Of a stretch of DNA of 64,000 nt, positions 1-64,000 are shown piece after piece. The notes under the pieces were generated by a model. The model did no database searches. It was not told where the DNA came from and worked only from the letters and a program-made list of their open reading frames with translations. Within the stretch, counting starts at the first letter, position 1, and each line of letters begins with the position of its first letter. The translations under genes and the position numbers were made by a program. Where the stretch lies: the NCBI GenBank assembly GCA_964016885.1, contig OZ024750.1, positions 27,838,001-27,902,000 of the forward strand, given 5' to 3'. The stretch is from Eledone cirrhosa (Eukaryota).

Positions 1-98
1 TTACAGCGAAATCTTTATGTAATAATGGCGAGATATTTCATTATATAACCATCACTGACACCCTCTCTCATTAGCATCGTATTTCGTGGTGTGTCATT

Positions 99-1250
<1,152 letters not shown>

Positions 1251-1579
1251 TATGTACATTCCAACACACTAAACCAGACGCCTGAAACAGACTGTTGCCT
1301 TTTTTTTTTCTTATTGTTCATTTTATTTACATATATTTTTATTATTTATTTTCCTTATTTTATGGAGTGGGGGGAGGGGGGCCTCCCCCCTTCTTTTCCC
1401 TACGTTGTTTGCATGTTTTTTTTTTCCTTTTTGCTATATTATTTTTATTATTAATCTTTTATATATTTGTTATTTTATCATCATATCAGATTTGGCGCGA
1501 AAACCTTCATCGTTACAAATTTTCCCACGCTCGCTCTCCTATTATTTGCTTCTTTGATCTCTTCCTTTTTCTCTTCTCT

Positions 1580-2570
<991 letters not shown>

Positions 2571-2811
2571 CTCTTCTATATGTAGATACTTTTTCTCAAA
2601 CACATGAAACGGAAGAATGACTGCGGCGGTGGGATTGTGTGGTGTGATGGCGGAGTGGTGGTGTTTTGGTTGTGTGGTGGAGGTGTGATTGTGGTGGGGT
2701 GGACATGACATGTATCATACTATTTTACCTTTATCAGGTACACGTTTCCCACCCTTTTATAGAGGAATATTTCCAATTGTTTAACATGTATGCACGTTAT
2801 ATAATGGTACA

Positions 2812-3095
2812 GTGGAGTCACGTGGCCTAGTGGTAAACGTGTTGGACTTACGATCAAAATGTCGTGGGTTCGATACCTAGGTTGTGTATTGTGTTCTTGA
2901 GCAAAACACTTCATTTCACGTTACTCCAGTATGCTCTACTGAAAATGAGTACCAGCAATAGCAGGGAGTTTAACCCTGCGATAGACTGGCGTCCTGTCCA
3001 GGGGGAAGTATTGTACCCTCAGTCGCTTCACGCCATGAAACAGGGATAAGCACCGGCCAAATGGGCCTTCTGGCTTAAGACAGACTTTAGACTTT
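2812..3095 (+). mobile_element. tRNA-derived CORE-type SINE
   Basis: A-box TGGCCTAGTGG and B-box GGTTCGATACC, then GTTCTTGAGCAAAACACTTCATTTCACGTTACTCCAGT...GAAAATGAGT resembling the CORE (MIR-like) domain; short repeated tail agacttt. Confidence 0.75.
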
Positions 3096-3530
3096 AAACA
3101 TAGGCACAAGTTCAACAATTTTTTAGGGGATGGAAAAGTCGATTAAATCACCCCCGGTACATTACTGGTTCTTAATTTTATCGACCTCGTAAAGAAGAAA
3201 GGCAAAGCTATCCTCGACAGGATTTGAACTCAGAATGTAAATGTCCGTAACTCTATGCCACTAAGTATGGCCTCCGACGCTCTACCAATTCTGCTAATCC
3301 AATAATAATAATAATAATTGTTTATAATTTAGGCACAAAGCCAGCAATTTGAAGGCTATGGGAAAGTCGATTAAATTAACCCCAGTACATTACTGGTACT
3401 TTATTTTATCGACCCCGTAAGGATGAAATGTAAAGTTAACCTCGGCGAGATTTGAACTCAGAGCGTAAAGGTCCATAACTCTATGCTGCAAAGCATGGTG
3501 TCCGACGCTCTACCGATTACTGCCAATCCT
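3095..3530 (-). mobile_element. Two tandem copies of the dominant tRNA-derived SINE (SINE-A, long form)
   Basis: Reverse complement of the repeat GGCGGTGGATTGGCAGTATCGGTAGAG...GAGTTCAAATCCCGCCGAGGTTAACTTTGCCTTTCATCCTTACGGGGTCGATAAAATAAAGTACCAGT seen about 30 times in the window. Confidence 0.9.
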
Positions 3531-3774
3531 TACATGTATAATAAATATTCTACCACTTTTATCTTCTTGCACTGCTTCCAGTTACTACACTGCCGTCAAA
3601 TTGATTTACTCAACAATATCGATCCCTTTACGTATCTGGTACATCGATACCTTTCTAGTCGGCCTGCTAATTTGTGTAACGTAAACATAGGCACGGACGC
3701 ACACACGCACACACGCACACACACGCACACACACACACACACACACTGACCACCCTCTTCCGAGATGTCAACAC

Positions 3775-4089
<315 letters not shown>

Positions 4090-4398
4090 TTGATATATCT
4101 CATATGAAATGATACAGTCAATTTTCCACACAATATAATTAGTTAGCACCCCGAACGTTTAATTAGGAATATACTCAGTTATTTCGTAATGTTTGTTGAG
4201 TGAGTTGGAATTTGGCCGTAGTATCGCTATATTAGCTTTCTACGATTATAAAATAATACAACTGGCTATCTGCAAAATACGTATAGTTATCACCCCAAAC
4301 GTATAATTGGGATTATACTAAGGTATATCCTAATGTTTGTTGAGTGAGACGGAAGCCGGTCGGAGTATTGCTTAAAGCTTTCTCTGTTAATGTATTAA

Positions 4399-4468
<70 letters not shown>

Positions 4469-4469
4469 G

Positions 4470-4505
<36 letters not shown>

Positions 4506-4748
4506 AATATAGATTCAGCGAGAATCGCATTTCGGCGGGTAGGAAAGGCGAAATGAAACGCAAAAATCAGAAATGACACTGGCAAAGTGCTCAATAGTTA
4601 AAACCAGAGCTAAACAATATGTTAAGAAGCCATACAAAACTGAAAAAGTGGGCAAGAAAGCATCATCCACCTAAGCCAAAAAGCAAATCAAGCTAAACAG
4701 GTCAAAACAAAATAAATGAAAAAAAATAAATGATAAAACCAGACCTGG

Positions 4749-4806
<58 letters not shown>

Positions 4807-4905
4807 AACAAGGGGAGAAGAATACTGCATGGTTGCACATGGATTACATATTATAAAATTAGCCCCTCATCAGTGATTTGCCAATCCTCATTGGTATTGC
4901 ATCGC

Positions 4906-4947
<42 letters not shown>

Positions 4948-5125
4948 TAAAAGGAAAAGAAAATGGTGACAAATTTTTCCGAGTGAAAAATAGTTTAATT
5001 AGGAATAAGTATAAATTAGTAATAAGTATTGGTTAGTATTCAGTTTTAGTTTTAAGTTTTTACCGGTTGCGCATTTCTAATGGTCTTCAAAAATAATTTT
5101 GAGATAGAGCGCTCGTGATGTTTGA

Positions 5126-5169
<44 letters not shown>

Positions 5170-5224
5170 ATGTGTGTGTGTGCGTGTGTATGTGTGTGTG
5201 TGTGTGTGTGTGTGTACATACATA

Positions 5225-7400
5225 TCCGTTTTCGGCTAACGGATGAGAGAAAGTGTACTCAATACTGAAATAGAGATATTGCATATTGACCGTTACATAT
5301 GTTTCACAGATGAAAGGTTCGCAGACTTTATCGATGAGATAGACCTCACTCCAGTATCGATTTGTTCATCTATATATATTTCCAAAGTCACCTTTGTGAC
5401 TTATGAATCTTTGGAAGAATTTGAATACGAGTTTCCCAAACGAGGAAAGAGGCGGTTAAAAGCCGACAGAAACACCAGCGAGAAATCATAGCCTGTACCG
5501 TTTGGATTCTGTTTGTTTCCATTTCTAGCTAAAGGCTTATAGAATTCTAAAAGCAAGAATTAGTCGTCCGTTGACCCTTAGCTTATGGCTAACTCATTCA
5601 CACAGCATTCGTGAAAAGCTGGTTTTGATTCCTCACAGTCGCATTTGTCAACTTTTTATCAGTCTCCAATCGAAATTTTCACAAAATTCTCATCTTTTAT
5701 TTATAGTCAGCTGTCATATATTTATTACACTCATTTGTTTTAATAGTATTTCTTTAGTTCCCCAATTTTATCGTCTCCGTTTTCTTCTGCATTCCTTAGT
5801 ATATCAGTACCGCGTCTAGTTGATAAGACTAAAGAAACTATCCTTTACTCTTATCTAGATGGCTTAATAAGACATTTTTTATCAAAATAGTTAAATTTAT
5901 TGCTGAGATATGTTGTTTATAGAGATACATATTATATACTCCCAAAATGTAACACTTCTTCCTATTTTGAATATATTTATAATCATGTCAGAACATTCCA
6001 AATCTAGATTATAGTTATCAGTACATATCTTTATTGTTTGAGATTTAATTAAATATTATCAATTATCTACATTATAGCTTTCATTTATATATTTACTCAT
6101 ATCATTTTATCCAAAAGTATTTCCGCATATTTTAAATTTCGGTGTATTTGAATTACAAATATCAAACATAGTTATAGAAATTGAAAGAAGGGGAAATGCA
6201 GAAGTGTAGAAATACTGGGAAGGATTTAGAATCTTAGCGGAGACATAAAGTATATTATTATAAATCTATTGTAGCTTGTTCTATAGCATATGGGATAGAA
6301 AGGAAGTATTATTTTGGCGCCAGAAAGCGTGTCAAAAGCTCCTAAGCGTTTAGAGAAAGGGAAGAATGGAAGAGATAGGTTTTGTGCTAGGTCAAATAGT
6401 ATTATGACAACTCTTCCTGTGCAGTGGAGCATAATATGGAAAATTACAATAACAGTATGAAGAACAACAACTACAGTAGTAACACAAATGTAAGAGAACC
6501 ATTACTTTGCTGACATTTACGATTATAACCTCTAAGCGGAAAAGAATTTAGTCTGTTATAATCTTTATCAATTATCATATATTCAGTATTAACAAGCCGT
6601 TCATGTCATATCTGGAAATGGCAAGTCTTTTGTAAGTCAACCCTCAAGTTCCGCTCAACTAAATCTCGTTCAACCATATAAACGTTTCAAAATTAAGTTT
6701 ATCTCTTTTAAGCTTTAAATTTACAGAGAGAACGCTAATGGGATGTCGTGATGGTTATTCTTTTCTCGAGGACAATAGTATCACAGTTATATCTTTGTTC
6801 CGACCTATAACGGTAGTGATGATTATAGTAGTATGGTGGAAGTGATGATAATGAACTAGAGGTCTTTGGCACCGCTCTAGATTAATATGCGGTGGTGAAA
6901 GAACCAAAGATCAATCCAGTTAAACGGCTTAGGGTCTAGTTTGGCCAGGAACTCCAGCTGGGTTGGAACTGTGGTGTGTTTACGAGAAGGGTGGCTGGTC
7001 TCACTCAGAAATGGACCAAGAGTAAGCTGTCCTTGAAATGTCGCTCATGGGTGACGAATGATTACACCACCTCCGTCCTCATTTACGGTCTGGTTGTCGT
7101 GCATTGTCCTAGTGCTCGTTTGAACAGATTGGAGTGCCTGTTTTTCCAATTCTTGTGAAAAATCCGTGTCCAATTGAAGATATGGTCCATCTGTTGTCAT
7201 CATTAACTGCGCAGTGGAGATTTGTAAAGATTCCTGGATGGCGAGCAGGTGCGGTCGCATTTTGTGAGACGTGCTTTTTCGCAGTTAATTTCCTTGGCGG
7301 GGCTGAAGACCTGCGTGAAGAAAAGACAAAGGCAGCTTGTCTGGCATCTAGCCCGCTGTCAGACACCAAAGTCGTCTAATAGTCGGGTATTCAAATCAGT
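5225..7400 (-). pseudogene. Decayed Penelope-like element ORF (N-terminal and pre-RT region)
   Basis: Minus strand near 5400-5420 translates ILPKIHKS, matching the LPKIHK motif at the start of Penelope-like RTs. Surrounding frames are broken by stops and frameshifts; the boundaries are a guess. Confidence 0.45.
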
Positions 7401-7439
7401 TGAAGTTCCACATTAACAAACTTTATAGGAGTAATAACA

Positions 7440-7843
7440 GGGAAGTCCTGGGTGTCTAAGAGAACGAACTGTTTGGTCGGTTACGCAGGATTAACGGCCC
7501 GGGAACTGTCTCGGGTAAGTCCTGGGTGTCGAGGAGAACGAACTGTCTGGTCTGTTCCGGAGGATTAACGAAGCGGAGACTGTCTCGGGGAAGTCCCGGG
7601 TGTCGAGGAGAACGAACTGTCTGGTCGGTTACGCAGATTAACGGCCCGGAGACTGTGGATAATTTCCAGAAATTTCTGGTCGGTTACGCAGATTAACGGC
7701 CCGGAGACTGTGGATAATTTCCAGAAATTTCTGGTCGGTTACGCAGATTAACGGCCCGGAGACTGTGGATAATTTCCAGAAATTTCTGGTCGGTTACGCA
7801 GATTAACGGCCCGGAGACTGTGGATAATTTCCAGAAATTTCTG
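7440..7843. repeat. Tandem array: about 76 bp diverged units followed by four identical 55 bp units (7621-7840)
   Basis: ctggtcggttacgcagattaacggcccggagactgtggataatttccagaaattt starts at 7621, 7676, 7731 and 7786. Confidence 0.9.
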
Positions 7844-8111
7844 ACCTGGCAGGGCTATCGTGGGCATTGCCGGTTCGAGATAGACCTGACAGGCATTGAG
7901 GTGCTGGCAGACGGGTTTGTCCGATGTGCACCTAGAGCGATGAAACTGTACAGCATGTACTGGTTCAATGCCCGGGTATTGCTGAACTGTGGAGTTATGT
8001 TGAAATACTCGCTGTTATTCTATTTCATTCTTTATTTATCATTCTATCTTCTGATGAAGCATTGGTGTCTATAACGTAAAGACTCCTATTATATCAAGCG
8101 TTAAACATATA

Positions 8112-8192
<81 letters not shown>

Positions 8193-8199
8193 GTCAACT

Positions 8200-8390
8200 T
8201 TTTAAATGGAAGTTGCACTGTTTAAGGTATGTCAAATTTATTTATAAAACGGTTTATATATTGTATTTTGTCTGAGGAAGGCATACCATATTTTTAATAT
8301 GATATCCCTGAAATATATATAATGAAATAAATATGGTTTTATAAATATAGTTTCCATTTGTTTAATATAGTATATTTATATATATGTATT
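8200..8390 (+). mobile_element. Penelope-like pLTR fragment (family C) with hammerhead
   Basis: tattttgt CTGAGGA agg...cct GAAA tatata TA atgaaata, followed by AATAAA. Confidence 0.7.
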
Positions 8391-8819
8391 TATACAAATA
8401 CATACACACTCATATATATATATATATGTATGTATGTGTATGCGTGTGTGTGTGTGCGTGTTTCTGTGTCTGTCTGCCTGTCTGTTTGTGTTTACTTCAT
8501 ACACTACATACACTATACTGCAATGCTAGAGAAAAAACTCTACTCAGCGTTTTAAAATAAATTATCTCTTTTCATTAATCCTTCATCCCATTAATTGGTA
8601 AGAATTAGGTGACTAGTTTTCTTCGTTATTCCTTAACGTTTTCTTCTTTGCTATATACAGAAATAGACCCCTCCCCTCTCATCTCCCCCTCACCACCCCA
8701 CTAATGAAAATATTAATTAAGCTGAGATAACGTACCCATTTCATTAATTAAAAGCCAAAAGCTTAAATTATACATACACGTCAAATACATAGTTTTTAAT
8801 GATAACCAGAGACAGAAAA

Positions 8820-8877
8820 ATATCACACACAAACCTACACACACAGGCTCAGACACACACATACACAGACACACACA

Positions 8878-8962
<85 letters not shown>

Positions 8963-9168
8963 AGAGACACACACATAGACTCACACACACACACATACAC
9001 AGACACACACACACAAACATATATATATATATATATACAGACACACACACATAGACTCACACACACACACATACACAGACACACAAACACACAAACACAG
9101 ACACACACACAAACACACACACATATATATATACAGAGATACACACATAGACTCACACACACACACAT

Positions 9169-9223
<55 letters not shown>

Positions 9224-9620
9224 GACACACACATAGACTCACACACACACACACATACACACATATATATATAGCCACGGGCACAACACACACAACACAG
9301 CACAATCATACGCACATACATACACACACATACACACATACACAAACATACATACACAACATATATACACACATACAAACAAAACCTCAACAGATACACA
9401 CACACACACGCATACTAATGCATGCACACTCTTCCCCCCCCCTCTCTGTATTTTTCCCTTACATTTACACACACACTTTCTCTTTCTCTCACACACACAC
9501 ACATACACACATTTTCTCTTTCTCTTGCACACTCTCTCTCTCTCACACACATATACACACACTTTCTCTTACACACACACACTCTCTCTCTCGCACACAC
9601 ACATATACACCCACTTACAT
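8820..9620. repeat. Compound (CA)n/(TA)n/(CT)n microsatellite
   Basis: Visible directly. Confidence 0.9.
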
Positions 9621-10237
9621 AGAGACTCTTCCCTTAAATCTCAACAAACAACTAAGTTTATACCAATGCCACTTTTCTACCACTAACAAATTTCAAGCAC
9701 ATGGCAAGGAGCACAGTCCCCCTTCTCCCTCCTTCTGTCTTTCCCCCTTCCCTTCCCCCAATCTGCCACCAGACACACACACTGTCAGTAAATCTAAAAT
9801 TGTTAAAAATGTCAACATAACAAAGAGGGTTGTGTCGCATAATATTACTGACGTCCATATTAACTGTCAATCAAACATCCGCTAACAAAGAAATAAAATT
9901 GCTTCCCGCCCATTTTCTGCAGCACTGGAACTGTCTGGTTGTCGCTACTATCAAGGAATGGTACATATTGAAGAATTATGCAGCATTTATTGCATCTAAA
10001 CTTCTTTGCTTTTTCTCCTATGCCTTCTAAATGTTCTTTATCCTTCCATCACATTTTTCTTTGTTTCCTTATAACCTCTATTCTTCCTTTTGTCTATTAA
10101 ACTCGTGTATATTTCTGCTGCAGTTTCCTGTCTAGTTTTACCATTTCCTTCTCATCTTTATTTTTCATCATATCACTTGTCTTTTGTTTCCTTCTATTTT
10201 AGATTTAATCGATGTCAAAGTTTGCTCTTTATTATTA

Positions 10238-11210
10238 CTAGCTTTGCCTTTCATTCAAGGTTGCCTTTCATCAAACGGGGTTGATTAAATAAAGTACCAG
10301 TAATGCACTGGGATCGATTTCATCGACTTTCCCCTCTCCCAAAATTGTTGTCCTTGTGCCTAAATCACAAACCATTATTATTTGGCAGTATCGGTAGAGG
10401 GTCGGACGCCATGCTTTCCAGCATAGTTACGTCCCTTTACGATCTGAGTTCAAATCCCGCCGAGGTTGACTTTGCCTTTCATCCTTACGGGGTCGATAAA
10501 ATAAAGTACCAGTTACGCACTGGGGTCGAGTTAATAAACGTTCCACCCTTCCCATCAAATTACTAGCCTTGTCACTAGATCAGAAAACATTATTAACTTC
10601 GCATGTCATCCTTTCGGGGTCAATAAAATAAAATGCCAGTAATGGACTGGGGTTCATTTAATCGACTTTTCCACCCTACTTCAAATTACTAGACTTGTGC
10701 CAATAGTAGAAACAATTATTATAATCTAAGTTTTGCTTTTCATCCTTACGGGGTCGATAAAAATAAAGTACCAGTAATGCACGGGATAATTGCTGGCCTT
10801 GTGCCTAAAGTAGAAACCATTATTATAATGTAAGTTCTGAAAATTAAATGAATGCTTCCTGGAAGAGAAATATTTCAGTTACGAAATAATTGTTTCTACT
10901 TTAGGCACAAGGCCAGCAATTATACCAGTGCATTACTGGTACTTTATTTTATCGACCCCGTAAGGATGAAAGGCAAAGTCAACCTCGGCGGGATTTGAAC
11001 TCAGATCGTAAAGGGACGTAACTATGCTGGAAGGCATGGCGTCCGACCCTCTACCGATACTGCCAATCCACGAAATAATGATTTCTATTATAGGCACAAG
11101 GCCAGTAATTTGGGGGGGGGGAGGTGAATGTCGATTAAATCGACACCAGTACGTTACTGGTGCTTTGTTTTATCGACCCCGTAAGGATGAAAGGCAAAGT
11201 TAACCTCGAC
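10238..11210. mobile_element. Cluster of six full or partial SINE-A copies (four +, two -)
   Basis: Repeated SINE-A core. The copy at about 10890-11069 is flanked by the direct repeat acgaaataat. Confidence 0.9.
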
Positions 11211-11269
11211 TGTTGGCTTATTTTAAAAATAAAATATCCAATACTAATAATAATATAAGTAAACAACTC

Positions 11270-11550
11270 CACTATCCGGGTGCTTCCAACAGTAATGGTT
11301 GCATTTTTTAAGGGTATGTCAATATTTATTTATTTATAAAACTGATCTATATTATATTTTGTCTGATGAAAGCACACCATAATTTAACTTGGTGTCCTTG
11401 AAATATGTATAATGAAATAAATATGGTTTTATAAATATAGTTTCCATTTCTTAATATATTGTATATTTACTCCAATTAATTTGTTGAGTGCTTTATATCA
11501 GTTATAAAAATATTTTGGTTGTTATATCCCAACAAATTAAATATAACCTC
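11270..11550 (+). mobile_element. Penelope-like pLTR fragment (family C) with hammerhead at about 11355-11420
   Basis: tattttgt CTGATGA aag c acacca...tggtgt c ctt GAAA tatgta TA atgaaata. Confidence 0.7.
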
Positions 11551-11849
11551 TACATACATATATATATATATTTCTGCAGTACTCCTGACTTATTTGCTAT
11601 CACAACCAACAGCAGTTACTGACACACTGAAAACTATCGTGTAACCACTTCCACCCTTCGTACCATTAACAACTGTAAGCTAACACAAACAACATTGCAT
11701 TACACTACTAATACTCTTCAAGTATATTATTTTGTACTTTTATATTCAGTCTGCTCAGGCGGTGAATTGGCAGAGTCGTTAAAACGTCGATAAAATGGAT
11801 ATTTGATTTAAAGTACAGTAAATTAGGGCTGGTAGTGTAAAAATACAAA

Positions 11850-11897
11850 CACATGTACACCAGGTCCGAACATGGAGGAGCTGATCTCCCACTGTCA

Positions 11898-11957
<60 letters not shown>

Positions 11958-12380
11958 CTCCCTCTCTCACTCTCTCTCTCTCTCCATCACACATGTACAT
12001 CAGGTCCGAACACAGAGGAGCCGAACTCCCAATGTCATCGCCTCTGTCTCTCTCGCTCTTCCCATCACACATGTACACCAAGTCCGAAGACAGAGGAGCC
12101 GAACTCCCACTGTCATCGCCTCCATCTCTTTCTCCCCCCTATCTCTCACTATTATGAGCAAATTGGGTCTCACACGCTGGGCGCCCCACGGCCCCGGCGG
12201 ACAGAATAGATGAGACGTTTTCCAGGAGGATGGTGAGGGAGATGCGCTGGAAGAACCATTCCACCTCGTGAGACTCACACCTGCGGCTAGCCAGCTCCGC
12301 GCCTATGGTGATGAGCAGCAAGGTAGCCCTAGGGCCAAGGACACTAGAAGTCTCCACTGCTAGGGACTCGACTGCAAAAC
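11850..12380 (-). mobile_element. 3' fragment of a CRE-like (restriction-like endonuclease) non-LTR element with a triplicated 3' UTR motif
   Basis: Minus frame ETSSVLGPRATLLLITIGAELASRRCESHEVEWFFQRISLTILLENVSSILSAG. Homologous to 44810-45130 and 29040-29200; the acacatgtacaccaggtccgaac motif occurs three times. Confidence 0.6.
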
Positions 12381-12619
12381 TGTCGGAGGGCGACCGATAT
12401 TTAGAGAGTTAACCCTCCCCAGCCCGACGTGCAACAGAGCCTGGGTTAGTCGGAGAAAATGCTTTGTGGTATTCATTTCGGCTCTTTGCTCTCTCTCGGG
12501 TCATTTACCGCCGAGGTCAACTTTTCCTTTCAACCATTCGCGGTCAATAAGAAAAAGTACCAGACTAGTACTGAAATCGATTCTTCACCTATATATCTTT
12601 CTCACTTCCATTCTTTCTC

Positions 12620-13985
12620 TCTCACTCTCTCTATTCTTCTCAGGAAAGAATCTGCTGTATTCAGATCTGGAAAGGAAATGGGATCTGCCAGGCTTAAAAA
12701 AAGATGCCCCTAGAAACGCCGTATGTCAATGCGCTGCCCCTATGACTCCCCCAGGAGTTGTAGGACCATGATGGCTGCAAACTCTGCTAAGAGTATTGCA
12801 ATCACTTGTCAGATTATAGAGTTTGGTGCACTTTTAGGGTATGACCAGCCACACATACTCGTAACATATCCTGAACAAGCAATGCCTGTGCTTTGAAGGT
12901 TTTTTAAGTCGGGAAAGGCCTTTTACTCGATCAATCCCACTTTCTGAGCATCGAAAACACTACCTGAAAAGGAGAGCTAGTCAACATCATCGGATGCTTC
13001 CGAAGCCGCAGGTGATTTTTTTTTTTATTCAGAGTTTCCCTCTCCCAGAAAGGTGTTGTGACAACAACTGGGGGGCTTTCACTCCCAAGGTAAAACAAAA
13101 ACACCACTATTTGGATGGCCTTTGACTCTGCTGAGTTCCTCCGCCTTTTGCAGGGTCTTGTATTTCATGCCGCAGGGTGTTCAAATATCACCCTCCTCAT
13201 CAAGCTAGCTTCATGGGGTTGCTGGTTTAGTCGCCGACGACCCGACCATGAGACAAGTTGTTCAGGGTTACATGATACCAGTAGCATTCGAGAGCGACCT
13301 GACATACATACATGCATACTGTGTGATGTGAGCGTTTCCTTCGAGTTTGTCTTATATTCGCCAATTTCGTTAAATAATCACCACGCTCAGACTGTTGTGT
13401 GCAGTCTGTCACTCCCTCTCTTTTTCTGTTTCTTCTTCTGTTCAGCGATTATTTCCTGAGACATTCTAACCACATGCCCGCAGTATCGGAGTTGTGATCT
13501 CTCAATTCAGATAAGTAGCGGCTCTACTTGAGGTGACACCTCAGATCTTCTAACTACGCACTCAGTCAAGTAACGTCAAGGAACCCCATTTCGCCTGCTT
13601 GTATTTACGATCGTATCCTTTCGGTCATTATCCTTTCGTTGCTTAATTTCTTTATTTCGTTTCCTTATTGCCCTATGTTGTACAGTTTTTAACATATTTT
13701 CCCTTTGTATTAGGTTAAAATTTGTATTATCAATAAATCTAAATATAACAGAATATCATATCGTATACTGATTGGAGACAACAAGTTAAATGATCTGTTA
13801 TTTTGGACATTGCCGTGTATGTACTTATAGTGAAGCGGTCGATTGTAGGTTAGTGCACGCATTCCCCCCCCCCCCCCAAGTAACTTCTGAGGGAGTCGTA
13901 GGGACGTTATATTGGCATACAGCGTTTCTAGGGCATTTGAAAACCTGGTGGAGACCATTTCCTCTCCACGTCATTTCTTCCAGAG
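12620..13985 (-). mobile_element. Fragmented RTE-clade LINE remnants
   Basis: 13575-13632 (-) translates IMTERIRS*IQAGEMGFL, an RTE post-RT motif. 13030-13090 (-) resembles an RTE 5' UTR segment also seen at 53912-53970. 12700-12752 and 13890-13940 are inverted homologues. Confidence 0.55.
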
Positions 13986-14029
13986 AAGAGTAGAGAGTGA
14001 GAGAATGGACGTGAGAAAGAGAAATAGAG

Positions 14030-14170
14030 GAAGAATCGACCCCAGTACTTCACTGGTACTTTTTATCGATTCAAACTTGGCGGGATTTGAACTCAGAATG
14101 GAAAGGGCCGTAACTCTATGCGCCAAAGCATGGTGTCCGACTCTCTACCGATACTGCCAATCCACCGCCG
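14030..14170 (-). mobile_element. SINE-A (internally deleted)
   Basis: Head and B-box match the consensus. Confidence 0.85.
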
Positions 14171-14334
14171 GACGGATGGTCACTCTTTCATTACGGTTAT
14201 TGGTTGGTGACGCACGTTTCGCTACTGATCAGCTCAAGGTTCGATCTGTATCGATCTGGCCCGATTTGGAATCGAAAGCTCGTCGGACCTCTGTAGTAGT
14301 AATGACAGAATATATATATATATATATATATATA

Positions 14335-14512
14335 TTAACAAATGGAAACTATATTTATAAAACCATATTTATTTCATTATCCATATTTCAAGGGCCACCA
14401 GAGCAAACTATGGTGCGCTTTCATCAGATAAAATATAATATAGGTTAGTTTTATAAATAAATATTGACATACCCTTAAAAAATGCAACCATTCTGGTTGG
14501 AATCTCCTGGAT
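14335..14512 (-). mobile_element. Penelope-like pLTR fragment (family C) with hammerhead
   Basis: Reverse complement: attttat CTGATGA aag c gcacca...tggtggc cctt GAAA tatgga TA atgaaat; flanked by (TA)n on both sides. Confidence 0.65.
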
Positions 14513-14609
14513 ATATATATTTATTTATTAAAATAACAGATTAAAGTTTAAGCAAAGAATCGCTGCTTTCACCCTTAACGAGATCTTCTTATTACTATAT
14601 ATATATATA

Positions 14610-15250
14610 TAATTGTTTCTACTTTTGGCACAAGGCCAGCAATTACCCAGTACATTACTGGTACTTTATTTTATAGACCCCGTAAGGATGAAAGGCAAAG
14701 TTAACCTCGGCGGGAAATGGACGCATCTTAACAATCATAAGACATATATATATATATATGACCTCTCTCAAATCTATTAGAATCATAACTGGACAACATT
14801 GTCTTAAATGGCAACGCAATCAGCTTCATAATTGAAACTAAGACATTGAATATTATTATGATTGAAGGGCGGTGGATTGGCAGTATCGGTAGAGGGTCGG
14901 ACGCCATGCTGAGTTCAAATCCCGCCGAGGTTAACTTTGTCTTTCATCCTTGCGGGGTCGATAAAATAAAGTACCAGTAATACACTGGTATAATTTCTGG
15001 CCTTGTGCCCAAAGTAGAAACAATTATTTGGAAATAAAGCATTATGTGGAACATGCAAGGGCGGTGGTTTGGCAGTATCGATAGAGCGTCAGACACCATT
15101 TTTTTCAGCATAGAGCTACGGCCCTTTACGTTCTGAGTTTAAATCCCGCCGAGGATAACTTTGCTTTCATCCTTACGGGGTCGATAAAATAAAGTACCAG
15201 TCACATACTGAGATAATTGCTGGCCTTGTGCCGAAAGTAGAAACAATTAT
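14610..15250. mobile_element. Three SINE-A copies (14610-14715 -, 14865-15030 +, 15057-15250 +)
   Basis: Consensus match. Confidence 0.9.
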
Positions 15251-15566
15251 TATGATTCAGTTTTATGATACAGCTTTTTGATTCAGTTTTTTTACGATGC
15301 ATAGACACTTATGTTTCAAAGCTGCTGGTTGAAATAGGTTTGTGTTTTCAGTCAGCCATCTTAGATTGCTTTCATATTTACGGTTGTCAACTTCCTTACC
15401 GTTATTCACACTTCGCTTGGACATTACGTTCATTACCTGACGCTAAATTTTCTTATTTTCTGATAACATCTTCATCAGCGACCACACGCGCACGCACACA
15501 TATGTACATGTGCACACATTTACATACAAACATACATAATCACACACAGACATATATATGTATGTA

Positions 15567-15632
<66 letters not shown>

Positions 15633-15660
15633 TATAAATATATATGTGTATATATATATG

Positions 15661-15697
<37 letters not shown>

Positions 15698-15950
15698 TTA
15701 TATATATGTATGTATGTGTATGTGTATATATATATATGTGTGTGTATATATATATACATTTATATATGTATGCATACATATATATATATATATATGTAGG
15801 CATATATATATATATATATATATATATGAATATAGACATAGAATATTCGAAAATATTCTGTATGTTTATAATAAACATTTTGAAGACCTAATCGCTATAG
15901 AATAGAATACGTCACGTATTACAATTAGATTCTCGATAAAAGCAAGGGAA

Positions 15951-15993
15951 GTAATCTACGCGTTTCATTCTTGTTAGAATTCATCAGGACTAC
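15951..15993 (-). ncRNA. Type I minimal hammerhead ribozyme (also 16261-16303 and 16571-16613)
   Basis: Reverse complement: gtagtc CTGATGA attct aaca agaat GAAA cgcg TA gattac. Confidence 0.85.
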
Positions 15994-17121
15994 ATATCCA
16001 GTGCTTTTATCGAGAATGACACAGCTAGAGACTTATAGAATACTTAGCTGTGTACAGGAACTGGTTTGAAAGAGCGGTTGCCGGTCCGGCAGAAATTAGA
16101 AATTGGAATAAATGCTCTGAAATAGCGATATATATGTGAATATAGACATAGAATATTCGAAAATATTCTGTATGTTTATAATAAACATTTTGAAGACCTA
16201 ATCGCTATAGAATAGAATACGTCACGTATTACAATTAGATTCTCGATAAAAGCAAGGGAAGTAATCTACGCGTTTCATTCTTGTTAGAATTCATCAGGAC
16301 TACATATCCAGTGCTTTTATCGAGAATGACACAGCTAGAGACTTATAGAATACTTAGCTGTGTACAGGAACTGGTTTGAAAGAGCGGTTGCCGGTCCGGC
16401 AGAAATTAGAAATTGGAATAAATGCTCTGAAATAGCGATATATATGTGAATATAGACATAGAATATTCGAAAATATTCTGTATGTTTATAATAAACATTT
16501 TGAAGACCTAATCGCTATAGAATAGAATACGTCACGTATTACAATTAGATTCTCGATAAAAGCAAGGGAAGTAATCTACGCGTTTCATTCTTGTTAGAAT
16601 TCATCAGGACTACATATCCAGTGCTTTTATCGAGAATGACACAGCTAGAGACTTATAGAATACTTAGCTGTGTACAGGAACTGGTTTGAAAGAGCGGTTG
16701 CCGGTCCGGCAGAAATTAGAAATTGGAATAAATGCTCTGAAATAGCGATATATATGTGAATATAGACATAGAATATTCGAAAATATTCTGTATGTTTATA
16801 ATAAACATTTTGAAGACCTAATCGCTATAGAATAGAATACGTCACGTATTACAATTAGATTCTCGATAAAAGCAAGGGAAGTAATCTACGCGTTTCATTC
16901 TATTCTATAGCGATTAGGTCTTCAAAATGTTTATTATAAACATACAGAATATTTTCGAATATTCTATGTCTATATTCACATATATATCGCTATTTCAGAG
17001 CATTTATTCCAATTTCTAATTTCTGCCGGACCGGCAACCGCTCTTTCAAACCAGTTCCTGTACACAGCTAAGTATTCTATAAGTCTCTAGCTGTGTCATT
17101 CTCGATAAAAGCACTGGATAT

Positions 17122-17164
17122 GTAGTCCTGATGAATTCTAACAAGAATGAAACGCGTAGATTAC
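17122..17164 (+). ncRNA. Type I minimal hammerhead ribozyme (also 17432-17474, 17742-17784, 18052-18094, 18362-18404)
   Basis: Helix I gtagtc/gattac (one GU pair), intact core CUGAUGA, helix II attct/agaat with loop aaca, GAAA, palindromic helix III CGCG, GUA triplet. Predicted cleavage between 17158 and 17159. Confidence 0.88.
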
Positions 17165-18664
17165 TTCCCTTGCTTTTATCGAGAATCTAATTGTAATACG
17201 TGACGTATTCTATTCTATAGCGATTAGGTCTTCAAAATGTTTATTATAAACATACAGAATATTTTCGAATATTCTATGTCTATATTCACATATATATCGC
17301 TATTTCAGAGCATTTATTCCAATTTCTAATTTCTGCCGGACCGGCAACCGCTCTTTCAAACCAGTTCCTGTACACAGCTAAGTATTCTATAAGTCTCTAG
17401 CTGTGTCATTCTCGATAAAAGCACTGGATATGTAGTCCTGATGAATTCTAACAAGAATGAAACGCGTAGATTACTTCCCTTGCTTTTATCGAGAATCTAA
17501 TTGTAATACGTGACGTATTCTATTCTATAGCGATTAGGTCTTCAAAATGTTTATTATAAACATACAGAATATTTTCGAATATTCTATGTCTATATTCACA
17601 TATATATCGCTATTTCAGAGCATTTATTCCAATTTCTAATTTCTGCCGGACCGGCAACCGCTCTTTCAAACCAGTTCCTGTACACAGCTAAGTATTCTAT
17701 AAGTCTCTAGCTGTGTCATTCTCGATAAAAGCACTGGATATGTAGTCCTGATGAATTCTAACAAGAATGAAACGCGTAGATTACTTCCCTTGCTTTTATC
17801 GAGAATCTAATTGTAATACGTGACGTATTCTATTCTATAGCGATTAGGTCTTCAAAATGTTTATTATAAACATACAGAATATTTTCGAATATTCTATGTC
17901 TATATTCACATATATATCGCTATTTCAGAGCATTTATTCCAATTTCTAATTTCTGCCGGACCGGCAACCGCTCTTTCAAACCAGTTCCTGTACACAGCTA
18001 AGTATTCTATAAGTCTCTAGCTGTGTCATTCTCGATAAAAGCACTGGATATGTAGTCCTGATGAATTCTAACAAGAATGAAACGCGTAGATTACTTCCCT
18101 TGCTTTTATCGAGAATCTAATTGTAATACGTGACGTATTCTATTCTATAGCGATTAGGTCTTCAAAATGTTTATTATAAACATACAGAATATTTTCGAAT
18201 ATTCTATGTCTATATTCACATATATATCGCTATTTCAGAGCATTTATTCCAATTTCTAATTTCTGCCGGACCGGCAACCGCTCTTTCAAACCAGTTCCTG
18301 TACACAGCTAAGTATTCTATAAGTCTCTAGCTGTGTCATTCTCGATAAAAGCACTGGATATGTAGTCCTGATGAATTCTAACAAGAATGAAACGCGTAGA
18401 TTACTTCCCTTGCTTTTATCGAGAATCTAATTGTAATACGTGACGTATTCTATTCTATAGCGATTAGGTCTTCAAAATGTTTATTATAAACATACAGAAT
18501 ATTTTCGAATATTCTATGTCTATATTCACATATATATCGCTATTTCAGAGCATTTATTCCAATTTATATATATATATATATATATATATAAATGTATACA
18601 TACATATATATGTATGTATACATATGTATATATATATATATATGTATATATATATACATATATA

Positions 18665-18742
<78 letters not shown>

Positions 18743-18796
18743 TATATGTGTGTGTGTGTATATATATATGTGTGTGTGTGTATATATATATATGTG

Positions 18797-18856
<60 letters not shown>

Positions 18857-18929
18857 CATTTATATATGTATGTATACATATATATGTATGCATATATATA
18901 TATATGTATATATATATACACACATACGT

Positions 18930-18970
<41 letters not shown>

Positions 18971-19684
18971 TGTATGTATGTATGTATTGTGATCCTATCA
19001 ATTTTATTTTTTTATTAAGCTGTCCATGGTTGAGAAAATATAAAGAAGACGTCATGCAGTAAATGATAAGATTGTTAATTATGCGATCTAACCACTTTTC
19101 TCATCCCTCACATCAGCAAATTGAAAATCCAAAGGAAAGCTATATACGTATATCATATCACTTGGAATAGATAATATCTAGCTGTCGCCAAAATCTATCT
19201 GGCAGTCATTGTTCTCTCCGCCTTGGAAAAAGTCTTTCACCGAGTTGCTATTCACACGTATAGCTGGAAGTGCCTTCTTCCTTGTATTCACTAATTAGGG
19301 AGGTTAGACTTGATGGAGGTGGTGGGGTGGTGGGGCAAGAAAGGATTGCTTGAGGGGTAGATGAGTGGGTAGATGGACAGTAAAAATAATGAGATAGATA
19401 GAAACAAATATAGTCTGTTTAAATTTACATATAATGGCTAAGTCTACGAGAATATATCAGAATTGTCTAATGAACAGAAAATACTATATGTACATCGTAA
19501 GATCTCAAAATCAGCACAAGAACCCCGGCTTATTTATGTTATAACTTGTTGAATCTATAGTAAGTTATGCTAACAAGTTGCAACCATAAAGATTACTTTC
19601 ATCGTTTGACACCTGGATCTATATTTATATATAATCTTATTATATATTTTAAAGCAATAATTGTACGAACCATATAGAAATAAT

Positions 19685-19882
19685 TGTTTCTACGTTTTGG
19701 CACAAGGCCAGCAATTATTCCAGTGTATTACTGGTACTTTATTTTATCGACCCCGTAAGGATGAAAGGCAAAGTTAACCTCGGCGGGATTTGAACTCAGA
19801 CCATAAAGGGACGTAACTATGCTGCAAAGCATATAGAAATAATTGTTTCTACTTTTGGCACAAGGCCAGCAATTACCCAGTG
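19685..19882 (-). mobile_element. Two 5'-truncated SINE-A copies sharing one target site (three copies of the TSD)
   Basis: catatagaaataat at 19671-19684, 19830-19843 and 19883-19896. Confidence 0.85.
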
Positions 19883-19945
19883 CATATAGAAATAATGTGT
19901 AAACATAAGAGGTGGATCCAATTGATATCAGTGGAGTGTTGTTAC

Positions 19946-20414
19946 CAGAGGAGTAACTAGGGTATGGCAAGCATGACACGTGCCATAGGCGTCACATGGA
20001 GAGGGCGCCACTTGGACTAGGATCTAATCTAATCTAATATGGCCAAGTTTACACTCGTAAATAAGAAGAACCAGGGCCGCCCCTAGGAGCATTGGATTTG
20101 GTGTACTTCATATTTGTTTCGGTTGCTGAATACAATCAGGGGTCGCTGCTTTTCCTGAAGGTCAATGGTTCTTTTCTAACTCGAGCAGGGGCGCCTTTCC
20201 ATTGTCAATCTACAAAGCCTCGTCGGAGAGGGGGAAAAAAAAACTCCTTCAGATGTATGATCTGTCTCTGATTATCATGGGTGAGAACATTATGGTGGCT
20301 GGATCATTAAACCTTTTATATAAATTATTAGGCCCATAGGTAAAAATACAGTGTTGGCCATGGGCGCAATTTCACTGCTTACCATAGGCACTATTTTCCC
20401 TAGATATACCTCTG
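19946..20414. mobile_element. Non-autonomous hAT-type DNA transposon (MITE)
   Basis: Imperfect TIRs CAGAGGAGTAACTAGGG / CCCTAGATATACCTCTG; 8 bp TSD gttgttac / tttgttac. Confidence 0.75.
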
Positions 20415-20758
20415 TTTGTTACCTTTATATTAACACGGAGAAATCATAACAACCACACAGGTGTTGTATGAAGCAGGTAGAGGAAGAGAGGAAAATGAAA
20501 TGATTATCTCACACATTTCTATATTTTTCAGCTACAATTTCAATAATTTTACATTTGTAATTTTATTTCAATAATTATATATCTAAAAGAAATCATTCAG
20601 CAATAATTTTATCGGTATAGTACAGGACATTGATATCATGTCTCAAAGAAAAAGACAAGAATAAAACGAGCTAATGCTGGTGCCTTTTAAGCAGCCACTC
20701 ATCCCGCTAGAAAATGCAGTCAAATCATCAAACCTTAATCTAGTTTTGATAAAATATT

Positions 20759-20941
20759 TGTTTCTACTTTAGGCACAAGGCCAGCAATTACCCAGTGCAT
20801 TACTGGTACTTTATTTTATCGACCCCGTAAGGATGAAAGGCAAAGTCAACCTCGGCGGGATTTGAACTCAGATCGTAAAGGGACGTAACTATGCTGGAAA
20901 GCATGGCGTTCGACCTTCTACCGATACTGCCAATCCACCGC
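20759..20941 (-). mobile_element. SINE-A short form, full length, 19 bp TSD
   Basis: ctagttttgataaaatatt at 20740-20758 and 20942-20960. Confidence 0.95.
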
Positions 20942-20976
20942 CTAGTTTTGATAAAATATTAATAGTGAAATAGTAA

Positions 20977-21292
20977 AGGCGCATCGCTTAATGGTTAGGG
21001 CGTTGTAATTTCAATTCTCAGACCGAGTGATGAGTTCTATCCCTGAGCAAGTCACTTTACTTCACGTTGCTCCAGTTCACTCAGCTGTAGAAATGAGTTG
21101 CGACGTCACTGGTGCCAAGCTGTATCGGCCATTGCCTTTCCCTTGGACAACATCGGTGGCCTGGAGACGGAAGACTGGTATGCATGGGCAACTACTGGTC
21201 TTCCACAAACAAACCTTGCCCAGGCTTGTGCCTCGGAGGGAAAATGTTCTAGGTGCAAAACCATGGTCATTAGTGACCGATGGGGGTCTTAA
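20977..21292 (+). mobile_element. CORE-type SINE with a distinct 3' tail
   Basis: Degenerate tRNA head, then CCCTGAGCAAGTCACTTTACTTCACGTTGCTCCAGTTCACTCAGCTGTAGAAATGAGT (CORE-like). Confidence 0.7.
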
Positions 21293-21334
21293 AATTGAGA
21301 AATGTAGTTCTCGATAGTATGTTTTTGAAACTAT

Positions 21335-21521
21335 GGTGGTGGATTGGCAGTATCGGTAGAGGGTCAGACGTCATGCTTTCCAGCATAGTTACGGCCCTTT
21401 ACGATCTGAGTTCAAATCCCGCCGAGGTTGACTTTGCCTTTCATCCTTACGGGGTCGATAAAATAAAGTACCAGTAATGCACTGGTTAATTGCTGGCCTT
21501 GTGCCTAAAGTAGAAACAAAT
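21335..21521 (+). mobile_element. SINE-A short form with TSD ttttgaaactatg
   Basis: Consensus match and flanking direct repeat. Confidence 0.92.
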
Positions 21522-22058
21522 ATTTTGAAACTATGAAGAGGGAATGATCACTCCTAAAACACGTTTTTTTAATATTTCTTTGATATCTTTCATTATAAAC
21601 GTTTAATGTTGAAAAAAAAAATGTTTACAACAAATGTGAATGACTTTACTGTTGTACCTTTAATCTTGTACCTGTTTTTAAGAGTTTAAAATTGGTCATC
21701 TCTTTGCATACAATAATATTTAAAATTAAAAAAAAAAAGAATATTTATGATTTTAAAAATTATATTTACTTTAAAAAATAAAATTTACAATTAAGATCTT
21801 GCAGCTAGGCATACTTTTATACTTTTTCAATCAAAGTAATTTCATACTTTCTTTTTTCCATTAATATAAAATATCAATTCAATTTAGATCAAAAATATGA
21901 ATTTTTCGGTTCTGAATTTTATTATTCTTTAATAAAACATTGATAAGGAAAGCAAAACAAGTTCCATGAAGTCCGGCGGTGGGGTGAAATGAAGCACCAG
22001 GCTAGGCTTAGTCTGTCGGTCCTACTTTGATGACCCCTGACCTAGAGCATCAACATTG

Positions 22059-22124
<66 letters not shown>

Positions 22125-22146
22125 TCATACACACACACACATTCAT

Positions 22147-22182
<36 letters not shown>

Positions 22183-22599
22183 ATACACACACAGACAGAC
22201 AGACACACACACACAAATAAACTGACTCCTGACCTGGAGTATCAATATTGACACATATACATACACACACGCATATATACATATACATACAGACACTTAC
22301 ACAGACGCACACATATACACACACATATACACACACATATACACACACACATTCCTATACACAGACATACTCACATACGTGTATACACACAAACACACAC
22401 ATACATATACGCCCCCTCCCTACTGTGAAACAGACTTTTGGGGTCTTGACACACAGACACGTGCACACAGCCAGTCAACGAAGAAGCTTCTGTGTTGTTG
22501 CTCGACCTGTTAGAAATAGTAGCCAAATTTCACTAATATTAACCTCACTCTCTTTAAATAAATAAAATAATCAACGATACTATAATTATAGAGAAAATG

Positions 22600-22925
22600 T
22601 ATCTTCTTCTTCTTCTTCTTCTTCTTCTTCTTCTTCTTCTTCTTGAGAGGGTCTTGGGGGCAGAGTCCTCAAACACTCCCTCCAGCGGGTCATGTCAGAA
22701 GCAACAGTCTCCAACTGATCTGGATGGATCCCCAAGTGTGACCAGCCAAGCTCATGGATGTTATCAAACCAACTTGCTCGAGGTCTTCGCCGGGGTCTCG
22801 TGCCGGTTGGTTTTGCCCGTAAATGTAGCTGAGATAAAGCTGTTGGGACGGTCACGCCTGGAATGTCCTTGATCATAGGAATGCTAGATGAAGGGTGGGC
22901 TGAGCTTAAACAACAACAGCCCATG
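22600..22925 (-). mobile_element. 3' end of an RTE-clade LINE with a (GAA)n tail
   Basis: Minus frame AKPTGTRPRRRPRASWFDNIHELGWSHLG...RWRECL, matching the RTE C-terminal G-RPRGRP-W-D motif. Homologue at 58220-58420. Confidence 0.75.
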
Positions 22926-23329
22926 TATTTCAATATAAAAACATATATACACACACACACACACACACACTCGTACGAGCGTGCGCAGCTTCAAGTACAA
23001 TATATCAGATTTCGTCACTTTTTTTCTTTCCGCACATATACATACATACACACATACATACATGTATACATACACGCATACATACATGCATACATACACA
23101 CATACATACATGCATACATACATGCATACATGCATACATACATACATGCATACATGCATGCATACATACATGCATACATGCATACATGGATGCATACATA
23201 CATACATACATACATACATACATGCATACATACACACATACATACATGCATAGATACACACATACATACATGCATACATGCATGCATACATACATACATA
23301 CATGCATACATGCATACATACGTACATAA

Positions 23330-23618
23330 ACTGGCACTCCGTTGGTTACGACGACGGGTGATTTGGTCAACGGAACATCCTGCACGTGAAATTAACGTGC
23401 AAGGGCCAGAGCATTCCGCAGACACGTGTATCCTTAACGTAGTTCTCCGGGAGATTCAGTTTGAGACAGAATGTCAAAAGGCTGGCCCTTCATTTTTGCC
23501 AGCTGAGTGAACTGGAGCAGCGTGAAATAAAGTGTCTTGCTCAAGGCCACCACACTCCACCGGGAATCAAATTCAAGACCTTACAATTGTGAGATTAGTA
23601 CCCTAACCTTAATGCCAC
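23330..23618 (-). mobile_element. CORE-type SINE (resembles octopus OR-family SINEs)
   Basis: Reverse complement has a tRNA-like head, CCTTGAGCAAGACACTTTATTTCACGCTGCTCCAGTTCACTCAGCTGGCAAAAATG, and a tail shared with 27856-28030 and 62060-62200. Confidence 0.75.
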
Positions 23619-24070
23619 GATACATACACACATACACACGCACAAACATACATACATACACACATACATATACACACACAAACATACATACATACATGCA
23701 TGCATACATGCATGCATACATACAAACATACAAACAAACATGCATACATAAACACATCGATTCCAGTGTTCTGATATATATGAGTCCCAGTGTACATACA
23801 TACATACATACATACATACATACATACATACATACATACGTACACAAACACGCTCATGCGTTTATATATACATACACTTGCACGAACGAATGCAGTTTTA
23901 AGCAAAATATACTTACAGAAGCGCGTGTTTCTACGCACGTACGCACATATACAAACACACACACATACACGCGCACGCACACACGCACACGCACACACGC
24001 ACGCACACACGCACGCACACACGCACGCACACACGCACGCACACACGTATGTACGCAAGTGTAAGAATCC

Positions 24071-24105
<35 letters not shown>

Positions 24106-24309
24106 CACTGTAGTAGCCAGCTAGCACGAAACACTGGCAACGTATTTGGCAGCTGTGCTGAGTTATTCGAAGAATTTAGACCAAATTGAATATAATACTT
24201 CAACAGGCATCTGGAATGATCTAATAGTCAAATTTTAATAGCGTCAGATTTTGATGAAGTGGGGCACGGGGGGAGGAGGGAATTGGTAGGTGGTGGACTA
24301 GCATAGTTT

Positions 24310-25307
24310 TAAAGTGACAGAGAGAGAGAGAGAGAGAGAGGGGGGGGCAGAGAAAGAGGGGGTAAGAGAAAGAGAGAGAGGGTAAGAGAAAGAAAGAGAG
24401 AGAGAGTAAGAGAAAGAGAGAGGGGGGTGAGAGAAAGAGGGGGTAAGAGAAAGAGAGAGAGGGTAAGAGAAAGAAAGAGAGAGGGGGGTAAGAGAAAGAG
24501 AGAGAGAGGGTAAGAGAAAGAAAGAGAGAGCAAGAGAAAGAGAGAAAGAGAGAGAGTGGGGGTCCAGAGAAAATATGTGTGTATGTTTACGTACTTGTGC
24601 ATCTGTGCGTATTGTTTGTGTGTGTCTGTATTTTTAGTGTTTATGTGTATGTTTACGTGTGTGTGTGTGTATATTCAGTTTGTATGTCTATATTTACGCG
24701 TGTGTATGTGTGTGTATGTATATATTCAGTGTGTATGTCTATATGTACGCGCGCGCGCGTTTATGTGTGTGTGTGTTTACGTGTGTATGTGTGTGTATGT
24801 GTACATTCAGTGTGTATGTCTATATTTACGCGCGTGTGAGTGTGTGTGTGTGTATTTAGTGTGTATGTGTATATTTACGTGTGTGTGTACTAGGTGTATA
24901 TGTGTATGTTTACGTGTGTGTGTACTTAGTATGTATGTCTATATTTACGTGTGTTTTGTAGTTAGTGTGTATGTGTATATTTACGTGTGTGTGTGTGTAT
25001 TTAGTGTGTATGTGTATGTTTACGTGTGTATATATATGTGTGTGTGTGTGTATTTAGTGTGTATGTGTATGTTTACGTGTGTACGTGTATGTGTGTATGT
25101 GTATTTAGTGTATATGTCTATATTTACGTGTGTGTGTGTGTGTGTGTATTTAGTGTGTATGTGTACGTTTACGTGTGTGTGTATGTATGTATATATTTAG
25201 TGTGTATCTATGCTTACGTGTGTGTGTGTGTGTGTGTGTATTTAGTGTGTATATATACGCTTACGTATGTGTGTGTGTATGTATATATTTAGTGTGTATC
25301 TATGCTT

Positions 25308-25365
<58 letters not shown>

Positions 25366-25450
25366 TTAGTGTGTATGTGTACGTTTACGTGTGTGTGTAT
25401 GTAATATATTTAGTGTGTATCTATGCTTACGTGTGTGTGTGTGTGTGTGG
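24310..25450. repeat. (GA)-rich minisatellite followed by degenerate (GT)-derived minisatellite
   Basis: Recurring gggtaagagaaag and tatttagtgtgtatgt...ttacgtgtg motifs. Confidence 0.85.
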
Positions 25451-25604
25451 GAGAGGAGTTGAGATATAATGAGGGATAGTGTGTAACATTGAAATGTAGA
25501 ATTTATTAATAACAATGTCTGCCAACGTAAGTACAAGGTCAGAAGGATTTTTGTTTTTTCTTATTTTCTTCTGTTTTTTTTAATTATTATTATTAGATCG
25601 CTCA

Positions 25605-25935
25605 AGGGCGGTGGGTTGGCAGTGTCGGTAGAGGGCCGGACGCCATGCTTTGCAGCATAGAGTTACGGCCCTTTATGATCTGAGTTCAAATCCCGCCAGG
25701 GTTAACTTTGCCTTTCATCCTTACGGGGGTCGATATGTCGGTAGCGGGTCGGACGCCATGCTTTGCAGCATAGAGTTACGGTCCTTTATGATCTGAGTTC
25801 AAATCCCGCCGAGGTTAACTTTGCCTTTCATCCTTACGGAGGTCGATAAAATAAAGTACCAGTCACGCACTGGGGTCGATTTAATCGACTTTCCCCTCCG
25901 CCAAAATTGCTGGCCTTGTGCCTATATAAGAAACT
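25605..25935 (+). mobile_element. SINE-A long form with duplicated 5' half; TSD ttattagatcgctcaa
   Basis: Head, B-box and core occur twice; 16 bp direct repeat on both sides. Confidence 0.9.
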
Positions 25936-26352
25936 ATTATTAGATCGCTCAAACCACATGATCGTTATTGCTTTTATAGACCCAGAAACCAGTATAATCA
26001 CCGGCTTGATGAGCCCCCGGGCTCGAGTAAGATTTTAGACTTTCTTAAAACCCAGAATGATGAAGGGCAACGTCTACCCCTGTTATGGGCAACTGTGGCC
26101 CGCGAGCCACATGTGGCCCCTTCGGCTTTCTGAATGGCACGCCCAATTTCATAATTGCCTTTAATTTTTTTTATCTTATGTGGCCCACTGCTTGAAGAAT
26201 GCCTGATCTATCTCGCCAGGATTTGATCACAGGCAATAAATGGCCAAAACTGATTGCCGCATGCTATTTTATCCAACGCTCTAGTGATTCCGCTATCCAC
26301 CATCCAGGGGGATTGGCAGTCCCGGTAGAGAGTCAGACAAAATACTTTACGG

Positions 26353-26670
26353 CAGGGGTTTGCAACATATTCCATTAGCGAGCCACTTTTGAACATTGGA
26401 ACAACTATTAGGGCCATTCACTGTCAAAAATATGTAATCTAATGAAAACCACAACCTCTTTCCATAACATGGAACTGGGAAATTATAACACACATAACCC
26501 TATCAGTGAAGTCCTTTAGTATAGATCAACTAACAGAAAATTGTATTACGGTTACGAAAAACATTTTAAATAAGCCTACAAGGTAAAAATTAAAAACGGT
26601 TATCGCGGGCCACTTTGACTGGTCTGGAGGGCCGGGTTATTGCCCGCGGGCCACCTGTTGCACGCTCCTG
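26353..26670. mobile_element. hAT (Charlie-like) MITE nested in an old SINE-A (about 26306-26850)
   Basis: TIRs CAGGGGTTTGCAAC / GTTGCACGCTCCTG; degenerate 8 bp TSD ctttacgg / cttaacag; homologous to 55300-55618. Confidence 0.8.
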
Positions 26671-27059
26671 CTTAACAGCATATAGTTATGGCCTTTTAAG
26701 TTTAGAACTGAAATCCCTTGGAGGTTAACTTAACCTTTCATCCTTCACCCTCCTTACGATACAATAAGCAGCAGTAACGGACTAGGGTCTGTTTAATAGA
26801 CTTTCGCCTTCCCTTGAAATTGCTGACATCATGCCAAATATAAAAATAAATATTGATAATAACAATAAAGATATTTAACTGAGGCCTGACACCACATAAT
26901 TCCAGGAAAATGTGGAGAAAAGAAAGATGATCTCTTCACAGTTTTTCAGAAGTAGAAGAGATAAAGGACAGCAAATGACAGCTGGCTTTGGTTAGAGAAA
27001 GAAGTGTTGAAGAAATATACTGAGGCTTTATCTTAACAGCACAGGAACAAGCTCTAACG

Positions 27060-27660
27060 GCAATATGGACCAAAAGAATGATAGATATGCAGAACTGTTG
27101 TGTCAAATATAGTATCAGCAACGAAACCGATGTGACTAGATCTCACATAGATTTGGGATGTTGGCATGTGGCCTAAAATAAGTACAAACAATGCAGGCAC
27201 GATAAAATTGCTGCAATAATTCACCGGATTGTTTACAAGGGATTTGGTTTTACATGCACAGAAAAGGGCTCTGACCATTTTGTCGGAGCAAAAGAGGAAG
27301 TCCTTGAAATCGATTAATTATGACTTTTCTATACCAACCGAAAAAAGAATGGAACACAGCAATTTGGATATTGTGGTTGTCGATGAGATAAAGTAAATCT
27401 GGTAATGGATGAGGCACGCCCATTTGATAACAAGGAAAAAGAAATTGAAAAAGGAGAATATATTACAGACTTCAAGTATGAAATCCCGAAATAGAACAAA
27501 GAAATTGACATGGTCATGATCCTCCTAATTATTTTTAGGGGTTTGGAAACCGTGACGAAGAATTTCATAGTAAACCCTTGAAAGCTATATTTTAATCTGG
27601 AAACGGCTATATTGCCTCAATGATTATTCAGAAAGGCCTCGATCCAAAGTAAGGTCAGAT
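27060..27660 (+). pseudogene. Decayed C-terminus (zinc-knuckle region and restriction-like endonuclease) of an R4/Dong-like non-LTR element
   Basis: Translates across frameshifts GCWHVA*NKYKQCRHDKIAAIIHR, LDIVVVD, VMDEARPFD, KEIEK and DFKYEI, i.e. RHD and PD-D-K type motifs. Confidence 0.7.
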
Positions 27661-27855
27661 GAGACCTACATGAACGATCCATAGTGGGAGAAGAAACAAG
27701 AATACTTTTCATTGTAGACTACATGTTTTAGTCCGATAGAAAACGTAAATAAGACTGCTACAACATGAATACCATGTAGCAATAGTAATAACCATGTTGT
27801 TTATTACCACCATGTTACTCAAGAGTAGTAAGGTGTGAGGCAATGTAAAGATAAT

Positions 27856-28030
27856 ACTGGCACTCCGTCGGTTACGACGACGAGTGTTCCAGTTGTTCCG
27901 GTTAACGGAACAGCCTGCTCGTGAAATTAACGTACAAGTAGCTGAGCATTCCACAGTCACGCGTACCATTAATGTAGTTCTCAGGGAGATTCACCGTGAC
28001 ACAGAATGTGACAAGGCTGGTCCTTCGAAT
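27856..28030 (-). mobile_element. 3' tail of the CORE-type SINE family at 23330
   Basis: Near-identical actggcactccgtcggttacgacgacg...caaggctgg. Confidence 0.8.
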
Positions 28031-28261
28031 AGGGCGAGAAATAAAATTCTAATTTTATTTTTAATATTCGGCAAGGCCAGCAGTAACTCGCTCAGTATGC
28101 AAATGAGGCTACTCAGCCGATGTGTACAGACTGACAGAGATATACAGTCCTAATGAAGGGTAATGAACAAGAAACATGTTGATTGTTCCCCAAAGCCAGT
28201 GTTGAACAAACAGGTAACGATCGGTCACCGGCACGGCAGAGCTTCTAATTGGGCCGTTTGT

Positions 28262-28450
28262 GAATTGGGCGGTATCGGTAGAGGGTCGGACGCCATGCTT
28301 TGACGCATAGAGTTACGGCCCTTGCTATTCTGAGTTCAAATCTCGCCGAGGTTAACTTTACATTTCATCCTTACGGTGTCAATAAAATAAAGTACCAGTA
28401 ATACACTGGGTAATTGCTGGCCTTATGCCAAAAGTAGAAACAATTATTAT
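28262..28450 (+). mobile_element. SINE-A short form
   Basis: Consensus match. Confidence 0.9.
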
Positions 28451-28489
28451 TGAGGTTCGATATAACCCATACGTACATATGTATATATG

Positions 28490-28605
<116 letters not shown>

Positions 28606-29039
28606 CGTATATATGTGTACGTATGCATACTTACATATGTATATTTACGTATATATATATATATGTATATACACACACACACATATATATATTCCTGTGT
28701 TCCTGAGTCTGGTATTTCACTCATCTTTAGTAATGCTTCTTTCATATTGTCATATTGTATATTTGTCCTGCTGTGTGGGTGACAAGTAGACTGACTAAAT
28801 GACAGCCCGATTCTCTCATAGTCACTCAGACCATCAATAATATATTTTCTAATTTATTTGTCAACATTTTAAACTGTTTTTCTTCTCGTGTATCTCCACC
28901 AACACCTCGAATGTTGATATCCATTTTAAAGGACAAGTTAAAATCATTTAGTTTTACAATGCTTATGTACGTATGCAAACACAAGGTTCTAAAAACCTTC
29001 GCTAAGTACAAACCACTACCTCCCGACGGACAACTGACG

Positions 29040-29200
29040 CTGCACACCAGGTCCGAATACGGGAGAGCCTAACTCTCAGTCTCATTGCTTCCATCTCTCT
29101 CACCCTTCCTATCTCTCTGTATTATGAGCAAATGGGGTCCCACGTGCTGGCCGCGCCGCGGAGTAGGCGTTTCCCCGGAGGATGGTAAGGGAGGTATTTT
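29040..29200 (-). mobile_element. CRE-like 3' fragment (same family as 11850 and 44810)
   Basis: Shared caccaggtccgaa...tgagcaaatggggtcccacgtgctggccgc...ggcgtttccccggaggatggt. Confidence 0.65.
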
Positions 29201-29699
29201 GCCACCGTTTATTACTGACACTTCCCCCCTCCCCCCTCTCTCTCTCTCTCTCCTTGACGCAAATGGAACACAAATAAACAGAATTATATACGCAATCTCA
29301 TCAGGTTTCAGTCACTTCAAACATTCGAATTGTTGCGCCTTTATTGAGAGAATATACTTTGATTTGAAAATACTCCGTGGAAAACTAAATAAATTTCAGT
29401 TGTAGTCAACATTCGTAGCCCCTGAAGTGCCTGAGTGTATCTTCTGGTCAGTAAATTGTCAGGACTTTACAGAAAAAGAAATTGAAATGATTGGTGGACT
29501 CTGAGTAGGTGAGTCTATTCTGCAGCTGCAAGTAACATAACCACACAACATTTTAAGTTAAAGAAACCTTCCATGCAGAACCAATGTGCAGCCAAGTCAG
29601 CCTTGACCTTTGAAAATGTAATACTACCGGCAAAATTTGACATATGTTACATGGAATACTAACAGCTGATCTCTCGGAAAGTGTACACACTACACTGAT

Positions 29700-29825
29700 A
29701 ATTGTTTCTACTTTTGGCACAAGGCCAGCAATTACCCAATACATTATTGGTACTTTATTTTATCGACCCCCGTAAGGATGAAAGGCAAAGTTGACCTCGA
29801 CGGGATTTGAACTCAGGATGTAATG
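29700..29825 (-). mobile_element. SINE-A short form, 5'-truncated
   Basis: Consensus match. Confidence 0.85.
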
Positions 29826-30207
29826 AAGTTAACCATGATGCAAAGTCACCAAGGCACCGCCCCGACCTAGGTGCAGAGTCTGTCACCTTGTCCAGTCCCA
29901 CCTCTGTTTCTCCTGTTGCCTAACCATCCTTGCTCTCCCTCCACCTTTCTTTTTATCCATGGCACTTATAGTCAGGCGGGGTTTGATTTCTCGCAAGTGT
30001 CTCTTTTCTCGCAAGTGTCAACTTTGTCTTGTCTCCAGGGATACTTCAGCCGATTTTCTGACCAATCGTTTACATTGATAGGCTAGTAATATAGTCATTT
30101 ACGTCAGGATGACTACGTTACACACACACACACACACACACAGACTCACCCCCCCACACACACACGCACATACATACACACACACACAGATATATATATA
30201 TATATAT

Positions 30208-30452
30208 ATCAGAGTTGCTGAAGCATGGAACAAACTACCTTCATCAGTTGTTAGCTGTCGAGACACTGCATCCTTTAAGGCCTCCATGCTTCCCGAGATC
30301 CGCCAACACTACAGCTAATGTTCCCCCTCCATACACATACACACATGTATACCATGACACTGTTCACTTCCCTGACATTTGTGTATTATTCTATGTACTA
30401 TACATACACCTTTGACGAGTTGTAGTGCACCTGAGCACTTTACACAATAATT

Positions 30453-30478
<26 letters not shown>
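30208..30478 (+). mobile_element. 3' end of a CR1/L2-group LINE with an (ATT)n tail
   Basis: RVAEAWNKLPSSVVSCRDTASFK, matching the R..WN.LP..VV....FK motif that ends CR1/L2 ORF2. Confidence 0.75.
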
Positions 30479-30485
<7 letters not shown>

Positions 30486-30497
30486 GTGTGTGTAAAC

Positions 30498-30559
<62 letters not shown>

Positions 30560-30704
30560 GAATATATGAGAGTCATGTATACTTATACCTGTGTTCATCC
30601 CTCTCATATATTCATATATCCGATTATATTGCACGGCTCGGAAAGATTCCCTTCTTTGAGCTATTTAATTGTAAAAGACTATTTTGAGTTTCTAACTCAA
30701 TCTA

Positions 30705-30749
<45 letters not shown>

Positions 30750-30940
30750 AGGTGAGTTTTATTGTAGTACAATAAAGCAATGCAGATATCGGATAAGAAG
30801 CACTCTACAATTTGTAGGACTGGAGTATACATAATATATAAGATCAAAAGATGGTTAAATGAGTTCCATGTATTTTATGATATGTTGATTTAAAACTACA
30901 CTATCCACAAGTGTTTTTTAACCTTCATATCATGTCCTCC

Positions 30941-31011
30941 TATTTTATCTGATGAAAACACAAATGTTATTGCATGATGATATTTGTTTTTGAAATGCGC
31001 ATAATAAAATA
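30941..31011 (+). ncRNA. Type I hammerhead (family E) within a fold-back pLTR fragment (30831-31052)
   Basis: tattttat CTGATGA aaacacaaatgttatt..gatgatatttgttttt GAAA tgcgca TA ataaaata: 8 bp helix I and palindromic helix III. Confidence 0.8.
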
Positions 31012-31064
31012 CATAGAACTCATTTAACCATCTTTTGATCTTATATATTATATATATATATATA

Positions 31065-31505
31065 TGGAAAGTTATATTTAAATTGTTGGGTTACAACTAG
31101 TAAATATTTATAACTGATATAAAAGCACTCAACAAGTATTTGGAGTATATTTACGATATTAAATAAATGGAAACTATATTTATAAAACCATATTTATTTC
31201 ATTATATATATTTCAGGGATATCATATTAACAATATGTTATGCCTTCTTCAGACAAAATACAATATAGACAGTTTTATAGATAAATAGATTTGATATACC
31301 GTTCAACATCGACTTGTATTTGAAAATCAACTTTTTCAAATACAAGTCGATGTTGAACGGTATGTCAAATCTATTTATCTATAAAACTGTCTATATTGTA
31401 TTTTGTCTGAAGAAGGCATAACATATTGTTAATATGATATCCCTGAAATATATATAATGAAATAAATATGGTTTTATAAATATAGTTTCCATTTATTTAA
31501 TATCG
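31065..31505. mobile_element. Head-to-head inverted pair of family C pLTRs, each with a hammerhead (+ copy 31399-31464)
   Basis: About 175 bp near-perfect inverted repeat centred near 31330. + copy: tattttgt CTGAAGA agg c ata a catatt gtt aatatg a tat c cct GAAA tatata TA atgaaata. Confidence 0.8.
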
Positions 31506-31729
31506 TATATATATATATATATATATATATTGTTATACTTGGGGAGGTTCATATTTGTGTAATAATATTGCCAGAATTAATAACAGAACACACTCACTGT
31601 TTGGTTGGTTTTCGCTTCTGTGTCTTTTATATCGGTTAATTTAATTTATTCGGCCCTCAATGTTGCCATTGACTGACCAACGGTCAAAAATACAGATACA
31701 ATATAGACACAAACACATATATATAGTCT

Positions 31730-31771
31730 AACAAAGTTCTTTCGTTGCACAACTGCAACATCGTCAGTGTT
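31730..31771 (-). ncRNA. Minimal hammerhead-like motif
   Basis: Reverse complement: aaca CTGACGA t gttgca gttg tgcaac GAAA gaac TT tgtt. Helix III is imperfect. Confidence 0.55.
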
Positions 31772-31963
31772 GCTATTATGTTTCCTCCCGTTGTATGCCT
31801 ACGCCATCTTTATTTAGTCTTCTCTGCGCATGCGTTTGCGTGTAGGTAAAGTGTTTTGTTTGATGTGTGTTCGTGTTCGGGTGACTGTGTATTGGTTATT
31901 GTATTCTATCTTAGTTTACTAGTGTGTGTTTATATGTGTTTGTTGTTATTGTACTTGTGAATG

Positions 31964-32009
<46 letters not shown>

Positions 32010-32164
32010 TAAATCTACCAAGAGTTTTTACGGTAGTGTCCAATCCGTATGAAGAACTCAATGTAATCCGGATATCATGGAAATAAGAGATGCAATGAAA
32101 AATCACTTTCGGTGAAAGATAAACGGAATACAGAGTCAAGATATATGTATATATATATAAATAT

Positions 32165-32205
<41 letters not shown>

Positions 32206-32222
32206 GGGCAGCTGTGACATCG

Positions 32223-32318
<96 letters not shown>

Positions 32319-32483
32319 TATATATATATATATATATATCTAGGGCGGGTAAAATTCCCGAGATCCATGGACGAGTTCTCTCCAGCGGTCTCTGTCCCTC
32401 ATTATCGCTGCCATGTCCTGCTTCTCCAACAGACCATTGTCTGTCCTTAGGGCATCAACATACGTTAACCTTGGTCTTCCTCT

Positions 32484-32527
<44 letters not shown>

Positions 32528-32828
32528 CTATACGTATACATGAGCGTGTATGTGTGTGTGAGTGTGTGAGTGAACGTCAAATTTGTATATGTATACGTCA
32601 TCGCTACTGGCAACTGCTGTCTCTGGCCGAACTCAGGTCTTAAACATTTCTCTCTACTGTTTAGCCCCTTGGGTTGTGTCTACCATTATTATATTCCTTT
32701 ATTGGATACATTTCGTAACACCTGATGATATCACCGGGTTCCTGCAGAACCGGGTCATTGAAATGTGCATAGTGTATATAATAGAACTTTAAGGAATGTC
32801 ACCAGTCCAGCCTCCTCTTATTTTACTC

Positions 32829-32878
<50 letters not shown>

Positions 32879-32916
32879 TCATTTATATATATATTCATTT
32901 ATATATTCACACACAT

Positions 32917-32959
<43 letters not shown>

Positions 32960-33018
32960 TTTTAATATAGATGAGATTCTACAGGACTAGAACTGTTTCA
33001 TTCTTCAGAAATCATCAG

Positions 33019-33071
33019 GAGATTCCTGATGATTTCTGAAGAATGAAAGAGTTCTAGTCCTGTAGAATCTC
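33019..33071 (+). ncRNA. Type I hammerhead (family G) within a palindrome at 32960-33085
   Basis: gagattc CTGATGA tttc tgaa gaat GAAA (g/c)ag ttctagtc ctg TA gaatctc: 7 bp helix I. Related copies at 38925-38975 and 48365-48490. Confidence 0.75.
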
Positions 33072-33198
33072 ATCTATATTAAAACCTTTATACTCTGCTA
33101 TGTATTGAGTATCTTACTTACTGTGGTTACCTCCGATTCAACCCGGAATAACGTATATATATATATATGTACATTTATATATACACACACACATTTAT

Positions 33199-33236
<38 letters not shown>

Positions 33237-33240
33237 TTAT

Positions 33241-33317
<77 letters not shown>

Positions 33318-33755
33318 CATATATATACATGCATATCTGACAGTAGGGCGTATATTTGCATATATTATACACAGAATCAGTATTTGTATAGAAAGTACAG
33401 TAGGTAGACATACAACGGAATAATGTGCAATCAAAAACAAACAGTAAACAATAGGTTAAATAATAATAACAATAATAACTGTAATTACGTGTGTATATAT
33501 ATATTTATGCATGTATGTATATATATATATATATAAATATATATATACATATATGTATGTATGTATATATATATGTACATGCATACATACATACATATAT
33601 ACAAACATACATATACGTGTGTATATATATATATATGTATATATACATATATATATACACATTATGCATGTATATATATATGTATGTGTATATATATATG
33701 TATATATACATATATATATACACATATATTCATGTATATATATATGTATGTGTAT

Positions 33756-33794
<39 letters not shown>

Positions 33795-33816
33795 CATGCA
33801 TACATACATACATACA

Positions 33817-33866
<50 letters not shown>

Positions 33867-33868
33867 CA

Positions 33869-33910
<42 letters not shown>

Positions 33911-33965
33911 CATATATATATATACATATAATTACATACAGATATATATATATACATATATATAT

Positions 33966-34004
<39 letters not shown>

Positions 34005-34058
34005 TATACATATATATATGGACATATATATCTATATATATACATACATACACACAGA

Positions 34059-34141
<83 letters not shown>

Positions 34142-34321
34142 TATGGCTAGTTGTAAATTGTCGTTTCACACCGGAAAAAACGACAGATTTTAATTATGAG
34201 GATTAGTTATGTAGACTTTGTTGAATAATAGAGTTTCATTGTACAAGATTTTAATACCCGATTGATGGTGAAGTAAGGCCGGCGGTAAGACTTGACTGGA
34301 AATACAAAGATATACAAAGAT

Positions 34322-34503
34322 AATTGTTTCTACTTTTGGCACAAGGCCAGCAAATAACCAGTGTATTACTGGTATTCTATTTTATCGACTCCGTAAGGAT
34401 GAAAGGCAAAGTTAACCTCGGCGGGATATGATCTCAGACTGTAAAGGGACGTAACTACGCTGGAAAGCATGTCTGACCCTCTACCAATACTGCCAATTCA
34501 CCC
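34322..34503 (-). mobile_element. SINE-A short form with TSD caaagataat
   Basis: Consensus match and direct repeat. Confidence 0.9.
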
Positions 34504-34509
34504 AAAGAT

Positions 34510-34565
<56 letters not shown>

Positions 34566-34682
34566 GTATGTGTATATATATATATATATTTACATATATA
34601 TATTTACATACATATATATGTATATATATATATACGTATGTGTATATATATATATATTTACATATATATATTTACATACATA

Positions 34683-34800
<118 letters not shown>

Positions 34801-34996
34801 TATATATACATATATATATATGTTGTTGAAGTGTGTTCCACTCTATCAATACATCGATATGTCCATCGATACGTGAATATGACTCTAGTTCCTCGGAGGA
34901 CTAACAACACACCCAGGAGCTGGACATATCGATGTATTGACAGAGTGGAACACACTTCAACAACATGTGTACCTGTCTTTTCGACACTAATTCAGA

Positions 34997-35049
34997 CTGC
35001 CTGAAGAGGTCACAGCCAATAATAGCTGTCACCGAAATATATATAGCAG
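34997..35049 (+). ncRNA. Type I hammerhead (family D) in a pLTR fragment (34820-35090) with an upstream inverted repeat
   Basis: ctgc CTGAAGA ggt c acagc..gctgt c acc GAAA tatata TA gcag. Second copy at 63369-63423 (-). Confidence 0.8.
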
Positions 35050-35215
35050 AGAATTTATAATAAACGAAGCCAAATTTTACATATTTGACTATATATATAT
35101 ATATATAGTAATATATAGTAATATTTATATTTATATTTATATATGTTTGATATAACTATAAATATGTAGGGTAGTACTAAGTACTAGCCGGTTACACGTT
35201 TTCGACATTCCTTAT

Positions 35216-35260
35216 GCTCCGATGATCCCAGACTTCCCTCTGGAAGAAACAATTGTCAGC
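35216..35260 (+). ncRNA. Variant-core hammerhead (family F, CCGANGA)
   Basis: gct CCGATGA tcccaga cttccc tctggaa GAAA caattg TC agc, then AATAAA. Second copy at 63062-63106. Confidence 0.6.
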
Positions 35261-35591
35261 TAATAAATGTTCTAAACTAAAATTTGATCGTTTTAACACT
35301 TTGTATATATATATATAGTAGAAATAGAAGCCGTATTTCTGACAAAAGAAATCTTTTTAGTCTGATGGCGGGGTTTAAAACCTAAAATACTGAAAAGAAT
35401 GAGTTACTCCACTCTTGAAGAATTTTTGTTGTTTCTATGTTTGTTTTTGTTTTTTTGTTTCTATTGTTTTTATTTCTTTATACTCATTTTTACACACATA
35501 AACCCACATTGTACCAGCCTGTGCAGTCCTTAATGTAGTTTTATGTAAACCCTTTGTGGTCAATAAAGAAATAATTATTATTATTGTTACT

Positions 35592-35736
35592 AGGGTGGTG
35601 GATTGACAGCATCGGTAGAGGGTCGGATGCCATACTTTGCCTTTCATTCTTACGGGTCGATAAAATAAAGTACCAGTCACGCCCTGGGATCGATTTAATC
35701 GACTTGCCCCTCCCCCCAAATTGCTGGCCTTGTGCC

Positions 35737-35768
<32 letters not shown>

Positions 35769-36178
35769 CATAAATAATAATGATTTCTTTGGGGGTAGAG
35801 GAAAGTCGATTAAATCGACCCCAGTACATTACTGGTGCTTTATTTTATGAACCTCGTAAAGGATGAAAGGCAAAGCTGACCTCGGCAGGATTTGAACTCA
35901 GAACGCAAAGGGCCATAACTCTATAGTTTAAATCATGGTGTCCGACTCCCTACCGATACTGCCAATCCACCGCATAATAATAATAATAATAATTGTTTCT
36001 ACTTTAGGCACAAGGCCAGCAATTATCCAGTGCATTACTGGTACTTTATTTTATCGACCTCGTAAGGATGAAAGGCAAAGTCAACCTCGGCGGGATTTGA
36101 ACTCAGATCGTAAAGGGACGTAACTATGCTGGAAAGCATGGCGTCCGACCCTCTACCGATACTGCTAATCCACCGCCT
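35592..36178. mobile_element. Three SINE-A copies (+, -, -) separated by (TAA)n tails
   Basis: Consensus match. Confidence 0.9.
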
Positions 36179-36179
36179 T

Positions 36180-36234
<55 letters not shown>

Positions 36235-36279
36235 GGGGCAGCATTAGAGTTGCTGTGGTCGTGGTCGTTGTTAACTATA

Positions 36280-36485
36280 CGTTTTACTATTACTGTTACA
36301 AGTTATTTTTGCTTCAAACGATGACTAAACAGGGCAAGTGTTAAACTCCGAGACAAGAGGCGTTTTAGAAAGGTGCAAATTAAATTAACCCCTTTCTACT
36401 AACTGTTTGATGAGGTGTCGTGATCTTTGATTGGTTTATAGTGGTGACAAGTGAAATAGAATAAATAAGACACAAAAAAAAGAAT

Positions 36486-36486
<1 letters not shown>
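36280..36486 (+). repeat. About 200 bp direct repeat, second copy at 38586-38796
   Basis: Shared aaacgatgactaaacagggcaagtgtta...cgagacaagaggcgttttagaaaggtgcaaattaaattaacccctttctactaactgtttgat...tggtgacaagtgaaatagaataaata. Confidence 0.85.
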
Positions 36487-36521
<35 letters not shown>

Positions 36522-36590
36522 GCATGTATACATTTACATGTATGTATATGTATATATATATATATATATATGTTTATACACACACACATT

Positions 36591-36621
<31 letters not shown>

Positions 36622-36635
36622 ACAATATATATATG

Positions 36636-36734
<99 letters not shown>

Positions 36735-36940
36735 ATATATATATAATATATATATATACATAAATACATATATATATATACATATATACACACATATATA
36801 TATATACATATACATATATACATATATAACTTATATACATATATATATACACATATATATATATATATACATATATAAACATATATATATATATATATAC
36901 ACATACATATATATATATACACATACATATATATATATAC

Positions 36941-36972
<32 letters not shown>

Positions 36973-37137
36973 AAACATACATATATATACATACATATAT
37001 ACATACATATATATATATATATATACATATATATATACATATACATATATATATATATATTTTCATACATACATATACATACATATATATATACATATAT
37101 ATACCTACATATATACATACATATATATATATATATA

Positions 37138-37246
<109 letters not shown>

Positions 37247-37672
37247 TAACGAAATAGTATCATAACATTTTTAAAAAATCAAAAACAAAAAAAACAAAAT
37301 GTCATTAACATTAACAACAAAAACAATAAACACTGGGTTAAGAGGTTGATGCTTGACGACATTTTGGTGGAGATTTGCTAGTTAAGGTTGTTATTGTGAC
37401 TGTATATAAATAGTGCAAATAGGTAAAGACCATGATGCAAGTGTCGCGCATAACACTTCATTCTCCTCCATATACAATCAATGCAGCAATTAATTAGGGT
37501 GGTGAAAGTGCAGAATGAATGGCGTGATCAGACATTATGCACGATAATTGACGTTTAGTGTCACAAGCTATTATATCAGACAGAGTTCTAGACTCAAGCA
37601 TGGCTGGCTTCAGCTGCAAAACATATTTCCTATGTACAAATATTTTGCACTTAGCTCACGCTGGCTGGCTGG

Positions 37673-37711
<39 letters not shown>

Positions 37712-37746
37712 ACGCACGCACACATACACACACACACAGACACACG

Positions 37747-37779
<33 letters not shown>

Positions 37780-37785
<6 letters not shown>

Positions 37786-38390
37786 AGGCACATACACAAT
37801 CAGACACATACACAAACGTATATGTCAATAAGTTCAGAGACGCAGATACACATGCATACTGGCATACACACTTACAGAAACACACACACACATACGCAGG
37901 CATATATACACATGCATACACTTGTAGATAAACATACACGCAGGCACATCACACACACACACACACATACAATCAGACACATACACACGATCAGACACAT
38001 ACACAAACGTATATGCAGTCACGCACATGTCAATAAGTTCAGACACGCAGATACACATGCATGCTGGCATACACACTTACACACAGACAAACACACACAC
38101 ACACACATACGCAGGCATATATACACATGCATACACTTGCAGATAAACATACACGCAGGCACACACACACACGATCAGGCACATACACACAGACACACAC
38201 ACACACACACACGTATATGCAGTCACGCACATGTCAATAAGTTCAGACACGCAGGTCCACATGCATGCTGGCATACACACTTACACACACAAGCAAATAC
38301 ATACAGACAAACACACACACATACTGAGGCATATATACACACACACGCATACACTCGCAGATAAACATACACGCTGGCACATCTACGGCC
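37780..38390. repeat. Three roughly 200 bp CA-rich tandem units
   Basis: atgtcaataagttcaga...catgca..ctggcatacacacttac occurs three times. Confidence 0.8.
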
Positions 38391-38793
38391 ATGCTAGAGA
38401 AAATACCTCGCGGTATTTAAATATATCCCTTTTGACTTTCATTCTGTTCAGCTGGGCAATGTTTTCACCTGGTTGTTCGTGAAATGCAGCTGAGATATTT
38501 CCCAAACCCCAGTAAGGAAACAGACCCACCCAACCCCATTTATTCGCCACTTTTTAAAATGTTTATCATTAAAAAATAAGAGTTCATTTTACTGTTACTG
38601 TTAAAATATATTTTTATTTTTTATTGAAACGATGACTAAACAGGGCAAGTGTTATGCTTCGAGACAAGAGGCGTTTTAGAAAGGTGCAAATTAAATTAAC
38701 CCCTTTCTACTAACTGTTTGATTAGGTCGTGGTCTTTGATTGGTTTATCTTGGTGACAAGTGAAATAGAATAAATACGATAAAATGAAAAAGA

Positions 38794-38839
<46 letters not shown>

Positions 38840-39324
38840 GCGTGTGTGTGTAAGAGAGTCCCGGGTTCAATCGGAGGCAACCACGGTTAGTAAGATACTC
38901 AATACATTAGTAGAGTGTTAATATCATCAGGCTTTTTCCTGATGATTTCTTTTGAATGAAAGAGTTCTAGTCAGAAATGTGCGGCATTTCAGCGGCAATT
39001 TTCTCCACTGTTCGAAACAAGAGGCCGACAACTGTTGTGAAAAGCCTATACCAGCCACTGGAATACAAGAGGTGGTGGCTAGCAGTGAAGGAGAAGAAAT
39101 CGTCTGGTATAGACGCAGTTCCCAACAACCTTTATTTTTATAAGCCAGGTTTCACCGATGTCTGCTACAACTGTTCTATACTATTTATAATTATACAACC
39201 CCCCCCCCCCCCCCATATATATATATATATATAAAACATGAGAAGAAAGAAGAATACTGCGTGGTTTGCACATGGGTTACATATGATAAAAATAGTCCTT
39301 CGTCAGTGATTTTCCAACCATCAT

Positions 39325-39373
<49 letters not shown>

Positions 39374-39968
39374 GGGATGCGTGAACTGTAATGTTAATTA
39401 AAGTTAGATTTTGAGACGTGTTTGGTGGGGGTGTTCATCTTACTCTCAAATATCCATTCATAAATATTGTCTAATGTTTATTGGAGAGGTACGAAGCGAG
39501 AGAGCAGTAAGTAAAAGAAAGCCCAGTAATGAAGATACTAATTATACTTGTTCTATAATAGTGGTCTTAGTCATATACTGTAGGGCAGGTAAACCCACAG
39601 AAGTGTCAAGGTAGTACAAACTCTGTTGAACCTGACCAGCAAAATACAATAAAATTGCAACATACACTATATTTCTGTTGCAGAAAATAAATAAAAATGA
39701 GCCAGTAACCTTCCTGTGTCTACTGGTGTCGTGACTGATAAAATCAATGGAGCATTCGGTAAAATATCTTGTTGCATTTATATTAAAGTTGTCTCCCTTT
39801 TTTTTTTCTGAGTCACAAATCTTGTTTTCGTCGACATGACCCTTCTTCGTTCATTTTTCTAAAGTTGATAAAATAATTATAAGTCAAACTCCCAGAACTT
39901 CTCTTGTGATTCAATCCACATCTTCGAAGTTTTAGAGAAAAAATAAAAAATGCCACATATATACACAA

Positions 39969-40066
<98 letters not shown>

Positions 40067-40234
40067 AATGTATATATATATATATATATATATATGGTAT
40101 ATATATATACAATGTTTAAAGCGCCTAGACAGTATCTGGGAGATTCGGCGTTCGATTTCAAATAACAGACGATGGTAACTTCTTTTTGCGTCTTCCCCCT
40201 ATTCTATAAGCAATTGTATAGCATTCTGCAACAC

Positions 40235-41036
40235 AGCTACACCGAACCAGGAGGGATCGAAATTCCCGTGTCGAAATCGATACGAAACCTGGAGATGGAC
40301 ATGCGATGATGCATCTTTTTCTTCACTCATCATGAGGGTGGCGACAATACGCAGGCGACTCGTTGGCTGCTTCTTGAGGACATTCCGGATAAGGCCGAGA
40401 GATCATGTTGATACTATGAAGAACATTTTTCTTAAGCCGCCTGGACTACTGCTCCCAGCTGTGGTCACCCCATAGTATCAAACTAACCACGGAGCTTGAG
40501 GCAATCCAACGAAGCTACAACAAGAGGATTGCCACAATGAAGGAGATGAGCTACTAGGAGAGGCTAAAATAACTGAAACTCTACTCTTTGGAACGAAGAC
40601 GGGAGAGATACGCAGTGATATACATTTGGAAAATCCAGGAGGGACTAGCAGAAAACTTTGTATTGAGAGCTGGACCCCCCCCCCCCTCCCCTTCGAACAG
40701 GACGTCCCTGTGTGGTGCCAAAGATCCCGTTTTTCACGTGTCTAGAATAAGGAGCAGATATTGCAATAGCCTGGGGTTCAACAAGCTTCAACAAGCTGCC
40801 TAGAAATTTGAGAGATCTGCATGATGTCGACGTGGATGTTTTCAAAAGACATCTTGACAGCCTGCTATCCAGGATCCAGGATGAGCCCACAGCACGGTAC
40901 GAAGGTAACCTAAGGGCAGCAGCAACGAACTCCCTCTTACACCAATGGTCAACCAACACAGACTGGAGATAGCAACAAGGGCGGTGTCCCAGCATGGCCT
41001 CAGCCGAATGGCTGGAACAGGTACAAGAGTAAAAGA

Positions 41037-41038
<2 letters not shown>
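40235..41038 (+). pseudogene. CR1-group LINE ORF2 C-terminus and 3' tail, decayed
   Basis: LDYCSQLWSPHSIKLTTELEAIQRSYNKRIATMKEMSY*ERLK*LKLYSLERRRERYA with in-frame stops. The 3' tail is related to 52805-52860 (-). Confidence 0.85.
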
Positions 41039-41135
<97 letters not shown>

Positions 41136-41167
41136 TATAGTTACACACTTAACTATATATATATATA

Positions 41168-41570
41168 AATATTCAATGATATTAAATAAATGGAAACTAT
41201 ATTTATAAAACCATATTTATTCTATTATTAATATTTCAAGGGTACCAAAAAAAAATCGGTACGCTTTCATCAGATAAAATACAAAGAGTGTTTTATAAAT
41301 TTTGACATAGCCAAGGAAAATCATACCTTATCAGTTGAATATTCCCTGGGAAATTTATAAAACACTCTTTGTATTTTATCTACTGAAAGCGTACCAAAGT
41401 TTTTTGGTACCCTTGAAATATATATAATAGAATAAATATGGTTTTATAAATATAGTTTCCATTTATTTAATATCATTGAATATTTACTCCAGAAACTTGT
41501 CGAGTGCTCTGAATCAGTTATAAACATTTATATTTGTTGAATTTCCAACAAATTAAATATCCCTTCTACT
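41168..41570. mobile_element. Head-to-head inverted pair of family C pLTRs
   Basis: Inverted repeat 41168-41300 vs 41352-41485. The minus copy has intact CTGATGA...GAAA; the plus copy has a mutated core (ctactga). Confidence 0.75.
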
Positions 41571-41577
41571 TATATAT

Positions 41578-41608
<31 letters not shown>

Positions 41609-41984
41609 CAAAAGTTCAGTGCTGTTAGGGTGTTTAGTTTGTGATCATAAGTTTGTTGTTTGTGGTGGTTGGTGTACTTCTATTTGTCATGATGTGTGGG
41701 ATGCTGTAGATGAGTATCGGTTAGAGGATAACTTAATGTTGGTATAGTAAGACGTTGACTGTTGACCTTTATCTCATGTAAAGCAATACCCCACCAACCA
41801 CTGTTAACACTGACCTCACCCCCTTTTATTTATTGACACAACGTGCTGTTGTCCAACTGCCGACACTTCATAGTTCTCATGCATGAGATCTGTCACTGAT
41901 AATTTTTGTTAACAACGACAACCCCCTCCCTCCTCGTTATCACCAACAACAAAAATAACAACATCCCTGTTTTGGTAGCTTATT

Positions 41985-42412
41985 TCTTCTGAATTTCAGC
42001 AATTTAGGGAGAGGGGATAGTCGATTAAATCGACCCCAGTGCGTTACGGGTACTTTATTTTATCGACCCCCGTAAGGATGAAAGACAAAGCTAACCTCAG
42101 CGGGATTTGAACTCAGAACGTAAAGGGTTGTAACTCTATCCCATGAATCATGTTGTCCGACGCTCTACCGATACTGCCAATCCACCGCTCTAAATAATGG
42201 TTTATGATTTAGGCCCGAGACCTACAATTTTAGGGAAGGGGAAAGTCCATTAAACGCCCCCAATGCATTACTGGTATTTTATTTTATCGACCCCGTAAGG
42301 ATGAAAGGCAAAGTTAACCTCGGCAAGATTTGAACTCAGAACTTAAAAGGTCGTAACTATGCCGTGAAGCATGTTGTCCGACGCTCTACCAATTATTGCC
42401 AATCAGCCGCCC
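41985..42412 (-). mobile_element. Two SINE-A long-form copies
   Basis: Consensus match. Confidence 0.88.
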
Positions 42413-42703
42413 GTGCCAATCAACCGTCGAAAACATTACTTGATATATTTTATACACCAATTGGTCTTGCAAACTTCTTAAATTTTACAATGTTACAAAA
42501 TCTATTTTTCATTCTTGAGAGCGGGATTTCATATAAATATGCTTTATTATTATCGTTAATAATTTGAAAGATTTTCGTTCGTGTGAAAGTTTAGCATCAT
42601 CTATCTAATTTACAGTCGTGTTGGAATTAATCATTTTGATATTAAACCTCTTGAAATTGTTGGTTTTATGCAGCAAAACTGCTTATTTTAAAATGTTTAG
42701 CTA

Positions 42704-43076
42704 TCTATATATTACTAAAAGTCTGTGATTGCTTGCTTGCTTGCCTGTAATGTAATACAGCTAAAACGGCGCATGGTGGGAAAATATTTTGAAAGGAAGT
42801 TGCCCCTGAAATGGGAGTGCAAATGGAATAAAACAAGTTTCGCGTAAATTGGAGCAAGGGTTCGCGAGATACAGGGTTTTTCGGGGTACCTTCATAAATA
42901 GAGAGAGAGAGAGAAAGAAAGAGAGGGAGAGAGAGTGTGGTTGTGAGAGAGTAGATTGAAAATTTCATTTTATATTATATACATGTCTATATATATTTTA
43001 ATTATTCAAAAATTATTTTTAAGTGAACATGATTTACAAAAAAAATCTTTAAGGGAACGTGACCCGGGTGATCTAG
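42704..43076 (+). mobile_element. Non-autonomous Helitron
   Basis: 5' TC(TATATATTACTAAAA), 3' CTAG, inserted between A and T. The complete subterminal hairpin is visible in the related 3' fragment at 61244-61272; a 5' fragment lies at 62210-62352 (-). Confidence 0.7.
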
Positions 43077-43659
43077 TATTCTTATAAAGACCTTCCGTTA
43101 TATTTCTTATTTAATAACCTTTAACCAACTTAATGAGAAGTGTAATTATATTACAGACTCCTGTTGAATTCTTGATTGTTAATTTGAAAATTATAACCAA
43201 TATCTTTCATACGGTAGCGAAAAGTTCAAAAAATTAGTTAATGTAACCAGCTATCAGTCATTCCTAAGATATTTTACAATAAACCGACATATTTTTATAG
43301 CATTTTTAACGAAACTAAATTAATTATTCTATGCCCTGCAACAAAGTAAACTCTGTCACAGAAGAGCGATTGTTTTGGGAAAATGATATTAGAACAAAAA
43401 CTTTAAATTGTTTATCCGATTGTTTCCACCAATTTCCTGTAAATCGTGAGTCTTATCCTTATTGTTTTATTCTATAACAAATGTATTAAGGAATATTTCA
43501 CATGTTAACAAATATTTCAAAAATAATTGCACCACGGTTTAATTTAGGTCTTTATGTAATGTTGGGTACCGTGGACGTAGCGACACTTCGATTTGCTCAA
43601 AATAGTGACAAAACAATATAACTTTATTTGCTGGAGTTTGTATTTTTCTATTTTATGTG

Positions 43660-44180
43660 TATAACGTGAGATGTATTTTTCTCTATTATATGTATTACGT
43701 GGGGGTGTTTTTTTCTTGATAATGTGGGATATATTTTTCTCTATTATATGTATTACGTAGGATGTATTTTCCTCTATAATGTGGGATGTATTTTTCTCTA
43801 TTATATGTATTACGTGTGATGTTTTTTTTCTCTATAATGTGGGATCTATTTTTCTCTATTATATGTATTATGTAGGATGTATTTTCCTCTATAATGTGGG
43901 ATGTATTTTTCTCTATTATATGTATTACGTGTGATGTTTTTTTTCTCTATAATGTGGGATCTATTTTTCTCTATTATATGTATTATGTAGGATGTATTTT
44001 CCTCTATAATGTGGGATGTACTTTTCTCTATTATATGTATTACGTGTGATGTTTTTTTTTCTCTATAATGTGGGATCTATTTTTCTCTATTATATGTATT
44101 ATGTAGGATGTATTTTCCTCTATAATGTGGGATGTATTTTTCTCTATAATGTGGGATGTATTTTTCTCTGTAATGTGAAA
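43660..44180. repeat. Minisatellite with higher-order unit (about 118 bp) built from ttttctctataatgtggga / tattatatgtatta sub-units
   Basis: Visible directly. Confidence 0.85.
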
Positions 44181-44476
44181 TGTTTTTTTATGCATTATCT
44201 CTATTAGGGGGGTTGTATGTTTTTTTTTGTTTTTTTTTTTTGTTAAAATCATATTTCGTTGTGAAGCACTTGCTCTCAAGTCTTGAGTAATCGTCCCGCC
44301 CACCCATTTATTAAGCTTTCAGTCCGCCCCACCCCGCTTTTATTCCAACCCTCCGCTTATTAAATTTTGCTAATATATCTGCGGCGAAATTTTATTGTAA
44401 GTGATTCATATTAATACAGCAACTGGAGAATCTAATAATAATTTTATTTTATATAAAAAAAAAAACATTATATATG

Positions 44477-44648
44477 TATCGGTAGAGGGTCGGACGCCAT
44501 GCTTTGACGCATAGAGTTACGGCCCTTTCCATTCTGAGTTCAAATCCCGCCGTGGTTAACTTTGCCTTTCATCCTTACGGGGTCGATAAAATAAAGTACC
44601 AGTAATACACTGGGATAATTGCTGGCCTTGTGCCAAAAGTAGAAACAA
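44477..44648 (+). mobile_element. SINE-A short form, slightly 5'-truncated, TSD attatatatgt
   Basis: Consensus match and direct repeat. Confidence 0.92.
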
Positions 44649-44809
44649 TTATATATGTCATAAAAGAACATTACAAGAAATCCCATATTTCCGAACGTAC
44701 ACTATATAATTATCGCCCCCCACCCCCAGCGCTTGTAAGAATTTAAACAAATGTACACCACCACCCCGCATATTCCACCCAACCCTCTAATTGTAGGGTA
44801 CGTATTTAT

Positions 44810-45130
44810 TCCTAACGGTCGCTCTCAAACAGATTTGCGGTCGTGCCCTTGGCAGTGGAGACTTCTGGTGCCCTTGGCTCTAGGGCCACCTCCCTACTCA
44901 TCACCAGAGGCGCTGAGCTGGCCAGCCGCAGGTGTGAGCCTCGCGAGATGGAATGGCTCTTCCAGCGCTTCTCCCATACCATCCTCCGGGGAAACGCCTT
45001 CTCCATTCTTTCCGCCGGAGCGGTGGGGCGGCCAGCACGTGGGACCCCATTTGCTCACCATACAGGGGAGGGCGACAGAAATGGAGGCGATGACAGTGGG
45101 AGTTTGGCTCTTCCGTGTTCGGACACATCA
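44810..45130 (+). mobile_element. CRE-like non-LTR 3' fragment (RLE C-terminus and 3' UTR)
   Basis: PLAVETSGALGSRATSLLITRGAELASRRCEPREMEWLFQRFSHTILRGNAFSIL resembles the P..VET.G..G...QR.S..IQRGNA C-terminal motif of CRE-clade ORFs. Confidence 0.65.
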
Positions 45131-46354
45131 ATTCTATGTTGCTGTTGATACTTAGATATACACATACATACACATTATACACATACATATACACACTCAC
45201 ACTATACAAATCACGGGACTAACAACAACTACAACAACAAACGTTTTAAGATCTTTTTCTCTGCTTTAGCTGGAGGACTCACCTTGCTGGCCCTATAACC
45301 AGCTTTTCCATTTTACCCTATCATCTGTATCCTTTTTAACCAAACTCCTGGCTTTCGCCCCCCCCCCCCCATCTTTTTTAGCCATCTCTTACTTACTTCC
45401 GGTATTTACTTTTTAATTTCCGTCACATTCACCATTCCTCAACACATTACCCAGCCATCTCATTTCATTCTCATAATATTTATCGCTGACTTTAATTCCT
45501 GTTATTCTCTGTAATTAATTGCTTGTTTTGCTCTCTCTGTCTCTCTCGCTCTATCTCTCTCTCGCTGTTTCTCTCTCTCTCTCTCTCTCTCTCACTCTTT
45601 GTTTTTCTCTCGCTCTCCCTCTGCCCCCCCCCCCTCTCCATCCGCCAGTCGGGACTAAACTAAAAGTATTTCGATAGACGTTCTATTTAATGGGAACAGA
45701 AAGATTACTTCAATTGAGTTAACATATATAAAAGAGATTAAATAAATTATATACACAGGAGGAGATTAATTAAATTAAGTTAGTAAATTGAGCTATTAAT
45801 ACAATTTTGATTCATGTTTTTATTTGCTGTCTTTTAAATGTGTGAAAGTTTAGTCAAACATAATGGAAACTAAACAAAAATGTGATAAAATACGAGAAAA
45901 ATAAGTGCAAAGTAAAAATAAATAGTGGCAAAAGCTGATAGATAACATAAAATATAGGAATATTTAACAAAGGTTTTTGTTAAATTGTTATCGGCGTCAG
46001 CAGACAATAAATTGTAAACTGTTATAAACAAGGTGACATTAATGTGCAATAATTTCTCTCTCTTTTTCTCTATCTCTCTATTTCTCTCTCTTTTTCTCTA
46101 TATCTCTCTCCCTCTTTCTATAAATCCTGAGGTTACAAATCTCTCTCCCTCCAAATCATGAGGTTACAAATCCAAAGAAAGGCCATGTAAAATGACATGC
46201 TGAAAATGTAACAATGAGAGTGAATATATTTTATGTAAATATTGAGTCCTACAAAAAGTGCTTTCCGTATGTATGTATGTGAAAGGTAAACAGAAATAGC
46301 AAAACAAACGTCACAGTATATGGAAGTCTAACGCTTGAAATAGTAGGAAGAGGG

Positions 46355-46390
46355 TCTTAACGTTTCGGCCGCTAGTCCTTCATCAGAAGA
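46355..46390 (-). ncRNA. Minimal hammerhead (family B); second copy 51835-51870
   Basis: Consensus tctt CTGATGA a ggac tagc gtcc GAAA cg TT aaga. Helix III (ACGT palindrome) can form only in a dimer. Confidence 0.6.
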
Positions 46391-46466
46391 AAGAATGAGA
46401 AATTAGAAATATTGAGAAGGCGGAATAGGAAAATATTTTTTAGAATAAATAACAGTCCATTCATGT

Positions 46467-46528
<62 letters not shown>

Positions 46529-48499
46529 AGGGAGTGTAACGCGAAGTTACTGTAGGTTCACCCGGCTGAGCACTCGATGTTTAGGCTCACGTCAGTATCA
46601 AGGTGTAGAGCTAGACAGAGTGTAATATAATGATACAAGGACGGATTGTTACTCCTTCATTACGTTTATTGATCAGTAGCGAAACGCGCGTCACCAACCA
46701 ATAAACGTAATGAAGGAGTAACGATTCGTCCTTGTATTATTATATATATAATATATACATAAATAAGGGCCCCCCCCCCCCCCCCCGCACATGAGTGAAA
46801 TAGCTCTCAATAGCTGTAATACTATTTGCGTTTTAATTGGAAGCTAATATCTTTTTCACTGATTTGGGGTAAACGACGCAGGCGATCCTTCTTGTGGCTC
46901 CATGAAAATCCCTTGGGGTGGGGAGCTCTGAAAAATGATAGTGAATTGTCTGCTCCAGAGCAATCAGTGCAGTTTACAGTACTTACCAGCATCTCTCAGG
47001 TGCAAGTATCCAACTAAATTCCTTGGGGGAAAAAAAAAAAAAAAAATGGTTCATCTTTAGAATTTTATTTACTTACATATTTTGGAAAAAAACGCTGATT
47101 ACTAGTGGTTATAAGAGATAACTAACAATGGGGAAATAGGAAGTGTGTTAGCCTGACACCTGCTGGCAACAAACAGACCCCAACAAAAAACTTTTATCAG
47201 ATTTAAAATATGATAAACAGAGAAAATTATGAGAATTAAAAATTGAACTTGTAAACAGAATTGTAAACAGATTTTAACACAAACGTTGACAAACAGAACC
47301 GAGAAAAAAAAGTAACGAGAGTGCAAATTCTAGCAACGTAGCTAACAGCACAACATATGTTTTGCAAGCTTTGCGTGCTACAAGAGAAAAAAACTGAAGA
47401 AAAGACTGTACATGAGTCACCTTCCGAAGTAGAAAATAACCGTGGGAAAAGTATATCTCAAATGACTGTGCCCCGTTGCTCATCGAGGAAAGTGGCATAA
47501 GTGAATCTTCTGAAAAGGGGATAAATAGAAGAGGAAATATGGTAACGGGCATTAACCGAGAAAGTAACAAAGCCTGCAGGCCCGGGGCAAAGATCCATGG
47601 GTGCCGCTACACTGACCATCACAATTTCAGTGGTAAGACTAGAGGAAGAAATCGCTTCTTCTGAAAATGTACGTTACTAAGTAACGGAAGGACCTCCTTC
47701 TTCAGCCCAGGGCTAACTAAAGATCAAGACCAACAGTTGCAGCGCATTGTCACACGGCAATGGTGGGGGTGTGTGTGTGTGTGGGGGGGGGGTATTAAGA
47801 TTGAAGGTGTTCTTTTTTAAAGAGCGATGGCAGGCCGAAGATGAGTAAAACAGAATGCGGTAGCTACAACAAGGAAGTACTTCAGATTTACTGTGGGGCT
47901 AAAGACAGCAACTGATCTGTGAGATTTAATGTTAAAACTAGAAGGGGATGAAATAATTAGTATGCTGATTAAGAGAAAGAAAAATAATGAAGTCTCAAAG
48001 AGAGAGAGAGAGAGAGGTGTGTGAGAGAGAGGGAGAGAGATAAGGGACAAGTCCTAGACAGCCCCAAAAACTTTTGATAAAGACAACGTGAATGCTCTAT
48101 CAATGTTTGAGAGATTGAGTCCAGATATGTTGGAACCTACACGACTTGACTGACTAAAATGGCTGGCGGGAACCTGCACATGCGCACATGCATATACGTC
48201 TCTTTCACTTTATTTATGTATATTTCGTTTTTACCAGGCCGCAGATAAAAATATATATAATATATACACATATATATATATATATATGTGTGTGCCGCGG
48301 GTTTAATCAGGGGTAATCACAGTTAGGAAGGTACTGAATACATTAGTAGAGTGTATACATCAAGTTTAATATAGAAAGGGCTTCTACTGAACTAGAACTG
48401 TTTCATTCGAAATAAATCATCAAGCTTTCCTGATGATTTCGTTTGAACGAAACAGTTCTAGTCTCGTAGAAGCCATTTCTATATTAAATATTTTATATA

Positions 48500-48535
<36 letters not shown>

Positions 48536-48592
48536 TGTATGTAGAGTGCTTGTTTTGGCACCACCACAGTAATTCACTGAATCACCTACGTT

Positions 48593-48690
<98 letters not shown>

Positions 48691-48809
48691 ATATATACCT
48701 ACATCCTGTCACCGTTTTGTAATGTTTTGTATGAATGAGCTGTAAATAAAGTGAAAGAATTTTTATTTGTTATTCACAAACCAATATCAATTTATAAAAC
48801 TAGGTAAAA

Positions 48810-48819
48810 TATGCCATTA

Positions 48820-48868
<49 letters not shown>

Positions 48869-49085
48869 TTATATATATATGTGTGTGTGTTTATATATAT
48901 ATGTGTGTGTGTTTATATATATATGTGTGTGTTTATATATATATATATATGTGTGTGTGTGTTTATATATATATATATGTGTGTGTTTATATATATATAT
49001 ATGTGTGTGTTTATATATATATGTGTGTGTGTTTATATATATATGTGTGTGTGTTTATATATATATATATATGTGTGTGTGTGTT

Positions 49086-49120
<35 letters not shown>

Positions 49121-49121
49121 T

Positions 49122-49152
<31 letters not shown>

Positions 49153-49551
49153 TTATATATATATATGTGTGTGTTTATATATATATGTGTGTGTTTATGT
49201 ATGTGTGTGTTTATATATATGTGTGTATGTGTGTTTATATATATGTGTGTGTATGTGTGTTTATATATATGTGTGTGTGTGTGTGTTTATATATATATAT
49301 GTGTGTGTGTGTTTATATATATATATGTGTGTGTGTTTATATATATATATATGTGTGTGTGTGTTTATATATATATATGTGTGTATATGTGTTTATATAT
49401 ATATATGTGTGTATATGTGTTTATATATATATATGTGTGTATATGTGTTTATATATATATATGTGTGTATATGTGTTTATATATATATATATGTGTATAT
49501 ATATATATATGTGTATATGTGTTTATATATATATATGTGTGTATGTGTGTT

Positions 49552-49647
<96 letters not shown>

Positions 49648-49649
49648 CT

Positions 49650-49685
<36 letters not shown>

Positions 49686-49686
49686 C

Positions 49687-49733
<47 letters not shown>

Positions 49734-49744
49734 CTTATATATAG

Positions 49745-49775
<31 letters not shown>

Positions 49776-49804
49776 CTTATATATATATATATATATATGT
49801 GTGT

Positions 49805-49855
<51 letters not shown>

Positions 49856-49890
49856 CTTATATAAATATATATATATGCATGTGTGTGTAC
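48810..49890. repeat. Compound (TA)n(TG)n minisatellite with fixed TT or GCTT junctions
   Basis: Visible directly. Confidence 0.95.
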
Positions 49891-50322
49891 ACATTTGTAC
49901 GTATTTGCACACTACAGATAGCGTATTCAATCGACAAAGATGTCCTAGAATGTTTCTGGTATTGAGAAGAGAGCAGCATGTCATACAGGTCACACACAAT
50001 ACTGGGTACAAAATCTATTCAATATTTTCCCTTCACTACTGTCTGCATTGCCACTCATATAATAACAGGAGCCACTTTCCGGTGCATTATGGTATTACCT
50101 GACCCTTCAAATAGTCACTATTACATCACCAACCCTACTTCCTGCTTAAGTGTCACACGATTATTTTTTTAATTTGCTCAATTCACCAACAGAAGACTTT
50201 CCGTCAAATTTCCGTTCGACGCTTTTTTCTTTTTTCTTTTACTTTTTCTTATTTTCTCCCCCTTTTTCGTACGTATTTATTTTTTCTGTCATTTGAAAAT
50301 TACATGATACAAGCTCGATATT

Positions 50323-50993
50323 ACTAACTTAATTAAAACTCATTACGCCTCACAATATATTTTATTATATTTAAATAAATGACTAACTTAATTAAAACTC
50401 ATTACGCCTCACAATATATTTTATTATATTTAAATAAATGACTAACTTAATTAAAACTCATTACGCCTCACAATATATTTTATTATATTTAAATAAATGA
50501 CTAACTTAATTAAAACTCATTACGCCTCACAATATATTTTATTATATTTAAATAAATGACTAACTTAATTAAAACTCATTACGCCTCACAATATATTTTA
50601 TTATATTTAAATAAATGACTAACTTAATTAAAACTCATTACGCCTCACAATATATTTTATTATATTTAAATAAATGACTAACTTAATTAAAACTCATTAC
50701 GCCTCACAATATATTTTATTATATTTAAATAAATGACGGTGGATTGGCAGTATCGGTAGAGGGTCGGACGCCATGCTTTCCAGCATAGTTACGTCCCTTT
50801 ACGATCTGAGTTCAAATCCCGCCGAGGTTGACTTTGCCTTTCATCCTTACGGGGTCGATAAAATAAAGTACCAGTAATGCACTGGGTAATTGCTGGCCTT
50901 GTGCCAAAAGTAGAAACAATTATATTTAAATAAATGACTAACTTAATTAAAACTCATTACGCCTCACAATATATTTTACTTTATTTAAATAAA
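50323..50993. repeat. 59 bp minisatellite (about 8 units) interrupted by a SINE-A
   Basis: Unit actaacttaattaaaactcattacgcctcacaatatattttattatatttaaataaatg. Confidence 0.95.
50738..50918 (+). mobile_element. SINE-A short form with 20 bp TSD
   Basis: attatatttaaataaatgac at 50718-50737 and 50919-50938. Confidence 0.95.
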
Positions 50994-51039
50994 TCTCTAG
51001 CAACCCTTAATTTAAACTTTTTATTATATTTCATTTTCT

Positions 51040-51262
51040 AGGGCGTTGGTTTGGCAGTATCGGTAGAGGGTAGGACGACATGTTGTGCAGCATAGAGTTA
51101 CGGCCCTTCATGATCTGAGTTCAAATCCTGCCGAGGTTAACTTTGCCTTTCATCCTTACGGGGTCGATAAAATAAAGTACCAGTCACGCACTGGGATCGA
51201 TTTAATCGACTTTCCTCTCCCAACAAATTACTGGCCTTGTGCCTGTATAAGAAACCATTATA
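51040..51262 (+). mobile_element. SINE-A long form
   Basis: Consensus match including gatcgatttaatcgac. Confidence 0.9.
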
Positions 51263-51701
51263 TTTCATTTTCTGTTTTCTTGTTTTTCTTGTGTTTATCT
51301 TTACAATTGTTTTTACTTTCTCATTCTTGTTTGTCTCACTCACTCTCTCTAACTTAATTCCCCTCACGTCCTCTACCTTTATCCAGATTTAGGCTGACAA
51401 ACTGTACATTCTTTTTTTGACTTCTGAACAAAAAAATTTTTGTTTCTATCTCATCTTACTCTTGTCTATCTATTTACTTTTTCTTCGATCTCTCATACTA
51501 TCTTCCGATGACAGACTAACATCCGAAACGTTGAGTCTTTTTCTAATGTATCAAATGCTAAACTAAGACATATCATCATTATTCTGCATTGCGATTCCGT
51601 CTTTTTCTCGCTTGATTGCTTTTGGTAATCACACACACACATTCAATGCCATCTCCTCAGTCAACCTCTGGAAATCACTACGGTTTCGGTATTTACATGT
51701 G

Positions 51702-51753
<52 letters not shown>

Positions 51754-52297
51754 GGTAAACAGAAATAACAACACAATCGGTACAGTATATGGAAGGAATA
51801 TATTAAGTTAACGCTTGAAATAGCACGAAGAGGGTCTTAACGTTTCGGACGCTATTCCTTCATCAGAAGAAAGAATGGGAAATTAGAAAGATTGAAGGGA
51901 CGGGCGGGGTGGAATTAGGGAAAATGTTTTTAGAGAAAAATAACAGGTCCATTCGTGTTGCCAATATGTATGTATATGTGTATGTATATATATTTAATCA
52001 TACTATGTCTATGTATATATAATTAAACATACATATGTTATATTGAAAAGAAACCTGCGCTTCGGTTTGAATATTTTTATAAAGTATTTTCCGTATTGCC
52101 TTAGCTCATACATATGGTTCCATCTTTAAATCAGAATATTTATACTTGGTGCATTGGTCTCGTGCGTAGTAGTAGGAGTAGTAAAGTATGGTGAAGTGTG
52201 TGGAGTTAGGAAGAGGTCTGATTTATAACTGCCATAATTCAACAACTGAGAAATTTTAAATGTGTGTTTGTGTGAGACAAAGCTTGCACAAGTGTAT

Positions 52298-52331
<34 letters not shown>

Positions 52332-52657
52332 ATATAAATTAGCGAGAATCGTATTTCAGCACAGGAATTAACGAAAATCAACATCCGATATGTGTGGCAA
52401 GCGCTCGATGATTCATGTGAATCAGAGCTACAACATACGTTAAGGGCCAAACACACTGAGATGATGGTTAAACATATCATCCGCACAGCCAAAACAAACG
52501 ACCAAGTAATTCGGGTCAAACAATAAAAATATATGTGTTGATACTTTCCCGGACCCTGGACTGATGGTAAAATCCAGTATTGGTTTCTGCGACTCCAAAA
52601 TCAGGTACTGTCCGCCTCCATAAAGAATGTCTGGCTTCAGGTAAGATGATGAACAAG

Positions 52658-52703
<46 letters not shown>

Positions 52704-52949
52704 CAAAGCCGAAATACGATTCTCGCTAATTTATATTTATATATATATATGCATGCGTGGTTTGTGAATAAGTGCATATATATATATGTATATATATTTA
52801 TATATTCTCTTTTACCTGCTTCAGCCATCCGGCTGAGGCCATGCTGGGGTACCGCCCTTGATATATATATATATAACGGAGGAAATGTGGTAAGGAACCA
52901 GGTGGACCATAACGCACCAAAGTACTCAATACTTAGGGTAGTAGGTGGG

Positions 52950-53091
52950 TAATAGGAACGAGTAGGACCCCGACGGCTGAGCTCAAGCCGTTTCGACGGC
53001 TAATTCTGTACTAAATCATTTAGTCCAGAATTAGCCGTCGAAACGGCTTGAGCTCAGTTCCTATTATATATATATATATATATACTCGTTC

Positions 53092-53095
<4 letters not shown>
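52950..53095. mobile_element. Fold-back pLTR fragment containing two hammerhead 3' halves
   Basis: Perfect inverted repeat 52977-53008 vs 53026-53057. Minus strand reads GAAA cggct tgagctc agccg TC ggggtcc. Confidence 0.6.
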
Positions 53096-53166
<71 letters not shown>

Positions 53167-54194
53167 TACAAGAAACGTAGCTGGTTGTGTGGTTACTGTA
53201 AAGAAAGTGTAAGATAGTAATATGGACGTAAACAAATATATATATATATATATTAAAATAACAAAGTTTAAGCGAAGAATCGCTGCTATTATTATTACTA
53301 TATATATATATAGAGAGAGAGAGAGTGGGTTGTGAATGCGTGCATATATTTATATATACTTGCCTGGTGTGTATATGCGGATATATATGTGTGTGTGTAT
53401 ATATATATATATATGCGTGGCGTGTGAATGCACGTTTATGTGTTTGTTCTAGTCTATATATAGATACATACATATTAATGCAGAAAATAAATATTCGGCC
53501 GCCATCTTCTGTTTTAAACTAAACAGTTAAAATTAAATTAAACTAAATTAAATTAAATCTATTAAACAACCAACAGAATTCTATGGAGTTGTACAATAAG
53601 AAGACACACAACACATATTTAAGTAGGAGAGGGGTGAGGATATCTGTGTAACCTCTAAACCAGCCACAACTAGTGTTACCAATTAAGCATGAAACGAATT
53701 AGATTCCACGCGGATTAGCAGCGCTTGACGCGTAAAATTTAGTTTTGGCGCGGCCGAGCTATTTTAGTTGTTTAGGATTTTTTTTAGCGCGTTTTGGCCC
53801 CTTTTTGTAGTGTTTCCCATTTAAAAAATATATTAATATTTCGTTTTGAAATTGTAATGTTAATCCCGAAATCATTGAGGAAAATTAGCCAGTATATCTC
53901 TCTGTATGTATGGGAGTGAAGGACCCCTAGCCTTTGTCAGGGCATTCTTCTAGAAGAAGGCAACTCAGGAAACTGGGATAACTCCGACACAAAACCTGCG
54001 GCTCAGTAGTTACCGATAATGTTGATCTTTTCTTCTTTTCGGGTTATAGCTACTGTCGCTCAGAGAGTGGGATTGGCTCTGTGCACAGTCTTTCCTTACT
54101 TTAGATAAATCTTCACGATGTGCGTGTATGTATCTATGTATGTATGTACGTATGTTAAGTGAGTGATAAATTACAGGCGACACATATAAGCTCG

Positions 54195-54281
54195 TATATC
54201 TGATGAGATGTGGAAAACGAGTCGGACCCCGTTACCTTGATTGAACCCTGAGCTGATAGATATCGAAACAATTGTAATATG
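54195..54281 (+). ncRNA. Type I hammerhead with an extended helix II insert
   Basis: tatat CTGATGA gatgt...(about 48 nt)...atatc GAAA caattg TA atatg, then AATAAA. Confidence 0.65.
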
Positions 54282-54554
54282 GAAATAAAGTATGTGTGTG
54301 TAATCTTACGTTGTTATTAGCAAACAATATCTGAAAGGTTTTAATTTAATCACAACTGAAATGTTACTAAATATCGTAAGATAATAGTTTGGTCTACGTA
54401 CCGAGGTGGTGATGCGGAGGACAGTCATCTATCCACCCGAGCTCCAAGCTCAGACAAAACGAGTAGAACATTGATAAACTTGGTTAATAATTAAGTTTCA
54501 CATCAACTGCAATAAAATCGTGCTAGTGATAGCCACAGGGCGAACGAGGAAATA

Positions 54555-54737
54555 ATTGTTTCTACTTTAGGCACAAGGCCAGCAATTACCCAGTGCATTA
54601 CTGGTACTTTATTTTATCGATCCCGTAAGGATGAAAGGCAAAGTCAACCTCGGCGGGATTTGAACTCGGATCGTAAAGGGACGTAACTATGCTGGAAAGC
54701 ATGACATCCGACCCTCTACCGATACTGCCAATCCACA
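54555..54737 (-). mobile_element. SINE-A short form
   Basis: Consensus match. Confidence 0.92.
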
Positions 54738-55299
54738 ATTGACTCTTCGTAATAAAAGACATATAACAGTTTCGGGGATGTATTTTAAATGGCTAAAATG
54801 TCCTTTTCATGATAAAACTACTTCAGTTTCGACACACCGGCTCAAATCAATACACTTGCCAACTCCGAAATATTTATTTTTATCGTTTTTTTTGTTTTTT
54901 TTTATTTAAAAAATTATTTTTTTCGGGTTTTAATTGAAAGTTGGAATATTAAAGCCTGCGACACTTTTCAGAACCACCGAGTCCTGTGGTAGGAGAGGAG
55001 GAAGTTACCTTCTAACTAGAGGGGACCCTGCACAAATGTATATAACAGTCTGGAGTCTGCTAACTACATTCTATGGCCACGGGGTTGATGATCAACATAG
55101 CAACGAATTACACTTACAACCCAAGAACACATACAATAAAATAGACAAGTTTCCTTCTATCCAATCCCCTCTACAAGATTGGAAACAACTCGAAGCTATA
55201 ATACAAAATACACTAAACTAATATGCTGTACAGTTGAATTGAATGTAGGCCCACATAGTTGCGAAACAATAAAATAGATAAGCTTTCTTCTGTCTAGTC

Positions 55300-55618
55300 C
55301 AGGGGTGTGCAACATATTCTACTGGCGGGCCACTTTTGAACATTGGAACAACTATTAGGGCCATTAATATTTATTAAGCACTATTCCAAAGATTCACCAC
55401 AACTTCTTTCCATAACATGGAACTGGGAAATTATAACACACATAACCCTATCAGTGAAGCCCTTTAGTATAGGTCAACTAACAGAAAATTGTATTACGGT
55501 TATGAAAACAATTTTAAATTGGCCTACAAGGTAAAAATAAAAAACGGTCAACGCGGGCCACTCTGACTGGTCTGGCAGGCCGGATTGTGTCCCCTGGGCC
55601 GCCTGTTGCACGCCCCTG
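55300..55618. mobile_element. hAT (Charlie-like) MITE with a perfect 8 bp TSD
   Basis: TIRs CAGGGGTGTGCAAC / GTTGCACGCCCCTG; TSD gtctagtc at 55292-55299 and 55619-55626. Confidence 0.9.
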
Positions 55619-56434
55619 GTCTAGTCTCTTCTACAAGTATGGAAACAAAACAAAACAAAAAACCAAAACAAAACTATAATAAAAACACTAAAGCAATGTA
55701 CTGTACAGTCGGATCGAACGCAGGCCCATATAGTTGCGAAATTAGATTGTTAACCACGCGGCCAAACGAATTGTTCCTGGTAGAAAAGAAATAAGTTTTC
55801 ACTTATTTTACACAGCAATGTTTAGACACTAGAATTGTCATTCTAAGAAAGGCGACCACAGATGGTGTCATATCCTTCGTATTCTTTTCCTCTAAAAACT
55901 GACGATATGTCACGTGGTTATATCATTTCATATAATCAAAACAGACGAATAGTGAATGTCATATCACTTTTCCGCATACACTCATACCCAGCCCCGCACA
56001 CATGTACATTCACATACACAGACAGGCACACACACACAGACGCACACACACAGACGCACACACACAGACGCACACACACACCCACACACACACAGACACA
56101 GACGCACACACACACAGACGCACACACACACAGACGCACACACACACACACAGACGCACACACACACAGACGCACACACACACGCACACAGACACACACA
56201 GACACACACCGACGCAGACACACACAGATACACACACACACATATACACACACAGATACACACATATACACACACAGATAGACACACACACATACACGTG
56301 TAGGTACATAAGTGTGTATATATGATTTACTTTAGGAATACAATGCATCCCTTTATTCACTAGGTTTATGTTTTGATTATAGACTTGGTATCCCACATCC
56401 CTCACTCCCACCCTCCTCTCACTAACTATATATA

Positions 56435-56551
<117 letters not shown>

Positions 56552-56992
56552 ATATATTTATATTTGTTTGTGGCGTGTGAGGCATGTTTGTGTATATATG
56601 TGTGCGTGATATCCTTTTTCCCCCGTGGCCCTTTCTCGCCTGCCCATGCGTAACTTCTTGTTTCTAGATATTTTCTTCGTATTTTCTTTCACAACATGCC
56701 ACTATCTTTACCATCTTTCTCTACTAATCCCTAGACTAGCTAACGACCTGTAGACATCTTTTTTAAATTACACCCTAAAGTCTTTTTAAAAAAAAAAAGA
56801 TCTTATACATTGCATAATGTAGTCCAGAAAAAGCCGGAGAGTCACGGTCGAATTGCCTTTGTGATAAGTTTTTTCGTCCAGGGTTGACCTGGACCTTTAC
56901 AGCAAATTACCCATTTTCCACTTTATTTCTTTCTCCTTATTTCTTTGACCTTTGGTTAAACAACAGCAAAACACGGACTTTGCACATTCTTT

Positions 56993-57255
56993 CTATTTCA
57001 CGGCTGACCTGTAGCTATTTCACGACTGACCTGTGGCTATTTCACGACTGACCTGTGGCTATTTCACGGCTGACCTGTGGCTATTTCACGGCTGACCAGT
57101 ATCTATTTCACGACTGACCTGTAGCTATTTCACGACTGACCTGTAGCTATTTCACGACTGACCTGTGGCTATTTCACGACTGACCTGTGGCTATTTCACG
57201 ACTGACCTGTAGCTATTTCACGACTGACCTGTAGCTATTTCACGGCTGACCTGTG
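56993..57255. repeat. 22 bp minisatellite, about 12 units
   Basis: ctatttcacg(a/g)ctgacctgt(a/g)g. Confidence 0.95.
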
Positions 57256-58219
57256 AATAAACAACACCAACTCAATTAGTCTTCAAATACTTCCTTTTTA
57301 GATGTATTTAATTTTGATGTGTGAGAATTTTCTTTGGGTTTTACAAACCTGTGAAAAACGTTTACAAATAAAATCCTAATATTGTTTTCAAAGTGTTCAT
57401 ATTACTGATCTTGACAATAAACATATATACATGAACAATACAAAAACGACCTTTGACACTTGCTAGATACATAACATCTCCACATAAGTCCATTCCAGAC
57501 ATTCGTCTCTCTTCCTCTCAACCAATCTATTGTGTCTCTTCTCTCACCGACTCGTATTAACCATTTCACCCTAATCTTCCTCTCTACATAGGTCGCCGCA
57601 TTCGATTTCCTTTCCAACCATAGTTTTTTTTGCTTTGTTTTTCTCTATGCAGATATCTACTTACAGAGGTTAAAATGTTAACGTCAACCACATCACCCTT
57701 ACTAGTCTCAGAGAGTATGTGATGGACATAGGCATTACGCCGTCCTTATTGACTAAAACGTTTAACAAATAATTCCAAATCTTTTGAAGAGATTATAGGA
57801 TCCTAGCCAAGATCATTTTTTTTTATCAATGTTGACTTGAAGCTAATCAACAGCAACATTAAATTTCTGAACGTATTTAAATTTCTTGTTAATGACATCG
57901 CCTCTGCTGTTTATTGAAATAAGATTACCCTTCGTTCTTTCCACAATTCTCTTCACCTGTGTAGAGTAGTTAAACACTTGCCAGAAGATAGGCTCTCGCT
58001 TCTCCAGAGTTCTCTATACTGTGTAGAGTAGTTAAACACCCACCTGAAGACTCTCTCTCGCTTCTCCACAGTTGTCTATACTATGTAGAGTAGTTAAACA
58101 CCTACCTCTTCGCCGAGGTTATCTTTGCCTTACAGAGTCGATAAAATAAAGTACCAGTCAAGCACTGGGGTCGATCTAAACGACTTCCTTCTTTTTCTTT
58201 TTTTCCTTTTTTTCTTCGC

Positions 58220-58460
58220 CCACTTATTCCTGAGGGGTTGTGAGTAAAGAGTCTTCATACACTCCTTCCAGCGGGGCCTGTCAAAAGCAACCGTTTCCTA
58301 CTAATCCGACTGGATCTCCAAGCGAGAGCAGATAAGCTCATGAATGTTATCGAACTATCTTGCTCGGGGTCTACCCTTGGGTTTCCTGCCAGCTGGTTTT
58401 GCCCGTAAAACCTGTAACAACGGCAATTCTTTCCTGAGACATTCTAACCTTATGCCCTTT
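58220..58460 (-). mobile_element. RTE 3' fragment (same family as 22600-22925)
   Basis: Shared ggttttgcccgtaaa, aagctcatg.atgttatc and cactcc.tccagcggg. Confidence 0.7.
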
Positions 58461-58989
58461 TTTACCAATTGAATCTTTTGGAGCGACGTGAAATAATGTA
58501 TATTTCTCAATGACACAACGCACCACTTAATCCGGAAATCGAACTCACGACCATAAATACAACATTGTAACCATTAAGCCACGCTTCTTCACTTATTGAG
58601 GAATGAACAAATTGTAATTAAATAAAAGATGTTCCCGAAAAAAATATGTAATTTTTCTACATTTGTGTTCTTTCTCCTTTTCCGTCTTTTTAAAATGAAG
58701 TCTGTGTCTGTATTTTTGTTTTGTGTGTAATTCTTGTGTTCCCTTTATTTAATTACACGGTTAAAACAATCTATAAATAGCCAGGTTGTAGTTGTAACAG
58801 TTGTTGCAGTGAATACATTTAATAGATAAATAAATATACAGAGTAAATAAATAAATGGTTTCTTCTTGACTGATTAAGTTCTTGTTGTTGTTTTTGTTAT
58901 TAGTTTCATCGTGGGTGGCATGGATTTTTAGTTGATGTCTTAAACGTTATTGCTGTTTGTGTGGTATTTTTTGGCACTACCTTGTTGCT

Positions 58990-60445
58990 AGTGTGTGTGT
59001 GTATGTGTACGGGTGTGTGTGTGTGTACGTTTTCTGTGTGTTTTTATTTCTTTTTCTGAGTGCGTGTCCGTGTGTGTGTGTGCACACGTATTTTGTGTAT
59101 CTGTGTATCCGTGTGTGTGCACACGTTTTTTGTGTATATGTGTGTGTGTACGCTTTGTGTGTCTGTGTGAGTTTGTACGTGTGTACGTTTTTGTGTGTAT
59201 ATGTAGATGTGTCCGTGTGTGTGTGTGTGTGTGCGTTTTGTGTGTTTGTACGTGTGTACGTTTGTGTGTGTGTATGTACATGTGTGTGTGTGTGGGGGTG
59301 TTTGTAGTGTTTGTATGTGCGGGTGTGTACATGTTTGTGTGCCTGTGTATATGTACATGTGTATGTGTGTGTGACCTGTATATAGTTAATGTATATGTGT
59401 GTGACGTGTGTATAGTTATTGTATATGTGTGTGTGTGTGACGTGTGTATAGTTATTGTATATGTGTGTGTGACGCGTGTATAGTTATTGTATATGTGTGT
59501 GTGATGCGTGTATAGTTATTGTATATGTGTGTGTGATGCGTGTATAGTTATTGTATATGTGTGTGTGTAACGTGTGTATAGTTAATGTATATATACATGT
59601 GACGTGTGTATAGTTAATATATATACGTGTGACGTGTGTTTATCATGTGTGTATATTTAATGTGTATCTGTGATATGTGTATATGTGGTGTATATATATT
59701 TATTTAGTGTATATGTGTGTATAGTTAATGTGTATATGTGGTGTATATATATATTTAGTGTATATATGTGTATAGTTAAAGTGTATATGTGGTGTATATA
59801 TATTTAGTGTATATATCTGTATAGTTAATGTGTATATGTGGTGTATATATATTTAGTGTATATATATGTGTATAGTTAATGTGTATATGTGGTGTGTATA
59901 GTTAATGTGTATATGTGGTGTATATATATTTAGTGTATATATATGTGTATAGTTAATGTGTATATGTGGTGTATATGTGTTTGTGGTGTAAAACTATATG
60001 TAGTGTCTCTATATATATTTTACTTTGTGTATATGTGCTATGTGTAGAGTTAGTGTATATATGTCTGTATATGTGCTATGTGTAGAGTTAGTGTATATGT
60101 GTCTGTATATGTGCTATGTGTAGAGTTAGTGTATATATGTCTGTATATTCGGTATGTGTAGAGTTAGTGTATATATGTCTGTATATTCGGTATGTGTAGA
60201 GTTAGTGTATATATGTCTGTATATGTGCTATGTGTAGAGTTAGTGTATATATGTCTGTATATTCGGTATGTGTAGAGTTAGTGTATATATGTCTGTATAT
60301 GTACTATGTGTAGAGTTAGCACATATACAGACATATATACACTATGTGTAGAGTTAGCACATATACAGACATATATACACTATGTGTAGAGTTAGTGTAT
60401 ATATGTCTGTATATTCGGTATGTGTAGAGTTAGTGTATATATGGT
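58990..60445. repeat. GT/TA-derived minisatellite field ending in a 38 bp array (60030-60445)
   Basis: Unit tgtatatgtgctatgtgtagagttagtgtatatatgtc. Confidence 0.9.
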
Positions 60446-60832
60446 GTGAGTATATATATCTGTGTGTATAGTGAGTGTATATGGTCATGGCTGGATTGCC
60501 TCAGTATAAAGAGATACATTAGACAACCTACAATATTCAAGAGGATTTGCAAGACTAAAGATATTTATTCCATTTTGTCAGGTGTCAACAGACTCGCAAT
60601 TCTATCTTCCATTTTTTTGTTTCGATGCATTAAACCCAACATGCTATGATGGTTTCTGATTCAGGCACAAAGTCAGCAGCATTGGGGGGAGGAGGGAAAG
60701 TCGATTAGAAAGAGAGACATAGAGAGAGGGAGAGGAGAAGGAGAATGGAAGAGAGATGGCGGTGCTTTCGTGTACATATATATATGTGAATGTATGTGTA
60801 TATGTGTCTATGACCATTGCATATAGATCCCA

Positions 60833-60939
<107 letters not shown>

Positions 60940-60963
60940 TTACGTATATATATAGGCCTTCCA

Positions 60964-61272
60964 GTTTCATTTCACATTATATACATGTGAATTGGCAGTA
61001 GAGGGTTGGACGCCATGCTTTCTAGCATAGTTACGTCCCTTTACAGTCTGAGTTCAAATCCCACCGAGGTTAACTTTGCCTTTCATCCTTACGGGGTCGA
61101 TAAAATAAAATACCAGTAATGTACTGGGTAATTGCTGGCCTTGTGCCTAAAGTAGAAACAATTATATACATGTGTTTCAAGGGAACAATTATATAACATT
61201 ATTTTCAAGGGAACATGATTTTTGAAAAATATTTTGAAGGGAACGTGACCCAACGGGTCACGGGTGATCTAG
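60964..61272 (+). mobile_element. Helitron 3' fragment with a nested SINE-A (60990-61160; TSD attatatacatgtg)
   Basis: Hairpin cgtgaccc aac gggtcacg followed by ggtgat CTAG; flanks match 42960-43076. Confidence 0.75.
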
Positions 61273-62354
61273 TTATATATACCCCCCCCCCCCAAATATC
61301 AATGTGATTGGCGTTAGGTTTATTTCCAGGTCATTCTAATGATGTGACCTTGATTCTTTAAACGTTATTCTTGCACAGTCTTTGCTCTCTCACATGAAGT
61401 ACCATAGTGCGTTACTGTGTTGTATCCCTGTTTGCGCAAACACGTATATATAAAAGAACGTATATACATATGTATGTATCTATATGTGTGTGTGTGTGTG
61501 TGTGAAAAAGTGTGTGCTCACAAACACACTCTCATGCCTACGTAAATATAGCGCACATCTGAGGGATGGAGAGAGAGAGAGAAAGAAGGAGAGGGCGAAG
61601 GAGAGAAGCGTAGGGGGAGTAGGGAGGGGGAGAGAGAGAGGGAGGAGAGAAGCGTAGGAGGGAGAGAAGGAGAGAAAGATAAGGAAAATGAGGAGAGGAA
61701 GAGGGGGAGAGAGAGAGGAAGGAGAGAAGCGTAGGGGAGAGAGGGAGAGAAGGAGGAGAGAAAGAGAAGAAAATGAGAAGGAGAGAGAGAAGGAGAAAGA
61801 GAAGGAGAGAGAACGAAAATGAGACGGAGAGAGAGAGAGAGAGAGACGGGGTGACAGAGTGAAACGTAGATATTAAGATATGCATGTATACTTTCGGTTT
61901 GTATATTTTGCTTGGCCGTTTTTACATACGTAGAAACACGTGTTCCCTTTCTTATCTAATTTTCTCTGTATTGATACAACTGAGCCAACATTTCTACACG
62001 ACTAGTTGAGGGCAAACACAATTAAGTGTAAACAGCACATGTGAGCCAATCCGATACAAATTAATAGAATGATCCTCCATCAGTTTTGACGATGTATATC
62101 CCAGTTTTTCGATCAACGGGAAAGCCTGCTTGTGAATTGAACTGCCAAGGGGCAGACCATTCAAAAGATATGTATACTCTTTATGCAAATTCTCAAGAAA
62201 TTCGTGGTCCGATTTACGCGAAACTTGTTTTACTCCATTTGTATTCCCATTTCAGGGGCAACTTCCTTTCAAAGTATTTTCCCATTATGCGCCCTTTTGG
62301 CTGTATTACATTACAGACAAGCAAGCAACCGCAGGCATTTAGTAATATCTAGAG

Positions 62355-62680
62355 GATTTCTTCTATAGGCACAAGGCCAGTAATATGGGGGCAGGGGAAT
62401 GTCGATTAAATCGACCCCAGTGCATTACTGGTACTTTATTTTATCGACCCCGTAAAGATGAAAGGCAAAGTTAACCTCGGCGGGATTTGAACTCAGACCG
62501 CAAAGGTTCACAAACTCTATGCTGCAACACATGGCGTCCAGCCCTCTACCGATACTGCCAATCCACCGCCCTTTGGGGCAATATATGATTGTTTCTACTT
62601 TTGGCACAAGGCCAGCAATTATCCAGTACATTACTGGTACTTTATTTTATCGACCTCGTAAGGATGAAAGGCAAAGTTAA
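62355..62680 (-). mobile_element. Two SINE-A copies (long form and a truncated short form)
   Basis: Consensus match. Confidence 0.9.
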
Positions 62681-63061
62681 ATATGTTTGCATGCAAACAA
62701 GGATACTGGGCAAATCATATTAGTAGAAGATATTAATGAAATAGGGATTAATGAGTATTCAAAGTAATATTTCCTGGCTCTTATGTCCAGCATGGCTTAA
62801 CGTATGTAAGGTTTTCAAGACGAACCGTGGAGATACAAATTACTGATGTCTACTGAAATTAATAGATAGTTCAATACGAGGATTAAACACATTTTTTTTT
62901 TCATTTTACGAGATGTTACATACCTAAATGTTTGGCCATGCCTATGTAATAACATATATATATATATATAATATTAAAGATACAATTTATAGTTATGTAT
63001 ATACTAAACTATAAACAACTATAAACTGGGAAGGTGAGTAATGTATTACTGCCTTAATACT

Positions 63062-63106
63062 GCTCCGAGGACTCCAAGCTTAAGTTTGGAAGAAACAATT
63101 GTCAGC
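63062..63106 (+). ncRNA. Variant-core hammerhead (family F)
   Basis: gct CCGAGGA c tccaagc ttaa gtttgga a GAAA caattg TC agc. Confidence 0.6.
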
Positions 63107-63172
63107 GATTAAATGTTTTAAACTTAACTTTGATACTTGCGTAATCTCTCTCTACCTCTTTCTCTCTCTCTA

Positions 63173-63222
<50 letters not shown>

Positions 63223-63368
63223 TTTTGAGTATATGTTGGTTGTATACCAACACCTCAGTATGCAGGCTGGAGCACTCGACGAAGTGCGCAGGTTGGTTTG
63301 GTTACTCCGGAGTAGTGTAAAATAAAGTTAAATAAAAGTCAAATGATTAAAATTTAGCTTCGTTTATT

Positions 63369-63423
63369 ACTGCTATATATATTTCAGTGACAGCCATCTT
63401 TGGCTGTGACCTCTTCAGGCAGT
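63369..63423 (-). ncRNA. Type I hammerhead (family D)
   Basis: Reverse complement: actgc CTGAAGA ggt c acagcca aaga tggctgt c act GAAA tatata TA gcagt. Confidence 0.8.
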
Positions 63424-63817
63424 TTGAATTAGTATGGTATAGACAAGTACATATGTTGTTTAGGTGCATATTATTGTCAATACTCTGATATGCCCAGTTC
63501 CTTGTTGGGTTGTTAATTCACTGAGGAACTGGAGTCATATGACTCCAGTTCGGATGCTACAGTATCTTTCTTGATTGCCTATTATAACATAGTGTAGCAA
63601 TAATGGACTGAAACTCTGATGAAACAATTGTTAATACGTGGATTAAATTCTTTTGTAACTGTTTACCTTCGTCCTATTTCTCTTCTCTGATTACACTCCT
63701 CGTTTGTTCGTGTTTCCACTACAGAATCCCTACCAACCTGTCGAGTCACCTTAACGTATGTTAAGAACTTTCCTCACAACTTGTTCTACCAAGCTTTGGA
63801 ATACTCCTAATAACTGA

Positions 63818-63863
<46 letters not shown>

Positions 63864-64000
63864 ACATACACATACATATGCTTGGTGGTCACCGATCTGT
63901 CCAGCTCGTTTGTTTACCAGCATATCATGAGAGAATTATACATCACGTATGTATTTTGACTGAAGAGGACATGTTTTGCTTTATGTTATTCATAAAACTT

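Follow-up and report, generated by a model that had tools for sequence, protein, structure and literature searches.

A young hammerhead retrozyme family of Eledone cirrhosa forms head-to-head arrays that were probably inserted by Penelope-like machinery

A 310-nt tandem repeat with hammerhead motifs was analyzed in a 64-kb stretch of genomic DNA, which is referred to as the window. On balance, we favor the view that this repeat is a young non-LTR retrozyme, likely inserted into (TA)n by a Penelope-like reverse transcriptase (RT)-endonuclease, probably from a circular 310-nt monomer. The window locus was one insertion of a young repeat family with more than 1,000 loci. Since the units were nearly identical and the ends carried Penelope-type insertion marks, each array likely arose in a single copying event from a small, probably circular RNA. 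A retrozyme had been proposed from the sequence alone, and every feature of non-LTR retrozymes that could be tested was found. The unit was a 310-nt tandem repeat (150-450 bp in such elements) with 34% G+C (<50%) and one hammerhead per unit. It was non-coding, without LTR, dispersed in many copies and associated with duplications of >4 bp. The Penelope-type insertion anatomy supported the same identification. An autonomous Penelope-like element carries an ORF with RT and GIY-YIG, and the unit was without an ORF.

Tandem-repeat analysis of the window showed two arrays in opposite orientation, with a period of 310, inside an AT microsatellite. The left arm (15818..16901, minus strand) contained 3.5 units. 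Its 3' end was located at site B (unit offset 130-139, where offsets are measured from the ribozyme cut site) and overlapped the (TA)n target. The right arm (16897..18565, plus strand) contained 5.4 units, and its 3' end was located at site A, at offset 165-167. The two arms were directed outward, away from each other, and shared a 5-bp overlap at their inner junction (16897..16901, offsets 49-53 and 296-300). The (TA)n-rich target lay on both sides (left half, 15552..15827; right half, 18565..18967), and the duplication length was unreadable in pure TA. The 35-nt stretch between sites B and A (18529..18563, plus strand), equivalent to the Penelope 'tail' (PMC8557442; PMC11167929), was present only at the right outer end. 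The ribozyme cut site was at neither outer end. The locus comprised 8.9 units, and the seven full units from cut to cut (4 plus, 3 minus) were identical, one such monomer being 17159..17468 on the plus strand (no long ORF). The longest stop-free frame of the unit was 59 codons. This agreed with the sequence-only reading, which had described about nine identical units without an ORF. No ORF of interest was seen in the rest of the window. The flanks of the locus shared only dispersed repeats of 79-97% identity in both orientations, and its center was no palindrome axis.

Eight complete type I hammerhead motifs were read from the window, five on the plus and three on the minus strand, exactly as first described, with intact core and palindromic helix III. 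Each consisted of CUGAUGA, a 5-bp helix II, GAAA, the palindromic ACGCGU and GUA. Helix I was 6 bp and was lengthened by a further 16-bp stem. On the plus strand, the motif with extended helix I at 17097..17186 had C3 at 17128 and a predicted cut at 17158/17159. It was followed by motifs at 17407..17496 (C3 17438; predicted cut after 17468), 17717..17806 (C3 17748; after 17778), 18027..18116 (C3 18058; after 18088) and 18337..18426 (C3 18368; after 18398). The minus-strand motifs were located at 16549..16638 (C3 16607), 16239..16328 (C3 16297) and 15929..16018 (C3 15987). Folding of the unit was better than that of 100 of 100 shuffles (z -4.43), and the hammerhead was present in only one polarity of the unit. 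In the proposed comparison with Rfam models, all eight motifs matched Hammerhead_HH9; however, the match was weak (23 bits, E 0.049), the gathering score being 52. The Rfam miRNA matches in the window were below their gathering scores and were rejected as (TA)n noise.

A genome-wide search for the unit, also suggested by the sequence-only reading, was performed with exact sequence patterns, and control patterns gave 0 matches. An internal stretch of the unit had at least 15,226 matches, corresponding to at least 4.7 Mb. Exact site-A junctions (offset 165 followed by TA) marked at least 1,046 insertion ends, with 0 for the controls. The hammerhead variant of the window had 3,918 exact matches. 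We then examined 109 loci, namely the window, 12 loci from the hammerhead matches, all 16 loci of a separate site-A search, and 80 loci from the first 100 listed of the 1,046 site-A junctions. Ninety-six of them were chosen by their site-A end with a TA or AC flank, and all but 15 of the 108 non-window loci were on contig C1. Arms with <95% identity or <40 bp were left out, as was a second insertion in L165. Head-to-head arms with one end at 127-139 (site B) and one end at 154-170 (site A, mostly offset 165) were found in 90 of the 109 loci. Another five were head-to-head with a cut or other end (95/109 altogether), 11 had a single orientation, and three were cut by the examined stretch and proved head-to-head once extended. 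In the case of the 13 loci not chosen by their end, 11 were head-to-head. Each head-to-head locus had its own inner junction. The head-to-head inversion is the normal form of the family, and this implies two priming events.

The outer ends fell at two fixed unit positions, A and B, approximately 35 nt apart, and the arms directly abutted (TA)n without LTR structure. Of the 12 loci chosen without regard to their flank, most had a (TA)n or AT-rich target. Among 28 loci, 10 had a target duplication of 12-13 bp, most of these lying in low-complexity flanking sequence. One duplication in non-repetitive DNA was found at L089, and a second, at L037, was read by eye. At other loci including the window, the duplications were unreadable because the flanks were pure TA. 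According to PMC8557442, Penelope-like elements carry a 5'-truncated copy in inverted orientation and, at one end, a tail of 30-40 bp, and they are biased toward (TA)n. In vitro, both target strands are cut and then extended, starting at two internal sites on either side of the tail (PMC11167929). The distance between sites A and B fits this tail and these two start sites. Mobilization by Penelope-like machinery had been suggested beforehand. The two fixed ends, the inverted arms, (TA)n and the duplications of about 12 bp all backed this suggestion, as did two young Penelope-like families with the same insertion layout. We therefore regard Penelope-type mobilization of the repeat family as very likely.

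These two young families (A and B), each with RT plus GIY-YIG, were found in the same genome. The best 150 matches were 99-100% identical for family B, many with a 775-codon open frame, and 97-100% identical for family A. Both families had a CxxxxCxxC linker, suggesting a putative assignment to the Neptune/Nematis type. In both, the arms were head-to-head and flanked by TA, and the two fixed ends lay downstream of a motif that was a hammerhead or hammerhead-like. Family B, with a 4,211-nt unit (L102-L121), formed head-to-head tandems that ended 127 and approximately 172-188 nt after its own hammerhead, and its arms shared private variants (L104/L105, L106, L109, L111, L112, L116). Low-depth pieces of family B were also present in run X3. 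In the case of family A (L209-L222; L044:2230-2270), the hammerhead-like motif had U3-A8 in place of C3-G8 and a palindromic ACCGGU, and the insertions ended approximately 80 and 148 nt after the predicted cut. The unit had no significant sequence similarity to family B (203/300 shuffles as good), and its similarity to family A was only marginal (matched by 11/300 and 13/300 shuffles). With 150 of 10,596 GIY-YIG candidates scored, the Penelope-like termini in 43 GIY-YIG loci showed no homology to the unit. Given the absence of significant similarity to B and the marginal similarity to A, the driver may be family A, family B or an unseen family. As a separate observation, families A and B had two overlapping frames, one of 409 or 476 codons and a second, in -1, of 775 codons. 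In five of five copies (L102:3051-6712 minus, L111, L211, L215 and L216), the first frame contained an in-phase U UUU UUA heptamer. Because of the overlapping -1 frames and the shared in-phase heptamer, a programmed -1 frameshift is likely. No report of a Penelope -1 frameshift was found in the literature search.

The units of one locus nearly always shared one haplotype in both arms. Among 83 well-covered loci, 31 haplotypes were found, which differed by 0-7 substitutions. Of the 29 fixed variants, 14 occurred in a single one of the 89 loci; some were present in 22 of 22 units across both arms, and some in arms of at least 13 units. One haplotype per locus, with 31 haplotypes in 83 loci, meant that the arrays pass a one-unit bottleneck, and the spread of a new variant over a whole array requires a one-unit stage. 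The inner ends were evenly spread, with 4 of 194 at the cut site against 6.9 expected. This lack of enrichment argues against run-off from a cleaved linear RNA. The B arm was longer than the A arm in 38 of the 90 loci, and simple fold-back from site A was therefore rejected as a general route. Runs X1, X3 and X6 each gave one 340-nt contig equal to a closed 310 cycle, which is a contig that a tandem DNA repeat yields as well. A circular monomer is, by a modest margin of confidence, our preferred usual template. Recurring interspersed variants were observed in the long arrays L150/L183 (one arm of about 45 units) and L132, and duplicated blocks in the longest arrays. L150 and L183 (G000:C1:97461509-97475587) had the appearance of an insertion turning into a satellite.

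Variants were then compared for damage to the hammerhead domain, meaning a disrupted core or base pair, with the terminal helix II pair (U-U in most loci) counted as free. Approximately 72% of all possible changes in the domain would be damaging. None of 12 locus-wide variants was damaging, compared to 31 of 35 single-unit variants (p 3e-8). Without A>G, the values were 0/6 and 30/31. When the terminal helix II pair was counted as a pair, 1 of 12 locus-wide and 26 of 30 single-unit variants were damaging (89 loci). The difference was not significant for core and helix II positions alone (0/29 vs 10/100, p 0.12), and outside the hammerhead domain no sign of selection on the predicted fold was observed (5/17 vs 25/70). 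Copies that spread thus retained the hammerhead fold, in agreement with a need for cleavage in template formation. The single recent insertion proposed by the sequence-only reading gained support from this selection and from the locus-wide haplotypes, which point to a one-unit template. The fixed variants also had an excess of sense A>G (10/31 vs 10/131). A>G recurred at a UAG and a UAA on several backgrounds, and 8 of 10 were in predicted stems. Since selection for G-U pairs in stems gives the same bias, A-to-I editing is only a lead, and the excess could reflect editing or G-U tolerance. The literature search found no report of editing carried into genomic copies.

We propose the following route. 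Read-through transcripts would self-cleave, probably as dimers via the palindromic helix III, and the monomers would be ligated into circles. A borrowed protein would bind near offsets 130-165 and nick both target strands approximately 12 nt apart, and each target 3' end would prime at one of the two sites. Each cDNA would circle the template for 0.3 to >14 laps and stop at a random place, and the two cDNA ends would be joined over 0-10 matching bases. Later, a few arrays may lengthen by unequal crossing-over.

The strongest alternative, which we consider possible though improbable, keeps the Penelope-like machinery and twin priming. Its template would be a long uncleaved linear transcript of an existing array, with circles absent or rare and new haplotypes fixed by occasional template jumping. 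In L164 and L147, the same ordered haplotype mix was present in both arms when counted from the outer ends. Such mirror-ordered mosaics agree with a linear multimer, or with the copying of one arm from its partner; in L141, a single arm was mosaic. Long source arrays were present in the genome, the inner ends were random, and the anole element uses unprocessed RNA in vitro (PMC11167929), all as expected from a linear transcript. However, the 14 fixed variants private to one of 89 loci, some in arms of at least 13 units, are hard to square with it, and it leaves the ribozyme selection in propagated copies unexplained. Arrays would also shorten and gather shared single-unit variants in each round, whereas no single-unit variant was mirrored between arms. 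A one-unit amplification in RNA has a low probability. A viroid-like RNA-to-RNA rolling circle would make uniform linear multimers that a Penelope-like enzyme copies once, and this accounts for the uniform arrays, the ordered mosaics and the ribozyme selection. RNA-RNA replication has been raised for mussel retrozymes (PMC7229834). However, 0-7 substitutions between haplotypes are few for a replicating RNA, the hammerhead was in one polarity only, and no candidate polymerase was identified. Lower still in probability is the insertion of single units followed by local growth through unequal crossing-over and gene conversion, the model of bioRxiv 10.64898/2026.07.22.740005. It agrees with the duplicated blocks and interspersed variants in the longest arrays, but cannot account for what most loci show, namely a private haplotype common to both inverted arms, outer ends at two fixed places, duplicated targets and inner ends at random positions. 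An assembly or fold-back read artefact, a concern raised by the sequence-only reading, can be dismissed. Inverted repeats between AT microsatellites are difficult to assemble, but the flanks were unmirrored, the window locus had no palindromic center, 90 of the 109 loci had the same layout with distinct junctions and haplotypes, and the contigs of run X2 showed element-to-TA loose ends, at offset 139 among others.

The circular-monomer route could be taken further, in a version that we put forward as speculative. The insertions might be snapshots of two RTs that started from the two target ends and travelled around a single circular ribozyme RNA, A>G might be A-to-I edits on that single molecule that appear in every unit, and autonomous Penelope-like families might use the same circular route. 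If true, this route would explain the tandems and inversions of Penelope elements and the purpose of their ribozyme.

Several other repeats were observed. The unit had an older relative at L044:2449-2864 and L073:97-205, with 75-82% identity across offsets 59-165; it ended in TA at the equivalent of site A and was head-to-head in L044. Other tandem hammerhead families (L085:8068-9553 and L163:2048-6164) had periods of about 490-510 and 466 nt and a palindromic ACUAGU, which indicated that several sibling retrozyme families share the genome. In the window, short and partly palindromic remnants with hammerhead-like cores were located at 32960-33085, 38900-38975 and 48385-48490. This remnant family, also in L079 and L082, was approximately 72% like unit offsets 226-305, and the remnants resemble short head-to-head insertions of old age. 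The window also contained at least four more dispersed families of hammerhead-like repeats, several next to microsatellites, at 3863, 46386 (-) and 51866 (-); at 11363, 14427 (-) and 41273 (-); at 30949; and at 32722. Near-perfect short tandem arrays were located at 7620-7843 (55 bp x 4.1), 50323-50737 (59 bp x 7.0) and 56993-57254 (22 bp x 11.9).

The origin of tandem and inverted Penelope insertions, the role of the hammerhead and the mobilizer of animal retrozymes are stated as open in the literature (PMC4209133, PMC7761336, PMC8557442 and bioRxiv 10.64898/2026.07.22.740005). Circle-to-multimer copying and Penelope partners were also proposed there before (PMC4209133, PMC7761336, bioRxiv 10.64898/2026.07.22.740005). 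The very young family described here, with more than 1,000 readable insertions, provides anatomical evidence for the use of Penelope machinery by a retrozyme, together with evidence of ribozyme-fold selection in spreading copies and of a one-unit template. The family supplies a 310-nt template whose start sites are mapped, and two candidate enzymes are encoded by open frames, so that target-primed reverse transcription by a rolling circle can be tested directly at the bench.

In L1 twin priming, two target-primed cDNAs are joined head-to-head over a few matching bases. The family differed from this in its fixed internal start sites, the absence of poly(A), and two arms that both repeat the same sequence many times. 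The kind of element is known, since metazoan non-LTR retrozymes (Cervera and de la Pena 2020, PMC7229834) have the same 150-450 bp unit, low G+C, type I hammerhead and duplications of >4 bp. The weak palindromic helix III of the unit resembled the amphibian retrozyme type described there, which requires dimers. The available part of that paper yielded no double arrays in head-to-head orientation with two fixed ends, and circular RNA was demonstrated for its retrozymes, whereas that of the present family is putative. The head-to-head, tail-bearing form was not found described, and no report of such retrozyme insertions or of this family was found in a literature search of incomplete coverage. 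Li, Clavereau and Pollet (bioRxiv 10.64898/2026.07.22.740005) proposed that Penelope-like elements mobilize retrozymes, with similar unit sizes. They reported that only one of nine Xenopus retrozyme dimers cleaved in vitro, which calls for caution on the proposed cleavage step. In the part of that preprint available, the evidence was co-occurrence and pLTR similarity, mostly in vertebrates and with no mollusc, and local tandem growth was invoked. In contrast, the link here came from insertion anatomy, most arrays appeared to be born multimeric, and there was no clear pLTR homology. The family also resembled EN+ Penelope-like elements of the Neptune/Nematis type (PMC11167929; PMC8557442), with the same inverted 5'-truncated copy and 30-40 bp tail, a pair of internal sites at which the RT starts, a hammerhead upstream of these sites, and targets that are AT-rich or (TA)n. 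Anole ribozyme mutants still insert in vitro, where the main substrate is unprocessed RNA (PMC11167929), so the anole ribozyme is dispensable there, whereas ribozyme selection was visible in the present family. The family also differed from these elements in having no ORF, a unit of only 310 nt and up to dozens of units per insertion.
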